The translations under genes were made by a program, and so were the position numbers. Shown here one piece after another: positions 1 to 64,000 of a stretch of DNA of 64,000 bases. Each line of letters starts with the position of its first letter. The stretch's first letter is position 1. The DNA comes from Squalus acanthias. Lineage: Eukaryota. The notes beneath the pieces are model-generated. The model did no database searches and was not told where the DNA came from. It saw only the letters and a list, made by a program, of their open reading frames with translations. Location: NCBI GenBank assembly GCA_030390025.1, contig CM059431.1:116438001-116502000 (forward strand). The letters are read 5' to 3'.

Positions 1-314
1 GTGCCGGTTTGACTGTGAGACTTTCATGTTACTCCCGGTGCCATGATGCAGCTGTAAGTTCAGGGGGAAGGGGTATTCCTACTCTATGGCAGGGAGATAG
101 TTGTTGGTGGCACAGGAGAGGACTCGCTCCAGTGTCCAGGGCACAGGCTTCATCTCAACTGGGGGTGGGGCAGTGTGTGCACTGTACTGAACATGGCCTC
201 CATCACTAGCGCAAAGAATGAATAGTATTCTACCACAAGCACAGAAGCAGCAAAATTATTTGTTATTTATATAAAACCAAATATAAAGATCTTTCTTGAC
301 AGCAATGGCCTGTG

Positions 315-453
315 GACTCTAGAGGAATCAAGGGATATGGGGATTGGGCGGGAAAGTGGAGTTGAGATCGAAGATCAGCCATGATCTTATTGAATGGTGG
401 AGCAGGCTTGAGGGGCTGTATGGCCTACTCCTGCTCCTAATTCTTATGTTCTT
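315..453 (+). mobile_element. CR1 LINE 3' tail fragment
   Basis: ggaatcaagggatatgggg...gatcagccatgatcttattgaatggtggagcagg...ttcttatgttctt; the same tail follows the CR1 RT ORFs elsewhere in the window. Confidence 0.85.
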
Positions 454-458
454 ATCCC

Positions 459-1229
459 TTGGTGTCAGCTGTGACTCAATTGGTAGCACTCTCACCTCCA
501 AGTCATGAAGGTTGTTGGTTCAAGCCCCACTCCAGAGACTTGAGCACAAAATCTAGGCTGACGCTCAAGTATGGTACTAAGGGAGTCTCTTCTCTCTCTT
601 AGGCAGTCCCTCGGAACCGAGGATGACTTGCTTCCACATTAAAAATGAGTTCTCAGGTGACTGATGAGTCCAATGCGGGACCTTCCCGGATGCTTCCCCT
701 CCTCTTTGTGCGGTCTTGGGCCAGATATTCCCAGGTGTCAGTGGGGATGTTGCACTTTTTCAAGGAGGCTTTGAGGGTGTCCATGAAGCATTTCCTCTGC
801 CCGCCTGGGGCTCTCTTGCCGTGTCGGAGCTCCGAGTAGAACGCTTGTTTTGGGACTTTTGGGAGACTCCCAAAACTGAGGGAGTGCTGCACTGTTGGAG
901 GTGCTGTCTTTCGGATGAGACGTTAAACTGAGGCCCTGTCTGCTCTCTCAGGTGGACGTAAAAGATCTTGTAGCACTTTTTCGAAGAAGAGCAGGGGAAT
1001 TTTCCCCGGTGTCCTGGCCATTATTTATCTCTCAATCAACATCACTAAAAAACAGATTATCTGGTCATTATCACATTGCTGTTTGTGGGAGCTTGCTGTG
1101 CGCAAATTGACTGCCTTGTTACCTACATCACGGCAGTGACTGCACTTCAAAATGACTTCATTGGTTGTAGAGCGATTTGGGACGTCCTGAGGTTGTGAAA
1201 GATGCTATATAAATTCAAGTCTGTCTTTC
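459..1229 (+). mobile_element. tRNA-headed Deu-domain SINE (SacSINE1/AmnSINE-like), split by an RTE insertion
   Basis: tRNA-like head (tcaattggtagcac...ggttcaagcccc), Deu-like core (ggaggtgctgtctttcggatgagacgttaaactgaggcc), L2-like tail (gctatataaattcaagtc); a homologous intact copy lies at 42882-43327 (-). Confidence 0.75.
587..874 (-). mobile_element. RTE-clade LINE 3' end, 5'-truncated
   Basis: Translates to KQAFYSELRHGKRAPGGQRKCFMDTLKASLKKCNIPTDTWEYLAQDR, a typical RTE C-terminus; flanked by act(a/g)agggagt at 576-586 and 875-885. Confidence 0.8.
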
Positions 1230-1344
1230 ATTTTTCTTTCCTTCCTGCCCACCTTAGCTCCCAGCAGCACCAATCTCGCCCCTCCTTAAAACTGCCCCCT
1301 CTATGGCTTCTGGCATATTAGCCCATTTGAAGACATCAGCTTCT

Positions 1345-2243
1345 ATTTCCACTCCCACATCGTTACCCTTGGAGTCCCCTAAGGATCTATCCTTGGCCCC
1401 CTCCTATTTATCATCTACATGCTGCCCCTCGGCGACATCATTTGTAAACACAACATCAGGTTCCACGTGTACGCTGATGACGCACAGCTGTGCCTCACCA
1501 ACACCTCTCCCGATCCCTCCACTGCCTCTGATTTGTCCCACTGCTTGTCTGACATTCAGTGCTGGATGAGCAATGTCTTCAGCCCTCGCCAGAAAATCCG
1601 TTTCCTGGCCACTGACTCCATCCCTCTCCCTGGCCACTGTCTGAGGCTGAACCAGACCGTTCGCAACCTCAGCTTTCTATCTGACCCTGATGAGCTTCTG
1701 ACCCCATATCCTCTCCATCACCAAGACCGCCTACTTCCACCTCCATAACATCGCCCGTCTCCACCCATGCCTCAGCTCATCTGCTACTGAAACCCTCATC
1801 CGTGCCTTTGTTACCTCTAGGCTCAACCATTCCAATTCTCTCCTGGCTGGCCTCCCACCTTGCACGCTCTGCAAACTTGAGCTGATCCAAAACTCTGCTG
1901 CCCGTATCCTAACTCGCACCAAGTCCTGTTCACCCATCACCCCAGCGTTCGCTGATCTTCATTGGCCCCAGGTCCAGCAACGCTTCGATTTTAAAATTCA
2001 CATCCCTGGTTTCAAATCCTCCATGGCCTTGTCCCTCCCTATCTCTGTATCCTCCTCCAGCACAACAACCCTTCGAGATAACTGTGCTCCTTCACTTCTG
2101 GCATTTTGCACATCCCCGATTTTAATCGCTCCACCATTGGCGGCTGTGCCAACAGTTTCCTAGGCCCTAAGCTCTAGAATTCGCTCCCTAAACCTCTCCG
2201 CCTCTTGAGCACTCTCTCCTCCTTTAAGATGCTACTTAAATCC
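1345..2243 (+). mobile_element. L2-clade LINE fragment (RT C-terminal half), decayed
   Basis: GVP.GSILGP / YMLPLGDII...FHVYADDAQL motifs with frameshifts; homologous to 43783-45090 (-). Confidence 0.85.
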
Positions 2244-2745
2244 CAAGGGGGAAAGATTCGGTTGGTTAGCGCCTCCCGTTAGCGCCTCGGGGGCGGGGGG
2301 GGGGCTAACGGGGCACTAACGACTTACCGCCCAAGCGCGGCGATTTTAGCGCCACCTGCAAAATTGAACTGGTTGCTTGCGGTGGTGCTAAACACTACCA
2401 CCACAATCTCCTGCACCTGGAGATCGTGATTTCATCGGAGCGCGTATCGCCCCGGTAGCGCCCTGGACCGAAATTGATTCTCGCCCCCTGCCTCAGAGCC
2501 TGGTGCTAGGAACGACAGGTAGAGGGGGACGGTTTGCAGTCGGCTGTGAGCTGGGGGAGCGCTATTTAAAGGCGTGCACTTCCTGCTTTTTCCTGTCGGC
2601 AATCAATTCTGCATACACATGTTGAGAGAGGGAGAGAGGCATCTGGAGACATTTAACATTATCCTACAAGGAGCTTTTTTCCTCAGCAAGACTTTTCAGG
2701 TTCCCATTTCTGTCAGTTTCATTACTGCTACATTTAGAAGATTAA

Positions 2746-3856
2746 ATGGGGGCTGTACTAGCACGGGGCCTCGTCCTCCAGCTTCACCGTCGGAGGCAGC
2801 GGAGGCGGAGAGAGAGAGTGGAAAACGTGGCCAGAGGGAGGAGGGCCAACAGGGCTCTGCACAGGAGACCTTACCCTCCCAGGGTATTCTGGGAGCAATT
2901 CTCATCTATCCATCTGTCCGAGGAGCAGTGTTTTAGAAGGCTCCACTTCAGCAAGGAGGTGGTCACTGAGCTCTGCCACGTCCTGCAGCCAGAGCTCCAG
3001 CCTCAGCTCAGGACCAGGACGTCTCTGTCGGTGGCAGTGAAGGCAACAGTGGCTCTGAATTTCTACGCCAGCAGCTCCTTCCAGGCTTCAACAGGGAATA
3101 TTGCGAACATCTCCCAGTTTGCTGCCCATTGTTGCATCCGGGAGGTCACAAATGCCCTCTACAAAAGGAGAAGGGAGTACATCTCATTCCCCATGACCCT
3201 GAGACTTCGCTAGGATATGGGGCTTCCCTATGGTTCAGGGCGCCATTGACTGAATGCACCTGGCATTGTGGGCACCTCATGAAAATGCAGAGGTTTCCCG
3301 CAATCGCAAAGGCTTCCACTCTCTGAACGTCCAGTTGGTTTGCGACCACAGACAGCGCATCCTCGCCGTCAATGCCCGCTATCCTGGCAGCAGCCACGAT
3401 GCATTCATCCTGCGCCAGACTGGTATCCCAGACCTGTTCCAACCACCGCATCAACCTCGTGGCTGGTTCCTCGGGGTCAAGGGTTATCCACTCTGCACCT
3501 GGCTGATGACACCGCTCCGTAACCCCAACGCTCCTGCTGTGCTCACATACAATGAGAGCCATAGCACCACTAGGAACCTCATTGAACAGACGATCGGCAT
3601 GCTGCAGTACTCCCCCGATCGAGTATCGGCTTTCATTGTTGTGTGCTGCATGCTTCACAACCTCGCAATTCTGAGGACCCAGCCATTGCCACCAGGGATT
3701 GGTGCACCGCCTCAGGAGGAGGAAGAGGGAGAGGAGGAGGAGGAGGCGGAGGAGGAGGATGAAGAGGAGGATGAGCAGCAACAACACGGGAGGAAGGCGC
3801 TCAATGTTGCTTCTGCAAGGGCCATTCATGAACGCCTCATAAGACACCGCTTCTGA
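2746..3856 (+). pseudogene. Harbinger DDE transposase (HARBI1-family), disrupted near 3200-3250
   Basis: FRRLHFSKEVVTELC...VALNFYASSSFQ (HTH region), then GAID, NRKGFHSLNVQLVCD, PGSSHDAFIL, GYPL..WLMTP, TRNLIEQTIGML, CCMLHNLA and an acidic tail. Confidence 0.9.
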
Positions 3857-4161
3857 TGAATGACAGAGAAGATGGCTTTTGGGATCAACAAGCACATTAC
3901 AGCCATCCCGCAGACCCTATTACTGGGCAAAGTTCCAACGAGTAACATAAGGAAATTTGTTACGTTTCAATAAAAATTTTATTTTTCTTACCAACCTTGT
4001 CTTATTAAGCACAACCAATAACAAACAAACACAACAATCCATTAACAAACAAAACTGGTTCTTACCACATCAAAATAAGTCTGAACAGAGTGACCAATAT
4101 ATTTACATTACACGTCCAACTTTGGGACAAACATTCCCCCTATTTGTTTGAGAATTTTTAG

Positions 4162-6060
4162 TTAGTCGGCCTTCTTGAATGATCTCCCTCCCCTTCGCAC
4201 CTCCCCCCTTCCCACCCTACTGCTCCTCCGTAATGTGGCACCAGTGGCTGCAGCAAGGCTGGTGGAAGGCTGCTGAACCTCGGATCCAGAGACTGCAGAT
4301 GGCCTTGAAGGACGCCCTCGACCAGCTCTGGGCCTTGAGGGCCCGGCTGCAGACTGCACCAACTCTGCATGGGCGGCAGCAGTCTGGGCTGGCTGTGTTG
4401 CAGGCTGTGGCAAGTGCAATGGTGGAGTGGCGGTGGTGGGAGCAGGAATGCTGTCATCCTGAGAGAGGACAGCATCTTCCTGCTTGACCGAAACACTGCC
4501 ACACCCCTGGACAGAACCTTAGCATCCGGAGCAATCTGCTCGAGCACAGATTGCTGGCCTGCTGCGGCACCGTGAGATCCCCGGTGGACTGTGGGCGATC
4601 CACTGACGGTGGCAGCAGTCAGCATTTGCGTGGCATCAATCTGAGACTGGATGAGAACAGTCTGAGATTGGATGACACCGACCAATGACTCGATTCCAGC
4701 ACTAAGCCGTTGTGTTGCCTCGGCCTGTGCTGCAATAGATGCTGCCACCTCACCCATTACACGCTGCATGGGGTCTGGGTCCCCACGGTCTCTCTGCAAT
4801 TCAACCATCCTCTGCAACGAGGCAAGGATTGGTTTGAGGTTTTGCGCACAGATGACAGCTGTGCTGGCGGCGGACTCCTCCATGCTCCTAGCCAGTGCAT
4901 TCATGGTCTCAGGCACCTTTGCCATTGCACCCATGAGCTCGGTATGCATGCTCATCGCCTGAGTATTCATCGCCGCGATATTGAGGTCCTTATCTGAGTC
5001 CTGTGCAGCAGAACTCGTGCGCGCCCTCACCCTCCGGGGAGATGGCCCCCGAGCTTTCCTTCCCCTGCTGCAGCCCGCTGGGTCCCGGAGCTTCACCCAC
5101 ATCAGAGCCAAATCCCCTGCTCCCCTCCAGTGAACGCGCGGCCCCAGTATCGGATGTTTCACCCTCGGGAGACGCAGGTGGTGAGGCTCCGGCTTGGTGT
5201 TTGTCCTCCTCTCTCGCGTCGCTGCCACTGGGAGGCTGAGGGACAGGCTGGGCAGATGGTGGCTCACTATCTGAAAGCAGAAAGGTACAAGAGTGGCTTT
5301 AACGTGAGGGCAGGGTGGCAGGAAGGGAGCAAGGAATGGAAACAGTTTAGTTAGATGCAAAGTGGGAAAGGCTCGTGTTGTGAGCAGGAAGTGGTATGAG
5401 AGAGGAGAGAGAGATGATGAACATACCGTTGCTGTCCCCAAGGGGGTCGACCTCTCCAACTGCCACAGTGCCCACAACATGACTCGCGATGTGTCTGTGA
5501 ACTCGCTCCTCCAGCTATGTGAGGGGGTGCAGCTCTGCCTGACCTCCTCTTGTGCATTGTTGCTCCCTCCTGTTATGTGAAAGCTTGGCCTGCAAGAAAA
5601 AGGACAGCATGTGAGTGAGTGTGCAGCCATGTGTTTAGCAGATGTGCCTACCATAGTTGAATAGCCATTAATGTCTGCAAGGTGTGAGATGTGGATGTGA
5701 CTTTCAGTAGATGGACATAGTTGTTGGGTGAGTGTTGGGGTTTGGCACTTTACACCGTCTGTGCACAGAGTGAGGTTGAGATGGTGGGATGTAAAGATAT
5801 TTCATGCATCTACTTACCCTGACCACCCGAGTGAGGTCATTGAACTTCTTGCGGCACTGCGTGTGTGTCTTTTGGACCAGGCTCCTGGATGAAACGTTCT
5901 GGGCAACCTCCCTCCACACCCTTGTAAACTCCTGGGGCAATGGCCTCCTGCCAGTGTCTGGAAACAGCACTGCCTGTCGGCATTCCACAGCGCCAACCAG
6001 AGCCACCAATGCCTGGTCGCTAAACCGGCGAGCTCTCTCCCTGGGCCTCTGAGTAGCCAT
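4162..6060 (-). pseudogene. Harbinger Myb/SANT-like DNA-binding protein gene, 3 exons (6060-5818, 5589-5427, 5270-4162)
   Basis: MATQRPRERARRFSDQALVALV...WREVA...QCRKKFNDLTRVVR|gtaagt; acceptors ttgcag|GCC and tttcag|; second donor |gtatgt; in-frame TAG in exon 2 and frameshifts in exon 3. Confidence 0.8.
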
Positions 6061-8186
6061 GATAATCGTCTTTCAAGATTTGCACCTCCTTGCAGGTCCA
6101 GGTCAAAAGCAGCAATGATCAGGGTGAGGCTGTGCAGCATGATGGACCCTCCACTTTAAAAACTGCAAGACCCCAGTCTGTCTGAGTACTAGGTAATTGA
6201 CATCGCACGAGCTTGAGTAGAGCCCTGAGGTAGCGCCTCGTTCCCTGTCGTTAGCGCCCTAAGAGAAGTGTGTAGCGCTTGATTTAGCGCTTCAATCACC
6301 TCTAGGGGCGCTGGAGACGAATTTTGCAGTCGCTGGCGATAATTTGCGCCGGGCGCTATATTTTGCGCCCAGCCGATGTTTGCGCCCCAAAATGATCGAT
6401 ACCGAATTTTTCCCCCTATAATTCATATTTGAGCTATAACGTAGAGTTCACAAATTATATTACAGATTGTCAGTGAGTTGGTTTGCAGCTTTGGAATAGG
6501 TAATAAAATTAGAATTTAATTGATTTTATGCAATACTAAATTTCTACTCAAAATGCATTTCAAGTAATGAGGACCAATCTTCCAAACGCATGCTGCTGGT
6601 GGGGAATCTCATCTGCCAGTATCATGAAATCGTGGGCACACTCCCCAAGATTTCCCATTCGTTAAAATAAATGATGAAGTTCTAACCAGGAATGTTAGGA
6701 TCGTGCATTTGCAAAATTAGCCCTATAACGCCATGCTGTGTTTCATTTTACATTTTATTAATTCCTTAACGAGCTTAAAAAAGACATGCTGTTTCCTTAT
6801 GATGCTGGTGATCGAAGCCATTTTAAAATTCTGTCTCCATGAAAGTAGTGGAATATTAATGACACACTCAACAGATCTTTTAACGTAGGTTATAGTAAAA
6901 GTATAGATGCCATAGGCAAGACAAGTTTGACATAGGCAAAAGCCTATCATCATTTGCAATTTAATAATAAAAGAGCAGGCCCATGAATCAATTGCGTAAC
7001 TGATTCTGCTTTATCACAACCTAACAATATTTTATTAATTTTATGATGGGCAATAAAACTGTTCCACAATAGATAGGTGTATAAATAATTTGCTGCAGCT
7101 GAATACAACTGACCTATTTTATTCCCCTGTTTTTGTGTTCACTGGGATTTTGTGCCCACTTAACATGGAGGAACCAGGGAATAATAAAATGAATATATTT
7201 GAAAGTGTCTCCAGTGCAGTTTTAATTGAAAATCATGTTCGCAAGACCTTTAGCCTCGCAAATTTGCATCTGGAAATAAAAAGGTCTCCCAGAGAATGAA
7301 AGTACTCTGAGCATTTTGACAATGAGTCAAATGGGTGTTAACATTTTGATCCTTTTATGCATGCAGCAATTCCTAACCGCACTCAGCACTTTGAGATATT
7401 GAGAGCACCATTGTTAGCTAAAAATAACACGCAACCGAGCAACGATTCGGAAAGCACCTGCGTTAGAATTTGCTTTGTGTCAAGTGTCCCATCAAAGTTA
7501 ATCACATCTCAAGGTAATTGTCAGATAAGGATATGTGTTAATATTGGAGATTAGCTGGAACAATGGAGGGGCAGAAAACTGATGAATAGACCATGCAGTA
7601 ATCACATTAACTATCTGGGATGGTCCAGGGCATCTCCTGTTCCTTTGTAATGTCAGGCAGGAAACATCAGATTAAATTGATTAGCAGTCGAACCATCAAG
7701 ATGGCCATTATGTCAAGGTCTGGAGATCTGGTGAGAAGGAACCTCGCTTCAATATACATTCTGGGCATCATGTGATATGACTCACATTAAAGCGGAAGGT
7801 CCTTTAAGGAGGTATGAAAGGTCTTTGGACATGTGACGGATGGATAATGAGGAAACATAAGAACGGCTGGCAGCCATCATGTAGTTAGAGCTCACGGGAC
7901 GGTCGGAAGTCCAACGCCTACGGAGGCCAAGCTTGATCACCTCGGGTCTGCAGGAAACCAGGTTGTATGAGTCTACTGTATAACCATAATCATTATTATA
8001 CTATTGGTGTCGGAGTAAAAAACTTACATTTGGAAAATATGCTCGAACCTGAACCACGAGGAATCATTTAATTGAGTTTAAAGAGATTTCCTTACAACCT
8101 GCAAGAATGCTGCTCAATGAGCTAAAGTGGAATAAGTACATTTCTGTGAGCTATTACAGTTGTGCAGTATGGAATTTCAGTGAGAA

Positions 8187-8420
8187 ATGGAGGGAAAGAA
8201 CAGAAGGTGTAAAGCAAGATTTACAGATCAAGAATTGCAAATCATCGTAAATGACATGCAGCATGGCAAAGTGCTCGCTGCGGAATCCAGGAACAAGCTA
8301 CCGATATCCAGAAAGGAAAAAAAAGCATGGGAGGCCACCTCATAGCAGGGGGAGGGGTGTCTGGAAGAATATTGAAAGGAAGGTGCAAGACTTGTGAAGA
8401 AAAGTGCCAAATGAGAACTG
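8187..8420 (+). pseudogene. Old Myb/SANT-like remnant, probably Harbinger-derived
   Basis: Manual translation MEGKNRRCKARFTDQELQIIV...KKAWEATS*, then shifted VWKNIERKVQDL*RKV; same pattern as the other Myb/SANT exons; no TIRs seen. Confidence 0.55.
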
Positions 8421-10160
8421 AGAATGCGCATTGATAAATGTACCCTATCTTATATTATATGGAGACTGCCACATATTCTAGGTCGCCATTGATGAAAATC
8501 AAAGGTATGTTATTGGTTTCAGATGACACTGCTTGATTACTTTAGTATCCTTATTCTGAGTTGAGATTTAGATGGCATTTATTCCAAAGTGATAAGAAAG
8601 ACTAGGCAGAAGATTTGAGAGGCTTTGGCAAATGGAGTCTTGGGAGATACCAGCAGGGTGGAACTGGAACTGTGGCCTCGATTTCCCTTGATTCCCTTAA
8701 TATCCAAAAATCTATCGATCTCTGCCTTGAATATACTCAACGACTGAGCCTCCACAGCCCTCTGGTGTAGAGAATTCCAAAGATTCACCGCCCTCTGAGT
8801 GAAGAAATTTCTCCTCATCTCAGTCCTAAATGGCCGACCCCTTATTCTGAGACTGTGACCCCTCGTTCTGGACTCCCCAGCCAGGGGGAAACATCCTCCC
8901 TGCATCTACCCTGTCAAGCCCTGTAAGAATTTTGTATGTTTCAATGAGATCGCCTCTCATTTTTCTAAACTCTAAAGAATATAGGCCAGTTTACTCAATC
9001 TCTCCTCATAGGACAATCCCCCCATCCCAGGAATCAGTCTGGTGAACCTTTGTTGCACTCACTCTATAGCAGGTTTATCCATTCTTAGGTAAGGAGTGCA
9101 AAACTGTACATAAAACTCCAGGTGTGGTCTCACCAAGGCCCTATATTATTGCAGTAAGACGTCTTTACTCTTATACTCAAATCCTTTTGTAATAAAGGCC
9201 AACATACCATTTGCTTTCCTAATTGCTTGCTGTACCTGCATATTAACTTTCAGCGATTCGTGTACAAGGACACCCAGGTCCCTCTGAACACTAACATTTC
9301 CCAGTCTCTCACCATTTAAAAAATACTCTACTTTTCTATATTTCCTACCAAAGTGAATAACTTCACATTTCTCCACATTATTTTCCATTCCCACCTAGCT
9401 TTGTATCATCAGCAAACTTGGATATATTACAATTGGTCCCCTCATCCAAATCATTGATATAGATTGTGAATAGCTGAGGCCCAAGCACTGATCCTTGCGG
9501 TACCCCACTAGTTACAGCCTGCCAACCCAAAAATGACCCATTTATTCCACTCTCTGTTTTCTGTCCATTAACCAATCCTCAATCCATGCTAGTATATTAC
9601 CCCCAATCCCATGAGCCCTAATTTTGTTTAATAACCTCTTGTGTGGCACCTTATCAAATGCCTTCTGAAAATCCAAATACACCACACCCACTGGTTCCCC
9701 CTTATCTATTCTGCTAGTTACAAATTCATAAATTCCCTTTCATAAACCTGTGTTTACTCTGCCCAATCCTATTATTACTTTTTAAGTTCCCTGTTACCAT
9801 GTCTTTAATAATCGATTCTAGCATTTTCCCTACTACTGATGTCAGGCTAACTGGTCTATAGTTCCCCGTTTTCTCTCTCCCTGCTTTCTTACATAGTGGA
9901 GTTACATTTGCTACCTTCCAATCCATGGGAACCATTCCAGAATCTATGGAATTTTGGGAGATGACAACCAATGCATCCACTATCTCTATAGCCGCCTGGA
10001 TGAAGGCCATCAGGTCCAGGGGATTTATTGGCTTTCAGTCCCATTAATTTCTCCAGTACTATTTCCTTACCAATACTAATTTCTTTCAGTTCCTCATTCT
10101 CACTAGTCCCTTGGTTCTCTACTATTTTTTTGCGTCCTCTTCCGTGAAGACAGACACAAA

Positions 10161-10981
10161 GGGGGCGGTTTTGCCAGCCCTGGGGTGGTACGTATGGAGG
10201 CGGGACTGCAGGGAAAATGGCAGAATTTGGAGGCGGGTGCCCATCTTGCCAGGAGGCGGGTAGCCGTCCCACGCCGGGTCCCGTCTCCTTGGAGGTGGGA
10301 AGGGATTAGAGCCTATTAACTGCCTGTTAACAGGTAGTTAACAGGCAGAAAATAGGATTATCCCCTTTTTGCCCTCACAAGTGCGGGCTTCCCGAAGGCT
10401 CCGAAACCCACCAGGTCAGCGAGGTGAGTACTGGTTCTGCGGGGGTCGGGGGGAGGGGGTGCAAAAGTGTGCTGTGAAGGTAAGTGATGGGTGCAAGAGT
10501 GGAGAGGTGAGTATCTGAGCTAAGTGCAAAGTGATAGTAAAAGTGTACTTACCTTTGTTTCTTCCTGCAGGCTTCAGTCGGTGTGTATGCAGAGTCTCGG
10601 ACCTCCGTGTTGGAGCTGACAGATGGCCCTTGCATTCTCTGATGCAACAACCATCTCATTTCTGTAAAATAAAGAAGTTTGATGAGATCTTGAATTCAAG
10701 ACCTCATCAAACTACAGAGAATGTCACTGTTTGACAGCTTCACAGAGCTGTCAAATGATGACAATTCATCTGTCAAAAATTTTTGACAGATGAAACATCA
10801 TACGTTGATGCTCTCTGCAATCGGCTTTGCCTTAATTGGCCTGCTAAGCCCGCTGGGCGGGCTTAACAAGGTCAATCAAGGGGAAATAGCGTGGGTTGGC
10901 CAGAAGTTGATGGAGGTGGGACTGAAACCCGACAAGTGGGAGTCCCGCCTCCAAAGTCTCCCCATTGAGAAAATCACCCCC
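10161..10981. mobile_element. Non-autonomous Harbinger-like MITE inserted in CR1 ORF2
   Basis: Termini gggggcggtttt / aaaatcaccccc; 3-bp TSD AAA; host CR1 rejoins as cagacacaaagtattt. Confidence 0.75.
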
Positions 10982-12026
10982 AAAGTATTTGTTTAATTTC
11001 CATACCATTTCCTTATTCCCCATTATAATTTCTCCTGTCTCAGCCTGTAAGAACCCACATTTACTTTTGCTAATCTTTTCCTTTTTACAGACCTGTAGAA
11101 GCTTTTGCAGTCTGTTTTTATGTCTCTCATTAGTTTACTCTCATATTCTATTTTCCCTTTCTTTATCAATTTCATGGTCCTCCTATGCTGAATTCTAAAA
11201 TGCTCCCAATCCTCAGGCTTACTATTGTTTTTGGCAACATTATAGGCCTCTTCCTTTAATCTAATATTATCTTTAATATCTCTTGTTAGCCACATGTGGT
11301 CCATTTTTCCCATGGTGTTTTTATTCCTTAAGGGAATGCATGTTCGTTGCGAATTATGAATTATTTCATTAAATGTTTGCCATTGCTTTTCTACTGTCAT
11401 ATCTTTTAATCTAGTTTCCCAACATACCTTAGCCAACTTGCCTCTCATACTTACGTAGTTTGCTTTGTTCAAATTGAGACCCTAGTTTCAGACTTAACTA
11501 AATCACTCTCAAACTCAACATAAAATTCTATCATATTATGATCCCTGCTCCCAAGAGGCTCCTTTACTACAAGGTTATTAATTAATCATGTCTCATTGCA
11601 CAATACTAGATCTAAAATAACCAATTCCCTAGTTAGTTCCTCAACATACTGATCTCGAAAAATATCTTGAATGCATTCCATGAATTCTTCCTCTGCACTA
11701 TAATTGCAAATTCGGTTTGCCCAGTCCATATGAAAGTTAAAGTCCCCCATGATTACTGTATTACCCCTATTACATGCATCTCTAATTTTTTGATTTATAC
11801 TCTGCCCAACACTACAACTATTGTTAGGGGGCCTATAAACCACTCTCACTAATGTTTTCTGTACCTTGTTGTTTCTTAGCTCCACCCAAACTGCTCCTAC
11901 ATTTTGTTTTTGAGTGAAGATCCTTTCTCTCTACTGTCTTTATCCCCTCCTTTATTATCAGGGCTACCCTCACTCCTTTTCCATTCTGCCTGTCTCTTCT
12001 AAAAGTCAAATATCCTGGAATATTTA

Positions 12027-12523
12027 AGAACATAAGAAATAGGAGCAGGAGTATGCCATTTGGACCTTCAAGCCTGCTCCGCCATTCAATAAGATCATGG
12101 CTGATCTTCTACCTCATCTCTACTTTCCTGCACTATCCCCATATCCTTTGATTCCCTTAATATTCAAAAATCTTTTGATCTCTGTCTTAAATATGCTCAA
12201 CGACTGAGCCTCCACAGCCCTTGGGGTAGAGAATTCCAAAGATTCACCACCCTCTGAGTGAAGAAATTTCTCCTCATCTCAGTCCTAAATGGCCAACCCC
12301 TTATTCTGAGACTGTGACCCTTGCTTCTAGACTCCCCAGCCAGGGGAAACATCCTCCCTGCATCTACCCTGCCAAGCCCTGTAAGAATTTTGTCTGTTTC
12401 AATGAGATCACCTCTCATTCTTCTAAACTCTAGAGAATATTGGCCGAGTCTACTCAATTTGTCCTAACAGGACAAACCCAGGAACCAGTCTGGTGAACCT
12501 TCATTGCACTCCCTCCTTTCTTA
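12027..12523 (-). mobile_element. 5'-truncated CR1 nested in the endonuclease region of the larger CR1
   Basis: Tail aagaacataagaaataggagcagg plus RT C-terminus; aatattta on both sides (12019-12026, 12524-12531); host peptide WELNI|PGY is split. Confidence 0.85.
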
Positions 12524-12859
12524 AATATTTAGTTCCCAACCTTGGTCACTCTGCAACCACGTCTCTGTAATGGCTATTAAATCAAACCCATTTATTTCTA
12601 TCTGTGCTATTAATTCATCTATTTTGTTGCGAATGCTTCGTGCATTCAGATATAGTACCTTTAGCTTTAACTTTTTTCTATTTTTCCCTGATGTCATGTT
12701 AGTCACTGGTGCCCTATTACCTTTATTAATCTCTCTGTCCCTTCCTGACCCACTCTGCTTATCTTTACCCAGATCATTACTCTGCTCTACAGCCTTGACA
12801 TTTCTCTTACTGCTTTTGAATTATCCTTTCCTGAATCCTCCCACCCTCACTTCATTAGT

Positions 12860-13771
12860 TTAAAGCCCTATCTACCAGCCGAGTTATTTGATTCACCAGG
12901 ACATTGGTCCCAACGGAACAGCTCCCTCTTTCCCCAGTATTGATGTCAGTGTCCCATGAAGTGAAACCCCTGCCTCTCACCACTCTTTGAGCCAGGCATT
13001 TAACTCTCTGATCTGTCTGTCCCTGTGTCAATTTGCATGTGGCTCAGGTAACAGTCCAGAGATTATTATCTTTGAGGTTCTGCATTTTAATTTGGAGCCT
13101 AGCTCCTCAAACTCCCTCAGCAGAACCTCATTCCTAGTTCTACCTATGTCATTGGTTCCAACGTGGACCACGACCACTGGATCCTCCCCCTCCCACTCCA
13201 AGTTCTTCTCCAGCCATGATGAAATATCCTTAACCCTGGCAGGCAACCCAATCTTCAGAACTCGCGGCTGCGGAGAACATTATCTATTCCCCTGACTATA
13301 CTGTCCCCTACCACAACTACATTCCTTTTCACTCCCCCCACTTGAATGGCTTCCTGCTTCATGGTGCCGCGGTCAGTTTGCTCATTCACCTTGCAGTCCT
13401 TGTACTCATCCACACAGGTACCTCATAACTGTTGGTCAAAGGCAAGGGCCGAGGCTCCTCCATCACTACATCCTGGGTTCCCATACCTTCCTGATTCGCA
13501 GTCACACCCTCCTGTCCCTGACCACTGACGAACTCTAAAGTACTACTTAACCTAAGGTGTGTGTGTGACTGCCTCCTGGAACAAAGTGTCCAGGTAACTC
13601 TCCCTCCTCCCTGATGCCCCGCAATGTCTGCACCTCATACTCCAGCTCAACAACTCTGAGCTGAAGTTCCTCGAGCTGCAGACACTTACCGCAGATGTGG
13701 TTGCTCGGGATCTCGCTGGTCTCCACAAACTCCCACATGCTACAGTTACGGCACACCACCTGCCCTGCCAT
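12860..13771 (-). pseudogene. CR1 ORF1: zinc-finger/leucine zipper plus SGNH-esterase-like domain
   Basis: MAGQVVCRNCSMWE...ICGKCLQLEELQLRVVELE and VVVVHVGTNDIG...IIISGLLP. Confidence 0.8.
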
Positions 13772-14000
13772 GTTGATCTAACCTTCTTTATTTATTTGAT
13801 TAGTTAATTTATTTATTTTTATCAGTTATTTTAGTTTTATTACTTAATTGGTTCATCTAGTTTTAGTTACTAATTTAATAAAGTAAAGTTATAGCAATTT
13901 ACAGTTTCTTAGCTAGCCTAGAGACTAAACAAAACTGTAATACTCCCCAGCCAATCACCTACCTGCTGCCCTGCGATGTCACTCCTTGACCTTTTTTTGC

Positions 14001-14113
14001 TCTCTCTCCTCGGTGAGTTTGGGCCTCTCTCTCCTCGGTGAGTTTGGGCCTCTCTCTCCTCGGTGAGTTTGGGCCTCTCTCTCTCCTCGGTGAGTTTGGG
14101 CCTCTCTCTCCTC
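14001..14113. repeat. ~24-26 bp tandem repeat (ctctctcctcggtgagtttgggc) x4-5 in the CR1 5' UTR
   Basis: Tandem units visible directly. Confidence 0.85.
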
Positions 14114-14626
14114 CGCTCTTTATTCCCCTTGGCTCTGCTCCGTCCCCGACCAGGTCCACTCTCGCCGCTGCTTTCGGAAGTTCAAAACGTGGTAACAGAA
14201 CAGAAGAAATACCAACTTCAGTCAGGGTTAGGCAACTTTGAAGACAAGTTGCAGCCAACCATGATGAAAGGTTTCTCACAGGTGTACTTCCGATGTACCA
14301 CTGAAGCCAGGACTGGATGCTAATGTCCTAAGTGGAGGGGTTTAGAGGCAGGAAATTAGAACTCAGGCCAGAAGTCTATCCCTGATATCAGAGAGTCCAG
14401 GCCACATATTTTAGATGCCCCACTTGAAGGGAGTGTCAAAGATTCTTCCACAATTTCTTCAGACAAAATTGAAAGTCTCAAGTTAGATGAGTCCCATTCC
14501 ACTAATGGTACTGCAAACAGAATGGGAGCACAAACACAAAGGCCAGCTCCACAGCTACACAGGCAGTGGATGAATTGTACATGGGTTTTTAATCAGGGAC
14601 AATAAATTAATTTCAACAAACACATT

Positions 14627-17060
14627 GGGCCAAATCTTCCTGGAAAAATAGCGACGAGTTCACAGCGCACGCAGTTATTAATGCACAAATCAGCCAGAAA
14701 GTTCAGGGGATGAAGAGATACGCCATGAGATGCGAATCTCCAGAACTTGCTAGTTGATTTACGCCACACTGCTGTTTGCCTCCCACAAATAGTATCTTGC
14801 CCTTAGCTTCCCCGTTATTTTACAGAACTTTCTGGATTTGCACATTAATTGCACATTAAACTCATCACAGAAAGTTAGTGCTCATAAATAATAGTGGAAC
14901 TACCCTTTTAATGACTTGATAATTGTTAATGCAATGCCAATCAATCTCTCCGGCCCAGAAAGGGAACAATTTAAACTGTAAATTTTCATTCCTACTAGTA
15001 GTAAATTGTTGTTAGAGATTTTTTAAATTAAAAATGTAAAATTTTAAAATGTTTTTCTTACTTTTTCTTTCGGTCTCTTTTTTCATCTCTCTCGTAATCC
15101 AATCTTTCTTTCCCTCTCTTTGGCCACGATTTGTCCGGAGCTCAGCCGATCCGATTGGTGGCGGGTCAGCAGTGAAATTTAAAATGATTGACAGTGGGTA
15201 GGGAACTTGGTGTCACAACGCGCACACCTGCACTTCCCAATATCTGGTCTGCCAGCGCTGCACAGACCCGACAGGTAGCGCTGGGGGACCCAATTCAAAT
15301 CATTAGTGGCTTGTTTACAACCACTTAACAATGCTTTACTTCCCAGCTTTTTAACTTTCATGGGTTTCCCGCTGTGCCTAGAACTCATCAGTGAAGCTGA
15401 GGTGGGAGGTCAGTGGCCATTGAATCAGCTGATGAGTTGACAGCTTCAAATGTCAACTCAAAGCTCCCAGCTGATTCAGATATCTTCCCTTAAGCATTAG
15501 TATCTCTAAACTGCATTTCCACTAAAGATTCAGGATGCTGCAAGTCTTTACTCAAGTCTCCATGCAATCTGACCTTATTACCTCTGCCACCATTGAAATA
15601 TCACTTCTGTCATCTCTACTTCACCTGCCATCTATTCCATCAGCATGAGTGCACTTTATACTCTCTCACCTTGGTCCTCAGAAACTGACAACAAACAGCC
15701 CCAACGCCAGCATCACCAGGCACACCAGCAGCAACAACAACCACACCAACCTTCTCCGCAATCACCTGATGCTGCACAGGACAGAGGGCATCAGCACCTG
15801 ACCACATTGCTGCCCGGGATGCCAGGGATGGCCTCACCATGGCCACATTTACTTTACTTGATGCTGCATGCCCTGGCTGCCACATGATGCGCCAGGTTGT
15901 CACCACCCCACACCAACAATATAAAGCATCCCTACAATGCCCAAGCCATTCCTTTCACACTCATCAGCATTGTGAGGAGTACCGCTATGTCTCACCATTC
16001 ACTGCAACTCACTAAGCCACTTCCAAAGGTGCACACAAATCTGTCCAAGAAAGCAAAGTGTTGAAAATAAAGATTTCAATGTTTGACAGCACATTAACAG
16101 AAACTTCACATGAGCATTGGCTAAAACACACAAGTGCCTACCCTTGTGTGTTGTTAGTTGGTATGAGTGGACTAGGATGAGGGTGAGTGTGAGGAGTGAC
16201 TCGTGAGATGAGTAAGTGATAATGTAGATAGAGAGGGATGGGTGGAGATGCAAGGTAAGTTGGTGTGAGTAAGGATGTGCAGGAGTAGGGTAGGGAAGGC
16301 AGAGTGATGGGGATGTGATGAGTGGCACAGCAGGATAAGGTTGAGTGTGGCTTTGCAGTAACGTTTTGTGATCTACTGAGATCATTGAAAGGTTTGCGCC
16401 AATGTAGCCTAGTCCTCCTGACGACATCTCTGCTTGTGTCCTCTTGTGCAATGTGCAGCCAGGCTGCATTGGTCTCCTGGGGTGGTCTCTTCCACCCATT
16501 GGAAGGGAAGAGAACACCCTGCGTGCTGTGACTCCCTCCATAAGCATATGGAGGGAGTCATTGGAGAACCTGGGTGCAGCCGTGCACCTCTGTGCAGTGC
16601 TTGTCAGTGTTTGCAGCACCTCAATGCTGTAGAACACTGGCAGCACAACTGTCAAAGTAAATTTGCACATGGTCCCTTTAAGGAAACCGGCTGATGACGC
16701 GTCATCAATGACGTCATCAGACCCGCTTCCTTCAATTGGCCGGGAAACTCGCTGGGTGGGCTTAAAAAGCCCAATCAGGGGAAACTCATGTCAGATGCCA
16801 GGATGGAGCCAACAGCAGGGCCAAGACCCGCCACCGACGTCGCCTGCCGAGGTAGGGGAAAATTGCGGCCTTTATTTCTCTTTCTGTACCTAATTTGACT
16901 TTAAATCACCCTCCTTTGCAGTTGTTCATATGTTTTTTTTTTCTCAATCCTTTAATCCCATTGGTTAAAGAGATACATTGTTGGTCCCATTGTTCACTAA
17001 GGTCCCAGATGCCCCGTTGCCCTTGTAGTGCTGTTATTACCTCGCACTTCCAGGAAGTTG
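14627..17060. mobile_element. Non-autonomous DNA element related to 50580-51348 (opposite orientation); right end uncertain
   Basis: Starts gggccaaatcttcc; the internal segment ccaatctttctttccctctcttt...atttctctttctgtacct matches the reverse complement of ~50840-50885. Confidence 0.55.
15122..16870 (-). mobile_element. Internally deleted Harbinger derivative with a Myb/SANT exon remnant
   Basis: Termini ggccacgattt / aaattgcggcc; TSD TTT; AAPRFSNDSLHMLMEGV... remnant at ~16600-16370. Confidence 0.7.
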
Positions 17061-18528
17061 TGTTTCCTGATCCTCCTCAGATGATTAAAATAACTATTAA
17101 AAAAATAAGATTTTTAGTCATAATCAGAGCTATTTAAGTCATCAAGGACACCCCTCAGTCACTTGATATGTATTTTCCAAACCTCTATTGGTGACTTTCC
17201 AGAGTGCCAAAACCTCTTCATGCAGTAATCTTCTGATGTTCCTACGTAGGGTATTTTAGACCTGTATACCCTCTCCCTCAGATAGCCCTCCATTTGGGGG
17301 GTACAATCTCTCGTTCATCCCAATCCAACTCTAAAAAGACAATGGCCACAATGGGAAAAACAAATGTTGCCAACCTCTTGTTCCATTTTCTACCATTTAT
17401 ATCCCACTTAGTCATTACCTCAGTGTAATTTATATCTCCATACCAGATATCTAATTGGAGAATCCATCTTAGCTATTGCTGGATCCAGCCACATATTAGA
17501 ATCCTTAATTGCAATTTTTGACCGACTGTTGAAAAAATTAAACATATTAAATTAACTATTAATCTGCCTTGAGAAATTTCTATGCTTTTTATTAGCACGA
17601 TCGCTAATTTTGTGTATAATGATTTGAAGGCTAAATGACGACATGAACGAGTGAAGTACGTCAGGTTAACAACAAATAATGAAAGAAAGAAATATACAAA
17701 TCACTGAGGTACCAAAATAGAGAAATATTAAGAAGGGGATGACTTAAATCAGAGCTAATTGTCTCATCAGCCCACGAGGGGCAGTTACTTTAGGTTTCTA
17801 CTAATTAATCCAATTTAATTTCATCAATACATGGTCTCTGAGGCAGATAATAGCAGTGTAATCTCTGTAGTGGTGGAACAAAAATGAGCCTTAACCAGGA
17901 CCTCAAATGATACTATCCTTATGTTATCCATTGATTTATACAATAGATATCTCACAGCTCTTGTGTACATCACCAGAGGGTCCTTTTCCTATTATACTAC
18001 AATGTGTGACCTCAGGTTAACTGTATTGTCAATTAGTTTCCTAAATTCTACATTAGCGCTTTCTTTCGGTGTAACATTTTACTGCAGATTACAACTTGTA
18101 CTCAGATATTAGTTCCTAAAAGAACTGGCCATTGGACATGCAGGAACCAAGCAGAAGGTGAGATTGTTGTGAGTTTCTGCATAGCAACCAGAAGGCCTTG
18201 AGACCAATGGCCTGTCCCGCAGTTGCAGGCCTCTGTCCTTCTGCACTATTTCTAGTTGTTAGCCAATGCACTGGGGTGGGCCTGTGCTTAGGATGAGACC
18301 AGTCCATGGAAATGACCTGACCCCACAAATCTGCATGTATTGAGGTCAGGACAGACAATGCGCGTTTTGAGCATGCTGCGTCTGTTCAGCTTCCAGGCAA
18401 AGAGGAGCAGGAAGATCCTGCCGGGTTTCCCAAACATCTGCCACAACTTCAGCGGAAGATCAATGGATACACCGGTAAATGATAGAAATTAAAGCTGGGG
18501 CCTAGCAAACCATTTCCCTGCTTACTGT

Positions 18529-20166
18529 TGTAGAATTCGCAAATTATCGCGATTTGAAAATAATGAGAAAGAGACATACAGTTTCGTAAACACAGCTTTA
18601 TTTCAGCAAAATGCTGTCAGGTTTCAAAATGGACACAAGCAGCCTGTAAAATGGCCACCACGCCTCGTGGCAGAAGGTTCTAGACTTTCAGCAGGCAGAC
18701 AAGATGGCGTTTCAATAAACATTTCAGCAAGATCGGACAGGACTCAGCATATTGAGATAAGACAAGACGAGATTGTTTTGCATTTTAACACCCAAGCCAG
18801 GAATATAAGTGCTGGAATCGAGTTTTTCCATGTACAAATGAGAGTTATTGTACTGGGCAATCAAGGGGCCCATCCAAAAGACATTGATATGCAAATTCCC
18901 CACGGCTCTACGATGAGAGAGCCGTTCGCGGGTACTCACAGCAAGAATTCGGAGGCCCCAAAACGCCTCCAGGGAGACTCCTAGCCGGTTCCACAATGGG
19001 AGAAATATTAACGGATAATCAGACAGCTACAAGTATCACCGAAACCCATTAACGACAAGTACCACCCCATACAAGAAGTTTGAGCGCCAAAACATGACAA
19101 AAGATGAACATTAAGATTGGGCGGGAGATAAGGAATTACAGTACTATAACTGTAGTGTCCAAACGTCCATCTTTCTCTTATTCGCTCGACTCTTATTCCT
19201 TTGACTCGCTTCTCTGATCCGCTGATTTTCCGGGAGTCAACCTCGTGGCTTGCCGCGAAGATCTGTGGAGAGCTGGTCTGCGAAGGCCGGTAAGCGGGCG
19301 CACCATCCCGAGAAGTCGGTAAATGGTGTTGGAACCGAAGGCCCGAGAGGAGATGAGATGAGATGAGATGAGAAGAGAAGAAGATGACTACACGTGCCGC
19401 CTGAGTCAGTAAACCCCGACCGTGCCCGAAAATCGATTAACCAGTTCTTCGAATTCTATCGGCTACTCCACAACTGGTGTCGGTCCAGAAAGACTCTTCT
19501 TTGAATTTTACCGGTTAACTATTGTCGGGCATAGGAAGACTCTTCTTTGAGTTTTATCAGAGTTCCGAGGTCAACACAGATCTTCATGACAGCAGACGGT
19601 CCAGCCTGCTAGCCGGAGCAGAAGCGAGTAAACAAGTGGGGTACAGAGACCCCTGATCAACACGTGGATAGTCAGGTGCTGTGGTGAAAACATCCGAGCA
19701 GAGTTTCGGAATTCTCCGAGTTATCACGAGTGGTGAGCATGAGTCTCGATCCTACAGATCTAGATTAGGACAGGTATTGATAGGGGAGGGTTTTATGTTT
19801 TAAGGATAATTATAATGTGTGTCCCCTTTTACGATGTGTCGTGCGCTCCTCGTTTCCCTAAACCTAGTTGCATAAATGTATGTAAGTTTGTACTGTCATT
19901 AATCTGTGCTTATGACATGTATTTCGTAATCTTGAATAATATGCAATAAAGATTTTCCATTTCGCACTATTCCACCGGGTCTACTTGAGTTTTCTCTGCA
20001 TTATTGCTCTCGCACCTAAGTCCAGTGTCAGAACCGTAAGGGCGAGTGGGTCGAACCACTCACGGGTGTCTAGTTCTACCAGGCTGGCTGGAGACCAGAA
20101 CAGGCAACAAGGCCTAACCCCGCACTAGCACCCAGACTAAGCACAGAGCCACGCGAACCCCTTATA
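18529..20166 (+). mobile_element. Solo LTR, 1638 bp
   Basis: Starts TGTAG, ends CCCTTATA (the related copy ends CCCTTACA); 4-bp TSD CTGT; TATAA ~19145, AATAAA ~19945; colinear with 30658-33568 (-). Confidence 0.8.
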
Positions 20167-20364
20167 CTGTCGCTATCTCCACCGATCCTAGGGACCACCA
20201 GCAGAAAGGTGTCCATAGTCCCTGAGACAGTAGCACTCAGTCAAAATGAAGTGCATGTCTCAGTAAGTGCAAACCAAAAACAAACAGGATGAAAAAGCTA
20301 TTCCAGGAGTCATTAATCAGTAAGCAAAGCTTTGGGGTTCCTCAAAGCTCGCAAACTTCACAAT

Positions 20365-20742
20365 CTCATTGAAACATAGAAGATTCTGAAGGGGATTGAT
20401 AGGGTAGATGCTGAGAGGGTGTTTCCCCTGGCTGGAGAGTCTAAAACTGCGGGGCATATTCTCAGGATAAGTGGTAGGCCATTGAAGACTGAGATGAGGA
20501 GGAATTTCTTCACTCAGAGGGTTGTGAATCTTTGGAATTCTCTGCCCCAGGGGGCTGTGAATGCTGAGTCTTTGAGTATATTCAAGGCTGAGATAGATAG
20601 ATTTTTGGACTCTAGGGGAATCAAGGGATATGGAGATCGGGCGGGAAAGTGAAGTTGAGGTCGATGATCAGCCATGATCTTATTGAATGGCGGAGCAGGC
20701 TCGAGGGGCCGTCTGGCCTACTCCTATTCCTATTTCTTATGA
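20365..20742 (+). mobile_element. CR1 3' fragment
   Basis: FPLAGESK...RRNFFTQRVVNLWNSLPQ...GIKGYG followed by the tail. Confidence 0.88.
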
Positions 20743-20748
20743 AATAAT

Positions 20749-20918
20749 GGGGGTCACTTTGACTTTGGGTGATAATGTAAAACGGGTGATAGCGAATCAG
20801 CAGCCTGGTTTACATCTCTCCTGATTTAAATGGAAATAAAAATCAGGAGAGATGTAAAACGGACTGCCAATTCGCTAGCACCCATTTTATACTATCGCAC
20901 AAAGTCAAAATTACACCC
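20749..20918. repeat. ~170-bp foldback (palindromic MITE-like element)
   Basis: Arms ...tttacatctctcctgattt / aaatcaggagagatgtaaa...; imperfect pairing extends to tttgacttt / aaagtcaaa. Confidence 0.75.
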
Positions 20919-21146
20919 ACAGAAAGGAATGGTTTTAATAGTGCTGGGGCACAGATGGAGTCTGTCTGGGTTAGTTTAAAAATAATAAAATAACTGTTAC
21001 TATATGGAAGTGCATTGTACAACGTTGAATGATGGGAAAGATTTGTAGACAATTTAGAGATGTTTATAGTAGAAGTGCAAATGTACGCAAAGGGGTAATT
21101 TTACGGATTTCTACATGTACAAGGTGCAGAAGTTTGCCTGTGAGAG

Positions 21147-22121
21147 AAACATAGAAACATAGAAGATAGGAGCAGGAGTAGGCCATTCGGCCCCTTGAGC
21201 CTGCTCCGCCATTCAATGAGATCATGGCTGATCATCCAAATTCAGTACCCTGTCCCTGCTTTCTCCCCATATCCCTTGATCCTTTTAGCCTTAAGAAATA
21301 TATCTAACTCCTTCTTGAATATATTTAATGAATTGGCCACAACTGCCTTCTGTGGTAGAGAATTCCACAGGTTCACCACTCTCTGGGTGAAGAAATTCCT
21401 CCTCATATTAGTCCTAAATGGCTTACCCCTTATCCTTGGACTGTGACCCCTGGTTCTGGACTCCCCCGCCATCGGGAACATCCTTCCTGCATCTAGTCTG
21501 TCTAGTCCTGTTAGAATTTTATAAGTTTCAATGAGATCCCCTCTCATTCTTCTAAACTCTAGCAAATATAAGCCTAATCGACCCAATCTCTCTTCATACG
21601 TCATTCCTGCCAACCCAGGTATCAGTCTGGTGAATGTTCGCTGCACTCCCTCCATGGCAAGAACATCCTTCCTCAGATAAGGCGACCAAAACTGCACACA
21701 ATACTCAAGGTGTGGTCTCACCAAGGCCCTGTACAACTGCAGCAAGACATCCTTGCTCCTGTACTCGAATCCTCTCGCTATGAAGGCCAACATACCATTT
21801 GTCTTCTTAACCGCCTGCTGCACCTGCATGCTTACCTTCAGCGACTGGTGCACAAGGACACCCAGGTCTCGTTGCACTTCCCCTTCTCCCAATCTATTGC
21901 CGTTCAGATAATAATCTGCCTTCCTGTTTTTGCCACCAAAGTGGATAACCTCGCATTTATCCACATTATACTGCATCTGCCATGCATCTGCCCAATTACC
22001 CAGCCTGTCCAAATAATACTGGAGTTTCTCTGCATCCTCCTCACAGCACACACGCCCACCCAGCTTTGTGTCGTCTGCAAACTTGGAGATATTACATCTA
22101 GTTCCCTCGTCTAGATCATTA
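21147..22121 (-). mobile_element. Young 5'-truncated CR1 with open RT C-terminus
   Basis: Uninterrupted NDLDEG...FADDTKLGG...GYGEKAGTGY; (aaacatag)n tail; highly similar to 45967-46940. Confidence 0.92.
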
Positions 22122-22884
22122 TCTAAAACGTATTGAGAATTCAGTATGCATATGCGCCTGAAAGCATTTTCATTAATTAAAACTAATGGATGGCAAATCA
22201 AGAGGTGCATGCCCAAATTAACAATATACGCTTCCGTAGGTGAAATTCTATACTCGGAGTCCTAATTAGCTTAGAAATTACAGCTCATAGGCTCAACCAC
22301 TCCCTGAGATGGTTGGGAGAGGTCCAATCAATGATTGCAGCTAAACTGAGAGCAGGAGAGAGAGCGGAATTGGTACAGTTGGTTTTTACAGCAAGTTTCT
22401 GAATTAATATGATCGTGTTGCTCTATATCTTTTACTCGCACAACACTTCAGTACTAACTCATTTGAAAGCCGACTGCACCAGAATGGCTGCCATTCCAGT
22501 TCCCAATTCTGACATGCCCCCCTCAACCACCACGACTACAACCACCTAGCAGGTATTCTCTGCTCTTGATTCTGACTAAAGTGGGCAGTTCAATATCCGC
22601 TCAGTTCTGCTGTGGGAGGTTGGTGTTAATGGTTGGTTGCGAACTGACTGGTGACTGGCTGCAGACTGGGTGCTGGTAGTTGGCTGTGGACCAGCTGTCA
22701 GCTACTGGTGGCGGGGTGTGGACTAGTTGCGGCCACAGTCGTCAGTGCTTGTTCTCTGAGGTCGCCTATGCATTGTACTCGCAAAGACAGACCTGTTGAA
22801 GGAATCAGCCTATTGCTTGGTTAATGAAAAGATAAAGATAAAGGATGTGACAGGTGCTTGAGGTGACCGATTTTCACCTGGCCA

Positions 22885-23610
22885 AATACAAACATACAAA
22901 CATACGAACAATGACGGACAGGTAAAGACCCTTTGGTCTATTCAGCTTGTCCCACATGATTGCAATAACTTGTGTATCACAATATACACACTCCATCCCA
23001 CCCAAAATCATGTGATCTCCTGGGAGAGGCAAAAAAAATTTAAAACCCAGGCCAATTTGGGGAAAGGAATCTGGGAAATTCCTCTCCGACCCATCTAGGC
23101 GATCAAAACTTGTCCATGAGATCACTCTGGCCCTGAATTCCCTGCAGTGCTTATCTTCTGTAAGAGGTGATCTCTGCCCCAGCCACAAACAGGTCCAGCT
23201 CTCGCTTGAAGGAATTCAACAAATCAGCATCAACCGCATGAGACGACAGCCTGTTCCAGAGGTCCACTATTCTCTGGGAAAAGAACCACCTTCTGACATC
23301 TAACCTAGATCTGGCTTTATACAACTTACATTTGTGACCCCTGGTCCTCCCTAACCTATTTCATTGAAACAGTCAACCAGAACACAATCTATTCCCGTCA
23401 TTATCTTATAAAACTCAATCAGATCTCTTCTAAGTCTACGCTTCTTTAAAGTGGAGAGTCTCAACTCTTTTAGCCAATCTTGATGACCAAGCTGCTTTAA
23501 ACTGGGAATTAGTCTAGTGGTCCTCCTCTTCTCTCTTTCCAAAGCAACAATATCACCCCATGTGAGGAGACCAAAACTGGACACAATATTCCAAGGTCTT
23601 GTACAAGGAC
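22885..23610 (-). mobile_element. CR1 3' fragment of a different subfamily
   Basis: LKELRLSTLKKRRLRRDLIEFYKIM; tail (acatacaa)n. Confidence 0.75.
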
Positions 23611-25299
23611 TAAGCATAAATCAGCATGAACAGGGCAGTAATAGCCTCAAAATGGGATCAGTAGACTGACCGACGCATTAACACTGGTGATTCAGCTGCT
23701 GCCATTTTTAAAGGGAAGGTTCCTTGGGCGGCTGGAAGGCCCATCCATTTCAGATGGTAGCCATCTTGATTATGCAAATTGGGATCTAATGAAATAGTTA
23801 GAACTTCAAATGCGATTTTTCAGGGACTGCTGCTGGCCGCTTCAAACATAGCCCGGACAGATTTCTATTTTTGTGGCGCCCAGAGGAGCAGAAGTGCTCT
23901 TCTTGGCTCCATAAAAACACTGGGTTGCTGCCGACCTGCTCTCGTCACCCTCCAACACCCCCTCCCACTTTATGTTCACCCTCTCCAGGACCTGCCTGCA
24001 GGCCAGCATGATGTCCAAGCTTCTCGGTAAAGTACCAGCATGGAAACGGCAAGCTGCAATCAGAAAAAGTTTTGTAAGGATAAATAGTGAATGTTTATTT
24101 CCATTGGTTGGGGAATCAATAACAAGGGGACATAAATTCAAGATTATCACCAGTAAAGTGGGAATTCAGAAGAACACAAGCCTCAAATTTCAGAGGTCTA
24201 GCGCCGGCCGTTGTTGGTTGGCTTTGCTGAAAAAATGGCAGGCGCCTCGCTTCCGCCCGCTTCTGGTACAGAACGCGACAGACGCCATTTTGGGGAGATT
24301 GTTTGAGCTACTGTTGCCTGCGCTCGCTGCCCACATGTAAAAATGCAGATCATGACGTCAATCGGCATGCAACGCCTGTATTGATGCACGACTGTAATTT
24401 TGGACTTTGCCGCTCTGGATACCACCCTCTCCAAACCATGCCCGGAAGAACGTGCGTGCAGCAGTACTACAGAGACGCTGCCAACGCTTCTAAAAGAGAC
24501 ACACACAACTTTCAGGTATGTTTGAATTTTAGCTTTTGAACTGGTTTTTTACATTTTATTGGAGTACTGGCTCAGCGGAATACATTTAAAAGGGTTGCAT
24601 TTATTTCCAACACCAGATCTCTGATTGGTCACCTTGAAGGCAAGACCTGATTTCTGATTGGTCCCCTTGGAGGACAAGACACACCCAGCAACTTCTCTGG
24701 AATGTGTAATTAGATCCTGCTTGCCTAAGTAATCAATTAGTTTGCAAAGTGTAATTCGAGCCATTCTGACTGCCTTACTCCAGACAGAACAGCTCACATA
24801 GAACAGACAGGGTTCACCCTCATGGGTTAAGACCTTCTCCCACCCCCGAAATAAGTTCCTGCCGCCCCCCTCAACAAGTTCCTAACCTTCCTCACACCCC
24901 TGAGTTTCAGACCTTTTCCCTCCCCAACAAGTTCCTGACCACCCCCCACCCAAGTTCCTGACCTCCTCCCCTCCTCCTCCCACCCAAGTTCCTCCCTGCC
25001 CAGGTTCCTGACCTTCTACCCCACCACCCCCCACCCCAGGTTTCTGACCTCCCCCTGCCCAAGTTCTTCCCTCACTGGGTTCATGACCTTCTCCCCCCCG
25101 CCAATGTTCCTGACCTCCCCCCACCCCTCCATAGATGGGGCATTGTGTGTGGGTCACGGATTGTTAACAGGTTTATTGGGTATGAAGTTAATAGTGACAG
25201 TGCCATGACTTCCGGATTTCGTCCAGTCCAATTATGTCACTTAACACACATGCACCGAGCTTTCCGAGAAATCAACCAGGTCAAGAGAGAGGAGAGGGA

Positions 25300-28160
25300 A
25301 CATAGGAACAGGAGTAGGCCATTCAGCTTGCTCCGCCATTCAATGAGATCATGGCTGATCTGCGACCTAACTTCATATACCCGCCTTTGGCCCATATCCC
25401 TTAATACCTTTGGTTAACAGAAAACTATCAATCTCTGATTTAAAATGAACAAATGATCAACTACCATTTGTGGAAGAAAGTTCCAAACTTCTACTACCCT
25501 TTGTGTGTAGAAGTGTTTCCTAATTTCATTCCTGAAAGGTCTGGCTCTAATTTTTTACACTATGCCCCCTCGTCCAAGAATCCCCAACCAGCAGAAATAG
25601 TTTCTCTCTATCTACTCTATCTGTTCCCCTTAATATCCTGAAAACTTCGATCAGATCACCCCTTAACCTTCTAAATTCTAGGAACACAACGCTAATTTGT
25701 GTAATCTCTCCTCGTAACTTAACCCTTGAGTCCAGGCATCATTCTGGTAAACCTACGCTGCACTCCCTCCAAGGCCAATATATCCTTCCTAAGGTGAGGT
25801 GCCCAGAACTGCTCACAGTACTCCAGGTGTGGTCTAACCAGGGTTTTGCACAGCTGCAGCATAACTTCTACCCTCTTGTATTCTTATCCTCTAGATATAA
25901 AGGCCAGCATCCCATTAGCCTTTTTGATTATTTTCTGTACCTGTTCATGACATTTTAATGTTCTATGTACCTGGACCCCTAAGTCTCTTTGGACCTCCAC
26001 TGTTTTTAACTTTTCACCATTTAGAAAGTACCCTGTTCTATCCTTTTTAGGTCCAAAGTGGATGACTTCACATTTGCCTACATTAAAATCCATTTGCCAC
26101 AGTTTTGCCCATTCACTTAATCTGTCAATATCTCTTTGTAATTTTATGCTTCCATCTACACTGCCTACAATGCCACCTATCTTTCTGTCATCGGCAAATT
26201 TGGATATATGACTTTCTATGCCATCATCTAAGTTGTTAATAAATACTGTGAATAGTTGAGCCTCCAACACAGATCCCTGCGGGACACCACTGGTCACCTC
26301 TTGCTAATTAGAGTACTTGCCCGTTATCCCCACTGCCTGTCTCCTGCCGCTCAGCCAATTTCCTAAACAGGTCAATAATTTGTCCTCAATTCTGTGGGCT
26401 TCTACGTTAGTTAACAGTTGCTTATGTGGGACTTTATCAAATGCCTTCTAGAAGGCCATATAAATAACATCCATAGACATTCCCCTGTCCACTACTTTAA
26501 TCACCTCTTCAAAAAATTTAATCAGTTTTGTCAGGCATGACCTACCTTTCACAAATCCATGCTGGCTTTCCCTGCTCAACTGAAAATTTTCGAGGTGTTC
26601 ACTCACCCTATCCTTAATTATAGACTCTAGCAATTTCTTGACAGCAGATGTTAGACTAACTGATCTATAATTCCCTGGTTTCCCTGTCTCTCCATTTTTA
26701 AATAGCGGAGTGACATGAACAATTTTCCAATCTAAAGGAACAGTTCCTGAATCGAGAGAACTTTAGAAGATTAGGGCATCTGCAATGTACTCACCTACTT
26801 CCTTTAAAATCCTGGGATGGAAACCATCTAGTCCTGGGGATTTGTCACTCTTCAATGCCATTATTTTCTTCATTACTGTTATTTTACTTACATTAATTTT
26901 ATTGAGTCCCTGTCCCTGATTAAGTTTCCTTGGGATTTCTGGCATGCTATCCTCTTCCTCCACTGTAAATACTGACGCAAAGTAATCTGCAGTATTTTCT
27001 TTTTGTATTTGTGTTGACGCAAAGCAATTATTCAACATGTCCGCCATTTCCTTATTATCATTGATAATATCACCGCTATCAGTTTTTAAGGGGCCAACAT
27101 TGCTCCTGACTACCCTCTTTTTCCTAATATAATGGTAAAAAAAAATGGTGTTGATTTTGATATCCCTTGCAAGTTTCCTTTCATACTCCCTTTTTGTAGC
27201 TCTTGCTTTCTATTTTGTGACCCTTTGCATCTTTCCCATTTGCACGGATCTGTGCTATTTTTGTAAGCTTTTATCTTGGCAAGTAGAGCTCTTGCCCCTC
27301 AGGGGTATAAACTGGTTCTGTATCATATTAAATTCTTTTTTGAACATCTCCTGATCTTCTCTCATTTTACCCATTAACAGATTTGCCCAGTTTACCGTGG
27401 ATAGTCTCTGTCTCATCCTTTTAAAGTCGGCCTTACTCAAATCTAGAATCTGTTTTGCGTTTCTCCCTTTCAAAGGCTACATTGAACTTTTTCTTTATTC
27501 ATAGGATGTGTGGGCATCGCTGGCAAGGTTGGCATTTAGTGCCCATCCCTAATTGCCCTTGAGAATGTAGTGGTGAGCCACCTTCTTGAACTGCAGAGGC
27601 AGTTAAGACTCAACCACATTGCTGTGGGTCTGGAGTCACATTTAGGCCAGACTGGCAAGTTTTCTTCCCTAAAGGACATTAGTGAATCAGATGGGTTTTT
27701 ATGACAATCCAATAGTTTCATGGTCACCATTACTGATACTAGCTTTTTATTCCGTGGTGGGATTTGAACTCGCATCTCCGGATTACTATTCCAGTAACAT
27801 AGCCACTATGCTACCATTCCCTTAGGATCACTATTGGATTCATGGTCACACACAGTTAGGCTGTTAACTAAATCTGGCTCATTACTCATTACTAAATCTA
27901 ATATGGCCCCCTTGTTGCCTCTAGGACAAAATGTTGTAGAAAATTATCCAGGACACACTGAAGAAATTCACTACCTTTCTGACAGGTGCTAGTCTGCTTA
28001 TCCCAATCTACATGAAAGTGAAAGTCACCCATTAAAAGCACTCTGCCTTTGCTACACACTTGTCAAATCTCTGCATTTATACAATCTAGCACTTCACAGC
28101 TGCTACCAGGGGGCCTCTATACAACTCCCACTACAGTCTTAAATCCTTTCCTATTTCTTA
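25300..28160 (-). mobile_element. CR1 ORF2 fragment, decayed
   Basis: [40 protein letters not shown]; tail at ~25300. Confidence 0.9.
27488..27822 (-). mobile_element. tRNA-derived SINE sharing its 3' tail with the LINE at 55195-63660
   Basis: Minus-strand head ggtagcatagtgg...gagttcaaatccc; tail gcagttcaagaaggtggctcacc...gggcaattagggatgggca matches the LINE tail at 55200-55310 and 47925-48030. Confidence 0.7.
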
Positions 28161-28329
28161 ATTAGAGAATGTTGTATGGGTGTAAAGGGAGTGGGGTTGG
28201 AAGAATGTGATCTATCTTACCATCTGGATCACATTCTCACTCTGATCCCCCCACCCCTTTAGACCTAGATCACGTTCTTCCCCATCCCCACTGTGCTCTC
28301 CGTGCTCCATACCCCACCCCCCGAGTTCC

Positions 28330-28990
28330 TGACCTCCTCTCCCCTCTCCTCCGATCCTCTCTCCCCCTCCTCTATCTCTCCCCCTCTCTCTCCTCCTCTT
28401 TCTCTCTCTCTCCTCTCTCCCCCTTCAATTCCCTCTCTCTCCCCTCCTCTCTCTCTCGCTCCCCTTTCCAATCCCCTCTGTCATTCCCCCTCCGATCTCC
28501 TTTGTCTCTCCCGCCTCCAATTCCTTCTCTCTCTCTCTCTCTCCCCCCTCCGATCCCCTCTGTCTCTGCCCCACCGATTCCCACTGTCTGCCCCCCTCCA
28601 ATTCCCTCTCTCTCCCCCTCCAATCCCCTCCCTATCTACCCCCCCATGATTCTCTCTCTCTCTCCCCCCTCTCTCTCTTCTCCTCCTTTCTTTATCCCCT
28701 CTTCTCTTTCCTCATCTCTCTCTCTCTCCCCTCTCTCTTCCCCCCTCTCTCCCCCTCCTCTCTTCCTCCCCCTCCTCTCTCTCTCCACTCCGATCTCCTC
28801 TCTCTGTCCCCCCTTCCAATCCCCCCTCTCTCTCTCCCCTCCGATCTCCTCTCTCTGTCCTCCCCTCCAATCTCCCCTCTCTCTCTCCCCTCCGATTTCC
28901 TCTCTCTGTCCCCCCCTCCAATTCTTCCTCTCTCTCTCCCCTCTGATTCCCTCTCTCTCCCCTTTCGATTCTCTCTTCCCCCCCCCGGCC
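28330..28990. repeat. Polypyrimidine (C/T) low-complexity tract with ~45-bp degenerate units
   Basis: Repeated ccccctccaat...ctctctctcccctccgatctcctctctctgt. Confidence 0.85.
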
Positions 28991-30657
28991 ACCAACAGAT
29001 CCAGTGACCTTCTTACGGAGCTGAGGAAAGCGTGGCCTATTGCAGGCCGCAACTGTTGGGTAATGCGCATCCGCGACCTCGGTAAACAGCGTGCATGCGC
29101 AGAAGGGGATCGGGTGCACATGCGCGGCTCCGGAACACCGCGCACATGCGCAGAAGGCCGCAAAAATGTTTGTGTTGATAATCGCAGATTTAAAAAGTTG
29201 TTAAAGTGTGCAGGGAGTGCTGCTGGATGCTTGCAAGGCTTTGGATGTCAAAGGAAGGCATCTGAGTATACCACTTGCTCACAGTCCTGGGAGCTCTAGT
29301 TGCAGTCCCCCTTGGGCTGCAGCATCACATGGAGATGAAGCAGAGGCAGCAAAGGGGACAAGCTGCTTGCAGAGGGAAGAGGAGAAAGCAGAAGAGGAGG
29401 AAGCAGAAGAGGCAGACGCAGAATAGGAGGAAGCGGAAGGAAGGTGCAACCCAGACAGCCTTTCTCTGGCTGGGATATCCGGGATCGAATCATCCGCCTG
29501 CAGTCCCAGTGACCACAATCCCAATTCCCGTTTCAACATTAGCCCCACACCTTACCTTCCCTCTGTTACTGACCATCACAGTGTCCTGTTGGGCACAATG
29601 CTGAAATAAAAGCCACCAGAAAGCAAACTTTCCAATCCAACTTTATCCATATATGCATCCAATATTACGTCAAAAAATTAACTAATCACCCTTGTGCATT
29701 CCCTTAGTGAGTGTCTTGCGTATGCCTCTAGCTATCCTAGTGATGTCACGCTGTGCTACCTCAGTGGTTGCAGCATGGCTGGGGGAAGGCTGCTGACTTT
29801 CAGTGGGGGACACTGCAGGTGGCCTTGAAGGACAACCTCGAGGAACTGGTGGCTGGGAGTGTGAAATTGAGTGACGGTGTTTCTTCTTCTTCTCTACTCT
29901 CCTCTTCCTCTTCTTGGTCAACCACTGGCTGGGCAGGCTGGTTTTCTTGGGTGAGGAAGGCACAAGTGTAGGGTTGTGCTGACGGGAGGACAGGGAAGCA
30001 AGAGGTGCATGCTTACACCATGTGCGACTTGAACATCAGAAGATATTGTGGGATGAGGGGGAATGTGGGATGTGAGAAGGAGGATAATGTATGAGGATAT
30101 CGGCTTCTTATACTCTTTCAGCCCTGCCGCTGGCCAAGGGCTCAGCCATGCCCCTGCCAAGAAGGCCAGCATGGTCTCCTCCAAGGGGATGAGGTGAAGC
30201 TAGGAATGTGAGGTACGCCTCCTGTTTGGTAGAGATTGTTGGTAGGTGACTGATGGGGGGAGTTGTGCATTGAGCAGTGTGTGAAGCTAGTGGTGCAGTT
30301 AGTAGATCCATTCACTGACCTTGACCACTCATCTGAGGTCATGAGATTTCTTTGGGCACTGGAGCCAGGTCCTGAGGGCAACACTGCTGGCAGTGGCGGC
30401 CTCAGCAATCTATACCACATCCTCCTTTCTGGAATGCCTCCTTGTCCCCTGTAAGTCGAGGACATCTCTTCCAGTGTTGACCCCCTGCACAAAGCTCGAG
30501 TGATGCTTCTGAGACCCTGGGTGCCCTTTTCCTGGTCTGTTGAACCATTTGTGTTAGTGTTGAAGCACTTTTTAGCATTTTATATGTGCAGAAGGCAGTT
30601 CAGCTTTAAGAGCTGCAGACTGCCTAGTTCTGAAGGATTTTTTTTTTCAGAAGGCAG

Positions 30658-33568
30658 TGTAAGGGGTTTTGTCGTGCTTGTATCACAGACGGTGCTGGTG
30701 CGAGGTTAGGCCTTCGTTGCCTAATACTATTGCTTGCTCTGGTCTCCGACCAACCTTGTTGCAATAAGCACCTGTGAGTGGTTCGACCCACTCGCCCTTA
30801 CGGTTCTAACACTGGACTTAGGTGCGAGAGCAGTAATGCAGAGAAAAACTCAAATAGACCCGGTTGAATAGTACGAAATGGAAATCTTTATTGCATAGCG
30901 TCCAAAATCATGAAGTACATGTCATAGGCGCAAATTAACGAGAGTACAAGTATACATACATTCATAACTCTTGGTCTATGGTAATGAAGAACGCACGGCA
31001 CATCGTAAAAAGGGAAACACATTATACTTTATCCTTAATAAAACCACCCTCCCCTATCAATACCTACACTACATCTAGATTTGTAGGATCGGGAAACATG
31101 CTCACCACTCGTGATACTTCGGAGAATTTTAAAGTGAGGCACTCGGCTCGTTTCGCTGCAGCGCCTGACTGTCACGTGTTTGGAGGGGTTCTGCACCCCA
31201 ATTGTTTATCTTCGCTGCTGCGACAAGCAGGCCGGGCTCCCCGTTGTCATGAAGAACTCGACAGAACTCGGGCACGGTTGTAGAACTCAAAGAAGAGTCT
31301 TCCTGTACCGACACCAGTTGTCGGTAGAATTCAATGAAGAGTCTTTTATCGTATTTTCGGGCGCGGTCGGGGTTTACTGACCGTGGCGGCATGTGGATTC
31401 TTCTTCTTTTCTTGTCATTTCGTCTTGTCTTTTCGGGCCTTCGGGTCCAGACACCGTTTACCGACTCTCGGGTAGGTGCACCCGGTCACTTGCCCTTGTC
31501 AAGGCGGCTCGATCCGATTGAGCTCCACCCAACATTCGAATAACCGACCAGTACGGCTAAAAGTCAAGAGTCAACAATGTCCAGCCCTAAGGAAGAGCTT
31601 CAACAAGGGTTCGCCGAGAGAATAAGAGTTCAGCAGTCAGCAGCAAGATAAGAGAATAAGAGAGCGATGGACATTTGATCACTATAGTTATAGTGCTGTG
31701 TTCTCTTATCTCCCGCTCAAATCTTAATGTTTGTCCTTTGTGTAATATTGGCGCTCAAAACTCCCAGCATGGGGCGATTCTTTCCTTTAACATAAGAACA
31801 TAAGAACATAAGAAATAGGAGCAGGAGTAGGCCAATCGGCCCCTCGAGCCTGCTCCGCCATTCAATAAGATCATGGCTGATCTGATCCTAACCGCCAATC
31901 TACTATCTATCACAGAACCATCTCCTGCATCTAACAGAATTGCACACACGAAATAGGAGCAGAATCAGGCTACACAGTCCCTGGGCCCGCTCCACTACCC
32001 ACAGGGCCATGACCGATCCGAACCTAGACTCATGTCCAAATTCCTGCCCGCTCCCCGTAACCCTTAATGCCCTTTACTTCCAGGAAACTGTCTATTTCTG
32101 TTTTAAATTTAATTAATGTTGTAGCTTCTACAGCTTTTTGTGGCAGCATATTCCATGGACCTACCACCCTCTGAGTGAAGTAGTTCCTCCTCATCTCAGT
32201 TTTGAAAGAGCAGCCCCTTATTCTAAGACTATGTCCCCTAGTTCTCGTCTCACCCGTCATCGGGAACATCCTCCCCGCATCCACCCGATCCAACCCCTTC
32301 ACAATCTTATATGTTTCAATAAGATTGCCTCTCATTCTTCTGAACTCCAATGAGTAGAGTCCCAATCTACCCAACCTCTCCTCATATGACCACCCCCTCA
32401 TCCCCGGGATTAACCGAGTGAACCTTTTTTGCACTGCCTCGAGAGCAAGGATGTCTTTCCTTAAGTAAGGACACCAAAACTGTATGCAGTATTCCAGGTG
32501 CGGTCTCACCAATACCTTGTACAACTGAAGCAATACCTCCCTATTTTTATATTCTATCCCCCTAGCAATGAAAGCCAACATTCCATTTGCCTTCTTAATC
32601 ACTTGCTGCACCTGCATACTAACCTTTTGAGTTTTGTGCACCAGGACCCCCAGATCCCTTTGCACTTCAGTACTCTCCAGTTTCTTGCCATTAAGATAAT
32701 AAATTGCTCTAGGATTTTTCCTGCCAAAGTGCATCACCTCACACTTTCCAGTGTTGTATTCCATCTGCCAAATCTCTGCCCACTTACTTAGCCTGTCTAT
32801 GTCCCCTTGCAGGTTTTTTATGTCCTCCTCACTCACTACTTTCCCTCCCATCTTTGTATCATCTGCAAATTTTGATATGTTACACTTGGTCCCTTCCTCC
32901 AAATCGTTAATATAGATTGTGAAGAGTTGGGGACCCAGCACTGACCCCTGTGGAACACCACTAGTTACTGATTGCCAGTCTGAGAATGAACCATTTATCC
33001 CAACTCTTTGCTTTCTGTTAGATAGCCAATCCTCTATCCATGCCAGAATATTACCCCCAATCCCGTGATTTTTTACCTGAAACTGGCCAACTACCCGTTA
33101 ATGTTTTTCCCATTGTCGAACCGGCTAGGAGCCTCCCTGGCTGGGTTTTGGGGGCCCCCGAATGCTTGCTTAATCACCCGTCGATGTCTCTCTCATTGTA
33201 GAGCCGTGGGGGTATTTGTGTATTGATGTGTCTGGATGGGCCTTCGATTGCCCAGTACAATGGTCCTTACTTGTGCATGGAAAACGATTCCAGCACTTAT
33301 ATCTTTGCTATTGTCACAAATGCAAACAGGTTGCATCCTGTCTTTATCAGTGTTTATCGAGTATGATCCAGTCTTATATTGAAATGTTTATTCGAACGCC
33401 ATCTTGTCTGTCCACTGTAATGCTGGAAGCTTCTGCCACAATGCGCGGTGGCCATTTTACAGGCTTCTGTGTCCTTTATATCATGACAGCATTTCGTTTA
33501 ATAAAACTGATCAAACGAATCTGCTTCTATCTTGTTATTTTGAATCGCGATAATTGCGAAACTTTACA
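30658..33568 (-). mobile_element. Solo LTR (~1.6 kb excluding the nested CR1), same family as 18529-20166
   Basis: On the minus strand starts TGTAAAG and ends CCCCTTACA; exact 4-bp TSD GCAG (30654-30657, 33569-33572). Confidence 0.85.
31789..33076 (-). mobile_element. Young 5'-truncated CR1 inserted in the solo LTR
   Basis: Open 303-codon RT C-terminus (32030-32941); (aacataag)n tail. Confidence 0.92.
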
Positions 33569-36500
33569 GCAGTTCAGCTTTTAGGGCTAGAGACTGCCTT
33601 GAAAACGAACAGCCTAGCTTTAAGGAAAGGCAGCCTCGCTCCAGCGACGCTAACTTGAGCCCCCTGCTGAGCACACAGCCTGTCAGCAGCGCGATAGTCA
33701 CTAGGCTGAGTGCTACAATCATTTAAATTATCAGGAGGCATCAAATTGCTGCCTGCGCTTTTTGAACGGGCGTGGGCATATCTCGCATCACGGTGCCCGC
33801 GCCTGTTTTCTTACGTTATTGAATTTCCCAGTCAAAATGCCCTACCAGATGTGGCTATTAAGTCAGAGGCTATAACATTATTTAAAATATAATTAGATAA
33901 GTATTTGCAAAAGGAAAAAAAACAAGGCTATAGGGAAAGGGCAGGTAAATAGGATTAGAATAGGAAATAGAATTAGAGTAGGTAGCTTCTGCGGAAGAGC
34001 TAACCCCAGCCCAGATGTGATGGGCCACTTGCATGATGACTAAGGAGGAGGGCAGCCTGATGTAGTTCATAAATAGAATTTGTCCATGTTTGGTGATTCT
34101 ACATAATTCAACCTACAATAGACATTGGACACGTTCAATTCACCTTTGGTTCATAACACTGTTAACTTAATTGGTTTCTTATCAAAGGCAAACAGCCTTC
34201 CTCCCACAGCAATTGCCCTGTTAAAGCCTTGCGAAGGCAGTTTCCATTTTGGAGAAACTGATTTGCTCCTGATTTTAAAGCTATGAATAAAAAGCAAGGA
34301 CAAAATATCCATTGTTGTCACAGACATGCCCTAGCATATTACAGTATGTATGATAATCAGTCTGGTGATCATTAATAATGAAATATTCAGTTAAATTCTG
34401 CAGAAGAAAAATTGACACATCAAGAACTGGAAAGAGTAATGTTACAAAAGCTTGTATGGCGTGCCTTTAAAGAAAGTACGAGATGAACTTATCTTAACAT
34501 TCCAAGCTTTTAATAATGTGTAATTTTATGTAATTTGATACCATTAAATAATCTGCTATATTTAGAATATATCATATGTAATCATGTGTATATTACTAAT
34601 TTTGGCGTAGAGTATATTCTGTGCATTTTTAAATTCTGGCATATTTTCCATGAGCGTTATAACACACGACGGCACAGATTTATTTATGTAGCTGAGGTAT
34701 GCAAGGGGTGTAACTTTGCTTCTTTATTCACTTAATTAATGAAGGGAGAAATTAGGAGAATTTGTTTTTACAGAGGTGATTGGTATTGCATTAAAACAGT
34801 CATAGGAGCAAAATCCATCATAGCTTTTAAAAGGATAATTATTTGAAAAAAGAAAGAAAATGATATAAGCGGGTATGGGGAAAGGGCAAGAGAATGGGTC
34901 TAAATAGATACCTCTTTTAGAGAATGGGCATAGGCAAGATGGACCGAATGGGCCGCATAGTGTCCGTTTTTCAGCTGCTGTGTGGCCTCCTAAGGCCCCA
35001 AAATAGCAGGCAGGAAGCACGCCAATACTTCCGGCTGGAAGTGCACCACCCACCATATTGGCTGAGGACAAACAAGAGGCATCCTTTCCCAAGCCTGAAG
35101 CAGGCGTTAGACCCTTTGCATATGCTGCAAGATTGGTTCACGGGCTGGACTCAGGGAAACTGACCCTGCAGAACTCCTGCAATAATAAAGGGGAGTCACT
35201 GACCTGAATGTGGATACAGGAGGAGCAGGAATGCTCCAGGCTCCCCCCCCCCCACCAACGACCCCCGATCTCACAGACCGCCCATCCACCAATTGCTACC
35301 ATGCCACACCGCATCCACCCCATCCCCCCCCACCCCACCCCGGCCAACGATCACTTACCCGTAGGCCACTTCGACACTAACAGCAGCTCGAACTTCCAAT
35401 CATTACCTGCGTGGCCTCCTCCCGCAACACCATTCATATGGGAATGAGGTATGAAGCCCAATATCCGGGGCTCCTCGGACCCTACTATTCGTGCTCGGGG
35501 TGAGTACCCTGCGTGGGAGGAGCGCCCAAAAATGGGCGGATGTGTATAATAGGACAATCAGCCGCCTCCCATTTTTCACCGTTTGAAGTTGAATTTTACT
35601 CCCTGTCTTCTGAGTGCCTGACCCTATCAAAGAATTAAAACTTACTTAAGTTCACCATTTCCCGCAGCGCCATTCATATGAGAATGAGGTCCGAGGGTAA
35701 ATATCCAGGGTTCCTCGAACCCTACCATTCGTGAAAAAGTTGAACCAGATGGCACTATAAATAGCTGAAGACAGACTCAATCATTTAGTTAAGGAGTGGC
35801 ACTGAGAGGTGAGTGACCTGTATCTTTTGAAATGATCTAAAACTAATTAGAAAAAGTTACTAAAATGTAAAAAAATACTTTTTAAAACCTTTTAAAAAAA
35901 GCAGTAAAAAGTAATTAACAGCGTACACTTCTTCACAGAAAAATCAAAGATGTCTCAAGAAAAGTTAAATGCAAAAAAGAGGTGACGCACTTCAGAGACA
36001 AAGTGCTGCGGGTACGCCTGGATAAGCTGGAGTTGAGGCAACAACAGCTTCTGGCGAACGATAGGTCCAGGATGCCACGGAAAGTTGGCATATTAGGATG
36101 TGACACAGGTCCTCACTGCGAATTCGACAGTCCCACAGACAGCAAGGCAGTGTCGGAAAAAAAATTAATGACCTAATCGGAGGTGCGAAGGTTCGTTCAG
36201 ATTATTAGACATTTTCAAATTTAGATTTTTTTAAATGACATTAATTTCTGATTCACTCAGTGTACTAGCCAGAGCTTGTTTATGAGTAGTCAGTGTTGAA
36301 TCGAATGTCAATTGGTCATAAAACACAGTTGCCATGGGTGACAGCCCTCACAAAGTGGTTTTGAAGTATTATAAAACAAATAGTGAAGTAGTTCTTTAAA
36401 ATGCATATCCCTGACCCTATCTATCTCTCCTAGCAACATCTTGAACTAATTTTAATATTCTGCCTGTGTTGGACAAGATGACTCATAATGCCCATAGGGG

Positions 36501-36655
36501 GTGCACTGGCAGACAGTGGGGTGATCTGTCTTTTTCCAAGTTGCGCATTGAATGAGAAGATAAAACTTCTGTGATGTGGCAGATGAACATGCTGCACTAC
36601 TGTAACATTTTCTTCTTCCTTCCCACAGGTCCACATCAATATTAGGAGGCGGGGC

Positions 36656-37147
36656 CTGCACCGGGCATGCACCGGGCGCTGACACGGGGGCTGCAGAGGG
36701 CACTGAGGTGGGGGCTGCAGAGGGCACTGAGGCGGAGGCTGCACCGGGCACTGGGGTGGGGGCTGCAGAGGGCACTGGGGCGGGGGCTGCAGAGGGCACT
36801 GGGGCGGGGGCTGCACCGGGCACTGGGGCGGGGGCTGCACCGGGCACTGGGGTGGAGGCTGCACTGGGCACTGAGGCGGGGGCTGCAGAGGGCACTGGGG
36901 CGGGGGCTGCACCAGGCACTGGGGCGGGGGCTGCACCGGGCACTGGGGCGGGGGCTGCACCGAGCACTGGGGCGGGGGCTGCACCGGGCACTGGGGCGGG
37001 GGCTGCACCGGGCACTGGGGCGGGGGCTGCACCGGGCACTGGGACGGGGGCTGCACCGGGCACTGGGGCGGAGGCTGCACCGGGCACTGGGGCGGAGGCT
37101 GCACCGGGCACTGGGGCGGAGGCTGCACCGGGCACTGAGGCGGAGGC
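36656..37147. repeat. GC-rich 24-bp minisatellite (ctgcaccgggcactggggcggggg), ~20 copies
   Basis: Tandem units visible directly; adjoins a MITE-like end at ~37468 (cagcaacttctagccc). Confidence 0.95.
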
Positions 37148-37468
37148 AAAGCATCCCCCAGCTGAAATTCTCCCTTTGTGCGAATCTAGGCTCAAGTAAC
37201 ACGTGGGACCGTAAATCATGCCCTTGACAGGGTAATTGCATCACTTCAGACTAGCCGTAAATATCTGCGATGAGTTTTATCATATTTATTGTGCAAATTC
37301 AGCAACTTATGAATGTCAACGGTGGAGTGGCGCAAATCGTCCAGCAACTTGTGGCAATTTGCAATTCATTGAGTATCTCGTCCTGGCCACAGGTTGCTGG
37401 ACGATTTACACATTAATAACGGTGACCACTATTAAGCCCACCGTCACTTTGGCAGCAACTTCTAGCCC

Positions 37469-38690
37469 AATATCCTCTTCTGGTCCCCAGCTTCGTAATT
37501 GCTCATCAGAGATCCGATTGGTAATTTTCCCTTCCAGCATATCTTTTAGGCCTTCATCAATCATTCCTTCCCAGTAGGACACATGCAAACTACAGGTGAC
37601 TCTCCGTGAAACATTAGAGGATAGAATATTTTGGTTGTTAATGATCTCGTTTATCTTATTCTTAGTCAAATTGAACGCCCCTACTATTTCTTTAAATGAT
37701 AAGATGCCTTCCATCTGTTCATTTATTAGTTCCTTCTTCCCTTTATTTTCTTTAGTTAACAATCTCTTCAATTGTGTTTTTAATTTGGCCTGATAACTAT
37801 TGATTTTCAATGTCTAATCTATTAAACACTGCTCCTGCGACTGCCCCTCCCAATCAGTTATGATCTCTTCCTCCTTCAGGAGGAAGTCTGCTGATATTGC
37901 TTGTCTTGATCTTCACTCAACACTTCAGATTTCCTTCCCCCCCATCCATTTTCTAAAGTGGTGCAATTTGTGCTCTAACACCGTTTGTAGCCACATTACA
38001 TAAGCCTTTTGGTACCGTTACATCAGTTAAATCTAGTACAACCGGTACAATTTCCTATCTCATGGTGGAATACACCAACTGCTATGTTGACTGGGTGACC
38101 AAGCCAATCTTTGGAGCCATTGTTACCTCGGGTCATGTGTCACTCTTATCCATTCAGTGTTCTTTCTTGACTCTTACATTTACCTCAGTGGTGTTCATGT
38201 TGGTGCGATTCAAATCCTGACACTGGTATTGTCCTTCATGGCCTTGGTGTACATAGGGAACCTTAATTCCCATCTGGAGCACACGGGGTCCCCTAATTTT
38301 ATTATGTCCATGTACAGCACTCCGACAGGCCATGTTGATGTTGGTCCATCCTTCGATACGCCTAAGTCTGTCTCATTTCATTTCAACAGATTCTCACACT
38401 TTCCTTCTTTTCTTGTTGTGATCCAAGCTGCTTTCTGTATTCCACAAGCAGCCACGGTCCACTTTCCTTCCTTCTGTATACGCATCCAAGAATCAGGGAT
38501 ATCCATTTCTGACTATCTCAGTTCTGTTTTCTATTTCTCCCTGTTCAGCTTTCATTGTCATACTTGTGTTTGGTATCTCTCTGCTCACCGGGATGGATTG
38601 AGTGATTACCATCATTATTCGAGACATTACTGTGATAGTCCATCTCCTCGATGCACTTCCCTTTTCCATGGTGACTTCCATAAAATCAAG
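37469..38690 (-). pseudogene. env / class-I fusion glycoprotein remnant; a possible C-terminal part continues at ~36640-36250
   Basis: EIVPVVLDLTDVTVPKGLC (~38054-38000), RRKRS (37875-37861), GAVAGAVFNRLDI, heptad INSYQAKLKTQLKRLL...FNLTKNKINEIINNQN, TCSLHVSYWEGMIDEGLKDMLEGKITNRISDEQL. Confidence 0.6.
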
Positions 38691-38780
38691 AGAGTACAAT
38701 TACCCATCAGTTATGCCTCTGGTACTGTGGGCTGTCTTAATCTGGTTGATATGGTGCCACCTGGTTTCCATCCTGTTCTT

Positions 38781-39191
38781 CAACAAAAAGAAAATACTGC
38801 AGATGCTGGAAATCTGAAATAAAAACAGAAAATGCTGGAGATACTCAGCAGGTCAGGCAGCATCTGTGAAGAGAGAAACAGAGTTAACATTTCAGGTCGA
38901 TGACCTTTCGTCAGAACTGGAAAAAAGCAGGAAATGGAACAGATTTTTAAGCAAGTGTAGGAGCTGGGAAAGGGGGGAGGGGATGAAAGAACAAAAGGGA
39001 AGGTCTGTGATAGGATAGAAGGCAGGAGAGGTTAAGAGACATTAAGAGACATAAAGAGATATTCAAGGCAAAAGGAGATGGTAATGGGACAGGTTAAGAA
39101 ACAAAAGATGGCTCTAGATGAAGTGTAAATTGTGCTGGCAGAATGAAAGACAGCTGCCATGTGGGAGAGAAGAAAAGAAAACACAAAAAAA
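38781..39191. mobile_element. Penelope-like element terminal (pLTR) fragment
   Basis: aaatactgcagatgctggaaatctgaaataaaaacagaaaatgctgg...; flanked by cat(c/t)ctgttctt at 38769-38780 and 39192-39203; carries a hammerhead motif. Confidence 0.7.
38882..38918 (-). ncRNA. Minimal type-I hammerhead ribozyme motif
   Basis: Minus strand: AGUU-CUGACGA-A-AGGUC-AUC-GACCU-GAAA-UGUU-AACU; core boxes, 5-bp stem II, 4-bp stem I, loop-less stem III. Confidence 0.75.
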
Positions 39192-39519
39192 CATTCTGTT
39201 CTTGTTTCCTGGATACTGGATTAGGTATATGGCTGCACTTGCTTTGTCCACAATGGGAAATGGTCCTTTCCCTTTCAGTACAAATGCATGTGCCTTTGTT
39301 CCATAGTCCAGTACCATTACCGTGTCTCCAATTTCATACTCAAATGATCAAAATATTTCTTAATCTGCTTTTTTGAATAGCCTAATTCTTTTGTCACAAA
39401 TTCATTTGAGTTCTGTTCATGCTCAATTATTTTTGTCAACCATACTCATCCTACTGTTCCCTGCTTGGTGAGAGTTATCGATGCTTGTAGCACTAATAGG
39501 CCACTAACAGGTCCAGGTG

Positions 39520-39725
39520 GTTATGTTCATGCCCGGGTGTCCCTGGAGATGGAGCAGGCGGTGTCCGTCGGTATGCTTGAGGCCTTCCATGAACGGAGGG
39601 ACTGGAGTGCGTCATCACCTCGAGAAACAAAATTTTGATTTGATTTGTTAAGTTTCATTTAAATTTGGTAATATTTGTGGTTTATTGGCTGTGCCCTGTT
39701 AAAAAGGGGACACTTGTTTACTGTC
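39520..39725 (+). mobile_element. Tx1-like LINE 3' fragment inserted in the integrase
   Basis: YVHARVSLEMEQAVSVGMLEAFHER resembles a Tx1 ORF2 C-terminus and is followed by a T-rich UTR; it interrupts the minus-strand integrase. Confidence 0.5.
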
Positions 39726-40749
39726 TTTTTGGTGATGGCACCAGCCATCAATCACTGAATTTCAACATAAAAGGTGTAGCACTACAGGCATCCTGGGGTC
39801 CTCATTAAGCTTCTTGTCATTGCTTGATAAGAAGACATTTTCGTGGTGCTGTGGGGTGTTGCTATAATTACCATTAAGTACATGGGTAACAGTTTGCCAT
39901 TTGGTCAAGTTTTCTGAATGAAACATTTTTAGTATTGTTTTCAAAGTCAGATTCCCTCTCTCCACTATCCCTGCAGATTGTGGATGATAATTTTTGAGTT
40001 ATGCCCATGGCTTTTTGTACATCTTTAAAAATTTGTCTGGTAAAATGCGTCCCCTGATTGCTATCAATCTGTGCCGGTATTCCCTGCCTTGACATCACCT
40101 CAGAGTAGAAAACGTGCTGCGGTGATGACACGGGAAAGCCTCCATCTATTTTGTAAATTTGTTGATGATAACTAAACAATACTGGTACCCCAACCCAGAT
40201 TTAGGGAGGGGGCCAATAAAGTCAATCTGGATGTGAGACCAGGGATCGTCCAGCAAAGATGCAGATTTCAGAAAAGCTCTGTTTGTTAGTATCATAGAAG
40301 GGATACTTTGCAAGCATGGTAAGCGTGCTTGGCATAACTGAGCAATATCCCGCGTCATGTCAGGCCACCCTACCACATGGGGAATCTTATCCATGTTAGC
40401 AGAGACAGAGTAATGTCCCCTTATGTGGTACGAGTGGAATAGGAGGAAAAATATGCTTGCCCACTCCGGCGGCCATCAACACCTGACCCTGGTCTTGATC
40501 GTCTAATTCAGGATGCTGAGCCGCAAAAATTTAACATCCTCTGCATAGCATGCGTGGATTTAGAAGCCGTATCAATGGCTCCCAATTCCGCTGCTGGTTC
40601 CCTGGCCTCATCACCATTGAGGAGTCTGATGTGTTCTGAATATCCTGTTCTAACTGGCAGAACTGCTTTGTTATAATAGTCTGTGTGGGTTAATACTGTC
40701 ACTGGTCAGGCATTCTCTATCAGGGGTGCAGATGGTTAGACAGAATAGG

Positions 40750-41440
40750 GGCTCCCCGATGCTTGGTATATGGGTGACTCATCCTCACCATGCTAATGAG
40801 CCGCCTCGTACTCCAGAAAGTCCAAATCTATGTCATTGCCCTCAACACCTAGCCAGGTCATCAAACTTTCTGCTACCCATCGAGTGTGGTTAGTCCTCAA
40901 TTTTTCCTTATCTAATTCCCTTTTACAGGCGTGATGATTTTCTGCATTTGAGGGCGGCTTCTGTAAAGCGACTCTCGATGCGGCTCGCATATCTTTAAAA
41001 CTCTGGTGTTTACTGGCTAGTTCTTCACTCAGTTCCTTATTTTCTTGTTCAGTGACCGTGGTTCCAATGCACTGAGCAGCGGTCATTTCTAGCTGGCACT
41101 GCAACTCCGGTACTTCGACTTGCAACATATCACATCTGATTCCCCACTCTTTGGTCTCTCCTCTAGCCTGCCACAACGTTTTTCCTTTTCTGTCAGTTGT
41201 CCTTTCTGTTTCTCTGATCTTTCATCACAGACATGTGTGGCATATACCAACAGTCACCCAGCTAGTTTAACTTTTAGTTTCCCATCTGCTACTTCTTTAT
41301 TCACATATTTTCTTGCCATCCTATACGGCTGGCCTCCCTTTGTCATTATAGGAACCAGACTCTGTGATCCCTGATAGCTTTTTCTCAAAGTTCTTTAATA
41401 GCCTCATGGTCACTTTACTCTATTGGAGGACATTATGCTC
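40750..41440 (-). pseudogene. gag-like remnant with N-terminal coiled coil
   Basis: KGGQPYRMARKY...KLAG*LLVYA; LQVEVPELQCQLE...ENKELSEELASKHQSFKDMRAASRVALQ...NHHACKRELDKEK; lies upstream of the integrase. Confidence 0.5.
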
Positions 41441-42049
41441 TCTCCCTGCATTTCTTAAATACAGTCCTTCCGGCTTTTTTTAACCTCCTTTTGTTTTTAC
41501 ACAATTCGCAAAACCCGGCAGCTACAGCAAGGCGGGGATTGCTGCATCCAGGAGGTAAGTGCCTTTATACCTACCTCCTGGATCCAGGGTCCCTGCCTAA
41601 CCCACCCCCTGAGGCCTCCGCTCAACCCCACCCCCCTCCCCTGGCCACCAATCATCCCACCCCACAGGTCTCCATTGCCTCCATGAGGCCTCCCACCCCC
41701 GCTCCTTCGGCCTTCCCCATGCTGCTCCCGGCCCGTGATCGTCTGAAGATCCCCCCAACCCGTGCTCCTCCTGGCCCGCAATCGTCTGAAGATCCCCCCA
41801 GCTCCACCTGGCCCGCGATCATCCTCGGACCTCCCCCTTGTGCTTCTCTGGCAGGCCCCCGGCCCCCACGGAATCCCTCCCTCCCTCCTCTCTGTGGCCT
41901 AGTGCCGCAGGCCTACCCGCCCGCAGCCAGCCAGCCTCTCAATCTGGCTGGCTGTGAGTCAGAAACCGAGGCCTCGCGTGCAAATCAGGCCCTGCCTTGG
42001 AGCCCCCCCACCCCCAACCCACCCTTCTCCTTAAAATCCAGCCCATGGA

Positions 42050-43281
42050 GTTAATAAACAAAATCTATGAATAATTTGAGGAGGGAAAAGGTAAGTACAA
42101 TGTGAGTGAGCTGAGGCATTAAATAAGGCAATAAAAATGAGTGGAAAAAGCAAGTCAGAAATAATAAGCAGAAAAATGGGTGAAAAGGAGGAAAAAATGA
42201 ACAAAATAGATAGAAAAATGAGCAAGATGAAAGAGAAAAATATGGAGAGGACAAACTAAAGAGCAAGGGTTGGAACTGAGCAGCAAAAAGGTATAAATGC
42301 AAAGTCAGAGATTAACCTAAAAAACAGGTGGGTTAGGAGCATGAGGGTAGTTAACTTGTTAAAAATCAGAATCCCGATTACAACGATAAGTAGAATTAAG
42401 ATGAGAAGAGGGATAAAATAGTAAAATTGAAACAGAAAAGCAGTTCAGGACAGTAAAAGGTAAATAGAAAATGAGAGATGAGTTAAATAGGGAAATTAAT
42501 AAAATGAGAGATGAGAGGAAAAAGTAAGTAAGAAATAAGAAGCAGAAAAAGAGATGAGAATGTGAGAAAAAGTAACCAGTACAAGGAAACGAAGAATTAA
42601 GAGAATGAAGACAGATAAAATAGTAAAATTGAAACAGAAAAGCCGACCAGGATAGCAAAAGTTCAGTAGAAAAGGAGAGCGATGAGAAAGGGTTAAATGG
42701 GGAAACAGAAAAATGGGAAAGGAGCAGAGTAAAAATATAAGTTATAATTGAGAAAAATAAGAAAGAAATGTTACAGAAGAATGAGTAAAATGAAAAGGAG
42801 AGATTATTTAGAGAGGACAAGAGAATTGAGGAGAGGAAAGGTGTAAATACAAAATGAGAGATGAGGAGAGAACAGGTTAAAGAAAGAAAGGCTTGCATTT
42901 ATATAGCAGCTTTCAGGATGTCCCAAAGCACATTAAAGTCAATGAAGTACTTTTGAAGTGCAGTCACTGTTGTAATGTGGCAGCCAATTTGTGCACAGCA
43001 AGTTCCCACAATATGTGATAATGACCAGATCATCTGTCTTTGTTATGTTGATTAATAGATAAATATTGGCCAGGACACCAGGGATAACTCCCCTGCTCTT
43101 CTTCGAAATAGTGCCATGGGATCATTTACGTCCACCTGAGAGAGAAGACAGGGCCTCAGTTTAATGTCTTATCTGAAAGACAGCACCTCCGACAGTGCAG
43201 CACTCCCTCAGCACTGCACTGGAGTGTCAGCCTGGATTTTTGTGCTCAAGTCTGTGGAGTGGAACTCTGAACCCACAGTCT

Positions 43282-43319
<38 letters not shown>

Positions 43320-43790
43320 GCTGACACTTAAGTATAAAAAGAGAGAGATGCAAAGTTAAATAGGGAAATAAAAAAATGACAGATGAGGAGAGGAAAAGAT
43401 AATTAAAAAATAATGAGCCGAGAAAGGTATGAGATGGAGAGAAGCAAGTAACCAATATAAAGATCAGTATAACTAAGATGAGAGGATGGACAAAATAGTA
43501 AAATTGAAACATAAAAATCAGTTCAGGAAAGTTAAAGCTAAGTAGAAAATGAGAGATGTGGAATTTAATAGAGATATAAAACATGAGATGAGTAGGGAAA
43601 GGGTAAGTATGAAATAATAAGTAAGCAATTAGGAAAGAAGCAAATTAGAAATAAATAAATTATAAAAATGAGAGACACGAGGAGGAAAGTTAATTAACTA
43701 TGAGGCGGAAAGAAAGGGGAAAAGAAGAATAGAAAAATGACACATGTGGAGGCCAAAAATGCAAATAGAAAAAGAGGACAAGAGAACAAC
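42050..43790. repeat. Purine-rich degenerate repeat tract
   Basis: A/G-biased; aaatagtaaaattgaaaca recurs at ~42416, ~42617 and ~43493. Confidence 0.7.
42882..43327 (-). mobile_element. Deu-domain SINE, intact copy
   Basis: Reverse complement is colinear with 459-586 plus 886-1229. Confidence 0.8.
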
Positions 43791-45090
43791 AACAAATTAC
43801 ATTTATATAGTGGCCCAAAAATTAGTGCCGCTACGCGAGAGTACGCACTGCGTACTCTCGCGTATTCTGTCTCCAATTGCCGGTTTTCTGCACTGCGCAT
43901 GCGCTGAAAACCGGCACTTGGTGAATTCAAAAGGGGGCGGTTCCTAGGTGAACCGCGTGCGCGCTACAGGCTGCGCGCACGCAGTGCACTTAGTGCTTTG
44001 AACGCGCAGGTAAGCATGGAACATTTTAGACATAAAGAAAGGAGGCGTAAGACCCTCTTTTAACAAGGTAAGTAGTTAATTAAGTATTATTTTGAATTTT
44101 TAACAGGTATATCTTTTTTAGAGACTTTAAAGACAGGTAAGTTTATTTTTATAACTTTTTAAAAGATTTTAAATTTTTTCAAAAATTTAATTTTTTGTTT
44201 AAAATGGTTAATTTATTTAACTATACTTATTTTATTAATGTGATGGTTTTTTTTAAAAATTTAATTGAGGTTTAGCTGTTCTTTTGGGGGGGTATAGATT
44301 CATAGCTTTCACAGCACTTATGTGAAAGCGATGAATGAAAGATGGCGTGCTGCCATTGGCTCTAACTGAGTCACGTGATCCCACAGCTCGCACGAATTAA
44401 CTATGCCTGTGGGATACGGAAGCCCTGCACAGCTGCTGTCCAGAACATCAAGTTCGTGCGAGCTCAGACTGAAAAAGCCAGCGCGCAGTGAGAGATCGCG
44501 GGGAAGCTTTGCCCTCGCACGAAGGCTCCCTCACGAATTTTTGGGCCAGTGTCTTTAAAGTAGCAAAACATCCCAAGGCGCTTCAAGAGTGTTATTAATC
44601 AAAATTTGCCACCAGGCCACAGAAGGAGATATCAGGACAGGTGACCAAAAGCTTGGTCAAAGAGGTAGGTTTTAAGGAGCGTCTTAAAGGAAGAGAGAGA
44701 GGTAGAGAGGTTTAGGAAGGGAAGTAAAGAGCTTAGGGCCTAGGCAGATGAAAGGATGGCCACCATTGTTTGAGCGATTAATATCAGGGATGCACAAGAG
44801 GCCAGTATTGGAGGAGTGCAGAGATCTTGAAGGCTTGTAGGGTTGGAAGAGGTTACAGAGATAGGGAGGGGTGAGTCCATGGACGGATTTGAAAACAAGG
44901 ATGAGACCTTTAAAATTGAGGCATTGCCGGACTGGGAGCTAATGTAGGTCAGTAAGCACAGGAGTGCTGGGTGAATGGAACTTGGTGCGATATAAGATAC
45001 TGGCAGCAGAGTTTGGATGCGCTCAAATCTATGTAGGGTGGAAGATGGGAGGTTGGCCAAGAGAGCATTAGAATAGTCAAGTCTAGAGCT
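43783..45090 (-). mobile_element. L2 LINE 3' fragment
   Basis: Reverse complement matches 1810-2243 and continues to the tail ctatataaatgtaatttgttgttgtt. Confidence 0.8.
43812..44547. mobile_element. Harbinger-like MITE in the L2 tail
   Basis: TIRs ggcccaaaaattagtg / cacgaatttttgggcc (1 mismatch); exact TSD AGT. Confidence 0.85.
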
Positions 45091-45920
45091 AATGGAACAG
45101 ACTGCTTCTGATTGGAGTCAAAGAGCTAGGTGACACTTTCAGGCCTGTATGGGGGTTGGGGGGAGGGGAGGTGATGCCATGTGAACCAGGCAGCTCCTGC
45201 AGGGCACTGAGTTCAAAGGGACGATGAACCCAAGGTATTTTCCTCCTCCCATGATCCCCCTGCCCTGCCCTCTCCCTGACCTGATCCCTCTCCCCATTTT
45301 AGATGCTGTCATATTACATATGTTAAAATATGAGGACATTCACTGTATTTCCCACTCCATAAACAAACCCAACAATGTGGGATCTTAAACATTTTTGGTG
45401 TTACATTTCATACTTCATGTACAGATTGCGGACTTGGGAAATGCTTCCCTATAAAAATCTGTTTCATGTAACAATTAAAATGTTTTTATTTACCTGCTTG
45501 TCGTTTGATGTTTTCATTTTAAAATGTTATCTTGAGTGAGTGTGACTGAGTGATCCGATTGGTCCATGCAATATGAGATCAACATTGATGTCTCAAGGCT
45601 GCTTCCCCTATTTTGCTGAGGGAGGTTTTCAACAAGCGTTAATTTAGAAAGTGATGTCCATCTGGACATTGTGTTCTGCCCAAGGGCAGGTCCTAACTCA
45701 AGTCTCACACACAAGATTCTTGAGCCACTTACTAGGGAAGAGTAATGAGGTGGCTTCCTGTTGATTTCCTCATGGGTTTCTATCTTCTGCTAGGTGGGCC
45801 GCAACCAAGGCTAAAGAGCCCCAACTATCAATTATGATGGGGGGCTATCTGCACCCATCGGACGCAAGTACCCCCACCAGACATCAATCCAGTGCTCAGA
45901 GCTAGTGCTCCACTCTGCTT

Positions 45921-47446
45921 TGGCTGGGGAATCTAGAACACGGGTCACAGTCTAAGAATAAAGGGTCATAGAAACATAGAAACATAGATAGGAGCAGGAG
46001 TAGGCCATTCGGCCCCTCGAGCCTGTTCCGCCATTTAATGAGATCATGGCTGATCATCCAAATTCAGTACCCTGTCCCTGCTTTCTCCCCATATCCCTTG
46101 ATCCCTTTAGCCTTTAGAAATATATCTAACTCCTTCTTGAATATATTTAATGAATTGGTCTCAACTGCCTTGTGTGGTAGAGAATTCCACAGGTTCACCA
46201 CTCTCTGGGTGAAGAAATTCCTCCTCATCTCAGTCCTAAATGGCTTACCCCTTATCCTTAGACTGTGACCCCAGGTTCTGGACTCCCCCGCCATCGGGAA
46301 CATCCTTCCTGCATCTAGTCTGTCTAGTCCTGTTAGAATTTTATAAGTTTCAGTGAGATCCCCTCATTCTTCTAAACTGTAGCGAATATAAGCCTAATCG
46401 ATCCAATCTCTCCTCATACGTCATTCCTGCCATCCCAGGTATCAGTCTGGTGAATCTTCGCTGCACTCTCTCCATGGCAAGAACATCCTTCCTCAGATAA
46501 GGTGACCAAAACTGCACATAATACTCAAGGTGTGGTCTCACCAAGGCACTGTACAACTGCAGCAAGACATCCTTGCTCCTGTACTCGAATCCTCTCGCTA
46601 TGAAGGCCAACATACCATTTGCCTTCTTAACCGCCTGCGGCACTTGCATGCTTACCTTCAGCGACTGGTGCACAAGGACACCCAGGTCTCGTTGCACTTC
46701 CCCTTTTCCCAATCTATTGCCGTTCAGATAATAATCTGCCTTCCTGTTTTTGCAACCGAAGTGGATAACCTCGCATTTATCCACATTATACTGCATTTGC
46801 CATGCATCTGCCCAATCACCCAACCTGTCCAAATCATACTGGAGTTTCTCTGCCTCCTCCTCACAGCACACACACCCACCCAGCTTTGTGTCGTCTGCAA
46901 ACTTGGAGATATTACATCTAGTTCCCTTGTCTAGATCATTTATATATATATATATATTGTGAATAGCTGGGGACCTAGCACCGATCCCTGCGGTACCCCA
47001 CTAGTCACGGCCTGCCACTCGGAAAAAGTTCCGTTTATTCCAACTCTTTGCTTCCTGTCTGCCAACCAGTTCTCTATCCAAGACAGTACCTTACCCCCAA
47101 TCCCGTGTGCTTTAACTTTGCACGCTAATCTCTTATGCGGGACCTTCTCGAAAGCCTTCTGAAAGTCCAAATACACCACATCCATTTAGGACTGAGATGA
47201 GGAGAAATTTCTTTACTCAAAGGGTGGTGAATCTTTGGAATTCTCTACCCCAGAGAGCTGTGGTTGCTCAGTCGTTGAGTATATTCAAGACAGAGGTTGA
47301 AATTTTTTTGGGAACTAGGGAAATTAAGGGATATAGGGATAGTGCGGGAAGGTGGAGTTGAGGTAGAAGATCAGCCATGATCTTGTTGAATGGCGGAGCA
47401 GGCTCGAAGGGCCAAATGGCCTACTCCAGCTCCTATTTCTTATGTT
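45921..47446 (+). mobile_element. CR1 3' fragment split by an antisense CR1
   Basis: ...ctaagaataaagggtcat [insert] catttaggactgagatgagg... followed by the tail. Confidence 0.75.
45967..47185 (-). mobile_element. Young 5'-truncated CR1
   Basis: [11 protein letters not shown]...[10 protein letters not shown]...GYGEKAGTGY; a (TA)n expansion at ~46941 and a frameshift at ~46360. Confidence 0.92.
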
Positions 47447-47896
47447 CGCTCTGGGGCTGTCTGGAGTGGGGCACAAACCCACCCATCTGACTGAGGCAGG
47501 AATATCACCACTGAGCCAATGGTCACTCCATCCGTATGCGAGTACCCCATTGGATGTCAACCCAGTATTTAGAGACCATATTCTAGTCTCCACTTGCTAG
47601 GGCTGTCTAGAGTGGGGCCCGAACTCTTCACCTGCTGACTCAGAGACAGGAATGGTGGCACTCAGTCAAAGACTCACTCCAGCAAGTGAAGTATAAAACA
47701 AATTTAACCACCAGAAAATCATCACACTTATTGGATCTTCTCACTATAGAAAGATTTCTGTTCACAATCAATTTCCACAAGCCAGGAAATTGCTACTGCT
47801 GCTATTCAAGGGCTAACAGTGGCTTCTGAAGGTTTTTACCTGATGAAATGATTTATCAATTTCCAGCTTTGAAGTTGCTTCAAGTTTCAGCTTTCA

Positions 47897-48036
47897 ACAG
47901 CACTGTGGGAGTACCTTCACCGCACTGCAGTGATTCATGAAGGCGGCTCACCACCACCTTCTCGAGGCCAATTAGGGATGGGCAATAAATGCTGGTCTCG
48001 TCAGCGATGCCCACATCCCGCGAATGAATAAATAAA
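47897..48036 (+). mobile_element. LINE 3' tail, same family as 55195-63660
   Basis: acagcactgtgggagtaccttcacc...ggcggctcaccaccaccttctc...gcccacatcccgcgaatgaataaa. Confidence 0.75.
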
Positions 48037-48377
48037 CTTTTAAAAAGTGCTTTAATGAGGACAATAAGCCAAAGCCTGTAAAATGTTTGACCTCCTAATT
48101 ATATTCGGTTTGCAGAGAGTCATTAAGAAAAATAATGATGGAGACTCAGGAGGGCGGCCTCTTTCTCATCTACCCACACTGATCACAAGATCCTTATGGA
48201 TGAGGAAGGCCATTCAGTCCATCTTAATTTATCTATCCAGAACAAACCTAGGCATTCCCCACCTTTTGCTCAACCAGGTTGTTTCCTAAATGATTCCAGG
48301 GTTTTCATCTCCACCGCTTTGCCTGCAATTCCATTCCAAGTGTTGATCATTCTCTTGCTCTCAGTCCTAAAGAGTTA

Positions 48378-49056
48378 GGGGGCGAAATTGGGTGCCTTTG
48401 CGACCAGGCGCAGTGCTGACATTGACTCCCGCCATATTCGGCAGAAGTTTTGCGGTGGCACTACGACGTTGCACCCCGATCTCATTCGCCCGGAGATCGT
48501 GACGTCCTCGCCGTGCGCATCGCCCCAGACCCGAAATTGATCTCTGCCCCCTGCAGCAGTGCCAGGCGAAAACACCGACAGCTGCAGGAGGCATGCAACG
48601 GGTGCCCGGCCACTTCGGGGGTGATGATTAACGGTGTGGTGGCCGAGGTAAGTAAAAAAAAAACTTACCTTTATTGTTCCGCTTTTTTTCACGGGTTCCT
48701 GTTTGAGTGCCGGGTTGATCATGCTGGATCGCGGCTCCCTTGGTGGTCCAGGTCGGTAATTTTTCTGTTGCAGAGCCTGCAGCGATGGCCCTTCCCTTTA
48801 AGGGAGGGAAGGAGCCTTTGAACGCGGCAGTGTTGCACGGCCCAGTGTGCAGCGCTGCTGAAGTCTCCGCCCCCCCCCCCCCCCGCTGCCGATTGCACTC
48901 CAAGAAGGAAGTGGAGCGCTTGATTTAGCTCTCCACTTCCTTCTCTGAGCGCTAAACCGAACTTTTTAAAAGTTTGGAAACATTAGCGCCTGGCGTTAAT
49001 TTTCCAAACTTTTAAAATTTAGAGCCCCAAACGGGGCTATAATGAATTTCTCCCTC
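48378..49056. mobile_element. Harbinger-like MITE
   Basis: Termini gggggcgaaatt / aatttctccctc; subterminal sequence resembles the ends of 2247-6416; TSD not clear. Confidence 0.65.
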
Positions 49057-49198
49057 AAAATTTTTATTAGTTTGACCCTGTGGTCCTTGTCTCTACTCCC
49101 ACAGCTTAATTTAAAATAGTATTTCACACAAGTTACTATCTTGTACATCTCTAAAAGATCATCTCTCAGATGCCGCCCTTCCAGGCTGAAAAGTCCAA

Positions 49199-50390
49199 GG
49201 GCTAAAAATTCAATAGCCTCCGAAAGCGGGCACGGGGATTGCGATCCGTGGTTAACCTGTGCCCATTCAAGATAATACAAAAAGAAAATACTGCAGATGC
49301 TGGAAATCTGAAATAAAAACAGAAAATGCTGGAGATACTCATGCCTGACCTGCTGAGTATCCCATTCAAGGTAATGCAGGCAGCACGCAAACTTGGTGCT
49401 GCCTGCTAATTTAAATGATAGTGGCATGTAGCCCAGTACTAAATGCACTGCTGAGTGGCTGCATGCTCAGCAGGGGGCCCAAGTTTGTGAGCGGCTAGCA
49501 CCAATTAAAGCTAGCCTGCACTTCTTAAAGCCAGCTGCACCTCTTAATGGGGAGGTGCAGTTTGATGAGACCAGGCACTGCAAGTCATTCCAGAAGGCAG
49601 TTTCAACTGGGAAACATTCAGCAATGGCACAACAGGCCAGAGAGAGGGCTCCAAGGTTCTCAGATACAGCACTGGAGGCCTTAGTACAGGAAGTGGAGAG
49701 GAGGAGAGAGGTCCTGTTCCACAGGGGGCCAGGAGGCCCTCCAGACAGACACTGCGAAGGCAGTGAGAGCAGATAGCCACGGAGGTCAATGCCAGTAGTG
49801 TTGCCCCGAAGTACCTGGATGCAGTGCAGGAAGAAGTTTAATGACTTCACACGAGTGGCCAAGGTCAGTGAATTCATCTTCAAATGCCATATCCTACAAA
49901 CTGCACCACTAGCCTCACACACTGCTCAATTCACCACACACCCCATTACTCACCTACCAACAATGTCTATCAATCATGAATCAAAGCTCACATTCATATG
50001 CTCCATCTCACCCTCACACGCTTACCACTGCAGCAAGCCTCGCACTCACATCTCACAGCTTGCACACACTGCCAGCTATTCAACCATGACAGCCACATCA
50101 GCCAAACACATTGAACCACACTCACTGACACACTTCCCGCTCTCTTGCTGGTCAAGCTGGAAAACAGCTATAGGCAGCGGCCGCTAACCAGAGGGGGACA
50201 GGCGCGCCTCCAAAACCTGACCCCCCTCGAGCAGACAGTGCTCGGCATAATTGGAGTGGCTGTGACTGAGGCCGTGGCCAGCGGCAGCATTGAAACCATT
50301 GAACGTGACGGTCTGCTCGTACCTAATCCTCCTTCTCACATCCCACTTCCCCCTCATCCCACAATCTCTTGTGACTTACAGCTATGGTTA
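49199..50390 (+). mobile_element. Harbinger end with a Myb/SANT pseudogene (exon 1 49624-49863, exon 2 ~50151-50311)
   Basis: MAQQARERAPRFSDTALEALVQEVERRREVLF...WMQCRKKFNDFTRVAK|gtcagt; VKLENSYRQRPLTRGGQARLQNLTPLEQ. Confidence 0.8.
49280..49360. mobile_element. Minimal Penelope-like insertion with an inverted terminal piece
   Basis: Same sequence as ~38785-38846, then inverted tgcctgacctgctgagtat; flanked by cccattcaag(a/g)taat(a/g)ca. Confidence 0.7.
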
Positions 50391-50579
50391 AACATCATTG
50401 GGTGGAACTGAGTGCAGCCCACAGCTGGAGGGCATTGAATTACTGAGTCATTGAGGGGCCAAAAGGGGACAGAAAGATACTTGTAAAGGAAGAGTGTTTG
50501 TTTTGTTGTTCATCAGAATCTACTCCAATACCAATCAATGCCTTTTAATTTTACATTTCTGAAACATTTAAAAATACTA

Positions 50580-51348
50580 GGCCAGAATTTGCTGTAGCAG
50601 GGTATCTGCCGTTAGTTAGACTTGTCCTTGCACGTTTAGGTTTTTAAAATTTTGCGTGGCAAGTTGCTGCAAGTGCGAGCTGATAACGTCGCAGCGAGGG
50701 AAACAGGGCATCTGGGACCTGAGTGACCAGGGCAAGAAACTGTATATCTCCTTAACCAATCAGATTGCAGGATTGTGAAATTACCAGCGCCAGGACTGAG
50801 AAGGAAGTGTAAGTTAGAGTGGGTGAATTCAATGTCAAATCAGGTACAGAAAGAGGAATAAAGAGAGGGTAAGAAAGATTGGATTAAGAGAGAGAGCAAG
50901 AAAAAAGAGACCGAAAGGAAAAGTAAAAAACAATAAACAATTTTAAATTTGACATTTTTAAAATCTCCAACAACAGTTAAAATCTGAAGGAATGAGACTC
51001 CACACTTGCAATGGTTAATTTTCAGTGCCAGAGAGGTTGATTGGCAGTAATTAACACTTATCACATCGTTAAAATAGTACTTAGACTGAAATAGACAAGA
51101 TTTAACTTTCTTTGGCGGGTTTAGCTCGTATCTACCGCGCAAATACAGCAACTTAATGCCGTTCAATGCATTAAGCAAGATGTCGTTTTCACGAAGCTAA
51201 TGGTGGAACGGCGCATCTCGTACAGCAACTTTTGTATATTTGAGTTTAACTGCGCATCTGCCCCTTGCATGAAGTTGTTGTACCATTTGCGCATAAATAA
51301 TGTTGAGTGCCATTAACCTCACCGTTATTTTGACAGCAAATTTTGGCT
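50580..51348. mobile_element. MITE with Harbinger-like termini
   Basis: TIRs ggccagaatttgctgt / acagcaaattttggct. Confidence 0.75.
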
Positions 51349-51926
51349 CATTCTCTACAACATTATTGTTCTGCTGCAATTTTCTGCATTACTGATGCCT
51401 ATTCATTATCATTTAAGACTGCGAGCAGATTTTTTTTTACAACCTTTTATTTAGAATGTATCTTCTACTTTAACGAATCAGGGCAGAGAAGACCATCTTA
51501 TTGGTCACTATTGGATTGTGCTAGTCCAGGGGCATTGAACTGGTAACTTGCCAAACTGAATGCTCCTCACACAAGCTGATGATTATAAGAGGCCCAGGCA
51601 TTCTTTTGACGAGCAAGTTTGACTCAGATTTTTGCAATATTTTGGATGATTTGAAAAATGAATTTGTGTCGCATTAAGGAGGGACCAAGTGTTCCCCGAT
51701 GATGACCATCAAATTAATTTTTAATGTTCAGTACATGTTAGTACAGAAATACTAATAATCCCAATTGATATACAGAAATGTAAACTGCGACACAACTATA
51801 AAATAGCAGGTCATCAGTCAATAACTATCTAAAACTTTATTCCAACATAACTAATACAATGACAGATCCTTTATTTTGTTTATCAAATGAGCAAGAAACA
51901 TCAAATCCAGCAATTCTAAGCTTATT

Positions 51927-52722
51927 GGTCTAGAAATTTGGGCACACCTATTTTGGGGCAACTGGGGACACTCCTTGTACCTGAATGGTGAGGCCCGAGA
52001 CACTCCCGATATTTTGCCTTGGGCCTCATTTCCGTTGGACCATTCAGCACCTCACCCGGCCAATGGAAATGAGGCCTGAGGCCCAATATTGGGCCGCTAA
52101 AGCGCGATTGAAGATTTGGCCACTGCTGGCTTCACAGCAACTCTCAGGTAAGTGAGCAAGGGGGTGGGGCGACCGCGAAGGGAGCTGACTGGGAAAGGGG
52201 GCGAGATTGGGAAGTGGGGTGATCGGGTCGAGAGATAGCGGTGGCCCGGAAGGATGTAATATTGGGTGAGGGGTGGGGGGAGGAAATAACGGTGGGGAGA
52301 GCGGCGGCAATCGGGGAGCAGGGGGCTGACCCATGTTCTTAGAATGTGGGGTCATGAGGAGCACTCCTGCTCCTCCCAGCTCCACATTCAGGTAAGTGCA
52401 TATTAAAAACTTGCCTTGTTGGCTGCCGCATGTAAACCTAGTTTTTCTGAGTGTATCCAGCGCTGGTGCCAGCTTTCTCAGGGCAACCCGATCTTGCACT
52501 GGAGGCCTCAAACAGGTGTTAAGCCCTTTATTTGTATATGAAAAGGCCCTATCATCTGTTTCAGGTGTGGGCAGTGCACATCGATATTTTGGCCTTTACC
52601 AATATGGCGGGCTGCGCATTTATGGCTCGTAATGAGCATGTGCTTCCTGCCCACCATATTGGAAGCTCAGGACACTGTTGAGCATCTGAAAAATGGGCGC
52701 AGCACGGCTGGATTTCTAGGCC
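51927..52722. mobile_element. Harbinger-like MITE
   Basis: TIRs ggtctagaaat / atttctaggcc; exact TSD ATT. Confidence 0.75.
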
Positions 52723-53189
52723 ATTCTCCTTCTGGAATATTTAAATTTATTCTGCTTCATAAACACCAGAATTCCATTTTCAAATTAATTATAATAAGCA
52801 AAGCAAATGACATGGCTAAAATCAAATATATCATCCAAGTTTTAAATATTAATTTTTTTCTCTTTCAGATCAATATTTCTCCCGTGTGCTTGTCTTTAAA
52901 AACCAGGGAAACATCCATCAGTACTAATGGCCTCCCAATCATGGCATTAGGAATTAACATCATAAGCTTGATTGTGTTGTGATTTATATACATACACATA
53001 GAAATATTAATCTTACGTCTAACAAAATTAAAATCTCTTTGATGCAAAGCATATAATGAAAGAAACTTTCAGTAAAGTAATTGAGTTTGGCAATTTTGTT
53101 CCTGACTTAGATATAATTTGAGGTCTTTATTCCAAAAGCAGTATCATTAATTGCTCTCCTCACAACATCGTAACAAAAGGTTAGAGTGA

Positions 53190-54900
53190 CTACTGAGGGC
53201 CTAAGGCATAGACTTTGAGGAGTCTTAACTGAAGTATTAAAATGCAATTTTGGAATGGTAGGATTCTCAAAGGACCAATATGTCCTAGATTGTTCTCACG
53301 TGGCCCCACACAGTCCCTTGCTCAATGTGACCACCTAAATCAATTAGAAAGGATTCCAATCTCTCAATGTGCAGCTTGTTTTTGACCAGCAGCACTGCAG
53401 GATCCAAGTGAATGTTCATTTCACTGGGAGCTGCCCTCACGCCTACATTTTAAGGCAGTTCATGATCCCAGCACTCTGGCCCAGAAAAGGAAGCTTCTGA
53501 TAGTTTAAGGCTATCCTCTACAGCCATGGCTTATGACACCTGTATTGCAAAAAGATCCCTTCATACACAAAAGTAATGATTGAGCCCTCATTAGGTATGT
53601 TGAAAGCACTGTTCAAGATCGCTGGTTTGGCTGCTGTGCACCTGAGAAAACTGACCGGAGCATGCATGCTGAGGTCAGTCGCAATCCAATTTCACAAAGG
53701 GGCTTAAAGAGGTATTAGGCCTCAATTTGCACAAGCAATGGGTGAAAAACTAGTTTCAGGAGGGCGTTCTGGACGTCAACAGGGTACCTTAACCAATATG
53801 GTGTGTGGTGCACTTCTGGTGTGGACTGAGCATGTGCATACTGCATGCCAAATTGGGCACTGCACAATCATTTGGAGGCCAAGAGAACAAGCCCTCTCCA
53901 ATCTGGCACCCCAGCCTCTATGTGAGAAGTCAGAGCATACATGGAAGGAACACAGACTGTTCTTAGGTCCTCTATCATGGAGAACCCTGTTGAAAATGCC
54001 TTTGGAACTTCCACAGGCTCCTAGGTAGACTGCAGAGTTGCAAAACTGCTTTCCAGTATCCTGTACACGATGACACTGGGCTTTCCCACCAAGCCACCAC
54101 GTGCAGCACACAATCTAGCATAGCATAGCATAGCGTGCCTAATGCTGTGCAACATCTCCCTGTTCATGTGCTACCAACAACTGCTGGTGCTTGGCCATGC
54201 CTCCCAGTGCACTCCCCTCTGGCTCACTATCTAACTCCCTCCTGGTAAATGTCTCTGAGCTGGTGCTTGTGAGGGATAGACTGAGCGATGGCATGTATAT
54301 TGAAGTCCTTGCAGGGCAAGGTGACTTGAGGCTCATGTATTATTCCTCATCAAACTCTAGATAAAGAGAAGGAGGAAGAGAGATGACAGTAAATTCTTGC
54401 TGAGCAGAGTTTACGTGTTACTTACAGTACGAGCGATATGACAGTTTCATGACAAGGTTTGTTGATAGTCAGTGCAGGATGTAATAGGCTAAGAAGTAAG
54501 AGAAGCAGATGTTCATCATGAAGCCATAGCTGGCACATGCCCTTGTACTTCCCCATTTCTGGCACCCTATATAAACTCTCTCTCTCTAGGATTTGCTGTA
54601 AGATTTTTTGCAGGTGTGAGGTGCTTCTACATGTTGAAGCTTTCTCTCACACACACATTAGAGTTAGGGGTTGTCTTCTCCTTTGTACAGTGCATTCTTG
54701 GAAGCTGTTGCTGGCCTGTCTTTCCTTGGCAATCTCCTGCATTGCAACTTTCTTTGGGGACCTGCAGTGCTCGGTGCCAAAGAGCATTGCCCTCATCTCT
54801 TTTTTTTATCTGCAGCAGCAGTTCCACTGCCTACCTGGGAGCTCTCTGTCCCTTGAAGACCCAGCAACCATTCTGCAATCTCAGACCTCCTTTCCCTGAA
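53190..54900 (+). mobile_element. Old Harbinger remnant: transposase (+, ~53190-53630) and convergent Myb/SANT (-, ~54880-54620)
   Basis: RKGFQSLNVQLVFDQQH...TGSCPHAYILRQ, GYPLQPWLMTP, LGMLK; minus strand QRAPR*AVELLLQ...ESFNM. Confidence 0.7.
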
Positions 54901-55793
54901 TATAAATGATAATGATGCTGCCTGCCCCTTTGAACTGCTGCAGACCTTTTAATCCTGCAGCTGGACACTGCTTACTGTCCTCAAATGGGAAAACTCCCAA
55001 TCAGAGGCATCAGTGATTATTATGGAAGACTCAGCACTCATAACGTTGCACCGATAATTAATTGCGCTCCACATTCCATCCTACTTTCAGTCCAACTCAT
55101 CTCCAATTGGAAAATGCAGGCTTGTGAGTGTATAGATGGCAAATAAGGACGAGATCAGGTTCAGCTGCAATGTCACTCAGTATCTGCGATTCTTAATTAT
55201 TTTTATTTATTAATTTACGGGATGTGGGCGTCGCTGACAAGGCTGGCATTTATTGCCCATCCCTAATTGCCCTTGAGCAAGTGGTGATGAGCCACCTTCT
55301 TGAACCGCTGCAGTCCGTGTGGTGAAGGTACTCCCACAGTGCTGTTAGATAGGGTTCCAGGATTTTGAGCCAGTGACGAAGAAGGAACGGCGATATATTT
55401 CCAAGTCAGGCTGGTGTGTGACTTGGAGGGGAACTTTCAGGTAATGGTGTTCCCATGTGCCTGCTGCCCTTGTCCTTCTAGGTGGTATAGGTCGTGCATT
55501 TGGAAGGTGATGCTGAAGAAGCCTTGGCAAGTTGCTGCAGTGCATCTTGTAGATGGTATGCACTGCAGCCATGGTACGCCTGTGGTGGACAGAGTGAATG
55601 TTTAAGGTGGTAGATGGGGTGCTGATCAAATGGGTTGCTTTGTCCTGGATGGTGTCGAGCTTCCTGAGTGTTGTTGGAGCTGCACTCATCCAGACAAGAG
55701 GACAGTATTCCATCACACTCCTGACTTGTGCCTTGTAGATGGTGGACAGGCTTTTGGGAGTCAGGAGGTGAGACACTCGCCGCAGAATACCTA

Positions 55794-56688
55794 GGGGGAA
55801 AAATTTGGTTGCTTTGCGCCTTCCATTAGCGCCCTAAGAGGACGCTAATGGGGCGCAAAGCAACTAGTGCCCGGGCGTGGCGATGTTTGCGCCGCTCGCA
55901 AAATTGACCAGACATTTTGTGGTGGCACTAAACACTACCGCCACAATCTCCTGCGCCCGCATCATGACATCAGTCGAGCGTGCAATGCCCGCGTAGCGCC
56001 CCGGACCAGATATTGAGTGGCGCCCCCTGCCTTTCCGCCTGCCGCAAGCAATGACAGGTTGAGGGGAACGTTTTGCAGTCGGGAAGGGACTAGGGGAGCG
56101 CTATTTAAAAGCGACCGCCTCCTGCCTTTTTTTGTTGGCGGCATTTTTGCACCACGCATTCTGAGAGAGAGAGAGATACTTCTGGAGAAGGAGTGTGAAG
56201 GAGCTGTGTGAAGGAGTTTTGGGTACTGAGCAGCACTTTGCAGGTTCATTTTTATTTGACCTTCCTTGCATCGATTTAGAAGAGACTGTGGGGGCTGCAC
56301 TCTAGTTCTTTCGCTGGGCCTCTCCAGTGTTCTTTCCAGCAGAATTGATGTACAGGTCTCTCCAGGCCGAGATTCAAGGCTGCAATGAGCAGGGTGTGGA
56401 TGGAGAGCAAGATCGACCCTCCTCTTTAAGAAGTGGCCGACGCCAATGTGTCTGTGTTCCATTGCTGACTGACATCACACAGGCTTCGCCAGCGCTCTGA
56501 GATAACGCCTCACTCCTCGGCGTTAGCACTTTAAGAGAGGTGTATAGCACCTGATTTAGCGCTCCAATCACCTCCAGGGGCGATAGAAGCCAAGTTTGCA
56601 GTCGGAGGCGATAATTAGCGCCAGGCGCTAAACTTTGCGCCTGGCCGATAATTGCACCTCAAACGGGGCTATACCGAATTACTGCCCC
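55794..56688 (+). mobile_element. Non-autonomous deletion derivative related to the Harbinger at 2247-6416
   Basis: Both ends are colinear with 2247-2750 and 6080-6416; TIRs gggggaaaaatttggt / accgaattactgcccc; TSD CTA/GTA. Confidence 0.85.
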
Positions 56689-56767
56689 GTAGCCTCTGAC
56701 CTGCTCTTGTAGCCACAGTATTTATATGACTGATCCAGTTAAGTTTCTGGTCAAAGATGACCCCCAG

Positions 56768-56886
56768 TGTAAAGGAATAGCCATATTTCAGTAAAATACA
56801 CCATTCTATGAAAGAATTCTGATTTAAACATGACATACTGGGTTTGAAAATTTAAAAGCCTCAACGACACAAAGCTGTAAACAGCA
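56768..56886 (+). repeat. 5' LTR remnant (first 119 bp only)
   Basis: 110/119 identical to 62096-62214 by manual count, ungapped; the rest of the LTR, the PBS and the gag 5' end are deleted. Confidence 0.9.
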
Positions 56887-57411
56887 AACTAAACCTATAA
56901 TGAGATCAGAAACTAAGGATAAAAAAACCAGAGAAGGTACCCTTGGTACTCAGAAACAAGGACTGTATAGACCCAAGTCTCAAGTCCACCCCACCCAGAC
57001 ACAAACCCATGGCTCGGGACCCCCAAGAGGGTATTCCAGAAGGTTTACACCCCCAACTCGCCCACAATATGAGAACGATTTCTCCCCAGAAAGATGGGAT
57101 AGACGAGGGGCTAGACCTCGAAAGAAAGCGAAGGACAGTGGACTCCCTATGGGGACAGCTTTTACACTAGCCAAAACTATCAGAGAGCCATGGGAGGATA
57201 TCGGGAAAACCGATATGGGGATCAAAAAGATTCCCGGCAGAATCAACATCCACCTCAACAGGAGGATCGTTAAGATAATAAACAGTCCGACAAACCCCCT
57301 AAGGGATTTGAAAAACATGATACCCCCAAGAGGGAGGAACAAAAATCTGTTAAAATAATTAAAGACAAAGCAGCAAATGAAACTCAGGATTCTGAGGATG
57401 AGCAATCCCAG
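56887..57411 (+). pseudogene. gag: gag C-terminal remnant (Gly/Arg/Pro-rich, no Cys-His box seen)
   Basis: GSGPPRGYSRRFTPPTRP...RWDRRGARPR immediately upstream of the protease. Confidence 0.55.
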
Positions 57412-59620
57412 GTGCCAGGGCCTCTTGAATTCCCCTATACCTTGGCAACCTTACCCACAAACACACAAGTGAAGGCCCTGTTTGATACGGGAGCTGATTA
57501 CACTGTAATAGATCCTACAATTATAAAAACTAAGTGGACAGATTTGGGGAGCCCAATTTGTAAAAAAACCATTAGGGGGATTCACACAAGACAAAACCCA
57601 AAATCATTAATTTTTACAAAATACCTATTAATTACATGGAATCACGATGACCCTAGATGTAGGACTGGTACCACAATTGGCCTGTTCCCTCATTATAGGA
57701 CAACCAGACATGAAACATTACCTTAAAATCTCAACCAGACCTGTAGAAGCATCCACAGACCAGGATGACAGGGAAAAACACGTTCGAACACAGCTTGATC
57801 GAACTTGCCTAGAGGGGTGAGGCAAAGACCTCCTCGAGCAACTCATTAATAGATACTACCCTTATCTACAATGCCATCCAAATCAATGTGGAAAGATAGA
57901 GCATCTCCCCATCATGGAAGATGATGATACGGAGGAGGGAATCAGACGAATACCTATGAGACCGCTTACAGAATAGCATCAAGTTATTTACTGTGATGGA
58001 TCATCAATGAAGATTAAAAAAGGGACATCCCAACAATCCTCAGCTGGGATAGGGATAGTAGTAGGGACTTTTCGAGATTCCTATTCTTTTTATCCAGAAG
58101 AATTACTGTCTATACCCCTTGGCCATAAGACAGCGCAATATGCTGAAGCCGCAGCATTACAGTATGCTTTCGAAAAGGCAGACTTTATTAAACCCACACT
58201 AATCTGTACGGATTGTGGGAAGACATTCTCCATTCGAGAATGGAGAAACAGAATTGTCAGGTGATTCATGTAAATGGGCATACAACTGGGACAGTACACT
58301 CAAAAGGAAACAGCCTTGCAGACGAACAAGCAAAACGTTCGGTCTGCATGACACCCCCTCGAGAGGGGCCTGCCAATGTTAGTGTAATCACTAGGGCAGA
58401 ACGGGCAGCCAATTCAGGATGAGGAACTGATTCAGCTATTAGACCCAACAAAAGAGAATCTACTAGGATATCCAACAAAGTATTTTTACTCGGAAAACCC
58501 TACAGGTATTGTGCTAGTTAAGTTGCCCAAGGGAAACCGAGAAGTACCCCCGAGACACAAACGAGAACAACTTGTAAAAGAAGCTCACGAGGGCATAAGA
58601 CAAGCACATTGAGGTGCCAGAACAACATTCTGCAAATTGACCCCCTAATATTGGTGGCCAGGCATGCTTAAGGCCTGTAAAACATACGTGGCAAATTGTG
58701 AGCCATGCTATTTAACCAATAAGTCATCACTAATTATTGGCTCACCATTGGCTCCTGTGAAAGCTGATGAGCCAATGGGGAAATCTTTTATTGACTTTAT
58801 TGGACCACTTCCCCCATCTTTGGGATACAGACATGTTCTCATTTGTGTAGATGGATGCACTTCCTTCTGTTGGCTGGTCCCCACAAAATCTGTTTCGGAA
58901 AACGCACTTGCCAAGGCTATTTCTGACAATTACTGTAGCTGGTGCACCCAAAATCTTACACTCCGATCAAGGTGGAGCCTTTGTCTCCAAGGTCTTCAAA
59001 GACTACTGCGAACAAAGGAGGATTGGGTTAGAGCACAGCACGCCACATCATCCGCAATCAGCGGGGCTGGTGGAACGTAAAAACCAGGAAGTAAAAAAGC
59101 TATTGGGCAAACTGTTGAGAATCAGGGGGGAATAAGTGGACCACCGTCATTCCGGAGGTGCAGCTATCACTCAATAATGTGCCCGCATCTGCATCAGGGA
59201 CAGTGTCCCCTAAAACTCCATATTATCTGATGTATGGGGTTGAGATGCATACACCGCTTACCCATAGTTCTTTTATTGCCTCTACACACTCTGAGTCCTT
59301 GACCCGACAGCGACAGTTAGATTTAAAAAAAGAAGTAACAGAGGAGATTCATCGAATTGATCAGAGGATAAGGGAGGCAAATAGGCAGAAAAAATTGACA
59401 AACAAAGCATGGCAACCCCTAGCAGGAGAATGGGTAGAGGAAAAGAAGTTCGAGCAAAAACCTGGATTGAGACCGAAGTGGAAAAAACCTGTTCAAGTAC
59501 ATTCTGTTATTAACGAAAGAACAGTTCAAATACATATTAACCAGCCGAATGGCAAGCATATTCTTAAAACTGTCTCCATAGACAATCTCAAAAGATGTCC
59601 TGCGGGATACCAAAATGAAG
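57412..59620 (+). pseudogene. pol: pol: aspartic protease, RT N-terminus (core deleted near 57910), RNase H, integrase
   Basis: ALFDTGADYTVI; LINRYYPYLQCHPNQCGK; YCDGSS...SAGIGIV...SIPLGHKTAQYAE...HVNGH...GNSLADEQAK; YWWPGM...CEPC...FIDFIGPLPPSLGY...PKILHSDQGGAF...STPHHPQSAGLVERKN...GLRPKWKKP...KTVSIDNLK. Confidence 0.93.
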
Positions 59621-60042
59621 GAACAATACAAGGTGCAGTCGTACATTGTCTTTCAAGACCCAGCTTGGAGCACGACACAGGAAATGGATGTGATCGAATA
59701 ACTGACGACCGTCAGTCAGACGGTGTCGCTGGCTCCTCTACACGATGCTTGGCAACGCATCAGGAATTGGATTCGCAAAAAGCAACAACCGAAACAAGGA
59801 AAGATTAACGCGTTACTTTAACGAAGGAGGAAGACACCGTGGATGAAGAAGGAATCAACTGAGCTCCTGGCAAGGCCTTTACGAAAACACGCATCTGTAC
59901 ACACGCCGGATCGAAGGAACAGCGTGTCAAGCTTCAACTAGTTTCAAATGACGTCTCCTTGACTCGTATGAATAACTCAACTCTACAGAACGTACATCTG
60001 CCGATTGGACATTCTAATTACATGTTGTTTCTCTACTTGCAT

Positions 60043-61905
60043 GACTAGCAAAAGCTTCTATAAATATGTAAAAAGAAAGAGGTTAGTAAAAACAAACGTA
60101 GGTCCCCTGCAGTCGGAAACAGGGGAAGTCATAATGGGGAACAAGGAAATGGCTGATCAATTGAACAAGTACTTTGGTTCGGTGTTTACTGTGGAGGACA
60201 CACACAACCTGCTGGAAATAAAAGGGGTCAGAGGATCTGGTAAGAGGGAGGAGCTGAGGGAAATCCTTATTAGTCGGGAAAAGGTATTGGGGAAATTGAT
60301 GGGACTGAAGGCTGAAAAATCCCCGGGGCCTGATGGTCTGCATCCCAGAGTACTTAAGGAGGTGGCCTTGGAAATAGTGGATGCATTGACGATCATTTTC
60401 CAACATTCCTTAGACTCTGGATCAGTTCCGATGGAGTGGAGGGTGGCCAATGTAACCCCTCTTTTTAAAAAAGGAGGGAGGGAGAAAGCAGGGAATTATA
60501 GACCGGTCAGCCTGACATCGGTCGTGGGTAAAATGATGGAAGCAATTATTAAAGATGTCATAACAGACCATTTGGAAAGTGGCGACATGATAGGTCCAAG
60601 TCAGCATGGATTTGTGAAAGGGAAATCATGCTTGACAAATCTTCTGGAATTTTTTGAGGATGTTTCCAATAGGGTGGACAGGGGGAAACCAGTAGATGTG
60701 GTGTATTTGGACTTTCAGAAGGCCTTCGACAAGGTCCCACACAAGAGATTGGTGAGCAAAGTTAAAGCACATGGGATTGGGGGTAATGTGTTGACGTGGA
60801 TTGAGAACTGGTTGGCACACAGGAAACAAAGAGTAGGAGTAAATGGGTACTTTTCAGAATGGCAGGCAGTGACCAGCGGGGTACCGCAGGGTTCGGTGCT
60901 GGGACCCCAGCTGTTTACATTATATATTAATGATTTGGACGAAGGGATTAAATGTAATATCTCCAAATTTGCAGATGACACTAAATTGGGAGGCAGTGTG
61001 AACAATGAGGAGGATGCTAGGAGGCTACAGAGTGACTTGGACAGGTTGGGTGAATGGGCAAATGTATGGCAGATGAAGTACAATGTGGATAAATGTGAGG
61101 TTATCCACTTTGGTGGGAAAAATAGAGAGGCGGACTATTACCTGAATGGTGGCAGATTAGGGAAAGGGGACGTGCAACGAGACCTGGGCGTCATGGTACA
61201 TCAGTCACTGAAGGTGGGAATGCAAGTGCAGCAGGCAGTCAAGAAAGCAAACGGAATGATGGCCTTCATAGCAAGGGGATTTGAGTACAGGAGTAGGGAG
61301 GTGATGCTACAGTTGTACAGGGCCTTGGTGAGGCCACACCTGGAGTATTGTGCGCAGTTTTGGTCTCCTAACTTAAGGAAGGACATTCTTGCTATTGAGG
61401 GAGTGCAGCGAAGGTTCACTAGATTGATTCCTGGGATGGCCGGACTGACATATCAAGAAAGATTGGGTCAACTGAACTTGTATCCTCTGGAGTTCAGAAG
61501 AATGAGGGGGGATCTTATAGAGACATTTAAAATCCTGACTGGTTTAGACAAATTAGATGCAGGCAGAATGTTCCCAATGGTAGGGAAAACTAGAACCAGG
61601 GGTCACAGTCTAAGGATTAAGGGGAAGCCATTTAGGACTGAGCTGAGGAGGAACTTCTTCACCCAGAGAGTGGTGAATCTATGGAATTCTCTTCCACAGA
61701 AGGTTGTTGAGGCCAGTTCGCTAAATATATTCAAAAGGGAGTTAGATATAACACTCACAACTAAGGGGATCAAGGGGTATGGCGAGAAAGCAGGAATGGG
61801 GTACTGAGGTAGCATGTTCAGCCATGAACGCATTGAATGGCGGTGCAGGCTCGAAGGACCGAATGGTCTACTCCTGTACCTATTTTCTATGTTTCTATGT
61901 TATGT
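60043..61905 (+). mobile_element. Young CR1 with an uninterrupted ~590-codon ORF2 segment, inserted in the provirus
   Basis: ORF to 61807 carries all RT motifs with no stop; tail ttctatgtttctatgtt; no EN or ORF1 (5'-truncated). Confidence 0.95.
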
Positions 61906-62083
61906 ACCTATCATCCTTTTAAATTGTGTTCAATTTAAAATAAGGCAAAACACTGTCCTAGGATGACTTAAAAGCAATTTTCATGTAGCACATGATTGTG
62001 AATCTCGTGAAATTAATATGCTATTGTAACCTTATTAGTAACATTGACCAAATTCTGCCCTGATGTTTTGAGCTCATTTTTTG

Positions 62084-62095
62084 GTCAAGAGGGGA
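62084..62095 (+). other. Polypurine tract
   Basis: caagagggga directly before the TG of the 3' LTR, preceded by a T-run. Confidence 0.7.
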
Positions 62096-63490
62096 TGTAA
62101 AGGAATAGCCATATTTCAAAAAAATACACCATCCTATAAAAGATTTCTGATTAAAACATGACATACTGGGTTTGAAAATCTAAAAGCCTCATTGACACAA
62201 AGCTGTAAACAGCATACAAGCTCTTGAGATAAGAATCAGTTGTTGACACTGAAACAATAGCCCTATTGAGCAGCAGGTTGGAGCTTCCAGAAAGTCTGAA
62301 GTTTTGGAAAGAGCACAATGGTATAATGTTGAGGTGTCATAAACCAACACTTCGGGAAATAGAAACACAGAACATTAAAGAAACATATGCCTTCATAAAT
62401 ATGACATCAAATGAAAGACAGGAGACATAATTCTTAATACAACCAACTGAGGTGTCTAGGGGGACAATGGTGCATCTGGTTGAAGTGTTTTTAATTTACA
62501 TGTTGTAAAAAGATACAAACAGAAGACTTTCATCAATATGACATCAATAGATGCACCAAGCAATCACATTGTTTATGTGTTGAACTTGGAACACCTAGGA
62601 GACATGAAGTCTGTAATACAACCAGCTGAGGTGACTTAAGAATTGAATAGAAGACCTTGCTAAGAATGGCATCAAATAGATACATCTGCTCCATATTGTT
62701 TTTATGATAAGTGTTGAACATCTAAAGGAGGAGACACAATTCTGAATGCTACAAGCTGAACTAATTGTAAGAATAGCAGCGGTCAACAGAAAGATGACTA
62801 AAGATAATTAGCTTACATCAGCAGAAAACTTCAAAGGATATACCCCTGAAAAAAGGGTATAAAATATAGAATTTTCAAACAGGAAGACAGAATCGCTGGA
62901 AGGGGCAGAGCGATTCGTAGCTTCAGAGACAGGCTCTGTAAGCCTACAAATCTTTGAGTCTCGGGTAATCAAAGGTATTTGATTTTGGTGGATATCCTGG
63001 AATAAGAATAAGTAAGAAATGTAAAAATGTAATGAAGTTAAGATTTGAGAATAAGGATCTCTGAGAATAAGAATTGTAAGCTATTTGTTTTTAGAACTAT
63101 TAATGTTGCGATTGAATCACCAACTGTATACTGCATGTCGGTTCTTTAATAAATCTATATATTTTTAGAATTATCTCACATAGTATTTCTGTATCAAATT
63201 CGCAAACTCAATCTCTTTGGTGAGGAGTTGCAGAATTCTGGGGGAGTTTTCCGGACCCTCATAATATCCGGAAGGTTATAGTCTAGTTAAACTTATTAAA
63301 AGTGCTATCTGGAGGACGGTAACATCTTCAGGTCGTTCCTTTCTTTAGGGAGAGATAGTCTGGACCTTTAGACCCAATTAAGCGTCTCTAGGATTTGGCT
63401 ACCTCTAACTTTAGTTGAAGGTGAACTTCTGGGGAATACGCCTGATCCGGGGTGGCCCGAAAAGGGCTAGGACTAGTAATTATCCCTTCA
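62096..63490 (+). promoter_or_regulatory. 3' LTR, 1395 bp, with U3 direct repeats, TATA box and poly(A) signal
   Basis: TGTAA...CTTCA; repeats aggagaca..(t)aatacaacca.ctgaggtg at ~62420, ~62597 and ~62729; TATAAAA ~62858; AATAAA 63148-63153. Confidence 0.85.
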
Positions 63491-64000
63491 CCAGGATGTT
63501 GATGGTGGGGGATTCGACGATGGTAATGCCATTGAATGTCAAGGGGTGGTAGTTAGACTCTCTCTTGTTGGAGATGGTCATTGCCTGGCACTTGTGTGGC
63601 ACGAATGTTACTTGCCACTTATCAGCCCAAGGCTGCATGTTGTCCAGTCTTGCTGCATGCGGGATCACGCATGAAGAATGGCCAATTGGGTGTGGTACCA
63701 GAGGATCTGTCAGTTTCCATGGAGACTTACCGAGCACAAGTCCGAGACTTCAGGGACGAAGGAAGAAAAAGGAAGATTAAAAAAACCATAATCCATACAA
63801 ATAGATGTTTTCTTCAGTACTCTAATTTCTTATGGTCCTCCAGTATTTTACATATCATTTGTTTTGTTTAATTTGTTCTCCGGATGTGGGCAACACTGGC
63901 AAGGCCACATTTATTGCCCATCCCTAGTTTTCATGGGAATGTGATGGTAGATCTTCTTTTTGGCTGGTAGCAAGAGATCATAAGAGTCAACTACTAAAGA

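Follow-up and report, generated by a model that had tools for sequence, protein, structure and literature searches.

Structure of the insertion and its private damage

In the window, the 64,000-nt stretch of Squalus acanthias DNA that was analyzed, a retroviral insertion occupies positions 56768–63490, opening with TG at 56768 and closing with a CA that ends at 63490. These termini and the CCAG target-site duplication (TSD), both part of the original prediction, were read directly from the sequence. The flanking repeat has an uninterrupted paralogue, L047, in which the alignment of the 5′ flank stops at position 253 and that of the 3′ flank starts at position 250. L047 thus holds a single CCAG, and the 4-bp duplication is real and more than a chance repeat. 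Across 16 sibling loci, eight start–end pairs were found. In seven of them the 4-bp duplications are perfect and each unlike the others; the remaining one (L026), a lone 3′ LTR attached to internal sequence, therefore provides no valid test.

Table 1 Features of the insertion in the window and the evidence for each.
Feature	Position	Strand	Evidence
TSD, 5′ copy (CCAG)	56764–56767	+	Read directly; single CCAG at the matching place of uninterrupted paralogue L047
5′ LTR stub, first 122 bp of U3, begins TG	56768–56889	+	92% identity to 62096–62217
gag C-terminal remnant, Gly/Arg/Pro-rich, without Cys-His box	56890–57480	+	91% alignment to the 3′ portion of gag in sibling C8
Protease remnant, catalytic DTGA at 57484–57495	57484–57726	+	Pfam RVP, 21.5 bits (cut-off 20.7)
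RT-deletion junction, 9 bp overlap	57897–57905	+	1265-bp loss that takes out the polymerase domain of RT (residues ~113–534 of sibling Pol)
RNase H remnant, private 97-bp deletion at ~58211	57977–58422	+	Pfam RNase_H on two ORF pieces
Integrase remnant	58430–59656	+	Pfam Integrase_H2C2, rve, SH3_11 (E 1.5e-9)
Integrase motifs	HH 58586–58609; CC 58697–58708; D 58787–58813; D 58959–58976; E 59070–59084; SH3-like 59407–59595	+	Motif positions
Post-pol stretch, env-deletion junction near 59889–59920	59657–60045	+	Comparison with env-bearing copy C20
CR1-type LINE, 5′-truncated secondary insertion, 611-aa open frame	60046–61901	+	Pfam RVT_1, 8.8e-35
Pre-LTR stretch, terminal polypurine tract AAGAGGGGA at 62087–62095	61902–62095	+	Read directly
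3′ LTR, 1395 bp, TG...CA	62096–63490	+	TATAAA at 62858; AATAAA at 63148
TSD, 3′ copy (CCAG)	63491–63494	+	Read directly; L047 paralogue comparison

The claim that both ends are preserved stands for the termini and the TSD and fails for the body of the 5′ LTR, of which the stub keeps only the terminus. The stub is identical to the start of the 3′ LTR at 112 of 122 positions (10 differences; K2P 0.087 ± 0.025), and its junction with gag is private: one of 40 scored matches, the window itself, spans it, and the other 39 match the gag side only. The polypurine tract and the 1.4-kb LTR were predicted correctly, AAGAGGGGA directly preceding the 3′ LTR. A AAGAGGGG tract occupies the same place in six of the seven sibling 3′ LTR junctions read; in the seventh, L014, it is degenerate. 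The 3′ LTR has 55 matches elsewhere in the genome, at 78 to 100% identity (40 scored of 7119 candidates), and five of the seven sibling LTR loci cut out (L002–L008) are TSD-flanked solo LTRs.

Pfam matches and motif positions located the predicted protease (PR)–RNase H (RH)–integrase (IN) order, running from DTGA through RNase H (57992–58335) and the integrase HH/CC (58586–58708) and D/D/E (58787–59084) motifs to the SH3-like C-terminal domain. The gag remnant gave no Pfam match, and a scan of its three frames found no CCHC pattern, which was detected in all five control proteins. The window's own protease piece matches the generic RVP profile only; the corresponding sibling region also matches Spuma_A9PTase (26.3 bits; cut-off 21). 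The ~92 to 97 bp missing from RNase H are present in all 14 siblings that cover the region, and integrase is broken relative to the sibling frame by indels at 58413, 58927, and 59125 and stops at 58610 and 58646. None of the siblings examined carries the LINE (~1.86 kb), which the original prediction did not mention; these siblings include the 40 matches that span the env-less junction described below. Another copy of the LINE, in L024, is 98.8% identical over 1858 bp, and its best named relatives are from skate (78%), bamboo shark (75%), and stingray (71–73%), a mix that supports an elasmobranch host, shark or ray.

Private to the window copy are thus the reduction of the 5′ LTR to 122 bp, the loss of most of gag, the 97-bp RNase H deletion, the LINE, and various stops and frameshifts. 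The copy is now without function. It lacks the gag core, primer site, RT, and env, so that most features of the family were read from siblings (~94% nucleotide identity).

Deletions shared within the family

Copy numbers given here are floors where matches were scored and unverified ceilings where they are first-look candidates. Integrase gave 152 matches from 150 of 150 scored places (1913 candidates), corresponding to at least 150 copies. The genome search for siblings proposed in the original prediction recovered RT-bearing copies (104 matches from 100 scored) and an env piece with 21 matches at about seven loci (34 candidates, all scored). The most complete members run from an LTR of ~1.4 kb through a tRNA-Lys primer site and a foamy-type gag to PR-RT-RH-IN, the env of the seven or so loci being foamy-type as well. 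Most copies carry one identical 3.2-kb env deletion, and a large subset, including the window copy, also carries one identical 1265-bp RT deletion. All 40 scored matches to the RT-less junction (375 first-look candidates) span window positions 57801–58000 end to end at 93 to 100% identity, and the env-less junction is likewise spanned by 40 of 40 (492 candidates). In the env-bearing copy C20, the two halves of the post-pol stretch lie ~3.2 kb apart, with ORFs matching Foamy_virus_ENV between them; env-bearing copies have a diverged LTR type (~72–75% identical) and ~89 to 93% nucleotide identity in pol. A second nonautonomous class joins the first 38 gag codons to RH-IN, with one junction common to three loci. 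Complete elements of ~5.0 kb with 4-bp TSDs occur at one of these three loci and at a fourth, whose junction is different. Family copies lie at separate sites, and the 4-bp duplication is particular to each.

Because each junction is common to all 40 scored copies, the window copy belongs to an env-less, RT-less nonautonomous subfamily, and because those copies lie at other sites, both lesions predate integration and the inserted genome was already defective. The insertion is very probably a dead, nonautonomous member of a high-copy foamy-like endogenous retrovirus (ERV) family in this elasmobranch genome. After env was lost, genomes may have amplified within germline cells, with no extracellular phase, and RT-less genomes would have been copied in trans by Gag and Pol from RT-bearing relatives. 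Env-deficient prototype foamy virus (PFV) retrotransposes intracellularly in culture, according to the available text of PMC3185757. Recombination between co-packaged genomes could alternatively have spread the shared deletions. After integration, one private deletion removed most of the 5′ LTR, the leader, and about two thirds of gag; the copy also lost 97 bp of RNase H, gained the LINE, and accumulated stops and frameshifts. The 10 differences in the 122-bp LTR, a weak clock read at a borrowed rate, place integration roughly 40 to 90 Myr ago.

The same family could have spread by another route, in which env-less and RT-less genomes were packaged by env-bearing helpers and reinfected the germline from outside. 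We regard this as unlikely. Env-bearing relatives do persist in the same genome, RT-less copies required helpers in any case, and trans complementation has been proposed for young teleost foamy-like ERVs (FLERVs) in the available portion of PMC5512871. However, env loci are few (~7, compared with 40 or more env-less junctions scored out of the 492 candidates), the env-bearing copies have the diverged LTR type, and PFV lacking Env retrotransposes within cells; none of these points is decisive.

It is very improbable that the spumaretroviral germline integration originally envisaged was a single infection whose complete provirus later shed RT, env, and further parts through decay at this site. 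The retroviral ends, TSD, polypurine tract, and foamy-like Pol motifs are all real and some of the damage is private (the 5′ deletion, the RNase H deletion, and the LINE), but both junctions recur at other sites in every scored match, in a family with at least 150 integrase-bearing copies.

Foamy affinity and rival origins

The foamy-like reading was borne out by Pol sequence, maximum-likelihood (ML) phylogeny, and family-specific Gag, protease, and Env profiles in relatives. The window motifs of the five peptide pairs quoted in its support are present as described, and the foamy counterparts given for them occur exactly in P0007, a Pro-Pol named Human spumaretrovirus or simian foamy virus by its sources. 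The window's integrase core matched PFV integrase at 6e-19, with HTLV-2 the next virus at 4e-9. Compared with solved structures, a sibling Pol (P0001; 1153 aa) matched foamy PR-RT 7o24 (2.9e-141) and PFV integrase (3.7e-78), followed by Ty3 (6e-48) and an MLV-type RT (2e-33). In a search of 5.8 billion proteins, its best matches were seven exogenous foamy Pols, 37 to 39% identical over 92 to 94% of the query (E 1e-204 to 7e-223); below them came one contig protein and a newt protein, then Gypsy-type proteins from 3e-51, and everything other than foamy was 23 to 31% identical over part lengths. The Pfam profile search of the sibling yielded Gag_FV_central (51.7 bits; cut-off 30) and no dUTPase match, and Foamy_virus_ENV scored up to 87.8 bits at 11 places, and 77 bits on a C20 ORF.

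The primer site begins 2 nt after the LTR in all five 5′-LTR junctions read. Its complement, which occurs 280 times in the genome versus 0 for the control, makes up the 3′ terminus of a tRNA-Lys(CTT) gene; two tRNA-like loci sharing this 3′ terminus were sampled, and one of them was called tRNA-Thr(CGT) rather than Lys. The PFV primer is tRNA-Lys1,2 (PMC3185757, available text).

In a careful ML tree (36 rows × 1096 columns), window and sibling group together (support 100/100) and lie within a clade of 17 rows that also holds the mammalian foamy viruses and elements from frogs and salamanders (99/94). This clade is nested in a 20-row foamy clade (100/100) that takes in the chimaera element, the RT-bearing Callorhinchus milii protein P0155. 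Foamy-like fragments of Scyliorhinus torazame group nearest to the family (86/95), and MLVIN_C-type retroviruses and Gypsy form separate clades, each with 100/100 support. The phylogeny proposed in the original prediction supports foamy/FLERV placement and sets the family apart from Gypsy, in a tree that contains no named ERV-L or epsilonretrovirus. What excludes ERV-L is the set of foamy-specific profiles for Gag, protease, and Env, together with the Lys primer site and the lack of a dUTPase match.

It is exceedingly improbable that the family instead belongs with class III ERV-L-type elements, with epsilon- or gamma-like retroviruses, or with Gypsy retrotransposons that have come to resemble foamy viruses convergently. 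The composition of the tree, the generic RVP match of the window protease, and the lack of a transactivator ORF in C20 (among ORFs of at least 150 aa) are compatible with it; against it stand the separate clades, relatives' profile scores above curated cut-offs, the tRNA-Lys match, Pol identity to exogenous foamy viruses along nearly the full query, and the dUTPase result. The least probable alternative, multiplication by segmental duplication or unequal crossing-over rather than reverse transcription and integration, draws on some tandem copies (e.g., a pair of integrase matches on C19 separated by 5.7 kb) and conflicts with the different duplications and flanks in seven of seven valid sibling tests, the intact insertion site in a paralogue, and the spread of matches over many contigs.

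Relation to known elements and implications

The foamy-like family shares with exogenous foamy viruses (Spumaretrovirinae; prototype/simian and feline) its Pol identity and best structural matches, foamy-type profiles for the central domain of Gag, the A9 protease, and Env, the tRNA-Lys primer site, the 4-bp duplication, and a long LTR. Its Gag, too, lacks Cys-His boxes and has a Gly/Arg-rich C terminus (as in the available text of PMC3185757). Unlike those viruses, it is endogenous, defective, and high-copy, most copies lacking env and the window subfamily also RT; its host is a cartilaginous fish; and no accessory or transactivator ORF of at least 150 aa was seen between env and LTR in C20.

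As the original prediction stated, foamy-like ERVs of cartilaginous fishes have been published, namely CmiFLERV in the chimaera C. milii and ERV-Spuma.0-Sca in the catshark Scyliorhinus canicula, which share the family's host class and broad clade. Only pol was detected in the C. milii element, according to the portion of PMC5512871 available. The catshark element (9220 nt, with 866- to 869-nt LTRs according to supplement table S4, versus 1395 nt here) differs in layout. Named cartilaginous-fish proteins are 35 to 42% identical to the family and the nearest named proteins 37 to 42%, and the family is possibly an undescribed lineage.

Teleost and amphibian FLERVs include, for instance, AciFLERV, AliFLERV, and NviFLERV, along with 412 amphibian elements. 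Those of teleosts are likewise multicopy, with a tRNA-Lys primer site and proliferation by trans complementation proposed (PMC5512871, available portion). Genomes in these fish lineages are very large and carry additional accessory genes, whereas here the genome is simple and env-less and RT-less deletion derivatives dominate. Salamander and frog elements fall within the same 17-row clade.

ETn/MusD and deleted HERV-H are nonautonomous mammalian ERV derivatives, deleted forms mobilized by relatives, and our family would resemble them in this respect; env loss reportedly goes with high copy number (Magiorkinis et al., 2012). These mammalian env-less or nonautonomous families belong to class I, class II, or ERV-L, whereas this one is foamy-like with an elasmobranch host. 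In the available text of PMC10536682, env-less ERVs such as IAP and ERV-L are "superspreaders" in which env loss accompanies high copy number, as in the present family.

For this family, we infer retrotransposition, trans complementation, and packaging signals. The deletion variants that spread would all have kept the leader and gag start, 3′ pol (RH-IN), and the polypurine tract–LTR region, the putative counterparts of the cis-acting packaging sequences CAS-I, CAS-II, and CAS-III of PFV, as mapped in the available text of PMC3185757. If these regions were retained as packaging sequences, the persistence of RH-IN in an element unable to make RT would be accounted for.

Boundaries and coding remnants of the element

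The TG (56768) and CA (63490) termini of the element were read directly in the window. Its flanks belong to an older repeat, a paralogue of which (L047) is uninterrupted at this point; the 5′ flank aligned to L047 up to position 253 and the 3′ flank from position 250. Because these alignments overlap (250–253), CCAG is single in the paralogue and double in the window. Direct reading and this empty site thus bear out the TG...CA ends and the CCAG duplication that had been noticed. The original prediction that both ends are preserved holds for the termini but not for the 5′ LTR itself, of which a 122-bp stub runs straight into the 3′ part of gag.

Sixteen sibling loci, that is, other copies in the same genome, were scripted for their ends, and start and end were recovered in eight. 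One of these pairs (L026) consists of a solitary 3′ LTR joined to internal sequence and was therefore excluded as a test. In the remaining seven (solo LTRs in five cases, complete short proviruses in two), the 4-bp duplications are perfect and all differ (TCCT, CCAG, GCGC, CCCA, ATAC, TGTC, and TCAC), so that a 4-bp target-site duplication was found in the window and in 7/7 valid sibling tests. Gammaretroviruses also make 4-bp duplications, and this length alone is no foamy diagnostic. Tandem repetition in the LTR is confined to one small 8-bp array.

The target of the insertion was an older LINE-like repeat on the minus strand, whose minus-strand reading frame carries on across the insertion site. 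A repeat of approximately 121 to 129 bp just upstream (window 56568–56690) has at least 38 other copies with 93 to 97% identity (40 scored of 1944 candidates).

Pfam searches of the window detected a retroviral protease piece, two RNase H pieces, and integrase zinc-binding, core, and SH3-like C-terminal domains, which, with the motif positions, confirm the noted protease (PR)–RNase H (RH)–integrase (IN) order. The protease remnant matched RVP only (21.5 bits; cut-off, 20.7), and SH3_11 was found in the window's own 229-aa integrase C-terminal ORF (E = 1.5e-9). The integrase core piece matched integrase chains of prototype foamy virus (PFV) at 6e-19, the next virus being HTLV-2 at 4e-9. Five motif pairs with which PFV had been invoked were all correct, and each foamy-side motif occurs exactly in an exogenous foamy Pro-Pol (P0007) named by its sources Human spumaretrovirus or simian foamy virus Pro-Pol. 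Of gag, only the tail remains, rich in Gly, Arg, and Pro. When pol was read in the sibling frame with X at breaks, 621 of 684 readable codons were identical to the sibling; the RT deletion was placed with a two-segment alignment of the two. A tRNA scan detected no tRNA genes in the window. The integrase region has a purine run of 9 nt, which is no copy of the 3′ polypurine tract (PPT), and no central PPT is claimed.

Features of the element and its immediate surroundings, in window coordinates
Feature	Position	Description
LINE-like target repeat	55345-56767 and 63491-63749	minus strand
CCAG duplication	56764-56767 and 63491-63494	directly outside both element ends
5′ LTR stub	56768-56889	92% identity to 62096-62217; 10 differences/122 positions
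Stops in sibling frame	57818, 57974, 58610, 58646	
RT-deletion junction	57897-57905	9-bp overlap
RNase H deletion	near 58211	97 bp
Small indels in sibling frame	58413, 58927, 59125	
Integrase-region purine run	59124-59132	9 nt
CR1-type LINE, 5′-truncated	~60046-61901	611-aa open frame 59972-61807; Pfam reverse transcriptase, unrelated to provirus
Purine tract AAGAGGGGA	62087-62095	directly 5′ of 3′ LTR
3′ LTR	62096-63490	1395 bp
TATAAA	62858	within 3′ LTR
8-bp tandem array	63003-63032	within LTR
AATAAA	63148	within 3′ LTR

Placement of the family among foamy viruses

The sibling L021 retains an open pol frame of 1153 aa (P0001) with Pfam matches to RVT_1, RNase_H, Integrase_H2C2, rve, and SH3_11. 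Its protease end matched the foamy-specific Spuma_A9PTase (26.3 bits; cut-off, 21), and a gag piece upstream of pol matched Gag_FV_central (51.7 bits; cut-off, 30). Against solved structures, P0001 found foamy PR-RT (2.9e-141) and PFV integrase (3.7e-78), then Ty3 (6e-48) and MLV-type RT (2e-33). Among 5.8 billion proteins, the best seven matches were exogenous foamy Pols (37–39% identity, 92–94% coverage) at 1e-204 or better; an unnamed contig protein of 1687 aa (35%) and one from a newt (31%) came next, and Gypsy-type proteins began at 3e-51. The top two stayed the same in a full HMMER search of 1.84 billion representatives. Look-ups added named relatives in chimaera, catshark, salamanders, and frogs; the shorter relatives of RH-IN were two catshark fragments only (38–42% identity).

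The phylogeny proposed with the original prediction was run as a maximum-likelihood tree (IQ-TREE) of 36 rows and 1096 columns, with the window read-through included and no named ERV-L or epsilonretrovirus row, and it placed the family inside the foamy clade, with Gypsy split off at 100/100. Window and sibling paired at 100/100. The 17-row clade that holds them (99/94) also contains mammalian foamy viruses together with elements of frogs and salamanders, and a larger clade of 20 rows (100/100) adds the chimaera element. The foamy clade was separate from MLVIN_C-type retroviruses (100/100), from a third retroviral group (p58C-type), and from Gypsy. The family grouped at 86/95 with the contig protein (P0009) and an RT fragment from catshark, and two quick trees gave the same placement as the careful one. 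P0009 is a Gag-Pol-sized open frame on a 10,956-nt public contig; at 35 to 37% identity, it is the closest full-length relative after the foamy viruses.

Gag and the primer site were also compared with foamy viruses. A Cys-His box (CCHC) was absent from gag of three siblings and from the window remnant, with 5/5 zinc-knuckle controls detected. Foamy Gag is described as having no Cys-His motifs and a Gly/Arg-rich C terminus (PMC3185757). The primer site begins 2 nt after the 5′ LTR in 5/5 sibling junctions; that of the window is deleted. The complement of the sibling site was counted 280 times across the genome, versus 0 for the reversed control. Of two loci sampled, one is a tRNALys(CTT) gene whose 3′ end it forms, and the other was called tRNAThr(CGT). 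In the accounts cited, PFV is primed by tRNALys1,2 (PMC3185757), and tRNALys serves most foamy viruses of mammals as well as two foamy-like ERVs (FLERVs) of teleosts (PMC5512871). The locus L048 (G000:C21:9962425-9962530), called tRNAThr with anticodon CGT, has a 3′ end identical to that of tRNALys(CTT) and sits in a dense cluster of such tRNA genes on contig C21.

Three other classifications were weighed and rejected. Class I, gamma- or epsilon-like, shares the 4-bp duplication in its gammaretroviruses, but P0001 is without MLVIN_C, and the MLVIN_C rows, which include no named epsilon row, form their own 100/100 clade. ERV-L elements (class III) are recognized by a tRNALeu primer site, a dUTPase in pol, the lack of env, and an ERV-L-type gag; here, the primer site matches tRNALys, P0001 has no dUTPase among its Pfam matches, and relatives have foamy-type gag and env. 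Metaviridae (Gypsy) were dismissed since their rows are the outgroup, split at 100/100, with a best E value of 3e-51. The foamy-like assignment stands on the Pol tree, the structure and protein matches, the foamy-type Gag, protease, and Env profiles, and the tRNALys primer site; judged from these sequence comparisons, the element at 56768 to 63490 is a foamy-like ERV copy.

Loss of env and of the polymerase domain

The window is G000:C7:116438001-116502000 of a 3.71-Gb assembly. In genome searches, scored matches are floors and candidate totals unverified ceilings, and neither is a copy number. Read in this way, the LTR gave at least 55 matches with 78 to 100% identity (40 scored of 7119 first-look candidates), the 229-aa integrase ORF at least 152 with 77 to 100% amino acid identity (150 scored of 1913 candidates), and the sibling RT at least 104 with 64 to 100% identity (100 scored; the candidate total of 15897 is inflated by other retroelements). 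RT matches of 64 to 70% identity (C1021:342939-344171, C29:17299508-17300704, C3686:19826-20911, and others) may represent additional foamy-like lineages of greater divergence in this genome. At C19:27146152-27152550, two family integrase matches 5.7 kb apart on the same strand look like a tandem LTR-internal-LTR-internal-LTR array.

No env was present between pol and the 3′ LTR in the window or the 16 siblings examined, where this stretch, without later insertions, is approximately 430 bp. Fuller siblings, for which a genome search had been proposed, were found in both RT-bearing (L021) and env-bearing (C20) form. Foamy_virus_ENV (PF03408) exceeded its cut-off at 11 genome places under a stricter first look, and an Env piece from one locus gave 21 matches at approximately 7 loci in all (34 candidates, all scored). 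Env-bearing copies have the layout LTR–primer site–gag–pol–env (approximately 3.2 kb)–LTR; compared with the window, their pol is 89 to 93% identical and their LTR only 72 to 75%. In C20, two ORFs between pol and the 3′ LTR matched PF03408 (77.1 and 36.8 bits). Foamy viruses have transactivator and accessory genes 3′ of env as well as an internal promoter, and they express Pol from a separate spliced mRNA; in C20, the few hundred bp from env to the LTR hold no ORF of at least 150 aa, the size considered. The post-pol stretch of the window equals the env-bearing form minus approximately 3.2 kb. A 436-bp probe for this env-less junction was spanned by 40/40 scored matches with 93 to 100% identity (492 candidates). 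One junction in all scored matches means that env was lost once and that the env-less form then multiplied; on these comparisons, env was lost by a single event, and the env-less form was amplified at independent sites. At positions 17663–19052 of the C20 composite (L041+L042), an env-less-type LTR (83–89% identical to that of the window) is nested in the diverged 3′ LTR of the env-bearing element, which suggests activity of the env-less type later than the integration of that element.

Relative to the sibling, the window also lacks 1265 bp, corresponding to Pol residues ~113 to 534, the polymerase domain. A 200-bp probe for the RT-less junction was spanned end to end by 40/40 scored matches with 93 to 100% identity (375 candidates). 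The deletion is thus no private event of this copy, and the PR-RH-IN order is the structure that the non-autonomous subfamily had at integration. As its length is not divisible by three, the deletion shifts the frame, and in this subfamily translation could not run from PR into RH-IN. Twenty sequencing runs, under seven coded organism labels, carry 13 to 39% of sampled words, and no RNA run was among the matching runs. Contigs of four runs compared with window 56300–60200 yielded short repeat pieces; two (from runs X1 and X2) cross the RT-less junction, extending at least 31 letters to either side, and none of the listed pieces bridges the flank/LTR joint.

A second non-autonomous class has gag codons 1 to 38 fused to RNase H, with one junction in L023, L025, and L026 and a nearby but different one in L024. 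Two of these copies are complete, L024 measuring 4952 bp and L025 5013 bp, and both are flanked by perfect 4-bp duplications. The integrase matches of this class lie in open frames of 627 to 759 aa, and, the gag codons being in frame with RNase H-integrase, it might still encode an integrase-containing fusion protein.

Other lesions of the window are its own. The joint between LTR stub and gag is spanned by the window alone, with the other 39 of 40 scored matches covering the gag side only; a single private 5′ deletion took away the leader, primer site included, together with approximately 1.27 kb of LTR and approximately 1 kb of gag. The RNase H deletion is absent from 14/14 siblings covering the site, and stops and small indels interrupt the sibling frame. 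The LINE is missing from all siblings, including 40 matches spanning the env-less junction, and shares 98.8% identity with a second copy (L024:6207-8063) across 1858 bp; it is thus a later, younger insertion, which suggests that its family was active well after the retroviral insertion. The best named relatives of its ORF all come from elasmobranchs, namely little skate (78%), brown-banded bamboo shark (75%), Atlantic stingray (71–73%), and manta (61%), with nothing named above 78%; bird and turtle CR1 elements reach approximately 50%.

Stub and 3′ LTR differ by a K2P distance of 0.087 ± 0.025 (122 positions), versus 0.035 and 0.047 in two siblings with full LTR pairs. At the 0.5e-9 per site per year assumed for catshark in PMC10699275, the siblings would be approximately 35 and 47 Myr old and the window, as a weak estimate, approximately 87 Myr; all are halved at 1e-9. 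The window copy is an ordinary dead member of a defective subfamily.

Spread of the defective forms and significance

The different sites and individual 4-bp duplications point to integrase-mediated insertion of reverse-transcribed genomes and are the grounds for rejecting segmental duplication as the spreading route. The single shared junctions imply that already-deleted genomes were the templates. RT-less and gag-PR-RT-less genomes would then have been copied with proteins from RT-bearing relatives. Single env-less and RT-less junctions, approximately 7 env loci, and distinct duplications are features of amplified env-less ("superspreader") ERVs. After env loss, a cell-internal retrotransposition route probably operated. 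PMC3185757 describes env-deficient PFV as reintegrating in the producing cell, reported in 5% of transfected cells, owing to late reverse transcription in foamy viruses, and PMC10536682 describes env-less ERVs attaining high copy numbers. The alternative, helper-mediated reinfection, we consider less likely; approximately 7 env loci against hundreds of env-less candidates fit the cell-internal route.

Three regions persist in the spreading variants, namely the leader with the beginning of gag, 3′ pol, and the PPT with the LTR. The cis-acting packaging sequences (CAS) of PFV are mapped in PMC3185757 to R through the first 200 nt of gag, primer site included (CAS-I), to 3′ pol (CAS-II), and to the PPT, U3 start, and R (CAS-III). 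The match between the retained regions and this map is suggestive. We offer only tentatively, as a possible but not the likeliest reading, an elasmobranch foamy-like lineage that became retrotransposon-like after a single env deletion and whose non-autonomous offspring keep three PFV-type cis-acting packaging regions.

In the literature searched, which took in neither subscription papers nor Repbase and Dfam, foamy-type Gag, foamy-type Env, and amplified env-less or RT-less foamy-like families went unreported for cartilaginous fishes, the only reports retrieved being PMC5512871, PMC10699275, PMC4422223, and PMC6001957. Only pol was detected for the Callorhinchus milii FLERV (PMC5512871; PMC4422223), a 92-genome survey took in three cartilaginous fishes (PMC6001957), and a preprint on anamniote Env treats gamma-type Env only. 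A published foamy-like ERV of Scyliorhinus canicula, ERV-Spuma.0-Sca, is annotated in a supplement as 9220 nt with LTRs of 866 to 869 nt, a layout different from that here (LTR of 1395 bp). In public protein sets, the family appears as a lineage with no match above 42% identity.

Of itself, the window copy serves only to exemplify the subfamily, with clear boundaries and a datable insertion; the interest lies in the family, an elasmobranch foamy-like lineage with recognizable gag, pol, and env. Foamy viruses have been used to argue for a marine origin of retroviruses more than 400 Myr ago. That argument needs cartilaginous-fish lineages, so far mostly known from pol alone, and foamy-type gag, pol, and env with a tRNALys primer site make three-gene deep trees possible. 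The family is also a natural experiment, in which env was lost once and expansion followed; its RT-less and gag-PR-RT-less derivatives show the genome parts needed for copying, and what they retain suggestively mirrors the foamy packaging map. If the proposal is true, this would be the first elasmobranch foamy-type gag/pol/env set for rooting the deep foamy tree, and mammalian and cartilaginous-fish lineages would have conserved both the foamy packaging architecture and the ability to retrotranspose within the cell.
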